Positions 1 through 64,000 of a stretch of 64,000 bases of DNA are shown here, piece after piece. How positions within the stretch are numbered: the stretch's first letter is position 1; each line of letters starts with the position of its first letter. The DNA comes from Escherichia coli. GTDB lineage: Bacteria; Pseudomonadota; Gammaproteobacteria; Enterobacterales; Enterobacteriaceae. Both the position numbers and the translations under genes were made by a program. The stretch lies in the NCBI RefSeq assembly GCF_048403405.1, contig NZ_CP183129.1. The stretch is one strand, 5' to 3'. The notes under the pieces are model-generated. The model did no database searches, was not told the DNA's origin, and saw nothing but the letters and a program-made list of their open reading frames with translations.

Positions 1-352
<352 letters not shown>

Positions 353-360
353 TTATCTCC

Positions 361-1359
361 TCATAACGCCTGGATTTTGGCCCACACGCTGTCATCAACG
401 GTGATGCCGTTACGGCGGTTTTCGGCCAGCAGGGTAGTAAATTCGTGGCCGGGTAAGCGGATGGCCTGGTTTTCGTCAGCGCGTTCAGCGGTAGTAACGT
501 AATCCATGATGCGTTGCAGCTTTGCATCGCGGGTGGGGCCGTCGATCAATTTATCCACTTCGATGGCGATAAAGATTTGCGAAACGCCGTATTCGTCGCT
601 GTTGTCCTGGGTGACTTCGGCAACCGATGCGCCGTCGGAAAGGAGAGTGGCGATCATATCCAGCACAATCGACATGCCAGAACCTTTCCAGTAGCCCATC
701 GGTAAAATGCGGCGATTCTTCTCGATAACGCCAGGTTCTTTGGTCAAATTGCCCTCATCATCAAAGCCACCATCGACCGGGAGCTGACGGCCTGCCAGAC
801 GGTTAACTTCTAACATGCCGTAAGAGAACATCGACATCGACATATCGACCATGGTGATTGGGGTAGAAGGAATGGCGACGATCAGCGGGTTGGTGCCGAT
901 GCGACACTCTTTTGCGCCCCACGGCGGCATTACGGCGATGGAGTTGGTCCAGCAAATGCCAATATAGCCTTTTTCCGCCGCCTGCCAGCCGTAGCTGCCG
1001 CCGCGCATCCAGTGGTTGGCATTACGTAGTGCCACCAGACCAATACCATGATCGGCAGCCAGTTCGATGGCGCGATCCATCATCTTTTTCGCTGTCAGGT
1101 TACCGATCGAACGCTGGGCGTCCCACTGTTCAATTGCGCCGAGGCTGGTTATACGTTTGGGTTGGGCATCAGGAATGATATCGCCGTTTTCCAGTTGTTG
1201 AATGAAACGAGGGAAACGGTTGACGCCGTGAGAATAAACGCCGGATTCGGTGGTGCGGGCGAACATCTCGGCACAGGCATCAGCCGTTTCGCTGTCAACG
1301 CCGCGTGAAATTAAGACTCGATTAAAGGCTGCTTTTAACTGCTCAAATGTCACTTTCAT
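361..1359 (-). CDS. yiaK: 2,3-diketo-L-gulonate reductase (332 aa)
   Basis: 332-aa ORF, Ldh_2/malate-lactate dehydrogenase-like sequence recognised as YiaK; divergent from yiaJ. Confidence 0.9.
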
Positions 1360-1559
1360 CCCTGGCTTCCTTGTTTTTTTGATCGCTTTTTTGGCTTAAA
1401 ATTTCAATATACGAAATCTGATTTCAAATATATCGATCGCTTTTTAACAAAGCAATCTGATTGATGAATTTCAAAAAACTTAAAAATCAATTGGTTATAA
1501 ATTATCTGTCGAGATCGTGAACTACGACACACTTTGCGCTACCATCAGGACGCGACAAA

Positions 1560-2408
1560 ATGGGGAAAGAAGTGATGGGAAAAAAAGAGAACGAGATGGC
1601 GCAGGAAAAAGAGCGTCCAGCCGGAAGCCAGAGTCTGTTTCGCGGGTTGATGCTGATTGAGATTTTGAGCAATTATCCAAACGGTTGTCCGTTGGCGCAT
1701 CTTTCGGAACTGGCTGGTTTAAATAAGAGTACCGTCCATCGCTTATTGCAGGGATTACAGTCCTGCGGCTATGTGACCACCGCGCCCGCCGCAGGGAGTT
1801 ACCGCCTGACTACCAAATTTATTGCCGTCGGGCAGAAGGCGCTGTCTTCGCTGAATATCATTCATATCGCCGCTCCGCATCTTGAGGCACTGAACATCGC
1901 CACTGGTGAAACCATTAACTTCTCCAGCCGCGAAGACGATCACGCTATTTTGATTTATAAGCTGGAACCCACAACCGGGATGCTGCGAACCCGTGCCTAT
2001 ATAGGCCAGCATATGCCGCTCTACTGTTCCGCAATGGGCAAGATCTACATGGCGTTTGGTCACCCGGACTACGTGAAGTCATACTGGAAAAGCCATCAGC
2101 ATGAGATCCAGCCGTTAACCCGCAATACCATTACCGAGCTGCCCGCGATGTTCGACGAACTGGCGCACATTCGTGAAAGCGGAGCGGCGATGGACAGAGA
2201 AGAAAACGAACTCGGCGTCTCCTGTATTGCTGTTCCGGTGTTTGATATTCATGGGCGGGTGCCGTACGCCGTGTCGATTTCGCTTTCGACATCACGTCTG
2301 AAACAGGTGGGGGAGAAAAATCTCCTGAAACCACTGCGTGAAACCGCGCAGGCTATTTCTAATGAACTGGGATTTACTGTCAGGGACGACCAGGGCGCGA
2401 TCACATAA
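1560..2408 (+). CDS. yiaJ: IclR-family transcriptional repressor of the yiaK operon (282 aa)
   Basis: 282-aa ORF with N-terminal HTH and IclR effector domain; divergent from yiaK. Confidence 0.85.
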   Translation: MGKEVMGKKENEMAQEKERPAGSQSLFRGLMLIEILSNYPNGCPLAHLSELAGLNKSTVHRLLQGLQSCGYVTTAPAAGSYRLTTKFIAVGQKALSSLNIIHIAAPHLEALNIATGETINFSSREDDHAILIYKLEPTTGMLRTRAYIGQHMPLYCSAMGKIYMAFGHPDYVKSYWKSHQHEIQPLTRNTITELPAMFDELAHIRESGAAMDREENELGVSCIAVPVFDIHGRVPYAVSISLSTSRLKQVGEKNLLKPLRETAQAISNELGFTVRDDQGAIT

Positions 2409-2509
2409 CGCTTTGGACAAGTGCCAAAACTTTAACATTTCCTTCGTTGGATCAAAGCAGTAGAGACGCGCTCTCTGGCACTCTGCTGTTTTAGTGCAAA
2501 GGAGTGATC

Positions 2510-2983
2510 ATGAACCGGTTTATTATTGCGGATGCGACGAAATGTATCGGTTGCCGTACCTGTGAAGTGGCTTGCGCAGTGTCGCATCAGGAGAATCAGG
2601 ATTGCGCTGCGTTGTCACCAGACGAGTTTATTTCCCGTATTCGTGTCATTAAAGACCACACATGGACCACGGCTGTAGCCTGCCATCAGTGTGAAGATGC
2701 ACCGTGCGCGAATGTCTGCCCTGTTGACGCGATAAGCCGCGAACATGGGCATATTTTCGTTGAACAATCACGTTGCATTGGCTGTAAAAGCTGTATGCTG
2801 GCTTGCCCGTTTGGTGCGATGGAGGTCGTTTCTTCGCGCAAAAAGGCGAGGGCGATTAAGTGCGATCTGTGCTGGCATCGGGCGACGGGACCGGCCTGTG
2901 TTGAAGCCTGCCCGACAAAGGCGTTGCAGTGCATGGATGTCGAGAAAGTGCAGCGATATCGGCTACGGCAGCAGCCTGTTTGA
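2510..2983 (+). CDS. ysaA: 4Fe-4S ferredoxin-type protein (157 aa)
   Basis: Multiple CxxCxxCxxxCP motifs; second ATG chosen to give 157 aa. Confidence 0.8.
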   Translation: MNRFIIADATKCIGCRTCEVACAVSHQENQDCAALSPDEFISRIRVIKDHTWTTAVACHQCEDAPCANVCPVDAISREHGHIFVEQSRCIGCKSCMLACPFGAMEVVSSRKKARAIKCDLCWHRATGPACVEACPTKALQCMDVEKVQRYRLRQQPV

Positions 2984-3021
2984 AACGTTTTTCCGGCGTT
3001 TCTCAACGCCGGAATAGCGTA

Positions 3022-4275
3022 TTAATGGCTTTCAGCCCAGGCTCTTTCTATCTCTTCCGCCAGAATCTTCACTCCCGCCTCAATTTTCTCCGGCTCCGGC
3101 ACGTAGTTCATGCGCATACATTGATGTGTATGTGGCCACGGTTTATCCAGCCCTGGGAAGAAGTTGTGCCCCGGCACCATCAGCACGCCCCGTGCTTTCA
3201 GGCGCTGGTAGAGCTGCTCGGTCGTAATTGGCAAATCCTTAAACCATAGCCAGAGGAAAATGGCTCCTTCCGGTTTATGAATCAGGCAGCGATCTTCCGG
3301 TAAATAGCGGCGAATGATAGCGATAGTTTCCTGAACACGCTGGTAGTAAAACGGTTTGATGACTGTTTCAGACAGGCGCAGCAGATCGTTACGCTTAATC
3401 ATTTCACACATCATCGCCGGACCAATACCGCCAGGTGCCAGGCTGATAATGCCGTTCATATTGGTGATGGCGGTGATGATTTTTTCATTGGCGATGATAA
3501 TGCCGCAGCGGGAGCCAGGTAGCCCCAGCTTAGAAAGACTCATGCACAGTACGATATTCGGATTCCACAGCGGGCGCGCTTCGCTGAAGATGATACCCGG
3601 GAACGGGACGCCATAAGCGTTATCAATCACTAGCGGAATGCCGTGTTGATTCGCCAGCGCGTCAAGCTTCAGCAACTCTTCGTCAGTAATCACATTGCCT
3701 GTTGGATTCGTCGGCCGGGAGACGCAAATCATCCCGGTTTCTTCGCCAATATGCAGATGCTCAAAATCGACGTGGTATTTAAACTGGCCTTCCGGCAGCA
3801 GTTCAATATTCGGACGCGCAGAGACAAACAGATCTTCTTCCAGTCCGGCGTCAGCGTAGCCAATGTATTCCGGTGCCAGCGGGAACAGCACTTTTTTGAC
3901 CCGACCATCGGCACGGCGTCCGGCAAACAGATTAAATAAGTAGAAAAACGCGCTCTGGCTGCCGTTTGTTAGTGCAATATTCTGTGGTTCGATATCCCAA
4001 CCCAACTTCTCGCGCAGCATTCCGGCAAGCAGTGTGAGTAGCTCCGTTTTCCCCTGTGGACCGTCGTAATTGCACAGTGCATCAGTCGCTTTGCCACTTT
4101 CCAGCATGTCGGTCAGTAGCGTCTGGAAGTAGTCCTGCATTTCCGGGATCTGCGCTGGATTACCGCCGCCGAGCATAATCGCGCCAGGCGTGCGTAAACC
4201 GTCGTTCAGATCTTCCATCAGCAGCGTAATGCCGGAGTGGCGGGTAAATTTGTCACCAAAAAGGGAGAATGTCAT
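3022..4275 (-). CDS. avtA: valine-pyruvate aminotransferase (417 aa)
   Basis: ORF extends to 4380, but the internal ATG at 4273-4275 (MTFSLFGDKF) gives the recognised 417-aa AvtA; class I aminotransferase motifs. Confidence 0.88.
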   Translation of the reverse strand: MTFSLFGDKFTRHSGITLLMEDLNDGLRTPGAIMLGGGNPAQIPEMQDYFQTLLTDMLESGKATDALCNYDGPQGKTELLTLLAGMLREKLGWDIEPQNIALTNGSQSAFFYLFNLFAGRRADGRVKKVLFPLAPEYIGYADAGLEEDLFVSARPNIELLPEGQFKYHVDFEHLHIGEETGMICVSRPTNPTGNVITDEELLKLDALANQHGIPLVIDNAYGVPFPGIIFSEARPLWNPNIVLCMSLSKLGLPGSRCGIIIANEKIITAITNMNGIISLAPGGIGPAMMCEMIKRNDLLRLSETVIKPFYYQRVQETIAIIRRYLPEDRCLIHKPEGAIFLWLWFKDLPITTEQLYQRLKARGVLMVPGHNFFPGLDKPWPHTHQCMRMNYVPEPEKIEAGVKILAEEIERAWAESH

Positions 4276-4452
4276 AGCGGGATATCTGTCGAACTCTGTA
4301 GCAAGGAAGGTAACAATAACGCTACATTTGCTGGGGTGCAAATCGCTCTGTTGAAGAGGGAGCGGTGCTTTATCCTGCAACGCTGATTAGAGCTGACATT
4401 TTATCCTGGTTGGCGGCTTCCCGAGGTACTGACGAACGGGAAGCCGGAAAAG

Positions 4453-6483
4453 TCACTGTTGCCCAGCCCAGATGACCAGCACTTTATCGTCGCCATGCTC
4501 ACGAACAAAGCCGTAGCCCTGCTTCAGCGAAAGTGTCGTTTGTTTGCCCTCGCCAATTGCGGGATGGCGGGCGCGGAACTGGCTGATTTTCTGCCAGTGC
4601 GCGACGCTGGCGGCAGATTTACCGCTAACATCCTGCCAGTTCATATCCGAACGCGTACCTTGCAGCGGATCCGAACCGGTGGGGCCGAACGGACGCGAGG
4701 ATTCATCACCATAAAAGATTTGTACCGCGCCTGGCGCTAATAATAATAACTCTGCTGCTTTGTCGCCCCCTTCACGGAACAGGCGGGTATCATGCGATGA
4801 GAGGTAGCTCAACACGTTGAAATCCTGCAATTTCTCCGCCATTTGCTGCCAGGTCGTATCCATCTGCGCCAGACAATCGACTGCTTTAGCCGCCTGCTCC
4901 TGATAATCGAAATTGATCATCGCATCGAAGCCGTGGCGATAGTAATCACTTTGCATCACGCCGTGGCCCCAGGCTTCACCGGTCATCCAGAACGGTTTGT
5001 CATCTAATGTTTTGTCGGGGTTAGCTTTTTTCCATTCGCGAAGTGCGGCGCTGGCTTCGGATTTCAGTTGCTGCCAGGCGGGCAACTCAACATGTTTGGC
5101 GGTGTCGACCCGAAAACCATCAATCCCATAGTCGCGGACCCACTGACTTAACCAGTGGGTTAAGTAATCGCGAGGGGTAAAGCCGTCGATGACTTTAGCG
5201 TGGGTATCCGTTTTGTTTTTATAGAACACCGGCAGACCAGAAGCGGTCGTTGATTCGGTTTTGATATCCGGCAAAAAGGCCAGCGACATAGTGAGATCGT
5301 CGAATCCAGGATTGTCGTAATCGCCGATATCGGTTCTGATCCAGTTTTTTCCCCACCATTTATCCCAGCCTGTTTTGTCGCTGAAATTAATGTAATCGTT
5401 AAAGCTATGCCAGGTTTGCCCGGCGGCAGGTTTCCAGTCGCTCCAGCGTTCACCCAACGTTTTTTTCACTTCGTCACCAGAAAGATATAACGCGCCAAAC
5501 TGATACTCCTGCATATCCGCCAGCGTGGCATAGCCAGTGTGGTTCATCACGACATCAAAGAGAATACGAATACCGCGCTGATGTGCGTTATCAACCAGCG
5601 TCCGTAGATCGGCTTCGCTGCCCATATTGGCATCAAGATTCGTCCAGTCCTGTGTGTAATAACCGTGGTAGGCATAATGCGGGAAGTCGCCTTTTGTACC
5701 GCCGCCGACCCAGCCGTGAATTTGCTCAAATGGGGCGCTTATCCATAAAGCATTGACGCCCAACTGCTTGAGGTAATCCAGTTTGTTGGTCAGGCCGAGT
5801 AAATCACCACCGTGGAAAGTGCCAATTTCTGCCATACCGTCTTTATGACGTCCGTAACTCTGGTCATTACTGGGATCGCCGTTTTCGAAACGATCTGTCA
5901 GCACAAAGTAAACTGTGGCGTTATGCCAGTCAAAAGGGGCAGGGGCGTCAGTTTCTGCCCGTTCCAGCAGGAGTAAACCGTTGCTGGTGGCAGCGGGTTG
6001 TAACGTTATTTGACCGTTCTTCACTATCGCAATTTGCTGGCTGTAATAATCCCGGACTGCGGCTCCCTCCGGAAAAGTGGCGCTGACATCCAGTGTGAGC
6101 GGTAATCCATCCCATTTCGGGCATTCACGGACCAGGCTTGCTACCGGTTCGACGGCGTTCTGGATGGAAATCATCAATGTTGGTGTACCGGAGCGGGTGT
6201 CTATTTGCAGTGTATATTCGCCGTCCCTGAACAATCGCCATTGAGGCGGCGTGTTGCTACAAGGTTGCAGGGAAAGCATCTGATTGAGTTTTATCGCATC
6301 CACAGGCTGCCAGCACTGTTGGTCAAAATTTAGCGTTAGTGGACGCGTACCTTTGGGCAACTGCGCGTGGCTGACAAATGTTCCCGTCCCCTGTTCGCTA
6401 AAGGCGGGAAACCCCGGAGAAGTCCAGCTGGCGGCAACGGCGAAGCCAGGAAGGAGTGTCAGAAAACAGGCGGCGAGTTTCAT
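4453..6483 (-). CDS. malS: periplasmic alpha-amylase (676 aa) with signal peptide
   Basis: 676-aa ORF, N-terminal signal peptide MKLAACFLTLLPGFAVA, GH13 alpha-amylase motifs. Confidence 0.9.
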   Translation of the reverse strand: MKLAACFLTLLPGFAVAASWTSPGFPAFSEQGTGTFVSHAQLPKGTRPLTLNFDQQCWQPVDAIKLNQMLSLQPCSNTPPQWRLFRDGEYTLQIDTRSGTPTLMISIQNAVEPVASLVRECPKWDGLPLTLDVSATFPEGAAVRDYYSQQIAIVKNGQITLQPAATSNGLLLLERAETDAPAPFDWHNATVYFVLTDRFENGDPSNDQSYGRHKDGMAEIGTFHGGDLLGLTNKLDYLKQLGVNALWISAPFEQIHGWVGGGTKGDFPHYAYHGYYTQDWTNLDANMGSEADLRTLVDNAHQRGIRILFDVVMNHTGYATLADMQEYQFGALYLSGDEVKKTLGERWSDWKPAAGQTWHSFNDYINFSDKTGWDKWWGKNWIRTDIGDYDNPGFDDLTMSLAFLPDIKTESTTASGLPVFYKNKTDTHAKVIDGFTPRDYLTHWLSQWVRDYGIDGFRVDTAKHVELPAWQQLKSEASAALREWKKANPDKTLDDKPFWMTGEAWGHGVMQSDYYRHGFDAMINFDYQEQAAKAVDCLAQMDTTWQQMAEKLQDFNVLSYLSSHDTRLFREGGDKAAELLLLAPGAVQIFYGDESSRPFGPTGSDPLQGTRSDMNWQDVSGKSAASVAHWQKISQFRARHPAIGEGKQTTLSLKQGYGFVREHGDDKVLVIWAGQQ

Positions 6484-6804
6484 GGCGGATGAGTCCTTAT
6501 TGCTGCGATTTCAGACAGTTTGCCAGCGATAAACCAGACAAAACTCATCCCTGAGCGGTAAGTCCACAGGATGAGAAGCAAGGGTGAGCGATCGCGCGCA
6601 AAAAACGGCTGAATTTTGCGATAAACCCCACATTTTCTGCGATTTAGCGCCAATCTGAATCGTTAACTCGTGACATAGTTTCAGATTTGGACTATTCCTT
6701 GGGGTGCTCTTGACAGCTATTTTTGATATGATTTGAGATTCAACTCTCAAATTTGTAAAAAAAATATAAGGTGTTGGAATGATTAAATCCAACCAGGAGA
6801 CCTG

Positions 6805-7629
6805 ATGATTTTGACTCCCATACGACGATATGGGGCGATGATTCTTATGTTACTCACTCTGGTGTTTTCGAGTGAGGTGTTAGCGAAGACGCACACAACA
6901 ACAGCGAGTCAAAAGTCCCACTTAACTAAAGCTAGTAATAAACAGGTAAGCAGTAAACAAGAGTATTCTCGCAATAGTGCAAAGAGTAGTTCACTTCCTG
7001 ATTTGCGAAAATACCCTTCCGGAACACCAAGGAAAAAGGCGTTTCTCCGGACTGTAATGCCTTACATTACCAGCCAAAATGCGGCCATTACTGCGGAACG
7101 TAACTGGCTCATTTCAAAACAGTATCAGGGCCAATGGTCACCTGCTGAGCGTGCGCGTCTGAAAGACATCGCCAAACGCTACAAGGTGAAGTGGTCTGGT
7201 AATACGCGAAAAATCCCGTGGAATACCTTGCTTGAACGCGTAGACATTATCCCTACCAGTATGGTGGCGACGATGGCTGCAGCAGAAAGCGGTTGGGGAA
7301 CGTCAAAGCTGGCGCGCAACAACAACAATCTGTTCGGCATGAAATGCATGAAAGGACGTTGTACCAATGCGCCGGGTAAAGTGAAAGGGTACTCACAGTT
7401 TAGTTCTGTCAAAGAATCGGTGAGCGCCTATGTCACTAACCTGAATACGCACCCGGCTTACTCTTCGTTCCGTAAATCGCGTGCACAGCTGCGTAAAGCG
7501 GATCAGGAAGTGACTGCCACAGCGATGATTCACAAGCTGAAGGGCTACTCGACCAAAGGGAAGAGTTATAACAACTACTTGTTCGCAATGTACCAGGATA
7601 ACCAACGGTTAATCGCGGCGCATATGTAA
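6805..7629 (+). CDS. bax: Bax protein (274 aa), putative glucosaminidase-domain protein
   Basis: 274-aa ORF with signal peptide; synteny between malS and xylR. Confidence 0.8.
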   Translation: MILTPIRRYGAMILMLLTLVFSSEVLAKTHTTTASQKSHLTKASNKQVSSKQEYSRNSAKSSSLPDLRKYPSGTPRKKAFLRTVMPYITSQNAAITAERNWLISKQYQGQWSPAERARLKDIAKRYKVKWSGNTRKIPWNTLLERVDIIPTSMVATMAAAESGWGTSKLARNNNNLFGMKCMKGRCTNAPGKVKGYSQFSSVKESVSAYVTNLNTHPAYSSFRKSRAQLRKADQEVTATAMIHKLKGYSTKGKSYNNYLFAMYQDNQRLIAAHM

Positions 7630-7643
7630 TTGCATTTCCTCGA

Positions 7644-7678
7644 GCCTTATCCGACTTGCCAGTCGGATAAGGCTTTTG
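7644..7678 (+). terminator. rho-independent terminator after bax
   Basis: Perfect 12-bp inverted repeat gccttatccgac / gtcggataaggc with 6-nt loop followed by TTTTG. Confidence 0.6.
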
Positions 7679-7680
7679 CT

Positions 7681-7714
7681 CGCATCAGGTGGTTGTGCTG
7701 AGTTACCTGATGCG
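7681..7714. repeat. REP-like palindromic element between bax and xylR
   Basis: Inverted repeat cgcatcagg ... cctgatgcg containing the REP-type motif cctgatgcgacgc. Confidence 0.4.
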
Positions 7715-7736
7715 ACGCCGACAATTCTCATCATCG

Positions 7737-8915
7737 CTACAACATGACCTCGCTATTTACATCGCGATACTCTTTTGGCGTCGTGTCATATGCTTTTTTA
7801 AAAACAGAGTAGAAATATTGCAGCGATGGATAACCGCACATTTGCGATATCTCATTGATCGACAAGGTGGTTGAAATCAGCAGACTGCGCGCTTTCTCCA
7901 GCTTCTCGGCATGAATCATGGCATGGATGGTTTCCCCCACCTCTTCTTTAAAACGCTTCTCAAGATTGGAGCGCGAGATCCCGACCGCATCCAGTACCTG
8001 ATCCACTTTAATCCCTTTACAGGCGTGATTACGAATGTAATGCATGGCCTGAATAACGGCGGGATCGGTCAGCGAGCGGTAATCTGTTGAGCGCCGTTCA
8101 ATGACGCGAACTGGTGGGACCAAAATCCGCTGTAGCGGCATTTCTTCTTTATCTAATAATCGATGCAACAGTTTTGCCGCCTGATAGCCCATTTGCCGTG
8201 CGCCCTGAGCGACCGAAGAAAGGGCGACACGCGACAGATAGCGGGTCAGTTCTTCGTTATCGATGCCAATCACGCATAATTTTTCCGGTACGGGAATGTG
8301 TAGATGTTCACATACTTGCAGAATATGCCGCGCCCGGGCGTCAGTAACGGCAATAATCCCGGTTTGCGGTGGCAGCGTTTGTAGCCAGTCTGCCAGCCGA
8401 TTTTGCGCGTGTTGCCAGTTCTCTGGCGCGGTTTCTAACCCCTGATAAACCACTCCGCGATACTTTTCTTCGGCGACAAGCTGACGAAATGCATATTCGC
8501 GTTCAGTGGCCCAACGTTTACCGCTTGATTCCGGAAGACCATAAAAAGCAAAGCGGTTAACGCCTTTCTCTTTTAAATGCAAAAATGCGCTTTCAACCAG
8601 CGCATAGTTATCGGTGGCAATGTAATGAACGGGTGGGTAACTTTCGGCAAGGTGATACGAGCCACCAACCCCAACAATGGGGACGTCGACATCAGCCAGC
8701 GCTTGCTCGATTTGTTTGTCGTCGAAGTCGGCAATGACGCCATCTCCTAACCAGTCCTTGATTTTATCAATGCGGGCGCGGAAATCTTCTTCAATGAAAA
8801 TATCCCATTCCGATTGTGACGCCTGTAAATATTCCCCTACGCCTTCTACTACCTGCCGGTCATAGGCTTTATTGGCATTGAACAGTAATGTGATGCGGTG
8901 ACGTTTAGTAAACAT
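7737..8915 (-). CDS. xylR: xylose operon activator, AraC family (392 aa)
   Basis: 392-aa ORF; periplasmic-binding-like N-domain plus C-terminal AraC HTH; adjacent to xylFGH. Confidence 0.9.
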   Translation of the reverse strand: MFTKRHRITLLFNANKAYDRQVVEGVGEYLQASQSEWDIFIEEDFRARIDKIKDWLGDGVIADFDDKQIEQALADVDVPIVGVGGSYHLAESYPPVHYIATDNYALVESAFLHLKEKGVNRFAFYGLPESSGKRWATEREYAFRQLVAEEKYRGVVYQGLETAPENWQHAQNRLADWLQTLPPQTGIIAVTDARARHILQVCEHLHIPVPEKLCVIGIDNEELTRYLSRVALSSVAQGARQMGYQAAKLLHRLLDKEEMPLQRILVPPVRVIERRSTDYRSLTDPAVIQAMHYIRNHACKGIKVDQVLDAVGISRSNLEKRFKEEVGETIHAMIHAEKLEKARSLLISTTLSINEISQMCGYPSLQYFYSVFKKAYDTTPKEYRDVNSEVML

Positions 8916-8992
8916 GGTTCTTTTCCTGCTGAATCATGCAAAAACTCAAAACCGGTAATACGTTACCGGCTTTGAGAAAATTTTTATCAAAA

Positions 8993-10174
8993 TCAAGAAC
9001 GGCGTTTGGTTGCGGAGTCCATCCATACTGCCAGCAACAGAATCGCACCTTTAACGATATACTGCCAGAAGGTCGGTACATCCATCATACTCATGCCGTT
9101 ATCCAGTGAAGCCATGATGAATGCCCCCATAACCGCTCCGGCCACGCTCCCGACGCCGCCTGCCAGACTGGTGCCGCCAATCACACATGCGGCAATTGCG
9201 TCCAGTTCGGCGATATTTCCCGCAGAAGGTGAACCAGCGCCAAGTCGAGAACTGAGGATTAATCCGGCGATAGCGACCATTAATCCGTTAATAGCGAATA
9301 CGGCAAGTTTGGTGCGTTCAACGTTAATCCCGGAGAGACGTGCTGCTTCCAGATTGCCGCCGATGGCATAAATGCGTCGTCCAAATGCCGTCCGCGTTGC
9401 CATAAACATTCCGCCGAGTAACAGCAACGTCAGCATCAGAACAGGAGTGGGAACGCCACGGTAATCGTTCAACAGCCAGATTGCGCCTAAGACGATAATC
9501 GCCGTTAATGCCTGGCGACCGACAACTGCGGTAGAGGCCGGAGACTGCAAACCCAAAGCCTGACGGCGCATTCTTCCGCGCCATTGCCAGCCAACAAAAG
9601 CCATTAAGCCAAGCGCGCCAATGATGAAGCCGGTGCTGGCGGGTAGATAGCTTTGCCCGATTTGTGACATCGCGGCGCTGGTGGGGGAAACAGTCGTGCC
9701 GTTGGTGATGCCAATGAGTATGCCGCGAAATGCCAACATGCCCGCGAGGGTGACAATAAATGAAGGGACTTTGCGGTACGCGACCCACCATCCGTTCCAG
9801 GCACCGAGAAGCAGTCCCAGAACCAAAGTCACAATGATGGTAAGTGGCAAAGGCCAGCCTAGCCAGACGTCACAAATCGCCGCGACGCCACCTAATAGCC
9901 CCATCATTGAGCCGACGGAAAGGTCGATTTCAGCAGAAATTATGACGAACACCATTCCTACCGCGAGGATGCCGGTAATCGCGGTCTGGCGTAACAGGTT
10001 GGAGACGTTACGAGCGCTTAAGTAGGCACCATCGGTGGTCCAGGTAAAGAACAGCATGATTGCGATGATAGCTGCAATCATCACGAAGACCTGCAAATTC
10101 AGTGACTTCAACCCGGAAAAGCCACCGGATGTCGGTACGGCCAATTTCACTTCAGACGGATTGCTTTTCGACAT
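8993..10174 (-). CDS. xylH: xylose ABC transporter permease (393 aa)
   Basis: Polytopic membrane ORF; overlaps xylG stop by 23 bp. Confidence 0.9.
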
Positions 10175-11693
10175 GATGTTCGCTCCTCAATGCGGCTTCC
10201 ATCACCTGCTCCTGAGTCAGGTTATGATTTATCAGGTTGGCTTTTAGTTTCCCTTCATGCATCACCAGTACACGATCGCTAAGGCCGAGCACTTCAGGTA
10301 ATTCGGAAGAGATGACAATAACGGCAATACCCTGCTGGACGAGTTGGTTAATTAATTTGTAGATCTCGTATTTCGCGCCAATATCGATACCCCTGGTGGG
10401 CTCATCAAGAATGAGAATGCGCGGGTTGAGTAACAGGCAGCGAGCGAGGATCGCTTTTTGCTGATTACCGCCGCTCAAACGTCCAATAGCAAGGTCGGGG
10501 GACGACGTTTTAACTTTGAGTTGCTGGATTGATTCCAGAATACATTTTTGCTCTGCCGCGTCATCAAGCTGGCTAATACCGCCGGTAAATTTATTGAGTG
10601 CGGCGAGGGTAATATTTTTACCAACCGCCATTACCGGAACGATGCCGTCGCGCTTTCTGTCTTCGGGTACCATCGCAATCCCCTGGGCGATGGCTTGCTG
10701 ACAATTACGAATATCTACCTGTTTGCCATCAATATAAATTTTTCCTTCCCATTGTCCGGGCCACACGCCAAACAGGCACTGAATGGTCTCTGTACGTCCG
10801 GCACCAACGAGTCCGGCAATACCTAATATTTCGCCACGTTTCAGGGAAAACGAGACATCATTAACTCGTTTAATATGACGATTAACCGGATGGCATGCCG
10901 TCAGATGTTCAATACGTAATATTTCATCTCCGGTGGTATGTGGTTCATTAGGGTAAAGCGCGGTTAACTCTCGCCCGACCATCATGGTGATAATATCGTC
11001 TTCACTCATTCCGGCAGCATCACGCGTACCAATGTGCTGACCGTCGCGAATAACGCAAATCGTATCGGAAATCGCTTTGACTTCGTTGAGTTTGTGCGAA
11101 ATATAAATACAGGCGATACCGTGCTGTTGCAGATCGCGAATAATATCCAGTAAAACCGACGTTTCCTGCTCAGTTAATGAGGCTGTCGGTTCATCGAGAA
11201 TTAACAAACGCACCTGTTTATTAAGTGCCTTGGCAATTTCAACCAGTTGTTGTTGCCCAAGCCCTAAATCGCCAACGCGGGTATCGGGTGAAATGGATAA
11301 ACTGACCTGTGCGAGCAGCTTCTGACAGCGTAGCGTCATCAGGTCATAATCCATAATGCCATTGTGGGTTATTTCGTTACCCAGGAAGATATTTTCCAGC
11401 ACGGTCAATTCTTTCACCAGGGCCAATTCCTGGTGAATGATGGCGATACCTTTGCGTTCGGTATCGCGGATGTGACTCGCCTGAATCTCTTCTCCCGTAA
11501 AAATAATTTCGCCTTCGTAGGAGCCATGGGGGTAAATACCACACAGCACTTTCATCAGCGTTGATTTACCAGACCCATTTTCCCCACAGAGTGAGACGAT
11601 TTCGCCAGCATTCAACCGCAAGCTGACGTTATCAATCGCCTTCACACTGCCGAAGGTTTTGGTAATGTTCTTCATTTCAAGTAGATAAGGCAT
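10152..11693 (-). CDS. xylG: xylose ABC transporter ATP-binding protein, duplicated ABC domains (513 aa)
   Basis: Two Walker A motifs ([18 protein letters not shown]) and ABC signature LSGGNQQK. Confidence 0.9.
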
Positions 11694-11770
11694 AACGACT
11701 CCACCTAAGCCAATTCATTCACGCGGCATGGAGAGAAATCACGCCCCCGCTCCTCGCCGGGGCGTAACGC

Positions 11771-12763
11771 TTACAGCTCGCTCTCTTTGTGGAATCCGTC
11801 TTTAACTACCGTTTCTTTGATGTTGTTTTTATTCACATCGATCGGTGTCAGCAGGCGGGAGGGAACATCTTTCAGACCATTATTCAGAGTGGTATCTGCT
11901 TTTGGTTCCTGACCATTGCCCAACTCAACGGCAATTTCTGCGGCAGTATTTGCCAACAATGTAATAGGTTTATACACCGTCATAGTTTGCGTACCGGCAG
12001 CAATACGTTTAATACCTGCGAGATCCGCATCCTGGCCGGAAATTGCTACTTTCCCTGATAAACCTTGCGCACTTAATGCCTGAATTGCCCCACCTGCGGT
12101 GGCATCGTTTGAGGCAACTACAGCATCAATTTTGTTATTATTGGCGGTTAGCGCGTTTTCCATAATTTTCAATGCGTTTTCCGGTAACCAGCCATCAACC
12201 CATTGGTCACCAACGACTTTAATTTTTCCGGAATCAACGTAAGGTTTTAACACTTTCATTTGCCCGGCGCGGAACAGCTTGGCGTTGTTATCTACCGGCG
12301 AGCCGCCCATCAGGAAGTAATTACCTTGCGGAACAATATCGACCAGGGCTTTTGCCTGCAGTTCACCGACTTTTTCGTTATCGAAAGAAATATAAAAATC
12401 GATATCCGCATCGTTAATCATACGGTCGTAAGCTAATACTTTAATACCTTCTTGTTTGGCTTCTTTTACAACGTTACTTAATACCTGACCGTTATACGGA
12501 ATAATGACAAGAACATCGACGCCCCGGTTAATCATGTTTTCAATCTGCGACATTTGTGTTTCTTCATTGCCATTTGCAGACTGTACAAATACTTTCGCGC
12601 CGAGAGATTCTGCCTTTTTCACAAAAATATCTCGATCTTTTTGCCAGCGTTCAAGACGGAGATCATCAATCGCCATACCTATTTTGACTTCTTTGGCGTG
12701 TGCCGCAACGTTGGTAAGCAGAAGTGAGGTGCAAAGGGTGAGTAGAATGTTCTTTATTTTCAT
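11771..12763 (-). CDS. xylF: D-xylose periplasmic binding protein (330 aa)
   Basis: Start set at ATG 12761-12763 (MKIKNILLTL signal peptide) inside a longer ORF; periplasmic binding protein fold. Confidence 0.88.
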   Translation of the reverse strand: MKIKNILLTLCTSLLLTNVAAHAKEVKIGMAIDDLRLERWQKDRDIFVKKAESLGAKVFVQSANGNEETQMSQIENMINRGVDVLVIIPYNGQVLSNVVKEAKQEGIKVLAYDRMINDADIDFYISFDNEKVGELQAKALVDIVPQGNYFLMGGSPVDNNAKLFRAGQMKVLKPYVDSGKIKVVGDQWVDGWLPENALKIMENALTANNNKIDAVVASNDATAGGAIQALSAQGLSGKVAISGQDADLAGIKRIAAGTQTMTVYKPITLLANTAAEIAVELGNGQEPKADTTLNNGLKDVPSRLLTPIDVNKNNIKETVVKDGFHKESEL

Positions 12764-13015
12764 GGTGTAGGGCCTTCTGTAGGTAGAGGACAGCTTTAAT
12801 AAGTAACAATCACCGCGATAAACGTAACCAATTTTTAGCAACTAAACAGGGGAAAACAATTACAGATTTTTATCTTTCGATTACGATTTTTGGTTTATTT
12901 CTTGATTTATGACCGAGATCTTACTTTTGTTGCGCAATTGTACTTATTGCATTTTTCTCTTCGAGGAATTACCCAGTTTCCTCATTCCATTTTATTTTGC
13001 GAGCGAGCGCACACT

Positions 13016-13031
13016 TGTGAATTATCTCAAT
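13016..13031. promoter_or_regulatory. candidate CRP site in the xylF/xylA divergent control region
   Basis: TGTGA-N6-TCAAT in the 365-bp AT-rich divergent intergenic region; exact XylR sites not resolved. Confidence 0.35.
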
Positions 13032-13128
13032 AGCAGTGTGAAATAACATAATTGAGCAACTGAAAGGGAGTGCCCAATATTACGACATCATCCATCACCC
13101 GCGGCATTACCTGATTATGGAGTTCAAT

Positions 13129-14451
13129 ATGCAAGCCTATTTTGACCAGCTCGATCGCGTTCGTTATGAAGGCTCAAAATCCTCTAACCCGTTAGCATTC
13201 CATCACTATAATCCCGACGAACTGGTGTTGGGCAAGCGTATGGAAGAGCACTTGCGATTTGCCGCCTGCTACTGGCACACCTTCTGCTGGAACGGGGCGG
13301 ACATGTTTGGTGTGGGGGCGTTTAATCGTCCGTGGCAGCAGCCTGGTGAGGCACTGGCGTTGGCGAAGCGTAAAGCAGATGTCGCATTTGAGTTTTTCCA
13401 CAAGTTACATGTGCCATTTTATTGCTTCCACGACGTGGATGTTTCCCCTGAGGGCGCGTCGTTAAAAGAGTACATCAATAATTTTGCGCAAATGGTTGAT
13501 GTCCTGGCAGGCAAGCAAGAAGAGAGCGGCGTGAAGCTGCTGTGGGGAACCGCTAACTGCTTTACAAACCCTCGCTACGGCGCGGGTGCGGCGACGAACC
13601 CAGATCCTGAAGTCTTCAGCTGGGCGGCAACGCAAGTTGTTACAGCGATGGAAGCAACCCATAAATTGGGTGGTGAAAACTATGTCCTGTGGGGCGGTCG
13701 TGAAGGTTACGAAACGCTGTTAAATACCGACCTGCGTCAGGAGCGTGAACAACTGGGCCGCTTTATGCAGATGGTGGTTGAGCATAAACATAAAATCGGC
13801 TTCCAGGGTACGTTGCTTATCGAACCGAAACCGCAAGAACCGACCAAACATCAATATGATTACGATGCTGCGACAGTCTATGGCTTCCTGAAACAGTTTG
13901 GTCTGGAAAAAGAGATTAAACTGAACATTGAAGCTAACCACGCGACGCTGGCAGGTCACTCTTTCCATCATGAAATAGCCACCGCCATTGCGCTTGGCCT
14001 GTTCGGTTCTGTCGACGCTAACCGTGGCGATGCACAACTGGGCTGGGATACCGACCAGTTCCCGAACAGTGTGGAAGAGAATGCGCTGGTGATGTATGAA
14101 ATTCTCAAAGCAGGCGGTTTCACCACCGGCGGTCTGAACTTCGATGCCAAAGTACGTCGTCAAAGTACTGATAAATATGATCTGTTTTACGGTCATATCG
14201 GCGCGATGGATACGATGGCGTTGGCGCTGAAAATTGCAGCACGCATGATTGAAGATGGTGAGCTGGATAAACGCATCGCGCAGCGTTATTCCGGCTGGAA
14301 TAGCGAATTAGGCCAGCAAATCCTGAAAGGCCAAATGTCACTGGCAGATTTAGCCAAATATGCTCAGGAACACAATTTGTCTCCGGTGCATCAGAGTGGT
14401 CGCCAGGAGCAACTGGAAAATCTGGTAAACCATTATCTGTTCGACAAATAA
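13129..14451 (+). CDS. xylA: xylose isomerase (440 aa)
   Basis: Start at MQAYFDQLD inside a slightly longer ORF; recognised XylA sequence. Confidence 0.92.
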
Positions 14452-14522
14452 CGGCTAACTGTGCAGTCCGTTGGCCCGGTTATCGGTAGCGATACCGGGC
14501 ATTTTTTTAAGGAACGATCGAT

Positions 14523-15976
14523 ATGTATATCGGGATAGATCTTGGCACCTCGGGCGTAAAAGTTATTTTGCTCAACGAGCAGGGCGAGGTGGTTGCTTCG
14601 CAAACGGAAAAGCTGACCGTTTCGCGCCCGCATCCACTCTGGTCGGAACAAGACCCGGAACAGTGGTGGCAGGCAACTGATCGCGCAATGAAAGCCCTGG
14701 GCGATCAGCATTCTCTGCAGGACGTTAAAGCATTGGGTATTGCCGGCCAGATGCACGGTGCAACCTTACTGGATGCCCAGCAACGGTTATTACGCCCTGC
14801 CATTTTGTGGAACGACGGGCGCTGTGCGCAAGAGTGCGCTTTGCTGGAAGCGCGAGTTCCGCAATCGCGGGTGATTACCGGTAACCTGATGATGCCCGGA
14901 TTTACTGCGCCTAAATTGCTATGGGTTCAGCGGCATGAGCCGGAGATATTCCGTCAAATCGACAAAGTATTGTTACCGAAAGATTACTTGCGTCTGCGTA
15001 TGACGGGGGAGTTTGCCAGCGATATGTCTGACGCAGCTGGCACCATGTGGCTGGATGTCGCAAAGCGTGACTGGAGTGACGTCATGCTGCAGGCTTGCCA
15101 CTTATCTCGTGACCAGATGCCCGCATTATACGAAGGCAGCGAAATTACTGGTGCTTTGTTACCTGAAGTTGCGAAAGCGTGGGGTATGGCGGCGGTGCCA
15201 GTTGTCGCAGGCGGTGGTGATAATGCAGCTGGTGCGGTTGGTGTAGGAATGGTTGATGCTAATCAGGCAATGTTATCGCTGGGGACGTCGGGGGTCTATT
15301 TTGCTGTCAGCGAAGGGTTCTTAAGCAAGCCAGAAAGCGCCGTACACAGCTTTTGCCATGCGCTACCGCAGCGTTGGCATTTAATGTCTGTGATGCTGAG
15401 TGCAGCGTCGTGTCTGGATTGGGCTGCGAAATTAACGGGCCTGAACAATGTCCCAGCTTTAATCGCGGCTGCTCAACAGGCTGATGAAAGTGCCGAGCCA
15501 GTTTGGTTTCTGCCTTATCTTTCCGGCGAGCGTACACCACACAATAATCCCCAGGCGAAGGGGGTTTTCTTTGGTTTGACTCATCAACATGGCCCCAATG
15601 AACTGGCGCGAGCAGTGCTGGAAGGCGTGGGTTATGCGCTGGCAGATGGCATGGATGTCGTGCATGCCTGCGGCATTAAACCGCAAAGTGTTACGTTGAT
15701 TGGTGGCGGGGCGCGTAGTGAGTACTGGCGTCAGATGCTGGCGGATATCAGCGGTCAGCGGCTCGATTACCGTACGGGGGGGATGTGGGGCCAGCACTGG
15801 GCGCAGCAAGGCTGGCGCAGATTGCGGCGAATCCAGAGAAATCGCTCATTGAGTTGTTGCCGCAACTGCCGTTAGAACAGTCGCATCTACCAGATGCGCA
15901 GCGTTATGCCGCTTATCAGCCACGACGTGAAACGTTCCGTCGCCTCTATCAGCAACTTCTGCCATTAATGGCGTAA
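14523..15976 (+). pseudogene. xylB: xylulokinase reading frame broken by a 1-bp contraction in a G run (about 15775-15782)
   Basis: ORF 14523..15875 carries the first 420 codons then reads out of frame; the C-terminal 63 codons (VGPALGAARLAQIAANPEKS...) lie in frame +1 at 15785..15976. 420 + 1 + 63 = 484 codons if one G is restored. Confidence 0.8.
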
Positions 15977-15980
15977 ACGT

Positions 15981-16009
15981 TATCCCCTGCCTGACCGGGT
16001 GGGGGATAA
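15981..16009 (+). terminator. hairpin downstream of xylB (weak terminator)
   Basis: Inverted repeat tatcccc ... ggggata; no strong T-tract. Confidence 0.3.
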
Positions 16010-16143
16010 TTCACATCTATATATATCAGTAATTAATTAATATTTAGTATGAATTTATTCTGAAATCATTTGTTAATGGCATTTTTCAGTTTTGTCTTTC
16101 GTTGGTTACTCGTAATGTATCGCTGGTAGATATGGAGATCGTT

Positions 16144-16485
16144 ATGAAAACCTCAAAGACTGTGGCAAAAATATTATTTGTTGTCGGGGCGCTGGTTTAT
16201 CTGCTTGGGCTATGGATCTCATGCCCATTGTTAAGTGGAAAAGGCTATTTTCTTGGCGTGTTAATGACGGCAACTTTTGGCAACTATGCATATCTTCGCG
16301 CAGAAAAACTCGGGCAACTGGATGATTTTTTTACCCACATCTGCCAGTTAGTTGCGTTAATCACTATCGGTCTCTTGTTTATCGGTGTTTTAAACGCACC
16401 TATCAATGCTTATGAAATGGTGATCTACCCTATCGCCTTTTTTGTCTGCTTGTTTGGTCAAATGCGTTTGTTTCGCCCGGCATGA
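16144..16485 (+). CDS. yiaB: inner membrane protein YiaB (113 aa)
   Basis: Start at MKTSKTVAKI; hydrophobic small membrane protein, paralogous to yiaA. Confidence 0.8.
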   Translation: MKTSKTVAKILFVVGALVYLLGLWISCPLLSGKGYFLGVLMTATFGNYAYLRAEKLGQLDDFFTHICQLVALITIGLLFIGVLNAPINAYEMVIYPIAFFVCLFGQMRLFRPA

Positions 16486-16530
16486 GCAACATAAAGCTCT
16501 TACACATTCAGGAATGAAAGGAATACTGTG

Positions 16531-16968
16531 ATGGACAACAAAATATCAACCTATTCTCCGGCATTCAGTATTGTGTCATGGATAGCTCTCGTTGGTGGTA
16601 TCGTTACCTATCTGTTAGGGCTATGGAATGCAGAGATGCAGTTAAATGAAAAAGGATATTATTTTGCCGTACTGGTATTAGGACTGTTTTCTGCGGCGTC
16701 TTATCAAAAGACCGTTCGGGACAAGTATGAAGGCATACCGACCACCTCCATTTATTATATGACCTGCCTGACTGTCTTTATTATCTCTGTTGCGTTACTG
16801 ATGGTAGGTCTGTGGAATGCGACGTTATTACTCAGCGAGAAAGGTTTTTATGGACTGGCTTTCTTCTTAAGCTTGTTTGGTGCAGTAGCGGTGCAGAAGA
16901 ATATTCGTGATGCCGGAATAAACCCACCAAAAGAAACACTGATTACCCAGGAAGAATACAGCGAATAA
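16531..16968 (+). CDS. yiaA: inner membrane protein YiaA (145 aa)
   Basis: Hydrophobic ORF with internally duplicated YiaAB motif ([18 protein letters not shown] / [18 protein letters not shown]). Confidence 0.8.
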
Positions 16969-16977
16969 TTCACATAA

Positions 16978-17010
16978 GCCCGGTCAGTCCAATGTGACCG
17001 GGCTTTTATT
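16978..17010 (+). terminator. bidirectional rho-independent terminator between yiaA and wecH
   Basis: Stem gcccggtca / tgaccgggc followed by TTTTATTT; overlaps the wecH stop codon. Confidence 0.6.
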
Positions 17011-18005
17011 TAACTCACTAGTCTGTTTCTGTCGATTCGTTGTACCAGCATAGAAAGTAACAAACTCGCTGCCAACGTCGCGCAAAAGATCCAAATAATA
17101 TCGAGTATTGGCCAGTTTTTAAGCTCAATCCCCCGGGTGCGCAGTGCATGGATAATCAAGGCGTGGAATCCGTATATACCCAACGAATGGCGGGAGATTA
17201 AGCCAAGTCCGCGAACAGTACGCGTATCAAGCGTGTTTTTAACCAGAGTCAATAGCGTGGTTGCGCAGATAAAAACCATCGGCCCACAGTAAAGATACCA
17301 GGTATCGGCAAAATTTCCGCGCCACTGCAATTCATATAATGTCCCGCGAGAGATAATAAAAACCCCCGTCGCAAACAGTGCGGCGCACACCCACGACAGT
17401 GCTTTATGCTGTGTGTCCATCATCCCTATAGCGCGGCCCAACATGCCATACAGGATGTAGTAAAAAGTATCGCCATTGATATATAAGTTAATTGGCAGCC
17501 ATTCAAAACCGTCAATTTTCTGCGGCACTGTGTTTGGGTTAGCGATAATGCCAATCACCACCATTAGCACCAGCAACATTTTTCCGCCGACGTTCTTCAC
17601 CTGAATCAGCGGTGAAACCAGATAAATCACCGCAATCGCGAAGAAAAACCACAAGTGGTAAAACACTGGCTTTTGCAGCAGGTTTTTCAGCGCTAACTCC
17701 ATATTGATGGAGGTAAACAGCGCAATGTAGAGCAGTGCGATTGCGCTATAAAAAAGCAGACATAAGCCGATACGCAAGAAATGGCGCGGCTGGGCGCTGC
17801 GTTCGCCAAAAAAGAGATAGCCGGAAATCATGAAAAATAGCGGCACGCTGACACGAGAGGCAGAATTCAGAACATTGGCGATATCCCATGTGACGGGGCT
17901 AACACTATGAGCATTGGTCACATACCAGGTAGTGGTGTGAATCATCACCACCATTAAACACGCTATCCCTCGCAGGTTATCAATCCAGTAAATTTTGGGC
18001 TGCAT
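17010..18005 (-). CDS. wecH: O-acetyltransferase, acyltransferase-3 family (331 aa)
   Basis: 331-aa polytopic membrane ORF recognised as YiaH/WecH. Confidence 0.85.
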
Positions 18006-18179
18006 CTGTGTCTCTGTATCTGGTTAAAAAAAGTCTGACCGATAAATCATTCGGTTGGCGCACTGGAATAATCTGAGTTTTATCACTACAGCTTATAGAG
18101 GCTTAAGGAAATTCGTAAGATATCAGCCACTATACCGATATAAATAATAAGACTCACCTGCAAACCAGACGGTAATTTA

Positions 18180-18488
18180 ATGATGATGAACTCTTTCTTT
18201 CCGGCAATGGCGCTTATGGTGCTTATGGCGCTAGTGGGTTGTTCTACACCGCCACCCGTGCAGAAAGCACAACGGGTAAAGGTTGATCCTCTGCGTTCGT
18301 TGAATATGGAAGGGCTATGCAAAGATCAGGCGGCAAAACGCTATAATACAGGTGCGCAAAAAATCGACGTCACCGCATTTGAACAGTTCCAGGGGAGCTA
18401 CGAAATGCGCGGTTATACCTTCCGTAAAGAGCAGTTTGTCTGTTCTTTTGACGCAGATGGCCATTTTTTGCATCTTTCCATGCGTTAA
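18180..18488 (+). CDS. ysaB: small lipoprotein YsaB
   Basis: Signal peptide with lipobox LVGC; short ORF upstream of glyQ. Confidence 0.7.
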   Translation: MMMNSFFPAMALMVLMALVGCSTPPPVQKAQRVKVDPLRSLNMEGLCKDQAAKRYNTGAQKIDVTAFEQFQGSYEMRGYTFRKEQFVCSFDADGHFLHLSMR

Positions 18489-18582
18489 GCCCTGCTTTTT
18501 CCCGTTTCGTACTGTATATCTTCCATCCAGCGGGTATACTGATCCCTTCCTTTAAATCCACACGTATCCAGCACGAAATAAT

Positions 18583-19494
18583 ATGCAAAAGTTTGATACC
18601 AGGACCTTCCAGGGCTTGATCCTGACCTTACAGGATTACTGGGCTCGCCAGGGCTGCACCATTGTTCAACCATTGGACATGGAAGTCGGCGCGGGAACCT
18701 CTCACCCAATGACCTGTCTGCGCGCGCTGGGGCCAGAACCGATGGCGGCTGCTTATGTTCAGCCTTCTCGTCGCCCGACCGATGGTCGCTACGGCGAAAA
18801 CCCCAACCGTTTACAGCACTACTATCAGTTCCAGGTGGTCATTAAGCCATCGCCGGACAATATTCAGGAGCTGTACCTTGGTTCTCTGAAAGAGCTGGGC
18901 ATGGACCCGACCATCCACGACATCCGTTTCGTGGAAGATAACTGGGAAAACCCGACGCTGGGTGCCTGGGGGCTGGGCTGGGAAGTGTGGCTGAACGGCA
19001 TGGAAGTGACGCAGTTCACTTACTTCCAGCAGGTTGGTGGTCTGGAGTGTAAACCGGTTACCGGCGAGATCACCTACGGTCTGGAACGTCTGGCAATGTA
19101 CATTCAGGGCGTAGACAGCGTTTACGACCTGGTCTGGAGCGACGGCCCGCTGGGTAAAACCACCTACGGCGACGTGTTCCATCAGAACGAAGTGGAGCAG
19201 TCCACTTACAACTTCGAATACGCGGATGTGGACTTCCTGTTCACCTGCTTCGAGCAGTACGAGAAAGAAGCGCAGCAGCTGCTGGCGCTGGAAAATCCGC
19301 TGCCGCTGCCAGCCTACGAGCGTATTCTGAAAGCCGCCCACAGCTTCAACCTGCTGGATGCGCGTAAAGCCATCTCCGTCACCGAGCGTCAGCGCTACAT
19401 TCTGCGCATTCGCACCCTGACCAAAGCAGTGGCTGAAGCATACTACGCTTCCCGTGAAGCCCTCGGCTTCCCGATGTGCAACAAAGATAAGTAA
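18583..19494 (+). CDS. glyQ: glycine--tRNA ligase alpha subunit (303 aa)
   Basis: Recognised GlyQ sequence; immediately followed by glyS. Confidence 0.95.
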
Positions 19495-19503
19495 GAGGCG
19501 GCT

Positions 19504-21573
19504 ATGTCTGAGAAAACTTTTCTGGTGGAAATCGGCACTGAAGAGCTGCCACCAAAAGCACTGCGCAGCCTGGCTGAGTCCTTTGCTGCGAACTTTACTG
19601 CGGAGCTGGATAACGCTGGCCTCTCACACGGCACCGTTCAATGGTTTGCTGCTCCGCGTCGTCTGGCGCTGAAAGTAGCTAACCTGGCGGAAGCGCAACC
19701 GGATCGTGAAATCGAAAAACGCGGCCCGGCGATTGCTCAGGCGTTCGACGCTGAAGGCAAACCGAGCAAAGCGGCAGAAGGCTGGGCGCGTGGTTGCGGT
19801 ATTACCGTAGACCAGGCTGAGCGTCTGACTACCGATAAAGGTGAATGGCTGCTGTATCGCGCCCACGTGAAGGGCGAAAGCACCGAAGCACTGCTGCCGA
19901 ATATGGTTGCGACTTCGCTGGCGAAACTGCCGATCCCGAAACTGATGCGCTGGGGCGCAAGCGACGTGCACTTCGTGCGTCCGGTGCACACCGTGACTCT
20001 GTTGCTGGGCGACAAAGTTATTCCGGCTACCATTCTGGGTATTCAGTCCGATCGCGTAATTCGCGGCCACCGCTTTATGGGCGAGCCGGAATTTACCATC
20101 GACAATGCCGATCAGTATCCGGAAATTCTGCGTGAGCGCGGTAAAGTCATCGCCGATTACGAAGAACGTAAAGCGAAGATTAAAGCCGATGCTGAAGAAG
20201 CGGCGCGTAAGATTGGCGGTAACGCTGACTTAAGCGAAAGCCTGTTGGAAGAAGTCGCTTCGCTGGTGGAATGGCCGGCTGTGCTGACCGCAAAATTCGA
20301 AGAGAAATTCCTCGCGGTGCCGTCTGAAGCACTGGTTTACACCATGAAAGGTGACCAGAAGTACTTCCCGGTGTATGCGAACGACGGCAAACTTCTGCCG
20401 AACTTTATCTTCGTTGCCAACATCGAATCGAAAGATCCGCAGCAGATTATCTCCGGTAACGAGAAAGTCGTTCGTCCACGTCTGGCGGATGCTGAGTTCT
20501 TCTTCAATACCGACCGTAAAAAACGTCTGGAAGATAACCTGCCGCGCCTGCAAACCGTGCTGTTCCAGCAACAGCTGGGTACACTGCGTGACAAAACTGA
20601 CCGCATCCAGGCACTGGCTGGCTGGATTGCTGAACAGATTGGCGCTGACGTTAACCATGCTACCCGTGCGGGCCTGCTGTCTAAGTGCGACCTGATGACC
20701 AACATGGTCTTCGAGTTCACCGACACCCAGGGCGTTATGGGGATGCACTACGCGCGTCACGATGGCGAAGCGGAAGATGTTGCAGTGGCGCTGAACGAGC
20801 AGTATCAGCCGCGCTTTGCCGGTGATGACCTGCCGTCTAACCCGGTAGCCTGTGCGCTGGCGATTGCTGACAAGATGGATACTCTGGCGGGTATCTTCGG
20901 TATCGGCCAGCATCCGAAAGGCGACAAAGACCCGTTTGCGTTGCGTCGTGCCGCACTTGGCGTACTGCGTATTATCGTTGAGAAGAACCTCAACCTTGAT
21001 CTGCAAACGCTGACCGAAGAAGCAGTGCGTCTGTATGGCGATAAGCTGACTAATGCCAACGTGGTTGATGATGTTATCGACTTTATGCTCGGTCGCTTCC
21101 GCGCCTGGTATCAGGACGAAGGTTACACCGTTGACACCATCCAGGCGGTACTGGCGCGTCGTCCGACTCGTCCGGCAGATTTCGATGCCCGTATGAAGGC
21201 GGTATCGCATTTCCGTACCCTGGATGCAGCTGCTGCACTGGCGGCGGCGAACAAACGTGTATCCAACATTCTGGCGAAATCTGACGAAGTGCTGAGCGAC
21301 CGCGTGAATGCTTCTACCCTGAAAGAGCCGGAAGAAATTAAACTGGCGATGCAGGTTGTGGTGCTACGTGACAAGCTGGAGCCGTACTTTGCGGAAGGTC
21401 GTTACCAGGATGCGCTGGTCGAACTGGCAGAGCTGCGTGAGCCAGTTGATGCTTTCTTCGATAAAGTGATGGTCATGGTTGATGACAAAGAATTGCGAAT
21501 CAACCGTCTTACCATGCTGGAGAAACTGCGCGAATTATTCCTGCGCGTTGCGGATATTTCGCTGTTGCAGTAA
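19504..21573 (+). CDS. glyS: glycine--tRNA ligase beta subunit (689 aa)
   Basis: 689-aa ORF 9 bp after glyQ; recognised GlyS sequence. Confidence 0.95.
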
Positions 21574-21590
21574 TAATGCCGTTATTAAAT

Positions 21591-21617
21591 AGCCTGCCAT
21601 CTGGCAGGCTTTTTTTA
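21591..21617 (+). terminator. rho-independent terminator of glyQS
   Basis: agcctgccatctggcaggct hairpin followed by TTTTTTT. Confidence 0.75.
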
Positions 21618-21871
21618 TCGCTAAATAATACAGCAACCTTTAATAATCTTCTGATGAATAAAGATTATCTCATATATTAATTTTATGAGATTTTTTTAGG
21701 ATTATATCAAGGAGAAGAAACGAACTTATTAAGCTAGAATAGCCACGGGTGCTTGAGACTGTTTGTCTCAGGTATTCACCGAAAGGCAGACAGAGAAAAG
21801 CCCCACCTGACTATAAATCAAAAGTGTACTGCACCCATTTTGTTGGACGATGAAATGGAATAGCCCCTAAT

Positions 21872-22393
21872 ATGTCAAAGCCAAAATACCCTTTTGAAAA
21901 GCGCCTTGAAGTCGTGAATCACTACTTCACAACTGATGATGGTTACAGGATCATCTCGGCACGTTTTGGTGTCCCCCGAACCCAGGTCAGGACATGGGTT
22001 GCCCTCTATGAAAAACATGGAGAAAAAGGTTTAATTCCCAAACCTAAAGGCGTTAGTGCTGATCCAGAGTTGCGTATTAAGGTCGTGAAAGCTGTGATCG
22101 AGCAGCACATGTCCCTTAATCAGGCTGCTGCTCACTTTATGCTTGCTGGTAGTGGTTCTGTAGCCAGGTGGCTGAAGGTCTATGAAGAGCGCGGAGAAGC
22201 TGGTTTACGCGCGCTCAAGATTGGCACCAAAAGAAACATTGCAATATCAGTTGATCCAGAAAAAGCGGCATCAGCATTGGAGCTGTCAAAAGACCGACGC
22301 ATTGAGGATCTTGAAAGGCAAGTTCGATTTCTTGAAACGCGGCTTATGTATCTAAAAAAGCTGAAAGCCTTAGCTCATCCCACGAAAAAGTAA
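21872..22393 (+). CDS. insJ: IS150 OrfA (173 aa, HTH DNA-binding)
   Basis: 173-aa ORF inside IS150 left part. Confidence 0.9.
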   Translation: MSKPKYPFEKRLEVVNHYFTTDDGYRIISARFGVPRTQVRTWVALYEKHGEKGLIPKPKGVSADPELRIKVVKAVIEQHMSLNQAAAHFMLAGSGSVARWLKVYEERGEAGLRALKIGTKRNIAISVDPEKAASALELSKDRRIEDLERQVRFLETRLMYLKKLKALAHPTKK

Positions 22394-23241
22394 AAGTACT
22401 CAACGAGCTAAGGCAGTTTTATCCTCTTGATGAGCTTCTCAGGGCTGCGGAGATACCGCGCAGTACGTTTTATTACCATCTAAAGGCTCTCAGCAAGCCT
22501 GACAAGTATGCGGACGTTAAAAAGCGTATTGGTGAGATTTATCATGAGAATAGAGGCCGATACGGATACCGTAGGGTAACGCTGTCTCTTCATCGAGAAG
22601 GGAAACAGATTAACCATAAAGCTGTTCAGCGCCTGATGGGAACCCTCTCACTTAAGGCAGCGATTAAGGTCAAGCGATACCGCTCTTACAGAGGAGAGGT
22701 AGGGCAAACCGCCCCCAATGTTCTCCAAAGAGATTTCAAGGCTACGCGGCCAAACGAGAAGTGGGTTACCGATGTTACTGAATTTGCAGTCAATGGGCGC
22801 AAGCTGTATTTGTCTCCAGTAATAGATCTCTTCAACAACGAAGTTATTTCTTACAGCCTTTCGGAAAGACCAGTGATGAACATGGTCGAGAATATGCTCG
22901 ATCAGGCATTCAAAAAGCTTAATCCTCACGAGCATCCTGTTCTGCACTCTGACCAGGGATGGCAGTATCGTATGAGAAGATATCAAAATATCCTTAAAGA
23001 ATATGGTATTAAACAAAGCATGTCCAGAAAAGGCAATTGTCTGGATAATGCTGTGGTGGAGTGTTTCTTTGGAACCTTAAAATCGGAGTGTTTTTATCTT
23101 GATGAGTTCAGTAATATAAGCGAACTGAAGGATGCTGTTACGGAATATATTGAATACTACAACAGCAGAAGAATTAGCCTGAAATTAAAAGGTCTGACTC
23201 CAATTGAATATCGGAATCAGACCTATATGCCTCGTGTTTAA
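22336..23241 (+). CDS. insK: IS150 OrfB reading frame (DDE transposase catalytic domain), expressed as OrfAB fusion by -1 frameshift
   Basis: -1 frame relative to orfA is open from 22336 to the stop at 23241; slippery heptamer A AAA AAG at 22354-22360 in orfA frame; no in-frame ATG before 22636, so the 5' boundary is by frame only. Confidence 0.8.
22354..22360 (+). promoter_or_regulatory. programmed -1 ribosomal frameshift heptamer A AAA AAG of IS150
   Basis: Heptamer phased X XXY YYZ in the orfA frame, inside the orfA/orfB overlap. Confidence 0.8.
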
Positions 23242-23282
23242 CTGTCCAACTTTTTGGGGTCAGTACAAAGTGAGGCTACCCT

Positions 23283-23495
23283 ATGCCTGAACACCATAAG
23301 GTTAGCCTCTTACTCGTTGGAAATCAACACAGGGGGCTGGGAATGCCGCAGAAATATAGATTACTTTCTTTAATAGTGATTTGTTTCACGCTTTTATTTT
23401 TCACCTGGATGATAAGAGATTCACTGTGTGAATTGCATATTAAACAGGGGAGTTATGAGCTGGCGGCATTTTTAGCCTGCAATTTGAAAGAGTAA
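23283..23495 (+). CDS. mokA: mok-type overlapping reading frame of the hokA locus (70 aa)
   Basis: ORF starting 16 bp after the IS150 right end, co-terminal with hokA as in hok/sok-type loci. Confidence 0.45.
   Translation: MPEHHKVSLLLVGNQHRGLGMPQKYRLLSLIVICFTLLFFTWMIRDSLCELHIKQGSYELAAFLACNLKE
23343..23495 (+). CDS. hokA: Hok-family type I toxin (50 aa)
   Basis: MPQKYRLLSLIVICFTLLFFTWMIRDSLCELHIKQGSYELAAFLACNLKE, canonical Hok single-TM peptide. Confidence 0.85.
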   Translation: MPQKYRLLSLIVICFTLLFFTWMIRDSLCELHIKQGSYELAAFLACNLKE

Positions 23496-23627
23496 GAGTC
23501 TTCGGCGGGAAGTTATTCCCGCCTTTCTTACGGCGTTGCGCATTCTCATTGCACCCAAATTTATTTTTCACAAAAATAATAATAGATTTTATTACGCGAT
23601 CGATTATTTATTTCCTGAAAAACAAAT

Positions 23628-23656
23628 AAAAAAATCCCCGCCAAATGGCAGGGATC
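23628..23656 (-). terminator. rho-independent terminator of cspA
   Basis: On the minus strand: ccctgccatttggcgggga followed by TTTTTTT, 27 bp after the cspA stop. Confidence 0.55.
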
Positions 23657-23682
23657 TTAGATTCTGTGCTTTTAAGCAGAGA

Positions 23683-23895
23683 TTACAGGCTGGTTACGTT
23701 ACCAGCTGCCGGGCCTTTAGCGCCGCTTTCGATGGTGAAGGACACTTTCTGACCTTCGTCCAGAGATTTGTAACCATCGTTCTGGATAGCAGAGAAGTGT
23801 ACGAACACGTCTTTAGAGCCATCGTCAGGAGTGATGAAGCCGAAGCCTTTGTCAGCGTTGAACCATTTTACGATACCAGTCATTTTACCGGACAT
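23683..23895 (-). CDS. cspA: major cold-shock protein CspA (70 aa)
   Basis: [21 protein letters not shown]... with RNP1/RNP2 motifs. Confidence 0.95.
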
Positions 23896-24091
23896 AGTGT
23901 ATTACCTTTAATAATTAAGTGTGCCTTTCGGCGATATGGCGTGCTTTACAGATTTTGAAGCGTTAAAGGAATGTGCACTACGAGGGGTATCAACGATAAC
24001 TCTTGAAGGGACTTGCCTTACTACACTGCTTTAATGGTCTGTACGTCAAACCGTTGATGTGCATTAAGCCACGCATTGGCGGGTGTTGCAA
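23896..24091 (-). promoter_or_regulatory. cspA promoter and 159-nt 5' UTR
   Basis: -10 CTTAAT (24063-24068) and -35 TTGCAA (24086-24091) with 17-bp spacing; transcript start ACGGUUUGACG maps to about 24054; AT-rich upstream element. Confidence 0.6.
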
Positions 24092-24175
24092 CAATTATTT
24101 TTCATATTTATGATTAATCGGTTGGAAAACGGTCCTGTCATCAGGACCGTAAACAGCAATAAAGTGGATAAAAGT

Positions 24176-24466
24176 CTATTCCATCAACTGCTTACTTAAT
24201 GCCGGGTTGGCTTGAATCAAACGCATCAATTTTAGTTCGGCACTTGAAGGCTTCACGCGTCTGGATTCCCATTCCTTTACCATGGCGACTGATACGCCCA
24301 AAACCCGGGCGAAATCATCGATTTTTAATCCTGTCCCTTTTCGTAACTGCTCAATTTCGGTACAGGATGTTGTTCTGTGCGTCAGGGTAATTTTCTGCGT
24401 TTCATCTTTAAAAACAATCTGTTCTAGGCTGCTCAACAGCTCATGCATTGGATCTTTATATTCCAT
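24176..24466 (-). CDS. yiaG: HTH (Cro/C1-type) transcriptional regulator (96 aa)
   Basis: 96-aa ORF with C-terminal XRE-type HTH. Confidence 0.8.
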   Translation of the reverse strand: MEYKDPMHELLSSLEQIVFKDETQKITLTHRTTSCTEIEQLRKGTGLKIDDFARVLGVSVAMVKEWESRRVKPSSAELKLMRLIQANPALSKQLME

Positions 24467-24899
24467 TGAAAACTCCTCAAATCACACTGCGGGATCGTGA
24501 ATTGCATCGAAGCTCATTAAGAATAGTCGGGAAAAGCAGACACAGCGGGGTGAAGTCAGGGCATGCTCTGGCTATGATTCGATTCAGCCAGTCATTTAGC
24601 GTGACTTATAGCCACCTAACGATCTGATAAATGCCGATATATCTCTTACCACTCCCGGTTTGTAAAGATTTCGAAAATCTAACGTTCTGAGAAGGCGTTA
24701 ATCTCTGGCAACAAAAAAAGCAACGGCACTATCATTTTTTAACAATGAAACAACAAATTAACCTTGTTTCATTTTCTCCATGATTTTACCAGGAAGATTA
24801 CGTAGAAAGGGTATCCTGCAAGCCTGTCCTGGACTATCCTTGTCACGTCAGACACGCGTGTGTCGTTGTGCGCTTTTTTTGGGTGAAAGGAGTAAGAAA

Positions 24900-25610
24900 A
24901 TGGCGACAGGAAAGTCCTGCTCTCGCTGGTTTGCGCCTCTTGCGGCGTTATTAATGGTAGTTAGCCTGAGTGGGTGTTTTGATAAAGAAGGCGATCAGCG
25001 TAAAGCGTTTATCGACTTCCTGCAGAATACAGTGATGCGTAGCGGTGAACGTCTACCTACCCTGACTGCCGATCAGAAAAAACAGTTTGGTCCTTTTGTC
25101 TCTGATTACGCGATTCTGTATGGTTATTCTCAGCAGGTGAATCAGGCGATGGATTCCGGTCTGCGCCCGGTTGTAGACAGCGTTAACGCAATTCGCGTAC
25201 CGCAGGATTACGTTACGCAAAGCGGCCCACTGCGTGAAATGAACGGTTCTCTGGGCGTACTGGCGCAACAGCTGCAAAATGCGAAGTTGCAGGCCGATGC
25301 TGCGCACTCTGCGCTAAAACAGAGCGATGACCTGAAACCGGTCTTCGATCAGGCATTCACCAAAGTGGTAACGACGCCAGCTGATGCGTTGCAACCGTTG
25401 ATTCCGGCGGCACAAACTTTCACGCAACAACTGGTGATGGTTGGAGACTACATTGCTCAGCAAGGTACTCAGGTGAGCTTTGTCGCAAATGGCATCCAGT
25501 TCCCGACTTCGCAGCAGGCAAGTGAATATAACAAACTGATTGCGCCATTACCGGCACAACATCAGGCGTTTAATCAGGCCTGGACTACAGCAGTTACTGC
25601 AACCCAATAA
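24900..25610 (+). CDS. yiaF: putative lipoprotein YiaF (236 aa)
   Basis: Start at MATGKSCSRWFAPLAALLMVVSLSGC (lipobox) inside a longer ORF. Confidence 0.8.
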   Translation: MATGKSCSRWFAPLAALLMVVSLSGCFDKEGDQRKAFIDFLQNTVMRSGERLPTLTADQKKQFGPFVSDYAILYGYSQQVNQAMDSGLRPVVDSVNAIRVPQDYVTQSGPLREMNGSLGVLAQQLQNAKLQADAAHSALKQSDDLKPVFDQAFTKVVTTPADALQPLIPAAQTFTQQLVMVGDYIAQQGTQVSFVANGIQFPTSQQASEYNKLIAPLPAQHQAFNQAWTTAVTATQ

Positions 25611-25617
25611 AGAGTAA

Positions 25618-25643
25618 AAGCCCGGGCGATTATCGGGCTTTAC
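25618..25643. terminator. hairpin between convergent yiaF and ghrB
   Basis: aagcccg / cgggctt stem with 9-nt loop. Confidence 0.35.
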
Positions 25644-25659
25644 TCCACGCAGTCGCGGC

Positions 25660-26634
25660 TTAGTCCGCGACGTGCGGATTCACACAGTTCTTCTCAACCT
25701 TTCCTTGTAACGCATCAATCAAATTATCCACGGCACAGGCGGCCATGCCATAACGCGTCTCATGAGTGGCAGATCCAATATGCGGTACTGCGACGACGTT
25801 GGCCATTGAGAGCAACGGCGAATCTACAGACAGTGGCTCTTGTTCGAAGACATCCAGCCCGGCAGCGTGAATTTCCCCTTTCTGCAATGCAGCAATCAGT
25901 GCATTTTCATCAACCACCGGGCCACGTCCGGCATTAATGAATATGGCGGAGGATTTCATTTTGGCGAATTGTTCTGCGCCAAACAGATGATGCGTTTCAT
26001 CAGTTAACGGCAGGATCAGGCAAACGAAATCTGACTCTTGTAACAGTGTATCCAAATCGCAGTAGCGGGCGTTGAAGCGTTCTTCTGCTTCTTTATGGTG
26101 GCGGCGCGCGTTATAGAGGATGGGCATGTTGAAACCAAAGTGCGCACGTTGTGCCAGCGCCATACCGATCCGTCCCATCCCGACAATGCCCAGTGTTTTA
26201 TGGTGAACGTCAGTGCCGTACCAGTCCGGGCCTATGCTCGCGGTCCATTCGCCTGCTTTTACCCGTTCTGCTACCTCCACAACCCGACGAGCGGTAGACA
26301 ACACCAGTGCCATCAGCGTATCGGCGACGGTTTCTGTTAATACGGTTGGCGTGTGCATCAGCAGAATTTTTCGGGCGGTAAGCGCATCGACATCAAAATT
26401 GTCATAGCCGACAGAGATCGTTGATGTGGCACGCAGTTTCGGCATTTTTTCCAGCAATGCGGCATCAACATTCTCGTTTGAACCCAGTAAACCTTCAGCT
26501 TCGGCAAAAATTGCTGCATTTTGTTCGACGGTTTGTGGGCTGAGGTTTGCCACCTGGTGAACGGTGAAATGCTCTTGCAGGCGTTGCAGTAAATCATCAG
26601 GTAAGGCTTTGTAGAGGATAACGGACGGCTTCAT
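25660..26634 (-). CDS. ghrB: glyoxylate/hydroxypyruvate reductase B, D-2-hydroxyacid dehydrogenase (324 aa)
   Basis: Start at [15 protein letters not shown]-binding GxGxxG (GIVGMGRIG). Confidence 0.88.
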
Positions 26635-26700
26635 GCTTCTCTCCATTCACTGATAAGGCGATCACCTTAGCCTGAAATATGATGAAGGAAAACTGAAGAA

Positions 26701-26728
26701 TGCCAGGTGATTTCTGCATCACCTGGCA
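26701..26728 (-). terminator. hairpin downstream of yiaD
   Basis: tgccaggtgat / atcacctggca 11-bp stem with 6-nt loop. Confidence 0.4.
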
Positions 26729-26737
26729 TGAAAGGGA

Positions 26738-27397
26738 TTACAGCGGGCTTAAGGTAATTTCTACACGGCGGTTTTGCGCCTTACCTTCTGCGGTGCTGTT
26801 GCTGGCGATTGGGTTAGCCGGGCCAAGGCCCTGAGTACGGATGCGGCTGGCGTCCACGCCCTGGGTGATCAACGCGCTGGCAACGGAATCCGCACGCTGC
26901 TGGGAGAGACGCATGTTCAGGTCGTGACCACCCGTGCTGTCGGTATAACCAATCACGTTAACCGCCGTTTTCGGATACTCTTTCAGCACCATTGCCACGC
27001 CGGTCAGGGTGTTAGCGCCTGCCGGTTTCAGGGTCGCGCTGCTGCTGTCGAAGGTCACATTGTTCGGCATATTGAGGATAATGTTATCCCCGCTGCGGGT
27101 TACGCTAACACCAGTGCCGCGCATTTTGTCACGTAGCTTCGCTTCCTGCACATCCATGTAATAACCCACGCCGCCGCCCAGAGCTGCGCCTGCTGCTGCG
27201 CCAATCAGCGCGCCTTTACCGCGATCTTTCTTCGAAGAAGAGAGCGCACCAATACCCGCGCCCACGAGAGAGCCCAGACCTGCGCCAATAGCAGATTTAC
27301 CTGCTTCGCGTTCGCCGGTGTAAGGGTTAGTTGTGCAGCCAGATACCGCCAGAGCGCCACTCACTACTGCGGCAATAAGATAAACACGTTTCTTCAT
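26738..27397 (-). CDS. yiaD: OmpA-domain lipoprotein (219 aa)
   Basis: Lipobox signal peptide, Gly-rich segment, C-terminal OmpA peptidoglycan-binding domain. Confidence 0.85.
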   Translation of the reverse strand: MKKRVYLIAAVVSGALAVSGCTTNPYTGEREAGKSAIGAGLGSLVGAGIGALSSSKKDRGKGALIGAAAGAALGGGVGYYMDVQEAKLRDKMRGTGVSVTRSGDNIILNMPNNVTFDSSSATLKPAGANTLTGVAMVLKEYPKTAVNVIGYTDSTGGHDLNMRLSQQRADSVASALITQGVDASRIRTQGLGPANPIASNSTAEGKAQNRRVEITLSPL

Positions 27398-27549
27398 TGT
27401 TAATCCTTAATAACCTTTTTATTCTTTGCCACGGGTTCCGTGGCGGGAGATTATGCCGCGTGAACATGAAGATTATTCCTGGGAATACTCGGAAATTTGT
27501 AAGTAATATTTAACTGCTCAATACATCTAACCTTTCAGGAGTCTTCGGT

Positions 27550-29883
27550 TTGGCCAACTCATCCTCACGATATTCCGTTCTGACTGCCGCCCACTGGGGG
27601 CCGATGCTGGTTGAAACCGACGGCGAAACCGTGTTTAGCTCGCGTGGCGCGTTAGTCACAGGAATGGAAAACTCCTTGCAGAGCGCGGTTCGCGACCAGG
27701 TTCACAGCAATACGCGGGTACGATTTCCAATGGTGCGCAAAGGCTTTCTCGCGTCACCGGAAAACCCGCAAGGCATTCGTGGGCAGGATGAATTTGTTCG
27801 CGTGAGTTGGGATGAGGCGCTGGATCTTATTCACCAACAACATAAACGCATTCGTGAGGCTTATGGTCCGGCATCGATTTTTGCTGGTTCCTACGGCTGG
27901 CGTTCAAACGGCGTGCTGCATAAGGCCTCGACATTATTACAACGCTATATGGCGCTGGCAGGCGGTTATACCGGGCATCTGGGGGATTATTCGACCGGCG
28001 CGGCACAGGCGATCATGCCGTATGTCGTGGGTGGCAGCGAAGTTTATCAACAGCAAACCAGTTGGCCGCTGGTGCTGGAACATAGCGATGTCGTGGTGCT
28101 GTGGAGTGCTAACCCACTCAATACGCTGAAAATTGCGTGGAATGCATCCGATGAGCAGGGGCTTTCTTACTTTTCTGCACTGCGTGACAGCGGGAAAAAG
28201 CTGATCTGCATTGATCCAATGCGATCGGAAACCGTTGAGTTCTTTGGCGATAAAATGGAGTGGGTGGCACCGCACATGGGCACCGATGTTGCGCTGATGC
28301 TGGGGATCGCCTATACGCTGGTGGAAAATGGTTGGCACGACGAAGCGTTTCTGGCGCGTTGCACCACAGGTTATGCCGTCTTCGTCTCTTATTTGCTGGG
28401 CGAGAGTGACGGAATAGCCAAAACCGCCGAATGGGCGGCAGGGATTTGTGGTATTGGCGCAGCGAAAATCCGCGAGCTGGCGGCTCTTTTCCACCAAAAT
28501 ACCACCATGCTGATGGCTGGCTGGGGAATGCAACGTCAACAGTTTGGCGAGCAAAAGCACTGGATGATCGTCACGCTGGCGGCAATGTTGGGGCAAATCG
28601 GCACACCCGGCGGCGGTTTTGGACTTTCTTACCATTTTGCCAATGGTGGTAACCCCACGCGCCGCGCTGCGGTGCTCTCTTCCATGCAGGGCAGCTTGCC
28701 TGGCTGCACCGATGCGGTAGATAAAATCCCTGTTGCCCGCATTGTTGAAGCACTGGAAAACCCTGGTGGCGCATATCAACACAACGGTATGAACCGACAT
28801 TTCCCGGATATTCGTTTTATCTGGTGGGCGGGCGGTGCCAACTTTACTCATCATCAGGATACCAATCGCCTGATCCGTGCCTGGCAAAAACCGGAGCTGG
28901 TGGTGATCTCTGAATGCTTCTGGACGGCGGCGGCGAAACACGCGGATATCGTTCTGCCTGCGACCACTTCGTTTGAGCGTAATGATCTCACCATGACCGG
29001 CGATTACAGCAATCAGCATCTGGTGCCGATGAAACAAGTGGTGCCGCCACGTTATGAAGCGCGTAATGATTTTGATGTCTTTGCCGAGTTGAGTGAACGT
29101 TGGGAGAAGGGCGGCTATGCGCGGTTTACGGAAGGAAAAAGTGAGCTGCAATGGCTGGAAACGTTTTATAACGTTGCCCGGCAGCGCGGGGCAAGCCAGC
29201 AGGTTGAATTGCCGCCATTTGCTGAGTTCTGGAAAGCCAACCAGTTAATTGAGATGCCGGAAAACCCGGACAGTGAGCGGTTTATTCGCTTCGCCGATTT
29301 TCGCCGCGATCCGCAGGCGCATCCATTAAAAACCGCCAGCGGTAAGATTGAAATATTCTCGCAGCGTATTGCCGATTACGCTTATCCGGATTGCCCTGGG
29401 CATCCAATGTGGCTGGAGCCGGACGAATGGCAGGGCAATGCCGAACCGGAACAGTTGCAGGTACTTTCTGCTCATCCGGCACATCGTCTGCATAGCCAGC
29501 TGAATTACAGTTCTCTGCGCGAATTGTACGCGGTGGCAAATCGTGAGCCTGTCACCATTCATCCTGACGATGCCCAGGCGCGCGGCATACAAGATGGCGA
29601 TATTGTTCGGTTGTGGAACGCACGCGGGCAAATTCTTGCCGGAGCGGTCATTAGCGAGGGAATTAAACCTGGCGTGATTTGTATTCATGAAGGGGCATGG
29701 CCGGATCTGGATTTAACCGCTGACGGTATTTGTAAAAACGGCGCGGTGAACGTTCTGACCAAAGATCTCCCCAGCTCGCGGCTGGGGAATGGCTGTGCGG
29801 GTAATACGGCACTGGCATGGCTGGAAAAATACAACGGTCCGGAACTGACACTTACAGCGTTTGAACCACCGGCCAGCTCATAA
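27550..29883 (+). CDS. bisC: biotin sulfoxide reductase, molybdopterin oxidoreductase (777 aa)
   Basis: 777-aa ORF recognised as BisC (DMSO reductase family). Confidence 0.9.
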
Positions 29884-30292
29884 TCCAGGTGGGTAGTTGG
29901 GTTTCATCCTGCCATGCGCAGTCGACAATGTGAAAACCCTGCGCATGGTAAAAATCTATCGCCGGTTGATTTTTTTGATAAACCTCCAGCATCAGATGGG
30001 GATGGCGCTGCTGCACATACTGCATTAGCGCCTTACCAATACCGCGTCTGACGGCCTTCGGTGCGACAAACATTGCAGCCAGAAATCGGCCTTCCATAAT
30101 GCTGACAAAACCGAGAAGCTTACCGTCTTCTTCCCAGACCCAGTTTTGCGCGTTGGCAAGATAGGCATCCCGCACCAGCGGAATGCAATCACGCCAGTAA
30201 TTCGCTTTTATAAAGGGATGCCCCCAGGTTGTACTTTCCAGCCACAGTTCGAGGATCGCGGGGAGTTCTGAACGTTGCGCTTCCCGAATCAT
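29852..30292 (-). CDS. yiaC: GNAT-family N-acetyltransferase (146 aa)
   Basis: 146-aa ORF; 3' end overlaps the bisC 3' end by 32 bp; overlaps tag stop by 4 bp. Confidence 0.82.
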
Positions 30293-30852
30293 GGTTTATT
30301 TCCCGGATAGCAACAGCAGCCAACCACATGATCATTCACCAGCCCACATGCCTGCATAAAGGAGTAACAGATTGTGGTACCAACAAACTTAAAACCACGC
30401 TTTTTCAAGGCTTTAGATAGAGCGTCGGAGGCGGGCGTAGATGTAGGGATTTCGCTCAACGTTGTGGCTTGTGTCACCTGTGGTTGATGATTGACAAACG
30501 ACCAGACAAAGTCGGCAAACGGTTCGCCGTTCTGTTCCATTTGCAGGTACGCCCGCGCATTACCAATAATTGCCTGAATTTTCCCGCGATGGCGGATAAT
30601 CCCGGCGTCCTGTACCAGTCTTTCGACATCCTCTTCCTGCATTGCAGCCACCTTCACCGGATCGAACTGATGAAAGCTGGCGCGATAGTTTTCGCGTTTT
30701 TTGAGGACGGTGATCCACGATAATCCAGCCTGCTGCCCTTCAAGGCAGATCATTTCGAACAGTTTTTTACTGTCAGTTTCAGGCACGCCCCATTCATTAT
30801 CATGGTAGGCAATATAAAGCGGGTCCTGACTCACCCAGCCGCAACGTTCCAT
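30289..30852 (-). CDS. tag: 3-methyladenine DNA glycosylase I (187 aa)
   Basis: Start at MERCGWVSQDPLYIAYHDNEWG inside a longer ORF; zinc-binding Cys at the C-terminus. Confidence 0.9.
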   Translation of the reverse strand: MERCGWVSQDPLYIAYHDNEWGVPETDSKKLFEMICLEGQQAGLSWITVLKKRENYRASFHQFDPVKVAAMQEEDVERLVQDAGIIRHRGKIQAIIGNARAYLQMEQNGEPFADFVWSFVNHQPQVTQATTLSEIPTSTPASDALSKALKKRGFKFVGTTICYSFMQACGLVNDHVVGCCCYPGNKP

Positions 30853-31009
30853 ACTTTCCCTCGCTATGTACCCGATCGTAAAAATTTCAGCCGCTTTTCT
30901 TGACGCATCGGTGAAAAAGTCAATATTTAATACAGGGCTACTATGCCCGATATCCTTCATACAATGACAATAATATTGCCGAATTCGGCTCTTCCCTGGA
31001 GTCGTGTTA

Positions 31010-31708
31010 ATGATCATAAAAAAAAGCGGTGGTCGCTGGCAGCTAAGCCTGCTGGCGAGTGTGGTAATCAGTGCCTTTTTTCTCAACACAGCTTACGCCT
31101 GGCAACAAGAATATATCGTTGATACGCAACCCGGACATTCCACAGAGCGTTACACCTGGGATAGCGATCATCAACCTGATTACAACGATATTTTGTCGCA
31201 ACGTATTCAAAGTAGCCAAAGGGCGCTGGGACTGGAAGTCAATCTGGCGGAAGAAACCCCTGTGGATGTGACCAGCAGTATGAGTATGGGCTGGAATTTT
31301 CCTTTATATGAACAGGTTACAACCGGCCCGGTCGCGGCATTACATTACGATGGCACAACCACCTCGATGTATAACGAGTTTGGCGACAGTACTACCACGC
31401 TAGCCGATCCGTTATGGCATGCCAGCGTGAGTACCTTAGGCTGGCGTGTTGACTCCCGGCTTGGCGATCTCCGACCCTGGGCGCAAATCAGCTATAACCA
31501 GCAATTTGGCGAGAATATCTGGAAGGCGCAATCAGGCCTGAGCCGGATGACGGCGACAAACCAGAACGGCAACTGGCTGGATGTCACCGTAGGCGCTGAT
31601 ATGTTGCTCAATCAAAATATTGCTGCCTATGCTGCGCTATCTCAGGCAGAAAATACCACTAACAATAGCGACTATCTGTATACGATGGGGGTTAGCGCCA
31701 GATTTTAA
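31010..31708 (+). CDS. yhjY: YhjY, autotransporter beta-domain-like outer membrane protein (232 aa)
   Basis: Signal peptide followed by an aromatic-rich beta region ending in F; start chosen as MIIKKSGG. Confidence 0.7.
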   Translation: MIIKKSGGRWQLSLLASVVISAFFLNTAYAWQQEYIVDTQPGHSTERYTWDSDHQPDYNDILSQRIQSSQRALGLEVNLAEETPVDVTSSMSMGWNFPLYEQVTTGPVAALHYDGTTTSMYNEFGDSTTTLADPLWHASVSTLGWRVDSRLGDLRPWAQISYNQQFGENIWKAQSGLSRMTATNQNGNWLDVTVGADMLLNQNIAAYAALSQAENTTNNSDYLYTMGVSARF

Positions 31709-31936
31709 CGTTATAGATACAATTGAAACCATTGGATAACAACAGTTGTGGCGATAGTGGGTGCTAACTTACTAAATAATAAATTTGGTGAATAATTGTC
31801 GAGTCATTCATTCCTGAACTAATGCATTTCATTCCGTTCTGATGGCATTTCATGCCGTTTTTCCCCAGGCATAAAGTGCACTTCGTTATGGTTGTCAGCA
31901 GAGATTTTTCCTTTTTATTACTGCAGGAATACTGCC

Positions 31937-33145
31937 ATGACACCTTCAAATTATCAGCGTACCCGCTGGTTGACACTCATCGGTACTATCATTACCCAGT
32001 TTGCGCTGGGGTCGGTTTATACCTGGAGCCTGTTTAACGGCGCGCTTTCTGCCAAGCTGGATGCGCCGGTAAGCCAGGTCGCTTTCTCTTTCGGCTTGTT
32101 AAGTCTGGGGCTGGCAATTTCATCTTCTGTTGCGGGGAAATTACAGGAACGTTTTGGCGTTAAACGCGTCACTATGGCTTCCGGCATTTTGCTGGGATTA
32201 GGCTTCTTCCTGACAGCGCATTCTGACAACCTGATGATGCTGTGGTTAAGCGCCGGTGTGCTGGTCGGTCTGGCGGATGGCGCGGGTTACCTGCTGACGC
32301 TCTCTAACTGCGTGAAGTGGTTCCCGGAGCGTAAAGGTCTGATCTCCGCGTTCGCTATCGGTTCTTATGGTCTGGGTAGCCTGGGTTTCAAATTTATCGA
32401 CACGCAGCTGCTCGAAACGGTGGGTCTGGAAAAAACTTTTGTGATTTGGGGAGCGATTGCGCTGGTGATGATTGTTTTCGGCGCAACGTTAATGAAAGAC
32501 GCACCAAAACAGGAAGTGAAAACCAGCAATGGTGTGGTGGAGAAAGATTACACGCTGGCAGAGTCAATGCGTAAACCGCAGTACTGGATGTTAGCGGTAA
32601 TGTTCCTGACTGCCTGCATGAGCGGCCTGTACGTGATTGGGGTAGCGAAAGATATCGCCCAAAGTCTGGCACACCTTGATGTGGTTTCCGCAGCCAATGC
32701 AGTCACTGTTATTTCCATCGCCAACCTTTCAGGTCGTCTGGTTCTGGGGATACTGTCTGACAAAATCGCCCGAATCCGTGTTATCACCATTGGTCAGGTG
32801 ATTTCGCTGGTGGGTATGGCGGCCCTGCTGTTTGCACCATTGAATGCAGTGACGTTCTTTGCAGCGATTGCCTGCGTGGCGTTTAACTTTGGCGGCACCA
32901 TTACCGTTTTCCCGTCACTGGTCAGTGAGTTCTTCGGCCTCAATAACCTGGCGAAAAACTACGGTGTGATTTATCTCGGTTTCGGTATCGGCAGCATTTG
33001 TGGGTCGATTATCGCCTCACTGTTTGGCGGCTTCTATGTGACGTTCTATGTCATCTTTGCTCTGCTGATTCTGTCATTGGCGCTATCTACGACGATTCGC
33101 CAGCCAGAGCAGAAAGTATTGCGTGAGGCGCATGGCTCCCTTTAA
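31937..33145 (+). CDS. yhjX: MFS transporter (402 aa)
   Basis: 12-TM MFS architecture; start at MTPSNYQRTRW. Confidence 0.85.
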   Translation: MTPSNYQRTRWLTLIGTIITQFALGSVYTWSLFNGALSAKLDAPVSQVAFSFGLLSLGLAISSSVAGKLQERFGVKRVTMASGILLGLGFFLTAHSDNLMMLWLSAGVLVGLADGAGYLLTLSNCVKWFPERKGLISAFAIGSYGLGSLGFKFIDTQLLETVGLEKTFVIWGAIALVMIVFGATLMKDAPKQEVKTSNGVVEKDYTLAESMRKPQYWMLAVMFLTACMSGLYVIGVAKDIAQSLAHLDVVSAANAVTVISIANLSGRLVLGILSDKIARIRVITIGQVISLVGMAALLFAPLNAVTFFAAIACVAFNFGGTITVFPSLVSEFFGLNNLAKNYGVIYLGFGIGSICGSIIASLFGGFYVTFYVIFALLILSLALSTTIRQPEQKVLREAHGSL

Positions 33146-33229
33146 TCATCTGCCGCAAGCTACTGGGCTTTAGCCTTAGTGTGAATCAAACGCTTCAACG
33201 CAATATATAAACAATGACGCGTAAAATTT

Positions 33230-33252
33230 GGGCCAGTTAACTGGCCCTTTTT
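33230..33252 (+). terminator. rho-independent terminator of yhjX
   Basis: gggccag ttaa ctggccc followed by TTTTT. Confidence 0.7.
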
Positions 33253-33468
33253 ACTGCTTTTTGTAACGCTAAAGTCTCTTTTCAAACTTGCATTTTTGTA
33301 AATTTGTGCTTCATGCACATTCTTTCCCCACACTTTTTCCCTTTGCTGTGGTCTACTTATTCGCGCGTGTAGATTTTACTTATCTGACTACCTCCGCACT
33401 TTTCCCCTGCCGGGCCCGAAAAGCCGTTAAGCAGGGTGTTATCACCTGTTTGCCCAGGGTTTGTTTGC

Positions 33469-35160
33469 ATGAGATACATCAAATCGATTACACAGCAGAA
33501 GCTGAGCTTTTTGCTTGCAATCTATATTGGCCTTTTTATGAATGGCGCGGTTTTTTACCGCCGCTTCGGCAGCTATGCGCACGATTTTACCGTCTGGAAA
33601 GGCATTTCTGCTGTTGTTGAACTGGCCGCCACCGTACTGGTGACCTTCTTTTTACTACGTCTTCTTTCGCTGTTTGGCCGCCGTAGCTGGCGTATTCTGG
33701 CGTCGCTGGTGGTGCTCTTTTCCGCAGGTGCCAGCTATTACATGACCTTCCTTAATGTGGTCATTGGTTATGGCATCATCGCTTCCGTCATGACCACCGA
33801 TATCGACCTGTCAAAAGAAGTTGTTGGTCTGAACTTTATTCTCTGGTTAATCGCCGTTAGCGCATTGCCTCTTATCCTTATCTGGAATAACCGCTGTCGC
33901 TACACCTTGCTCCGACAACTGCGAACCCCAGGGCAGCGTATTCGCAGCCTGGCGGTCGTCGTACTGGCGGGTATTATGGTTTGGGCACCGATTCGTTTGC
34001 TGGATATCCAGCAGAAGAAAGTGGAGAGGGCGACCGGTGTTGATTTGCCCAGCTATGGCGGCGTCGTAGCGAACTCTTATCTGCCATCAAACTGGCTTTC
34101 GGCATTGGGGCTGTATGCCTGGGCGCGGGTCGATGAATCTTCCGATAATAATTCATTGCTTAACCCGGCGAAGAAATTCACTTATCAGGCACCGCAAAAC
34201 GTTGATGACACTTATGTCGTGTTTATCATCGGTGAAACCACGCGTTGGGACCATATGGGCATTTTCGGCTATGAGCGTAATACCACGCCGAAGCTGGCCC
34301 AGGAGAAAAATCTGGCGGCGTTCCGTGGCTATTCTTGTGACACGGCGACCAAACTTTCTCTGCGTTGCATGTTTGTACGAGAGGGTGGGGCGGAAGATAA
34401 TCCGCAGCGCACATTAAAAGAACAGAACATTTTCGCGGTATTGAAGCAGTTAGGATTCAGTTCTGATCTCTACGCTATGCAAAGCGAAATGTGGTTCTAC
34501 AGCAACACGATGGCAGACAACATTGCTTATCGTGAGCAGATTGGTGCGGAGCCACGTAACCGTGGCAAGCCGGTAGATGATATGTTGCTGGTAGACGAAA
34601 TGCAGCAATCGCTGGGGCGCAACCCGGATGGTAAGCATCTGATCATTCTGCATACCAAAGGTTCGCACTTTAACTACACCCAGCGTTACCCGCGCAGCTT
34701 TGCGCAGTGGAAGCCGGAATGTATTGGTGTTGATAGCGGCTGTACCAAAGCGCAGATGATCAACTCCTATGACAACTCGGTGACCTATGTGGATCACTTT
34801 ATCTCCAGCGTGATTGATCAGGTTCGCGATAAGAAAGCGATTGTGTTCTACGCAGCTGACCACGGTGAGTCAATTAATGAACGCGAGCACCTGCACGGCA
34901 CGCCGCGTGAACTGGCACCGCCGGAGCAGTTCCGTGTGCCGATGATGGTCTGGATGTCAGATAAATATCTGGAAAATCCGGTCAATGCGCAAGCATTTGC
35001 GCAGCTGAAAAAAGAAGCCGACATGAAAGTGCCACGCCGTCACGTAGAGCTGTACGACACCATCATGGGTTGTCTTGGCTATACTTCACCGGATGGTGGA
35101 ATTAACGAAAACAACAACTGGTGCCACATCCCGCAGGCAAGAGAGGCGGCGGCTAACTAA
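33469..35160 (+). CDS. eptB: Kdo2-lipid A phosphoethanolamine transferase (563 aa)
   Basis: N-terminal TM domain plus sulfatase-like periplasmic domain; start at [10 protein letters not shown]. Confidence 0.88.
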
Positions 35161-35210
35161 GCGGCCTGCTGACTTTCTCGCCGATCAAAAGGCATTTTGC
35201 TATTAAGGGA

Positions 35211-35239
35211 TTGACGAGGGCGTATCTGCGCAGTAAGAT
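35211..35239 (+). promoter_or_regulatory. proK promoter
   Basis: -35 TTGACG (35211-35216), 17-bp spacer, -10 TAAGAT (35234-35239), then GC-rich discriminator gcgccccgc. Confidence 0.6.
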
Positions 35240-35251
35240 GCGCCCCGCATT

Positions 35252-35328
<77 letters not shown>

Positions 35329-35664
35329 AATTCGAAATGCCTGCTCAGCGAGCAGGCTTTTTTGCATTTGTAGCTCATGAGGATGAGAACCTCCGGGGGC
35401 GGGGAGGTTCGACTCGAGCGAAGCGAGAGAACGTTGCGCCAGCAACGGCCCGCAGGGCGAGCCACGAAGTGGCGAGTAATCCTCTATCACCGACCAAATT
35501 CGAAAAGCCTGCTCAGCGAGCAGGCTTTTTTGCATCTGCAGCCCATGAGGATGAGAACCTCCGGGGGCAGGGAGGTTCGACTCGAGCGAAGCGAGAGAAC
35601 GTTGCGCCAGCAACGGCCCGCAGGGCGAGCCACGAAGTGGCGAGTAATCCTCTGGCACCGACCA
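35329..35664 (+). repeat. two tandem 168-bp direct repeats after proK, each with a terminator-like hairpin and a copy of the tRNA-Pro 3' end
   Basis: Unit 1 35329-35496, unit 2 35497-35664, about 95% identical; each has gcctgctcagcgagcaggcTTTTTT and ends in aatcctct(a/g)(t/g)caccgacca. Confidence 0.85.
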
Positions 35665-36260
35665 AATTCGGCACCGCACTCATTGTGGGATACAGCGTAT
35701 CCGTCTTATCCGATCTAAACGGCAACACACCACACATTTCCCTGCCAAATTTGCGCCCCATATCTCACTATCCATTAATGGATTTGTGACAGAAACCATT
35801 GTCTTTTTTTATATTTGCTTAAATCTTTTTTTGCGTTACTTATGACTGGCGCTGGCATTTTCCGCTGTGCGTTTTAGCGTTCATGGTATTAATCGCTCAG
35901 ATATCCACCTTTTCCTCAGATTTTTTTCACTAAATGCATAAAACTTAATCACCAAATGTTGCTAAATATTAAGCTGATTGTTCTGGTCATGTTGGAGTAG
36001 CACAAATTTCTCTGCTGCAAATAGCGGTTTGAAGTTTTTTTAATCTTTGTTTGTGGATTCTCACCGTTGGTGTAAATCCCGGTTGGCTGTATTGACGTTT
36101 TCACATTCTGTTGACAGATTGTAGGTCACGAGGGGCATTTTATGGAGGATCCGCACTGTTACACTGATGTTAATTAGTACGGCATCCCCACCTCATAACG
36201 TTGACCCGACCGGGCAAAAAACAAAAAAGGTCAGGCGGCGACAACCCACTGCAAAGGGTT

Positions 36261-36279
36261 AAAACAACAAACATCACAA
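36261..36279 (+). promoter_or_regulatory. C/A-rich element in the dppA leader, candidate GcvB sRNA target
   Basis: aaaacaacaaacatcacaa immediately upstream of the GGAG Shine-Dalgarno; GcvB is known to pair with C/A-rich leaders including dppA. Confidence 0.45.
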
Positions 36280-36292
36280 TTGGAGCAGAATA

Positions 36293-37900
36293 ATGCGTAT
36301 TTCCTTGAAAAAGTCAGGGATGCTGAAGCTTGGTCTCAGCCTGGTGGCTATGACCGTCGCAGCAAGTGTTCAGGCTAAAACTCTGGTTTATTGCTCAGAA
36401 GGATCTCCGGAAGGGTTTAACCCGCAGTTGTTTACCTCCGGTACTACCTATGACGCCTCTTCCGTGCCGCTTTATAACCGCCTGGTTGAATTTAAAATCG
36501 GCACCACCGAAGTGATCCCGGGCCTCGCTGAAAAGTGGGAAGTCAGCGAAGACGGTAAAACCTATACCTTCCATCTGCGTAAAGGTGTGAAGTGGCACGA
36601 CAATAAAGAATTCAAACCGACGCGCGAACTGAACGCCGATGACGTGGTGTTCTCGTTCGATCGTCAGAAAAACGCGCAAAACCCGTACCATAAAGTTTCT
36701 GGCGGTAGCTACGAATACTTTGAAGGCATGGGCTTGCCGGAGCTGATCAGCGAAGTGAAAAAGGTGGACGACAACACCGTTCAGTTTGTGCTGACTCGAC
36801 CGGAAGCGCCGTTCCTCGCTGACCTGGCAATGGACTTCGCCTCTATTCTGTCAAAAGAATATGCTGACGCGATGATGAAAGCCGGTACACCGGAAAAACT
36901 GGACCTCAACCCAATCGGCACCGGTCCGTTCCAGTTACAGCAGTACCAAAAAGATTCCCGTATCCGCTACAAAGCGTTTGATGGCTACTGGGGCACCAAA
37001 CCGCAGATCGATACGCTGGTTTTCTCTATTACCCCTGATGCTTCCGTGCGTTACGCGAAATTGCAGAAGAATGAATGCCAGGTGATGCCGTACCCGAACC
37101 CGGCAGACATCGCTCGCATGAAGCAGGATAAATCCATCAACCTGATGGAAATGCCGGGGCTGAACGTCGGCTATCTTTCATATAACGTGCAGAAAAAACC
37201 ACTCGATGATGTGAAAGTTCGCCAGGCTCTGACCTACGCGGTGAACAAAGACGCGATCATCAAAGCGGTTTATCAGGGCGCGGGCGTGGCAGCGAAAAAC
37301 CTGATCCCGCCAACCATGTGGGGCTATAACGACGACGTTCAGGACTACACCTACGATCCCGAAAAAGCGAAAGCCTTGCTGAAAGAAGCGGGCCTGGAAA
37401 AAGGCTTCTCCATCGACCTGTGGGCAATGCCGGTACAACGTCCGTATAACCCGAACGCTCGCCGCATGGCGGAGATGATTCAGGCAGACTGGGCGAAAGT
37501 CGGCGTGCAGGCCAAAATTGTCACCTACGAATGGGGTGAGTACCTCAAGCGTGCGAAAGATGGCGAGCACCAGACGGTAATGATGGGCTGGACTGGCGAT
37601 AATGGGGATCCGGATAACTTCTTCGCCACCCTGTTCAGCTGCGCCGCCTCTGAACAAGGCTCCAACTACTCAAAATGGTGCTACAAACCGTTTGAAGATC
37701 TGATTCAACCGGCGCGTGCTACCGACGACCATAACAAACGCGTTGAACTGTACAAGCAAGCGCAGGTGGTGATGCACGATCAGGCTCCGGCACTGATCAT
37801 CGCTCACTCCACCGTGTTTGAACCGGTACGCAAAGAAGTTAAAGGCTATGTGGTTGATCCATTAGGCAAACATCACTTCGAAAACGTCTCTATCGAATAA
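36293..37900 (+). CDS. dppA: dipeptide ABC transporter periplasmic binding protein (535 aa)
   Basis: 535-aa ORF with signal peptide; recognised DppA; followed by dppBCDF. Confidence 0.95.
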   Translation: MRISLKKSGMLKLGLSLVAMTVAASVQAKTLVYCSEGSPEGFNPQLFTSGTTYDASSVPLYNRLVEFKIGTTEVIPGLAEKWEVSEDGKTYTFHLRKGVKWHDNKEFKPTRELNADDVVFSFDRQKNAQNPYHKVSGGSYEYFEGMGLPELISEVKKVDDNTVQFVLTRPEAPFLADLAMDFASILSKEYADAMMKAGTPEKLDLNPIGTGPFQLQQYQKDSRIRYKAFDGYWGTKPQIDTLVFSITPDASVRYAKLQKNECQVMPYPNPADIARMKQDKSINLMEMPGLNVGYLSYNVQKKPLDDVKVRQALTYAVNKDAIIKAVYQGAGVAAKNLIPPTMWGYNDDVQDYTYDPEKAKALLKEAGLEKGFSIDLWAMPVQRPYNPNARRMAEMIQADWAKVGVQAKIVTYEWGEYLKRAKDGEHQTVMMGWTGDNGDPDNFFATLFSCAASEQGSNYSKWCYKPFEDLIQPARATDDHNKRVELYKQAQVVMHDQAPALIIAHSTVFEPVRKEVKGYVVDPLGKHHFENVSIE

Positions 37901-38050
37901 TTAAAAGCCATACCCGGTGGCGCTGTGCCTCTGCGTGCAGCGCCATCCGGCAGCAATACTTCATTCCCTGCCCGACCTGGGCGGGAATTGATTTGTGAGC
38001 AATACAGACACGCAGTTCCAGGCTGCGGGTCACTACAGAGAATCCGGGTT

Positions 38051-39070
38051 ATGTTGCAGTTTATTCTCCGACGTTTGGGACTCGTCATCCCCACGTTTAT
38101 CGGTATTACCCTTCTCACATTTGCCTTTGTCCACATGATCCCGGGCGATCCGGTGATGATCATGGCGGGCGAACGTGGGATCTCCCCAGAGCGTCACGCG
38201 CAGCTGCTGGCTGAACTCGGCTTAGATAAACCTATGTGGCAGCAGTATCTCCATTACATTTGGGGCGTAATGCACGGCGATTTAGGCATTTCGATGAAAA
38301 GCCGCATCCCGGTATGGGAAGAGTTCGTGCCGCGCTTTCAGGCCACGCTGGAACTTGGCGTCTGCGCGATGATTTTTGCTACGGCAGTCGGTATTCCGGT
38401 TGGTGTGCTGGCTGCGGTTAAACGCGGTTCCATTTTCGATCACACGGCGGTTGGCCTGGCGCTGACAGGTTATTCAATGCCTATCTTCTGGTGGGGCATG
38501 ATGCTGATCATGCTGGTTTCGGTGCACTGGAACCTGACGCCCGTCTCCGGTCGCGTGAGCGACATGGTGTTCCTCGATGATTCCAATCCGTTAACCGGTT
38601 TTATGCTGATCGACACCGCCATCTGGGGTGAAGACGGTAACTTTATCGATGCCGTCGCCCATATGATCTTGCCCGCCATTGTGCTGGGTACTATCCCGCT
38701 GGCGGTCATTGTGCGTATGACACGCTCCTCGATGCTGGAAGTGCTAGGTGAAGATTATATCCGCACCGCGCGCGCCAAAGGGCTGACCCGCATGCGGGTG
38801 ATTATCGTCCATGCGCTGCGTAACGCGATGCTGCCGGTAGTGACCGTTATCGGCCTCCAGGTGGGAACATTGCTGGCGGGGGCGATTCTGACCGAAACCA
38901 TCTTCTCGTGGCCCGGTCTGGGGCGCTGGTTGATTGACGCACTGCAACGCCGCGACTATCCGGTAGTGCAGGGCGGCGTATTGCTGGTGGCGACGATGAT
39001 TATCCTCGTCAACTTGCTGGTCGATCTGCTGTACGGCGTGGTGAACCCGCGTATTCGTCATAAGAAGTAA
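38051..39070 (+). CDS. dppB: dipeptide ABC transporter permease (339 aa)
   Basis: Start at MLQFILRRLGLVIP; ABC permease fold. Confidence 0.9.
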   Translation: MLQFILRRLGLVIPTFIGITLLTFAFVHMIPGDPVMIMAGERGISPERHAQLLAELGLDKPMWQQYLHYIWGVMHGDLGISMKSRIPVWEEFVPRFQATLELGVCAMIFATAVGIPVGVLAAVKRGSIFDHTAVGLALTGYSMPIFWWGMMLIMLVSVHWNLTPVSGRVSDMVFLDDSNPLTGFMLIDTAIWGEDGNFIDAVAHMILPAIVLGTIPLAVIVRMTRSSMLEVLGEDYIRTARAKGLTRMRVIIVHALRNAMLPVVTVIGLQVGTLLAGAILTETIFSWPGLGRWLIDALQRRDYPVVQGGVLLVATMIILVNLLVDLLYGVVNPRIRHKK

Positions 39071-39079
39071 GGGGACATC

Positions 39080-39982
39080 ATGTCACAGGTTACTGAAAAT
39101 AAAGTGATTAGCGCACCGGTGCCGATGACCCCGTTACAGGAGTTCTGGCACTATTTTAAACGCAACAAAGGCGCGGTCGTCGGGCTGGTTTACGTCGTCA
39201 TCGTGCTGTTTATCGCGATCTTTGCCAACTGGATTGCACCCTATAACCCGGCGGAACAGTTCCGCGATGCACTGCTCGCCCCGCCAGCCTGGCAGGAAGG
39301 CGGCAGCATGGCGCACTTGCTGGGCACCGATGACGTAGGCCGTGATGTGCTGTCGCGTCTGATGTACGGTGCGCGATTGTCACTGCTGGTTGGCTGTCTG
39401 GTAGTTGTGTTATCGCTGATTATGGGCGTTATTCTCGGCCTGATCGCCGGTTACTTCGGCGGCCTGGTCGATAACATCATCATGCGCGTGGTCGATATCA
39501 TGCTGGCGCTACCAAGTCTGCTGTTGGCACTGGTGCTGGTGGCGATTTTCGGCCCGTCGATTGGTAACGCCGCGCTGGCGCTGACCTTCGTTGCCTTGCC
39601 GCACTATGTGCGCTTAACACGCGCCGCCGTGCTGGTGGAGGTGAATCGCGATTACGTTACCGCGTCTCGCGTGGCAGGTGCCGGGGCGATGCGTCAGATG
39701 TTTATTAACATCTTCCCGAACTGCCTTGCGCCTCTGATTGTTCAGGCGTCGCTCGGTTTCTCTAACGCCATTCTCGATATGGCTGCTCTTGGTTTCCTCG
39801 GCATGGGGGCGCAGCCGCCAACGCCGGAGTGGGGCACCATGCTCTCCGACGTGTTGCAGTTCGCGCAAAGCGCCTGGTGGGTCGTGACCTTCCCGGGTCT
39901 GGCGATCCTGCTGACGGTGCTGGCATTTAACCTGATGGGTGACGGTCTGCGTGACGCGCTCGATCCCAAACTGAAGCAGTAA
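39080..39982 (+). CDS. dppC: dipeptide ABC transporter permease (300 aa)
   Basis: 300-aa ABC permease ORF. Confidence 0.9.
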
Positions 39983-39992
39983 GAGGTTCGAG

Positions 39993-40972
<980 letters not shown>

Positions 40973-40976
<4 letters not shown>

Positions 40977-41977
40977 GTACGCATGAGGCCACCTCGCAAC
41001 AACCGCTGTTGCAGGCTATCGACCTGAAAAAACATTATCCGGTGAAGAAAGGTATGTTCGCTCCGGAACGTCTGGTGAAGGCGCTGGATGGCGTTTCGTT
41101 TAACCTTGAACGTGGCAAAACGCTGGCGGTAGTAGGTGAATCCGGCTGCGGTAAATCTACCCTCGGTCGGTTGCTTACGATGATCGAAACGCCCACCGGC
41201 GGTGAGCTGTATTACCAGGGGCAGGATCTGCTCAAGCACGATCCGCAGGCGCAGAAGCTGCGTCGGCAGAAAATCCAGATCGTCTTCCAGAATCCCTATG
41301 GTTCGCTAAATCCGCGTAAAAAAGTTGGGCAAATTCTTGAAGAGCCGCTGCTTATTAATACCAGCTTAAGCAAAGAACAGCGTCGGGAAAAAGCCCTGTC
41401 GATGATGGCGAAAGTCGGCCTGAAAACCGAGCATTACGACCGCTATCCGCATATGTTCTCCGGCGGTCAGCGTCAGCGTATCGCCATTGCCCGTGGTCTG
41501 ATGCTCGACCCGGATGTGGTGATTGCCGATGAACCGGTTTCCGCGCTGGACGTTTCAGTGCGTGCGCAGGTGCTGAATCTGATGATGGATTTGCAGCAGG
41601 AGTTGGGGCTGTCTTATGTCTTTATCTCGCACGACCTGTCAGTGGTTGAGCACATTGCCGATGAAGTGATGGTGATGTACCTGGGCCGCTGCGTGGAGAA
41701 GGGAACGAAGGACCAAATCTTCAATAACCCGCGTCATCCGTACACTCAGGCGCTACTCTCCGCGACGCCGCGCCTGAACCCGGACGATCGCCGCGAGCGC
41801 ATCAAGCTCACCGGTGAACTGCCAAGCCCGCTCAATCCACCGCCGGGCTGCGCGTTTAACGCCCGCTGTCGTCGGCGCTTCGGCCCCTGCACCCAGTTGC
41901 AGCCGCAGCTAAAAGACTACGGCGGTCAACTGGTAGCTTGTTTTGCTGTTGATCAGGATGAAAATCCGCAGCGTTAA
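40973..41977 (+). CDS. dppF: dipeptide ABC transporter ATP-binding protein (334 aa)
   Basis: Walker [10 protein letters not shown], signature FSGGQRQR; 4-bp overlap with dppD. Confidence 0.9.
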
Positions 41978-41983
41978 CTCACA

Positions 41984-42008
41984 AAACCGGGGCCGTGCGC
42001 TCCGGTTT
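41984..42008. terminator. bidirectional terminator hairpin between dppF and yhjV
   Basis: aaaccgg / ccggttt stem; overlaps the yhjV stop codon. Confidence 0.45.
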
Positions 42009-43278
42009 ACTCAATCAGCTTCAACAGTGGCGACAAGCATAGCAAAATGCCGTAAAGCAGAATCAGCCAGGCTTTAAATCCGCGAAGTTTTTCCAGTTGT
42101 GCGACTTTATAGATCAGGAAAAACGGAATGAGGCACGACACAATGCCATATAACGGGCTTCCCAACTGAAAGAACACCAGCACCGATACACGAAACGAAA
42201 CCCAAATCGTCAACGTAATGACGATAAAAGCGCAGATCGCCAGAGTCAGCACGCGTGAATTAATTTTCTTGGTATCAATAATTCGGCTTAACAGATTGAG
42301 AATAATGCCTTTAATGGCCTCGTGGAAACCGAGATAAATGCCAAAGAATGCGGTCAGTACGGCAAAGATATTCAGCACCGTAGAGGTGATATGAATGATA
42401 TGCCCAGGGATCACCTGCGCGGCCAGTGCCAGTGCCGAGATATTTTGTTCAAAGGCAGAAACGGCTTCTTCGTGGCTAATTGAGAAGGTAAACGAAAAGG
42501 CAAAAAACAGGATCACCGCAATGAGCGTGATATAACTAATTCGGTGGGTACGCAGCGCGAGCCGGGTTGCCAGTACTTTATCTGCTTCCCGTTTACGATA
42601 GGCAATATTCATTGGGTTAAGTACCTGAATAAATACTGCAGAAAAGAAGCAAAATGGAATGGTAAGCAGGACATCGCGGAAAAAGACGGAGGCTTGCGGG
42701 AAGGCGGTTATATTGGCGAAATTCCAGTGCGGGATCATCGCAAAACCGAACACGACAATAATCCCTACTTTGACCACCACCATTGGCCCGGAAATCTTAA
42801 ACAGTAATCGTTCACCACCAGACGCAATTGCCACCAGTACGGCGAAAATGGCGACTTTATAAAGTAGAGATTGTGAAAGATCGGCATCGGTTAAACCGAA
42901 GGTTTTCAGGTACGAGGCGCTGTCGAAAACCACGGAGAGAGAGTAGATAAAAATCCCGTGGATAATCATCAAAAAGTAGATAACCCCGAGGAAAATTCCC
43001 CAGTTCTTCCCCAGGTAATGACTGATAATATCGGTGTAGTCATTACAGGAATCGCTTTCAGAAAGGGTTTTTAAATAAATGTCCTGCACTACCCAGGTGG
43101 CAGGATAAGCAATGATCGCTGCGGTAATAAATACCCAAATTCCCTTCAAGCCAATTTGTACTGGCATCAGCACGGTTCCGGCACCAATCGCCATGCCTAT
43201 GCATAATAAAACCCAGCCGAAGTCGTAGCGTGTAAACGGCAATTTCTGATCGTGTTTCGGTAGTGTGTTGTGCTGCAT
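42007..43278 (-). CDS. yhjV: amino acid (serine/threonine-type) permease family transporter (423 aa)
   Basis: Start at [10 protein letters not shown] inside a longer ORF; 11-12 TM segments. Confidence 0.85.
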
Positions 43279-43753
43279 AAAGTCCTGTCCAGAAAGAAGT
43301 CGGCCTCGCAAAAATGAATAAACCCAGTTTCTCTTGCGCAACAGGTGGAGAAGTCGAATACGCAGTATGTAAAAAATGAGGCAACAGATTCACTGGGGAG
43401 GTCGCGAGTAGGCGCAATTCTACAAAATTGCGCATTTCACTACCAGTCTGGAGTCAGCCCGGATATGAACTGCAACTATTGCAAATAAAGAAATTAAGCT
43501 GGAAGGCATCGCGCAATGAGGAAGATTGCCGGGTGCTGACGGTAAAAAGCAATCGTAGAATCAGCGGCAAGCCGGAAAGGTTCCGGTGAGGCGCAATGTT
43601 GCGGGGGCTTTATCCCTGGTGGCATTGGTTGCTGGAGAGAGAAAACCCCCGCACGTTGCAGGTATGCACCTGACAACATCACGGGGGCCATTCTTGAACC
43701 TACACAACTCAAGAATAGCCGCGAAACGTTGTCATTACAACAGAGGCGGCTAT

Positions 43754-43861
43754 ATGACGCTCGCAGAGCTGGGCATGGCCTTCTGGCACGATTTAGCGGC
43801 TCCGGTCATTGCTGGCATTCTTGCCAGCATGATCGTGAACTGGCTGAACAAGCAGAAGTAA
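43754..43861 (+). CDS. Ldr-family type I toxin peptide, copy 1 (35 aa, ...NWLNKQK)
   Basis: MTLAELGMAFWHDLAAPVIAGILASMIVNWLNKQK; ATG at 43754. Confidence 0.8.
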   Translation: MTLAELGMAFWHDLAAPVIAGILASMIVNWLNKQK

Positions 43862-44236
43862 CGTGTCAGACGGGCGTCAGGCTGCCGTAATGGCAATTTG
43901 CGCCCGGATCAGGCCGCAGGGATAAAACTCTGCGGCCTTTTTCGTAAGAAAAATGCAACGGTTGCAAGCGGATAATATTCTGCGGAATGCGCAGCACAGA
44001 GTGAAGAAGTGACGGATTCCGGAACAGAAAAACAGTCGTAGAATCAGCGGCAAGCCGGAAGGGTTCCGGTGAGGCGCAATGTTGCGGGGGCTTAATCCCT
44101 GGTGGCATTGGTTGCTGGAGAGAGAAAACCCCCGCACGTTGCAGGTATGCACCTGACAACACCACGGGGGCCATTCTTGCATCCAAACAATACAAGAATA
44201 GCCGCGAAACGTTGTCATTACAACAGAGGCGGCTAT

Positions 44237-44344
44237 ATGACGCTCGCAGAGCTGGGCATGGCCTTCTGGCATGATTTAGCGGCTCCGGTCATTGCTGGCA
44301 TTCTTGCCAGCATGATCGTGAACTGGCTGAATAAGCGGAAGTAA
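44237..44344 (+). CDS. Ldr-family type I toxin peptide, copy 2 (35 aa, ...NWLNKRK)
   Basis: MTLAELGMAFWHDLAAPVIAGILASMIVNWLNKRK; 483 bp after copy 1. Confidence 0.8.
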   Translation: MTLAELGMAFWHDLAAPVIAGILASMIVNWLNKRK

Positions 44345-44719
44345 CGTGTCAGACGGGCGTCAGGCTGCCGTAATGGCAATTTGCGCCCGGACCAGGCCGC
44401 AGGGATAAAACTCTGCGGCCTTTTTCGTAAGAAAAATGCAACGGTTGCAAGCGGATAATATTCTGCGGAATGCGCAGCACAGAGTGAAGAAGTGATGGAT
44501 TCCGGAACAGAAAAACAGTCGTAGAATCAGCGGCAAGCCGGAAAGGTTCCGGTGAGGCGCAATGTTGCGGGGGCTTAATCCCTGGTGGCATTGGTTGCTG
44601 GAGAGAGAAAACCCCCGCACGTTGCAGGTATGCACCTGACAACACCACGGGGGCCATTCTTGCATCTAGACCATTCAAGAATAGCCGCGAAACGTTGTCA
44701 TTACAACAGAGGCGGCTAT

Positions 44720-44827
44720 ATGACGCTCGCAGAGCTGGGCATGGCCTTCTGGCATGATTTAGCGGCTCCGGTCATTGCTGGCATTCTTGCCAGCATGATC
44801 GTGAACTGGCTGAACAAGCGGAAGTAA
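44720..44827 (+). CDS. Ldr-family type I toxin peptide, copy 3 (35 aa, ...NWLNKRK)
   Basis: Identical peptide to copy 2; 483 bp after copy 2. Confidence 0.8.
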   Translation: MTLAELGMAFWHDLAAPVIAGILASMIVNWLNKRK

Positions 44828-44913
44828 CGTGTCATGCGGGCGTCAGGCTGCCGTAATGGCAATTTGCGCCCGGACCAGGCCGCAGGGGTGAAACTCTGCG
44901 GCCTTTTTCGTTC

Positions 44914-55650: not shown

Positions 55651-58600
55651 ACATATTCACGCTTTCTCTCGGTCTGGCCGTCATGCCGATGGTCGAGGCA
55701 GCACCAACCGCTCAGCAACAGTTGCTGGAGCAAGTTCGGTTAGGCGAAGCGACCCATCGTGAAGACCTGGTGCAACAGTCGTTGTATCGTCTGGAACTTA
55801 TTGATCCGAATAACCCGGACGTCGTTGCCGCCCGTTTCCGTTCTCTGTTACGTCAGGGCGATATTGATGGCGCGCAAAAACAGCTCGATCGGCTGTCGCA
55901 GTTAGCGCCGAGTTCAAATGCGTATAAATCGTCGCGGACTACGATGCTGCTTTCCACGCCGGATGGTCGTCAGGCACTGCAACAGGCAAGATTGCAGGCG
56001 ACGACTGGTCATGCAGAAGAAGCTGTGGCGAGTTACAACAAACTGTTCAACGGTGCGCCGCCGGAAGGTGACATTGCCGTCGAGTACTGGAGTACGGTGG
56101 CGAAAATTCCGGCTCGCCGTGGCGAAGCGATTAATCAGCTAAAACGCATTAATGCGGATACGCCGGGCAATACGGGCCTACAAAACAATCTGGCGCTATT
56201 GCTGTTTAGTAGCGATCGCCGTGACGAAGGTTTTGCCGTCCTGGAACAGATGGCGAAATCAAACGCCGGGCGCGAAGGGGCCTCTAAAATCTGGTACGGG
56301 CAGATTAAAGACATGCCCGTCAGCGATGCCAGTGTGTCGGCGCTGAAAAAATATCTCTCGATCTTTAGTGATGGCGATAGCGTAGCTGCGGCGCAATCGC
56401 AACTGGCAGAACAGCAAAAACAGCTGGCCGACCCTGCTTTCCGCGCTCGTGCGCAAGGTTTAGCGGCGGTGGACTCTGGTATGGCGGGTAAAGCCATTCC
56501 CGAACTACAACAGGCAGTGCGGGCGAACCCGAAAGACAGTGAGGCTCTGGGGGCGCTGGGCCAGGCGTATTCTCAGAAAGGCGATCGCGCCAATGCGGTG
56601 GCGAATCTGGAAAAAGCCCTCGCCCTGGATCCGCACAGCAGCAACAACGACAAATGGAACAGTCTCCTGAAAGTAAACCGCTACTGGCTGGCGATCCAGC
56701 AGGGCGATGCTGCGCTGAAAGCCAATAATCCTGACCGGGCAGAACGCCTGTTCCAGCAGGCGCGTAATGTCGATAACACCGACAGCTATGCAGTGCTGGG
56801 GCTGGGCGATGTGGCGATGGCGCGAAAAGATTATCCCGCCGCCGAACGTTATTATCAGCAGACCTTGCGTATGGACAGCGGCAACACTAACGCCGTGCGC
56901 GGGCTGGCAAATATTTACCGCCAGCAATCACCAGAAAAAGCTGAAGCGTTTATCGCCTCGCTCTCTGCCAGTCAGCGGCGTAGCATTGATGATATCGAAC
57001 GCAGCCTACAAAACGACCGTCTGGCACAGCAGGCAGAGGCACTGGAAAACCAGGGCAAATGGGCGCAGGCGGCAGCACTTCAGCGGCAACGACTGGCGCT
57101 GGATCCCGGCAGCGTATGGATTACTTACCGACTTTCGCAGGATCTCTGGCAGGCCGGACAACGCAGCCAGGCTGATACATTAATGCGCAATCTGGCACAG
57201 CAGAAGCCAAACGACCCGGAGCAGGTTTACGCTTACGGGCTGTATCTCTCTGGTCATGACCAGGACAGAGCGGCGCTGGCGCATATCAACAGCCTGCCGC
57301 GCGCGCAGTGGAGCAGCAATATTCAGGAGCTGGTTAATCGACTGCAAAGCGATCAGGTACTGGAAACCGCTAATCGCCTGCGAGAAAGCGGCAAAGAAGC
57401 TGAAGCGGAAGCGATGCTGCGCCAGCAACCACCTTCCACGCGCATAGACCTCACGCTGGCTGACTGGGCGCAACAACGACGTGATTACACCGCCGCTCGC
57501 GCTGCATATAAGAATGTCCTGACGCGGGAGCCAACTAACGCCGATGCCATTCTTGGTCTGACGGAAGTGGATATTGCTGCCGGTGACAAAGCTGCGGCAC
57601 GTAGCCAGCTGGCGAAACTGCCCGCTACCGATAACGCCTCGCTGAACACACAGCGGCGCGTGGCGCTGGCGCAGGCGCAGCTTGGAGATACCGCAGCGGC
57701 GCAGCAGACGTTTAATAAGTTGATCCCGCAGGCAAAATCTCAGCCGCCGTCGATGGAAAGTGCGATGGTGCTGCGCGACGGTGCGAAGTTTGAAGCGCAG
57801 GCGGGCGATCCAACGCAGGCGCTGGAAACCTACAAAGACGCCATGGTTGCATCCGGTGTGACCACGATGCGTCCACAGGATAACGACACCTTTACCCGAC
57901 TGACCCGCAATGACGAGAAAGATGACTGGCTGAAACGCGGCGTGCGCAGCGATGCGGCGGACCTCTATCGTCAGCAGGATCTTAATGTCACCCTCGAGCA
58001 CGATTACTGGGGTTCGAGCGGCACCGGTGGTTACTCCGATCTGAAAGCGCACACCACTATGTTGCAGGTGGATGCGCCGTATTCTGACGGGCGGATGTTC
58101 TTTCGTAGTGATTTCGTCAATATGAACGTCGGCAGTTTTTCCACTAATGCCGATGGCAAATGGGATGACAACTGGGGCACCTGTACATTACAAGACTGTA
58201 GCGGCAACCGCAGCCAGTCGGATTCCGGTGCCAGCGTGGCGGTCGGCTGGCGAAATGACGTCTGGAGCTGGGATATCGGCACCACGCCGATGGGCTTCAA
58301 TGTGGTGGATGTGGTCGGCGGCATCAGTTACAGCGATGATATCGGGCCGCTGGGTTACACCGTTAACGCCCATCGTCGGCCCATCTCCAGTTCTTTGCTG
58401 GCCTTTGGCGGGCAAAAAGACTCCCCGAGCAATACCGGGAAAAAATGGGGCGGCGTGCGTGCCGACGGCGTGGGGCTAAGCCTGAGCTACGATAAAGGTG
58501 AAGCAAACGGCGTCTGGGCATCGCTTAGCGGTGATCAGTTAACCGGTAAAAATGTCGAAGATAACTGGCGCGTGCGCTGGATGACGGGCTATTACTATAA

Positions 58601-59105
58601 GGTCATTAACCAGAACAATCGCCGTGTGACCATTGGTCTTAACAATATGATCTGGCATTACGACAAAGACCTGAGTGGCTACTCACTTGGTCAGGGCGGT
58701 TACTACAGCCCGCAGGAATACCTGTCGTTTGCCATACCGGTGATGTGGCGGGAGCGCACGGAAAACTGGTCGTGGGAGCTGGGGGCGTCTGGCTCGTGGT
58801 CGCATTCACGCACCAAAACCATGCCGCGTTATCCGCTGATGAATCTGATCCCGACCGACTGGCAGGAAGAAGCTGCGCGGCAATCGAACGATGGCGGCAG
58901 CAGTCAGGGCTTTGGCTACACGGCGCGGGCATTACTTGAACGACGTGTTACTTCCAACTGGTTTGTCGGCACGGCAATTGATATCCAGCAGGCGAAAGAT
59001 TACGCACCCAGCCATTTCCTGCTCTACGTACGTTATTCCGCCGCCGGATGGCAGGGTGACATGGATTTACCGCCGCAGCCGCTGATACCTTACGCCGACT
59101 GGTAA
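55632..59105 (+). CDS. bcsC: cellulose synthase outer-membrane subunit BcsC, TPR plus beta-barrel (1157 aa)
   Basis: 1157-aa ORF, signal peptide, TPR-rich N-region; overlaps bcsZ by 19 bp. Confidence 0.9.
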
Positions 59106-59186
59106 GTTTTCAGATAGCGCCTCTCTTAATGCCGCTGCGATCGGGTATACTCGGGCGGCAATCTGGGATTTCCGGGGGGAGACAAT

Positions 59187-61175
59187 TTGCGCGTAAGTCG
59201 CTCGTTAACAATCAAGCAGATGGCAATGGTGGCAGCCGTTGTCCTGGTGTTCGTTTTTATTTTTTGCACCGTTTTGCTGTTCCATCTGGTCCAGCAGAAT
59301 CGCTATAACACGGCTACGCAACTGGAAAGCATTGCTCGCTCTGTCCGCGAACCCTTATCTTCAGCTATTTTGAAAGGCGATATTCCCGAAGCGGAAGCTA
59401 TTCTTGCCAGCATTAAACCGGCAGGCGTGGTCAGCCGTGCCGATGTAGTGCTGCCTAACCAGTTCCAGGCGCTGCGTAAAAGTTTTATTCCAGAGCGTCC
59501 GGTGCCGGTAATGGTTACTCGCCTGTTTGAGCTACCGGTGCAAATCTCGCTGGGCGTCTACTCGCTCGAACGTCCGGCAAATCCGCAGCCAATTGCCTAT
59601 CTGGTGCTACAGGCGGATTCCTTCCGTATGTATAAGTTCGTGATGAGCACCCTCTCAACGTTAGTGACCATTTACTTACTTTTGTCGTTAATATTGACGG
59701 TGGCGATTAGCTGGTGCATTAACCGCCTGATTTTGCATCCGTTACGCAATATTGCTCGCGAACTTAACGCCATCCCTGCCCAGGAGCTTGTTGGTCACCA
59801 ACTGGCATTACCACGTCTGCATCAGGACGATGAAATCGGTATGCTGGTGCGCAGTTACAACCTCAACCAGCAATTGCTGCAGCGCCATTATGAAGAACAG
59901 AACGAAAACGCGATGCGCTTCCCGGTGTCGGATTTGCCGAACAAAGCCTTGCTGATGGAGATGCTGGAGCAGGTTGTCGCGCGTAAACAAACCACCGCGC
60001 TGATGATCATCACCTGTGAAACCCTGCGTGATACTGCGGGCGTGCTGAAAGAGGCGCAACGAGAAATTCTGCTGCTGACGCTGGTGGAAAAACTCAAATC
60101 GGTACTGTCGCCACGTATGATCCTCGCGCAGATTAGCGGTTATGACTTTGCTGTCATTGCCAACGGGGTACAGGAACCGTGGCACGCAATCACTTTAGGT
60201 CAGCAAGTGCTCACTATCATGAGCGAGCGCCTGCCGATTGAACGTATTCAACTCCGTCCGCACTGTAGCATTGGCGTGGCGATGTTCTACGGCGATCTCA
60301 CCGCCGAACAGCTTTATAGTCGCGCTATTTCTGCGGCATTTACCGCTCGCCATAAAGGCAAGAATCAGATTCAGTTCTTTGATCCGCAGCAGATGGAAGC
60401 CGCCCAACAGCGGTTGACGGAAGAGAGCGATATCCTTAATGCACTGGAAAATCATCAGTTTGCGATTTGGTTACAGCCACAGGTCGAGATGACCAGCGGT
60501 AAACTGGTCAGTGCGGAAGTGTTACTGCGTATCCAGCAACCGGATGGCAGTTGGGATCTGCCGGATGGCTTAATCGATCGCATTGAATGCTGTGGGCTGA
60601 TGGTTACCGTTGGTCACTGGGTGCTGGAAGAGTCCTGTCGACTGCTTGCTGCCTGGCAAGAGCGCGGCATTATGCTGCCCTTGTCGGTAAACCTCTCAGC
60701 GCTGCAACTGATGCACCCGAATATGGTGGCGGATATGCTGGAACTGTTAACCCGCTATCGCATTCAGCCGGGAACACTGATTCTGGAAGTGACAGAAAGC
60801 CGACGTATTGACGACCCTCATGCTGCGGTGGCAATCCTCCGTCCGTTGCGTAATGCCGGAGTTCGGGTGGCGCTGGATGATTTCGGCATGGGCTATGCGG
60901 GGCTGCGTCAGCTGCAGCATATGAAATCGTTGCCAATCGACGTGTTAAAAATCGACAAAATGTTTGTTGAAGGCTTGCCGGAAGATAGCAGCATGATTGC
61001 TGCAATTATCATGTTGGCGCAAAGCCTGAACTTACAAATGATTGCCGAAGGCGTGGAGACTGAAGCACAACGCGACTGGCTGGCAAAAGCGGGCGTTGGT
61101 ATTGCCCAGGGCTTCCTTTTTGCTCGCCCACTCCCTATTGAAATCTTCGAAGAGAGTTACCTGGAAGAAAAGTAG
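59187..61175 (+). CDS. pdeK: c-di-GMP phosphodiesterase with degenerate GGDEF and EAL domains (662 aa from a TTG start)
   Basis: N-terminal TM segments then GGDEF-like and EAL ([14 protein letters not shown]) domains; start codon uncertain (TTG at 59187 or internal ATGs at 59220/59226). Confidence 0.8.
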
Positions 61176-61321
61176 CTACCCCAAACTGATTACAAAACTT
61201 TAAAAAGTGCTGGTTTGTGCGAGCCAGCTCAAACTTTTTAACCTTTTTGTTTCAATTATGATCCAGGTACATTTCTGTGATGTTGTCTGGGTGTTATTTT
61301 AAGGCCGCAGGTACCCCATAA

Positions 61322-62644
<1,323 letters not shown>

Positions 62645-62863
62645 TCTCACCACTTATGCCCGCACTCCCTTCCCCGAGTGCGGGTGTTTGCGCATAATTG
62701 ACCCCTGTGCCTGAACTTACCACCTGGGTGAGTTCAGGTTTATTTCACTTCTTCCGTGACATTTTCATGTTCTTGCGGTCTAACACGAAGTGTTTTTAAC
62801 GTCATTTAGACTGACCGACAACGGGCAGTTTTTTATTACCAGGATAGTTGATCAGGGGTTCAC

Positions 62864-64000
62864 ATGCAGGGCACAAAAATTCGACTTTTAGCGGGCGGTT
62901 TGCTGATGATGGCCACTGCTGGCTATGTGCAGGCAGATGCGCTCCAGCCTGATCCAGCATGGCAACAGGGGACGCTTTCCAACGGTTTACAGTGGCAAGT
63001 GCTGACCACGCCCCAGCGTCCCAGCGATCGTGTTGAAATTCGCCTGCTGGTTAATACCGGTTCGCTCGCCGAAAGTACACAACAGAGCGGTTACAGCCAC
63101 GCCATCCCTCGTATTGCGTTAACGCAAAGCGGTGGCCTTGAAGCAGCACAGGCGCGTTCATTGTGGCAGCAGGGGATCGACCCTAAACGCCCGATGCCGC
63201 CGGTAATTGTCTCTTATGACACCACGCTGTTTAATCTGAGTTTGCCCAATAACCGTAACGACTTGCTGAAAGAAGCGCTCTCTTATCTGGCAAATGCCAC
63301 TGGCAAACTGACTATCACGCCAGAAACCATCAACCACGCGCTGCAAAGTCAGGACATGGTGGCAACCTGGCCTGCCGATACTAAAGAGGGCTGGTGGCGC
63401 TATCGTCTGAAAGGATCAACCTTGTTAGGTCACGATCCTGCCGATCCGCTGAAACAACCCGTTGAAGCGGAAAAGATTAAAGATTTCTATCAGAAATGGT
63501 ACACCCCGGATGCAATGACGCTGCTGGTGGTGGGAAACGTGGATGCGCGCTCGGTCGTCGACCAAATCAATAAAACGTTTGGCGAACTGAAAGGCAAACG
63601 TGAAACACCGGCTCCGGTGCCGACGCTTTCTCCGCTGCGTGCGGAAGCGGTGAGTATTATGACTGACGCGGTGCGTCAGGACCGATTATCTATTATGTGG
63701 GATACGCCGTGGCAGCCGATTCGTGAATCAGCCGCACTGCTGCGCTACTGGCGTGCGGACCTGGCCCGTGAGGCGCTGTTCTGGCATGTTCAGCAAGCGT
63801 TAAGCGCCAATAACAGCAAAGACATCGGTCTTGGATTTGACTGCCGTGTGCTGTATCTGCGTGCGCAGTGTGCCATCAACATCGAATCACCAAACGACAA
63901 GCTGAACAGCAACCTTAATCTGGTGGCGCGTGAGCTGGCGAAGGTTCGCGATAAAGGTCTGCCGGAAGAGGAGTTCAATGCGTTAGTGGCGCAAAAGAAA
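62864..64000 (+). CDS. yhjJ: M16-family zinc peptidase-like periplasmic protein, truncated at window end
   Basis: ATG at 62864, signal peptide MQGTKIRLLAGGLLMMATAGYVQA; frame open to the window end. Confidence 0.75.
   Translation, partial: MQGTKIRLLAGGLLMMATAGYVQADALQPDPAWQQGTLSNGLQWQVLTTPQRPSDRVEIRLLVNTGSLAESTQQSGYSHAIPRIALTQSGGLEAAQARSLWQQGIDPKRPMPPVIVSYDTTLFNLSLPNNRNDLLKEALSYLANATGKLTITPETINHALQSQDMVATWPADTKEGWWRYRLKGSTLLGHDPADPLKQPVEAEKIKDFYQKWYTPDAMTLLVVGNVDARSVVDQINKTFGELKGKRETPAPVPTLSPLRAEAVSIMTDAVRQDRLSIMWDTPWQPIRESAALLRYWRADLAREALFWHVQQALSANNSKDIGLGFDCRVLYLRAQCAINIESPNDKLNSNLNLVARELAKVRDKGLPEEEFNALVAQKK

What the first reader, a model, noticed from the sequence alone, without database searches (positions are those of the whole stretch)
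43553..44910. Three tandem LDR (ldr/rdl) type I toxin-antitoxin units between yhjV and bcsG
Three 483-bp direct repeats each encode the 35-residue Ldr toxin with its own promoter region and terminator. As I recall, K-12 has a single LDR-D unit at this locus and a three-copy array elsewhere, so this looks like a local expansion or exchange. Such arrays are unstable by homologous recombination, and copy number may affect toxin dosage.
Basis: partly seen in the sequence, partly recalled or inferred. Interest (0 to 1): 0.5.

Follow-up and report, generated by a model that had tools for sequence, protein, structure and literature searches.

The report
Common three-copy ldrD/rdlD toxin-antitoxin array
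Three tandem copies of a tiny toxin gene, each with its own antisense-RNA antidote, really do sit between yhjV and bcsG, but this is ordinary: about a third of complete E. coli genomes, including the published BL21(DE3) genome, carry the same three-copy arrangement.

Summary
Window 43545-44911 is a 483-bp tandem repeat (2.8 copies, 97% match). Each unit holds an intact 35-aa Ldr ORF (Pfam PF13940, E=1e-25), an rdlD-family antisense RNA on the opposite strand (Rfam RF01813, 82-84 bits against a threshold of 50) and a terminator.

The reading as a "local expansion or exchange" is not supported.
- Among 5,426 complete E. coli genomes, about 1,837 (34%) have three units at this locus, about 950 (17%) have four or more, and about 2,636 (49%) have one or two.
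[quoted passage not shown] I confirmed this in NC_012971.2.
- The three units are distinct, old paralogue types. Their diagnostic 40-mers occur exactly in 282, 1,659 and 1,261 genomes. Two of the types also occur in arrays of two genome records that the GTDB-based collection holds as separate Escherichia species representatives.
- All units are LDR-D type (94.5-97% identical to K-12 LDR-D, about 80% to an LdrA/B/C-type unit), so there was no exchange with the chaA-kdsA array.

One side observation may be worth a look. Nearly all between-unit divergence sits in a 21-nt patch at the 5' tail of rdl.

Verdict: real, functional-looking, already known, low interest.

The parts
43545..44911 (.). Whole LDR-D array: three tandem units, period 483
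   Evidence: TRF; the repeat finder
43545..43945 (+). Unit 1 core (401 nt), 95.5% identical to K-12 LDR-D
43946..44027 (.). Inter-unit spacer 1 (82 nt). It is absent from single-copy genomes and carries the -35 region of the unit 2 ldr promoter (inferred).
   Evidence: Alignment A1; 81/82 identical to spacer 2
44028..44428 (+). Unit 2 core, 94.5% identical to K-12 LDR-D
44429..44510 (.). Inter-unit spacer 2
44511..44911 (+). Unit 3 core, 97.0% identical to K-12 LDR-D. Its right end matches the K-12 right junction with bcsG.
43754..43861 (+). ldr copy 1, 35 aa MTLAELGMAFWHDLAAPVIAGILASMIVNWLNKQK (F3L and R34Q relative to K-12 LdrD)
   Evidence: Pfam PF13940 E=1.3e-25; annotated WP_000170743.1 in an identical genome
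44237..44344 (+). ldr copy 2, 35 aa ...NKRK (F3L relative to K-12 LdrD). This is the commonest LdrD-group variant in my sample (24 of 36 units).
   Evidence: WP_001295224.1
44720..44827 (+). ldr copy 3, same peptide as copy 2
43640..43705 (-). rdl copy 1 (antisense antitoxin RNA). About 11 nt at the 5' end are unpaired in the predicted fold, followed by a long hairpin and a U tail.
   Evidence: Rfam RF01813, 83.8 bits (threshold 50); fold -32.3 kcal/mol, z=-4.5
44123..44188 (-). rdl copy 2
   Evidence: RF01813, 81.7 bits; fold z=-3.2
44606..44671 (-). rdl copy 3
   Evidence: RF01813, 81.8 bits; fold z=-3.9
43911..43943 (+). ldr mRNA terminator 1 (11-bp GC-rich stem followed by TTTTC)
44394..44426 (+). 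ldr mRNA terminator 2
44877..44909 (+). ldr mRNA terminator 3
43689..43709 (.). Hypervariable 21-nt patch of unit 1 (rdl nt 1-17 plus 4 nt upstream of the rdl 5' end; complementary to part of the ldr 5'UTR). Allele CATTCTTGAACCTACACAACT.
   Evidence: pi 0.21 against 0.02-0.04 elsewhere; exact 40-mer in 282 genomes
44172..44192 (.). Hypervariable patch of unit 2, allele CATTCTTGCATCCAAACAATA
   Evidence: exact 40-mer in 1,659 genomes
44655..44675 (.). Hypervariable patch of unit 3, allele CATTCTTGCATCTAGACCATT
   Evidence: exact 40-mer in 1,261 genomes
43556..43561 (+). Inferred -10 box (TAGAAT) of the ldr promoter in unit 1, repeated at 44039-44044 and 44522-44527. Read from the sequence; not called by the consensus scan.
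   Evidence: Sequence; scan negative. Inference.
43712..43740 (-). Inferred rdl promoter of unit 1: -10 TATTCT (43712-43717), 17-nt spacer, -35 TTGTAA (43735-43740). The -10 lies 6 nt upstream of the Rfam-defined rdl 5' end. Repeated at +483 and +966.
   Evidence: Sequence; scores 8/12, below the scan threshold of 9/12. Inference.
43596..43673 (+). Conserved 25-codon leader ORF in the ldr 5'UTR (GAGG 4 nt upstream of its ATG). Its 3' part lies under rdl. Also at 44079-44156 and 44562-44639. It is one candidate for the proposed ldrX leader; which ORF is ldrX is unresolved.
   Evidence: ldrX hypothesis in PMC4147584
42007..43278 (-). yhjV (left flank)
   Evidence: Annotation of a 100%-identical genome
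44914..46593 (-). bcsG (right flank)

Best explanation
This is the normal, polymorphic LDR-D locus of E. coli in its common three-unit state: three paralogous ldrD/rdlD type I toxin-antitoxin modules in tandem. In each unit the + strand gives an ldr mRNA with a roughly 185-nt leader (length inferred from the -10 box), a 35-aa membrane-active Ldr peptide and an intrinsic terminator. The - strand gives a roughly 66-nt Rdl RNA that is fully complementary to the middle of that leader, not to the ldr ribosome-binding site. Established for K-12 ldrD/rdlD: Rdl pairs with the leader, the duplex is cut by RNase III, and toxin translation is held off. Only proposed for K-12: that this works by blocking a leader ORF (ldrX) to which ldr translation is coupled. 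The array was inherited, not created in this strain. Unequal crossing-over and gene conversion among units that are about 96% identical shuffle and add or remove old, distinct unit types, which gives 1 to at least 4 units in different lineages. Shown here: the sequence anatomy, family membership, population frequency and age of the unit types. Inferred from K-12 work: transcription, toxicity and the repression mechanism in this strain.
For: Repeat structure. Ldr ORFs and Pfam PF13940 (E=1.3e-25). Three RF01813 rdlD hits at 82-84 bits (threshold 50) with stable hairpins. Terminators. A 100%-identical 3,158-bp region in an independent complete genome (TUM14771), annotated with three Ldr CDS. Frequency in 5,426 complete genomes: coverage of at least 80% for 2,636 genomes with the 2-copy query and 4,473 with the 3-copy query, which gives about 1,837 three-copy genomes and about 950 with four or more. 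Examples are ATCC 11775 (3), BL21(DE3) (3), IAI39, O111:H11 and LR-46 (4), Nissle and CFT073 (2), K-12 and O157:H7 (1). Published statement that BL21(DE3) has three ldrD/rdlD pairs between bcsG and yhjV, with transcriptome data: PMC5435950. Lineage-specific duplications of the LdrD group: PMC2887945. Each unit's patch allele is exact in 282, 1,659 and 1,261 genomes, typically once per genome. The unit 2 and unit 3 alleles also occur in two-unit arrays with the same spacer in one of two records held as separate Escherichia species representatives (SCPM-O-B-8794); the other (E1V33) also has a two-unit array. Salmonella (arizonae, diarizonae) has a single D-type unit between yhjV and bcsG, and the Citrobacter loci that reach a flank have a single D-type unit next to bcsG and/or yhjV. 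Mechanism in K-12: PMC4147584 and PMC7373196 (ldrD-rdlD duplex captured in vivo, and both RNAs slightly more abundant and longer-lived in an RNase III mutant).
Against: No expression or toxicity data exist for this strain. The ldr and rdl promoters do not reach the consensus scan threshold and are placed by eye. Copy 1 carries R34Q in the charged C-terminus, with unknown effect. The ldrX coupling model is a hypothesis even for K-12. The split between one-copy and two-copy genomes is only estimated from sampled rows. The copy-number counts rely on how BLAST pieces were joined, and I checked this only on the listed rows.
Confidence: 0.93

Rival explanations
1. Assembly artefact: a single LDR-D unit was over-expanded to three during assembly.
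For: Tandem 483-bp repeats are a known hazard for short-read assemblers. A draft E. albertii contig ends inside a unit (L014).
Against: The three units are not identical: they differ at 10-16 of 401 positions, clustered in a diagnostic patch. An over-expansion would produce identical copies. The same 3,158 bp occur at 100% identity in an independent complete genome, and about 1,837 complete genomes have three units here.
Confidence: 0.01
2. Recent strain-specific local expansion of a single ancestral LDR-D unit.
For: K-12 and O157:H7 have one unit. Salmonella and the Citrobacter loci that could be placed have one unit, so the deep ancestor was single-copy. The exact three-type combination in the window is uncommon: only 8-10 genomes are at least 99% identical over the region.
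Against: Each unit type is shared exactly by hundreds to thousands of genomes. Two of the types also occur in another Escherichia species representative. The same spacer joins units in those records. The units differ from each other as much as from K-12's unit. The duplications are therefore old, and only the combination may be recent.
Confidence: 0.04
3. Exchange or transposition of the three-unit LDR-A/B/C array (chaA-kdsA locus) into the yhjV-bcsG locus.
For: The copy number (three) matches the K-12 ldrABC array (PMC4147584).
Against: The units are 94.5-97% identical to K-12 LDR-D but only about 80% identical to an LdrA/B/C-type unit of E. coli E69 (L021). The peptides differ from K-12 LdrD at 1-2 residues but from the A/B/C-type peptide MTLAQFAMIFWHDLAAPILAGIITAAIVGWWRNRK at 13 of 35. 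The period is 483 bp, against about 540 bp spacing in an A-type array (L031).
Confidence: 0.01
4. The array is real, but one or more units are silent or decaying copies with no function.
For: No phenotype is known for deleting any chromosomal Fst/Ldr system (PMC7472228). Copy 1 has R34Q. In my sample nonsynonymous changes slightly outnumber synonymous ones in the CDS (7 against 5), although diversity is low.
Against: All three ORFs, Shine-Dalgarno sequences, rdl hairpins and terminators are intact. Outside the patch, diversity is low (pi 0.02-0.04) in every functional segment. Transcription of RdlD RNAs from the three-pair BL21(DE3) locus is reported.
Confidence: 0.1

Closest known systems
Three ldrD/rdlD pairs between bcsG and yhjV in E. 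coli BL21(DE3) (Kim et al. 2017, NAR; PMC5435950)
   Same: Same locus, same flanks, same unit number, same 483-bp spacing and the same middle unit type. The Ldr peptide of units 2 and 3 here equals that of BL21 units 1 and 2.
   Different: The first and last unit types differ, and BL21's last unit is the K-12 type encoding LdrD with F3. Unit 1 here encodes an R34Q variant.
LDR-D (ldrD/rdlD) of E. coli K-12 (Kawano et al. 2002, cited in PMC4147584)
   Same: Same locus. Cores are 94.5-97% identical, and the organisation is the same: long leader, antisense Rdl opposite the 5'UTR, 35-aa toxin, terminator.
   Different: K-12 has one unit and no inter-unit spacer. The K-12 patch allele is not among the three here. 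LdrD has F3 where these peptides have L3.
LDR-A/B/C array at chaA-kdsA in K-12
   Same: A tandem array of three ldr/rdl units from the same Pfam and Rfam families.
   Different: Different locus and a different subgroup: about 80% DNA identity, 13 of 35 peptide differences, and a longer period.
hok/sok (mok-coupled) type I toxin-antitoxin systems
   Same: The antisense RNA targets the leader rather than the toxin's ribosome-binding site. The proposed leader-ORF coupling and RNase III cleavage of the duplex are also shared.
   Different: The toxin family is unrelated, and the ldrX coupling has not been demonstrated.
ibs/sib repeats (Han et al. 2010; PMC2943612)
   Same: Multi-copy, cis-encoded antitoxin RNAs with slight sequence variation between copies. 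For Sib, short variable regions make repression cognate-specific.
   Different: For Rdl no such discrimination has been shown. Here the rdl RNAs differ at only 2-5 of 66 nt.

Membership tests
Ldr/Rdl type I toxin-antitoxin (LDR repeat) | 35-aa hydrophobic Ldr peptide with a conserved W and a charged C-terminus | tested here: met
   Pfam PF13940 Ldr_toxin, E=1.3e-25, residues 1-35 of 35. Three intact ORFs. NCBIfam has no model that hits.
Ldr/Rdl type I toxin-antitoxin (LDR repeat) | Cis-encoded antisense RNA of about 60-66 nt opposite the ldr 5'UTR | tested here: met
   Rfam RF01813 rdlD, full-length hits at 81.7-83.8 bits (threshold 50) on the minus strand, 49-114 nt upstream of each ldr ATG. 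Stable hairpin folds.
Ldr/Rdl type I toxin-antitoxin (LDR repeat) | Both RNAs transcribed; a stable ldr mRNA and an Rdl RNA | not testable with these tools
   Only terminators and by-eye promoters are available. RNA-seq evidence exists for the BL21(DE3) three-pair locus (PMC5435950) and for K-12 (PMC7373196).
Ldr/Rdl type I toxin-antitoxin (LDR repeat) | Ldr overproduction is toxic and Rdl counteracts it | not testable with these tools
   Shown for K-12 LdrD/RdlD in the literature (PMC4147584). The variants here differ by 1-2 residues.
LDR-D subgroup (as opposed to LDR-A/B/C) | Located between yhjV and bcsG | tested here: met
   Flank annotation. Same context in Salmonella (arizonae, diarizonae); the Citrobacter loci that reach a flank have bcsG and/or yhjV beside the unit.
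LDR-D subgroup (as opposed to LDR-A/B/C) | Sequence closer to K-12 LDR-D than to A/B/C-type units | tested here: met
   94.5-97.0% identity to K-12 LDR-D against 80.5% to the E. coli E69 A/B/C-type unit. Peptide differences are 1-2 against 13.
hok/sok-like leader-ORF coupling (ldrX model) | A leader ORF whose translation is required for toxin translation and is blocked by the antisense RNA | tested here: inconclusive
   A conserved 25-codon ORF with a Shine-Dalgarno sequence (43596-43673) ends under rdl. An in-frame ATG at 43664 also lies under rdl, but it is lost (ATG to ATA) in unit 1 of three other genomes. Which of these, if either, is ldrX cannot be decided from sequence.

The most novel reading that the evidence does not exclude
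The 21-nt hypervariable patch at the 5' tail and start site of rdl (and the complementary stretch of the ldr leader) may be maintained by selection. If so, arrays would be sets of partly orthogonal toxin-antitoxin modules in which each Rdl preferentially recognises its own ldr mRNA, as shown for Sib/Ibs. The discrete patch types would then be old balanced polymorphisms shared across Escherichia species. The evidence does not exclude this: diversity in the patch is 7.7 times that of the rest of the unit, the alleles are discrete, in 13 of the 15 genomes or records examined no patch type is repeated within an array (UTAK-2 is the only one that repeats a type), and alleles are shared with other Escherichia species representatives. 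Against it, the rdl RNAs within this window differ at only 2-5 of 66 nt, part of the patch lies upstream of the rdl 5' end, and a mutational or gene-conversion boundary effect could explain the pattern equally well.
Probability: 0.2. Interest if true: 0.4.

Novelty: already known. Interest (0 to 1): 0.1.

Why it matters
It matters little as a discovery. The three-unit LDR-D array is a common allele that RefSeq already annotates, and it is published for BL21(DE3).

It is useful as a calibration point. K-12 is not representative at this locus: about half of complete E. coli genomes carry three or more units, so differences from K-12 here should not be flagged as unusual.

In practice, the near-identical units make unit-specific expression assays, deletions and short-read assembly difficult. 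The 21-nt patch gives unit-specific probe and primer sites.

If the patch reflects selection for cognate-specific antitoxin recognition, the locus would be a natural system for studying how duplicated type I toxin-antitoxin modules avoid or exploit cross-talk.

Tried and rejected
- NCBIfam search with both Ldr peptides returned no family. Pfam was used instead.
- The consensus promoter scan found no sigma-70 site in 43300-45100, so promoters are given only as by-eye inferences.
- I tested whether the 203-nt yhjV-side intergenic region is a decayed fourth unit, prompted by the 20-nt D2 repeat. Local alignment scores (17-19) are at shuffle level (mean 18.2, maximum 27), so this was rejected.
- The 1-copy query, meant to count one-copy genomes alone, also joined two-copy genomes (2,635 against 2,636). 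N1 and N2 could therefore only be split roughly from sampled rows: two copies in about 500-900 genomes and one copy in about 1,700-2,100.
- Kawano's 2012 review was not held. Kawano 2002 was not retrieved, so the mapped transcription starts could not be checked.
- My first two regular expressions for unit extraction missed units and were replaced by fuzzy matching.
- My first coordinate guess for the BL21(DE3) locus was about 30 kb off and was corrected.
- The apparent paired changes at 43654/55 and 43666/67 in some genomes looked like stem covariation. They map to a bulge and a loop of the rdl hairpin, so they are not compensatory pairs.
- The sub-threshold Rfam 'sok' hits over the ldr leaders (29-31 bits against a threshold of 59) were not taken as evidence of anything.
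Full report

Yes. Tandem Repeats Finder reports a single array at 43545-44911 with period 483, 2.8 copies, 97% matches and no indels. The repeat finder gives three in-register copies spaced 483 and 483 bp.

Aligning the units with the K-12 locus shows a 401-nt core repeated three times, at 43545-43945, 44028-44428 and 44511-44911. Two 82-nt spacers separate the cores and are 81/82 identical. The third core runs straight into the 3' end of bcsG, as the single K-12 unit does. The cores are 385-391/401 identical to each other.

**2. What is in each unit?**

- On the + strand there is a 35-codon ORF at 43754-43861, 44237-44344 and 44720-44827.
  - Copy 1 encodes MTLAELGMAFWHDLAAPVIAGILASMIVNWLNKQK. 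Copies 2 and 3 end in NKRK.
  - The peptide matches Pfam Ldr_toxin PF13940 over its whole length (E=1.3e-25).
  - Both exact sequences are present on about 1,000 or more public contigs.
- An AGAGG Shine-Dalgarno sequence lies 7 nt upstream of each ATG (sequence).
- Each ORF is followed by an 11-bp GC-rich hairpin and a T run.
- On the - strand, 49-114 nt upstream of each ldr ATG, lies a full-length match to Rfam rdlD RF01813 at 81.7-83.8 bits, against a gathering score of 50.
  - These RNAs fold into a long hairpin preceded by a 5' tail, about 11 nt of which are unpaired in the predicted fold (-30 to -32 kcal/mol, z -3.2 to -4.5).
- By eye, a TAGAAT -10 box lies in each core (43556-43561 and at +483 and +966). 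An rdl promoter can also be read: TTGTAA, 17 nt, TATTCT, then 6 nt to the Rfam-defined rdl 5' end (43712-43740 on the - strand). Neither reached the consensus scan threshold, so these are inferences.
- The flanks are yhjV and bcsG. This comes from the annotation of strain TUM14771, which is 100% identical over 3,158 bp.

**3. How unusual are three units here?**

Not unusual. I searched 5,426 complete E. coli genomes with queries carrying 900-bp flanks, so that a genome with more units than the query cannot reach 80% coverage.
- The two-unit query (Nissle) reached at least 80% coverage in 2,636 genomes.
- The three-unit query (this window) reached it in 4,473 genomes.
- The listed rows behave as designed. 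Three-unit genomes give 66-67% coverage with the two-unit query. Genomes with four or more units give 72% with the three-unit query. One-unit genomes give 95-97%.

From these counts:

| Units at this locus | Genomes | Share |
|---|---|---|
| one or two | about 2,636 | 49% |
| three | about 1,837 | 34% |
| four or more, or rearranged | about 950 | 17% |

From evenly spaced sample rows, two-unit genomes number roughly 500-900 and one-unit genomes roughly 1,700-2,100.

Verified examples:

| Units | Genomes |
|---|---|
| 1 | K-12 MG1655, O157:H7 |
| 2 | Nissle 1917, CFT073 |
| 3 | type strain ATCC 11775, KFu022, UTAK-2, O111:H21 |
| 4 | IAI39, O111:H11, LR-46 |

**4. Is it already published?**

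Yes. Kim et al. [quoted passage not shown] I confirmed three Ldr CDS spaced 483 bp apart between bcsG and yhjV in NC_012971.2.

Fozo et al. 2010 had already inferred an ancestral duplication into LdrD and LdrB groups, followed by lineage-specific duplications and losses, and they used tandem duplication as a search criterion for type I loci (PMC2887945).

**5. Local expansion, exchange or inheritance?**

Exchange with the LDR-A/B/C array is excluded.
- The cores are 94.5-97.0% identical to K-12 LDR-D.
- They are about 80% identical to the A/B/C-type unit of E. coli E69. That unit's peptide, MTLAQFAMIFWHDLAAPILAGIITAAIVGWWRNRK, differs at 13 of 35 positions.

Recent expansion is also unlikely. 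Nearly all differences between units fall in a 21-nt patch (43689-43709 in unit 1) that takes discrete forms.
- 40-mers centred on the three patches of this window occur exactly in 282, 1,659 and 1,261 genomes, usually once per genome.
- In a sample of 13 E. coli genomes, arrays read as strings of these types:

| Genome(s) | Patch types in order |
|---|---|
| this window | I-C-F |
| BL21(DE3), KFu022 | A-C-E |
| O111:H11, LR-46 | B-C-D-A |
| O111:H21 | B-C-D |
| IAI39 | B-E-A-G |
| Nissle, CFT073 | B-A |
| O157 | B |
| K-12 | E |
| ATCC 11775 | H-F-G |

- Two records that the GTDB-based collection holds as separate Escherichia species representatives have two-unit arrays with the same spacer. 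Their types are A-D (E1V33) and F-C (SCPM-O-B-8794).
- Salmonella enterica arizonae and diarizonae have a single D-type unit between yhjV and bcsG. The Citrobacter loci that reach a flank have a single D-type unit beside bcsG and/or yhjV.

The locus therefore predates Escherichia as a single unit. It was duplicated early within Escherichia, and its unit types have since been shuffled, lost and gained, most simply by unequal crossing-over and gene conversion (inference). Unit 1's left end and unit 3's right end match the K-12 junctions. This is what one expects if one-unit and multi-unit alleles interconvert by recombination within the cores.

The particular I-C-F combination is uncommon: only 8-10 genomes are at least 99% identical over the region. 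Its components are all common.

**6. Is it an assembly artefact?**

Very unlikely.
- The units differ at 10-16 positions with diagnostic patches.
- An independent complete genome has the identical sequence.
- Thousands of complete genomes show multi-unit arrays.

Only spanning reads of this isolate could prove it.

**7. How does it most likely work?**

This is established for K-12 ldrD/rdlD and inferred for the units here.
- LdrD overproduction kills the cell and condenses the nucleoid, and RdlD counteracts this. RdlD overlaps the 5'UTR, not the ribosome-binding site (PMC4147584).
- The ldrD-rdlD duplex forms in vivo and is processed by RNase III (PMC7373196).
[quoted passage not shown] This is unproven.

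In this window each leader has a conserved 25-codon ORF with its own GAGG (43596-43673 and repeats) that ends under rdl. There is also an in-frame ATG at 43664 under rdl. That ATG is changed to ATA in the first units of three other genomes, so it is not universally kept. I cannot say which ORF is ldrX.

No deletion phenotype is known for any chromosomal Fst/Ldr system (PMC7472228), so the biological role remains open. That is a general gap in the field, not a feature of this locus.

**8. A side observation: the hypervariable patch**

Across 36 units (27 distinct sequences) from 13 E. coli genomes:
- The 21-nt patch has nucleotide diversity 0.21, against 0.02-0.04 in every other segment of the unit.
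- 11 of 21 patch columns vary, against 48 of 371 elsewhere (Fisher p=4e-5).
- It is the most diverse 21-nt window in the unit.

The patch covers rdl nt 1-17 (its 5' tail, which includes the predicted unpaired stretch) plus 4 nt upstream of the Rfam-defined 5' end. By analogy with Sib/Ibs, where short variable regions make repression cognate-specific (PMC2943612), this could mean unit-specific recognition.

The case is weak. The three rdl RNAs here differ at only 2-5 of 66 nt, and no experiment bears on it. I found no paper in the searchable library that addresses Rdl discrimination, which does not show that none exists.

**9. Verdict**

- The identification as LDR type I toxin-antitoxin units is correct.
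- This is a common, annotated and published allele of a well-known locus, so novelty is 'already known' and interest is low.

Noticed in passing
window 43689-43709, 44172-44192, 44655-44675: Almost all divergence between LDR-D units is packed into a 21-nt patch at the 5' tail and start site of rdl (pi 0.21 against 0.02-0.04 elsewhere). The patch comes in discrete types that are shared across E. coli lineages and with other Escherichia species representatives. Only one array in the sample (UTAK-2) repeats a type.
   Followed up: partly
window 43603-43756, 44086-44239, 44569-44722 (+ strand): Each ldr leader gives a full-length but sub-threshold match to Rfam RF01794 'sok antitoxin (CssrC)' (29-31 bits, threshold 59, E about 1e-3), on the sense strand of ldr. 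This may reflect a structural resemblance of the ldr and hok leaders, or the make-up of that Rfam seed.
   Followed up: no
window 21747-21901 (+), 21872-22393 (+): A second type I locus: an above-threshold RF01794 sok hit (83 bits) just downstream of a 689-aa ORF (19504-21573). An IS3-family orfA-like transposase ORF (MSKPKYPFEKRLEVVNHYF...) starts inside the hit. From memory, this resembles the IS150-disrupted hokA locus of K-12.
   Followed up: partly
window 35252-35664 (+): tRNA-Pro(CGG) is followed by two tandem RtT repeats (RF00391, 101 and 99 bits). The BL21(DE3) annotation lists one RtT sRNA at the corresponding place.
   Followed up: no
window 23628-24055 (-): A full-length cspA thermoregulator (RF01766, 501 bits). 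This is ordinary.
   Followed up: no
L008, L009, L012 unit 1 (equivalent to window 43654-55 and 43666-67): The first units of the O111:H11, LR-46 and O111:H21 arrays share the linked changes CG to TA and GC to AT in a bulge and in the loop of the rdl hairpin. The second change destroys the in-frame ATG at 43664 in the ldr leader.
   Followed up: no
L035 (Bacillus sp. EB106-08-02-XG196, 503-bp contig, coverage 0.66): This contig is 92-99% identical to the E. coli LDR-D array, including the inter-unit spacer. It is almost certainly E. coli contamination in a Bacillus assembly.
   Followed up: no
L014 (E. albertii NBRC 107761, 2,423-bp contig): The contig ends inside an LDR-D unit next to bcsG. 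This shows that draft assemblies break in this array, so copy number cannot be read from short-read drafts.
   Followed up: no
L003 (IAI39) 4800-7297; L009 (LR-46) 8609-10180: In IAI39, bcsG next to the array is truncated by an IS4 element. In LR-46, bcsE carries an internal stop. Cellulose genes beside the array are thus inactivated in some strains.
   Followed up: no
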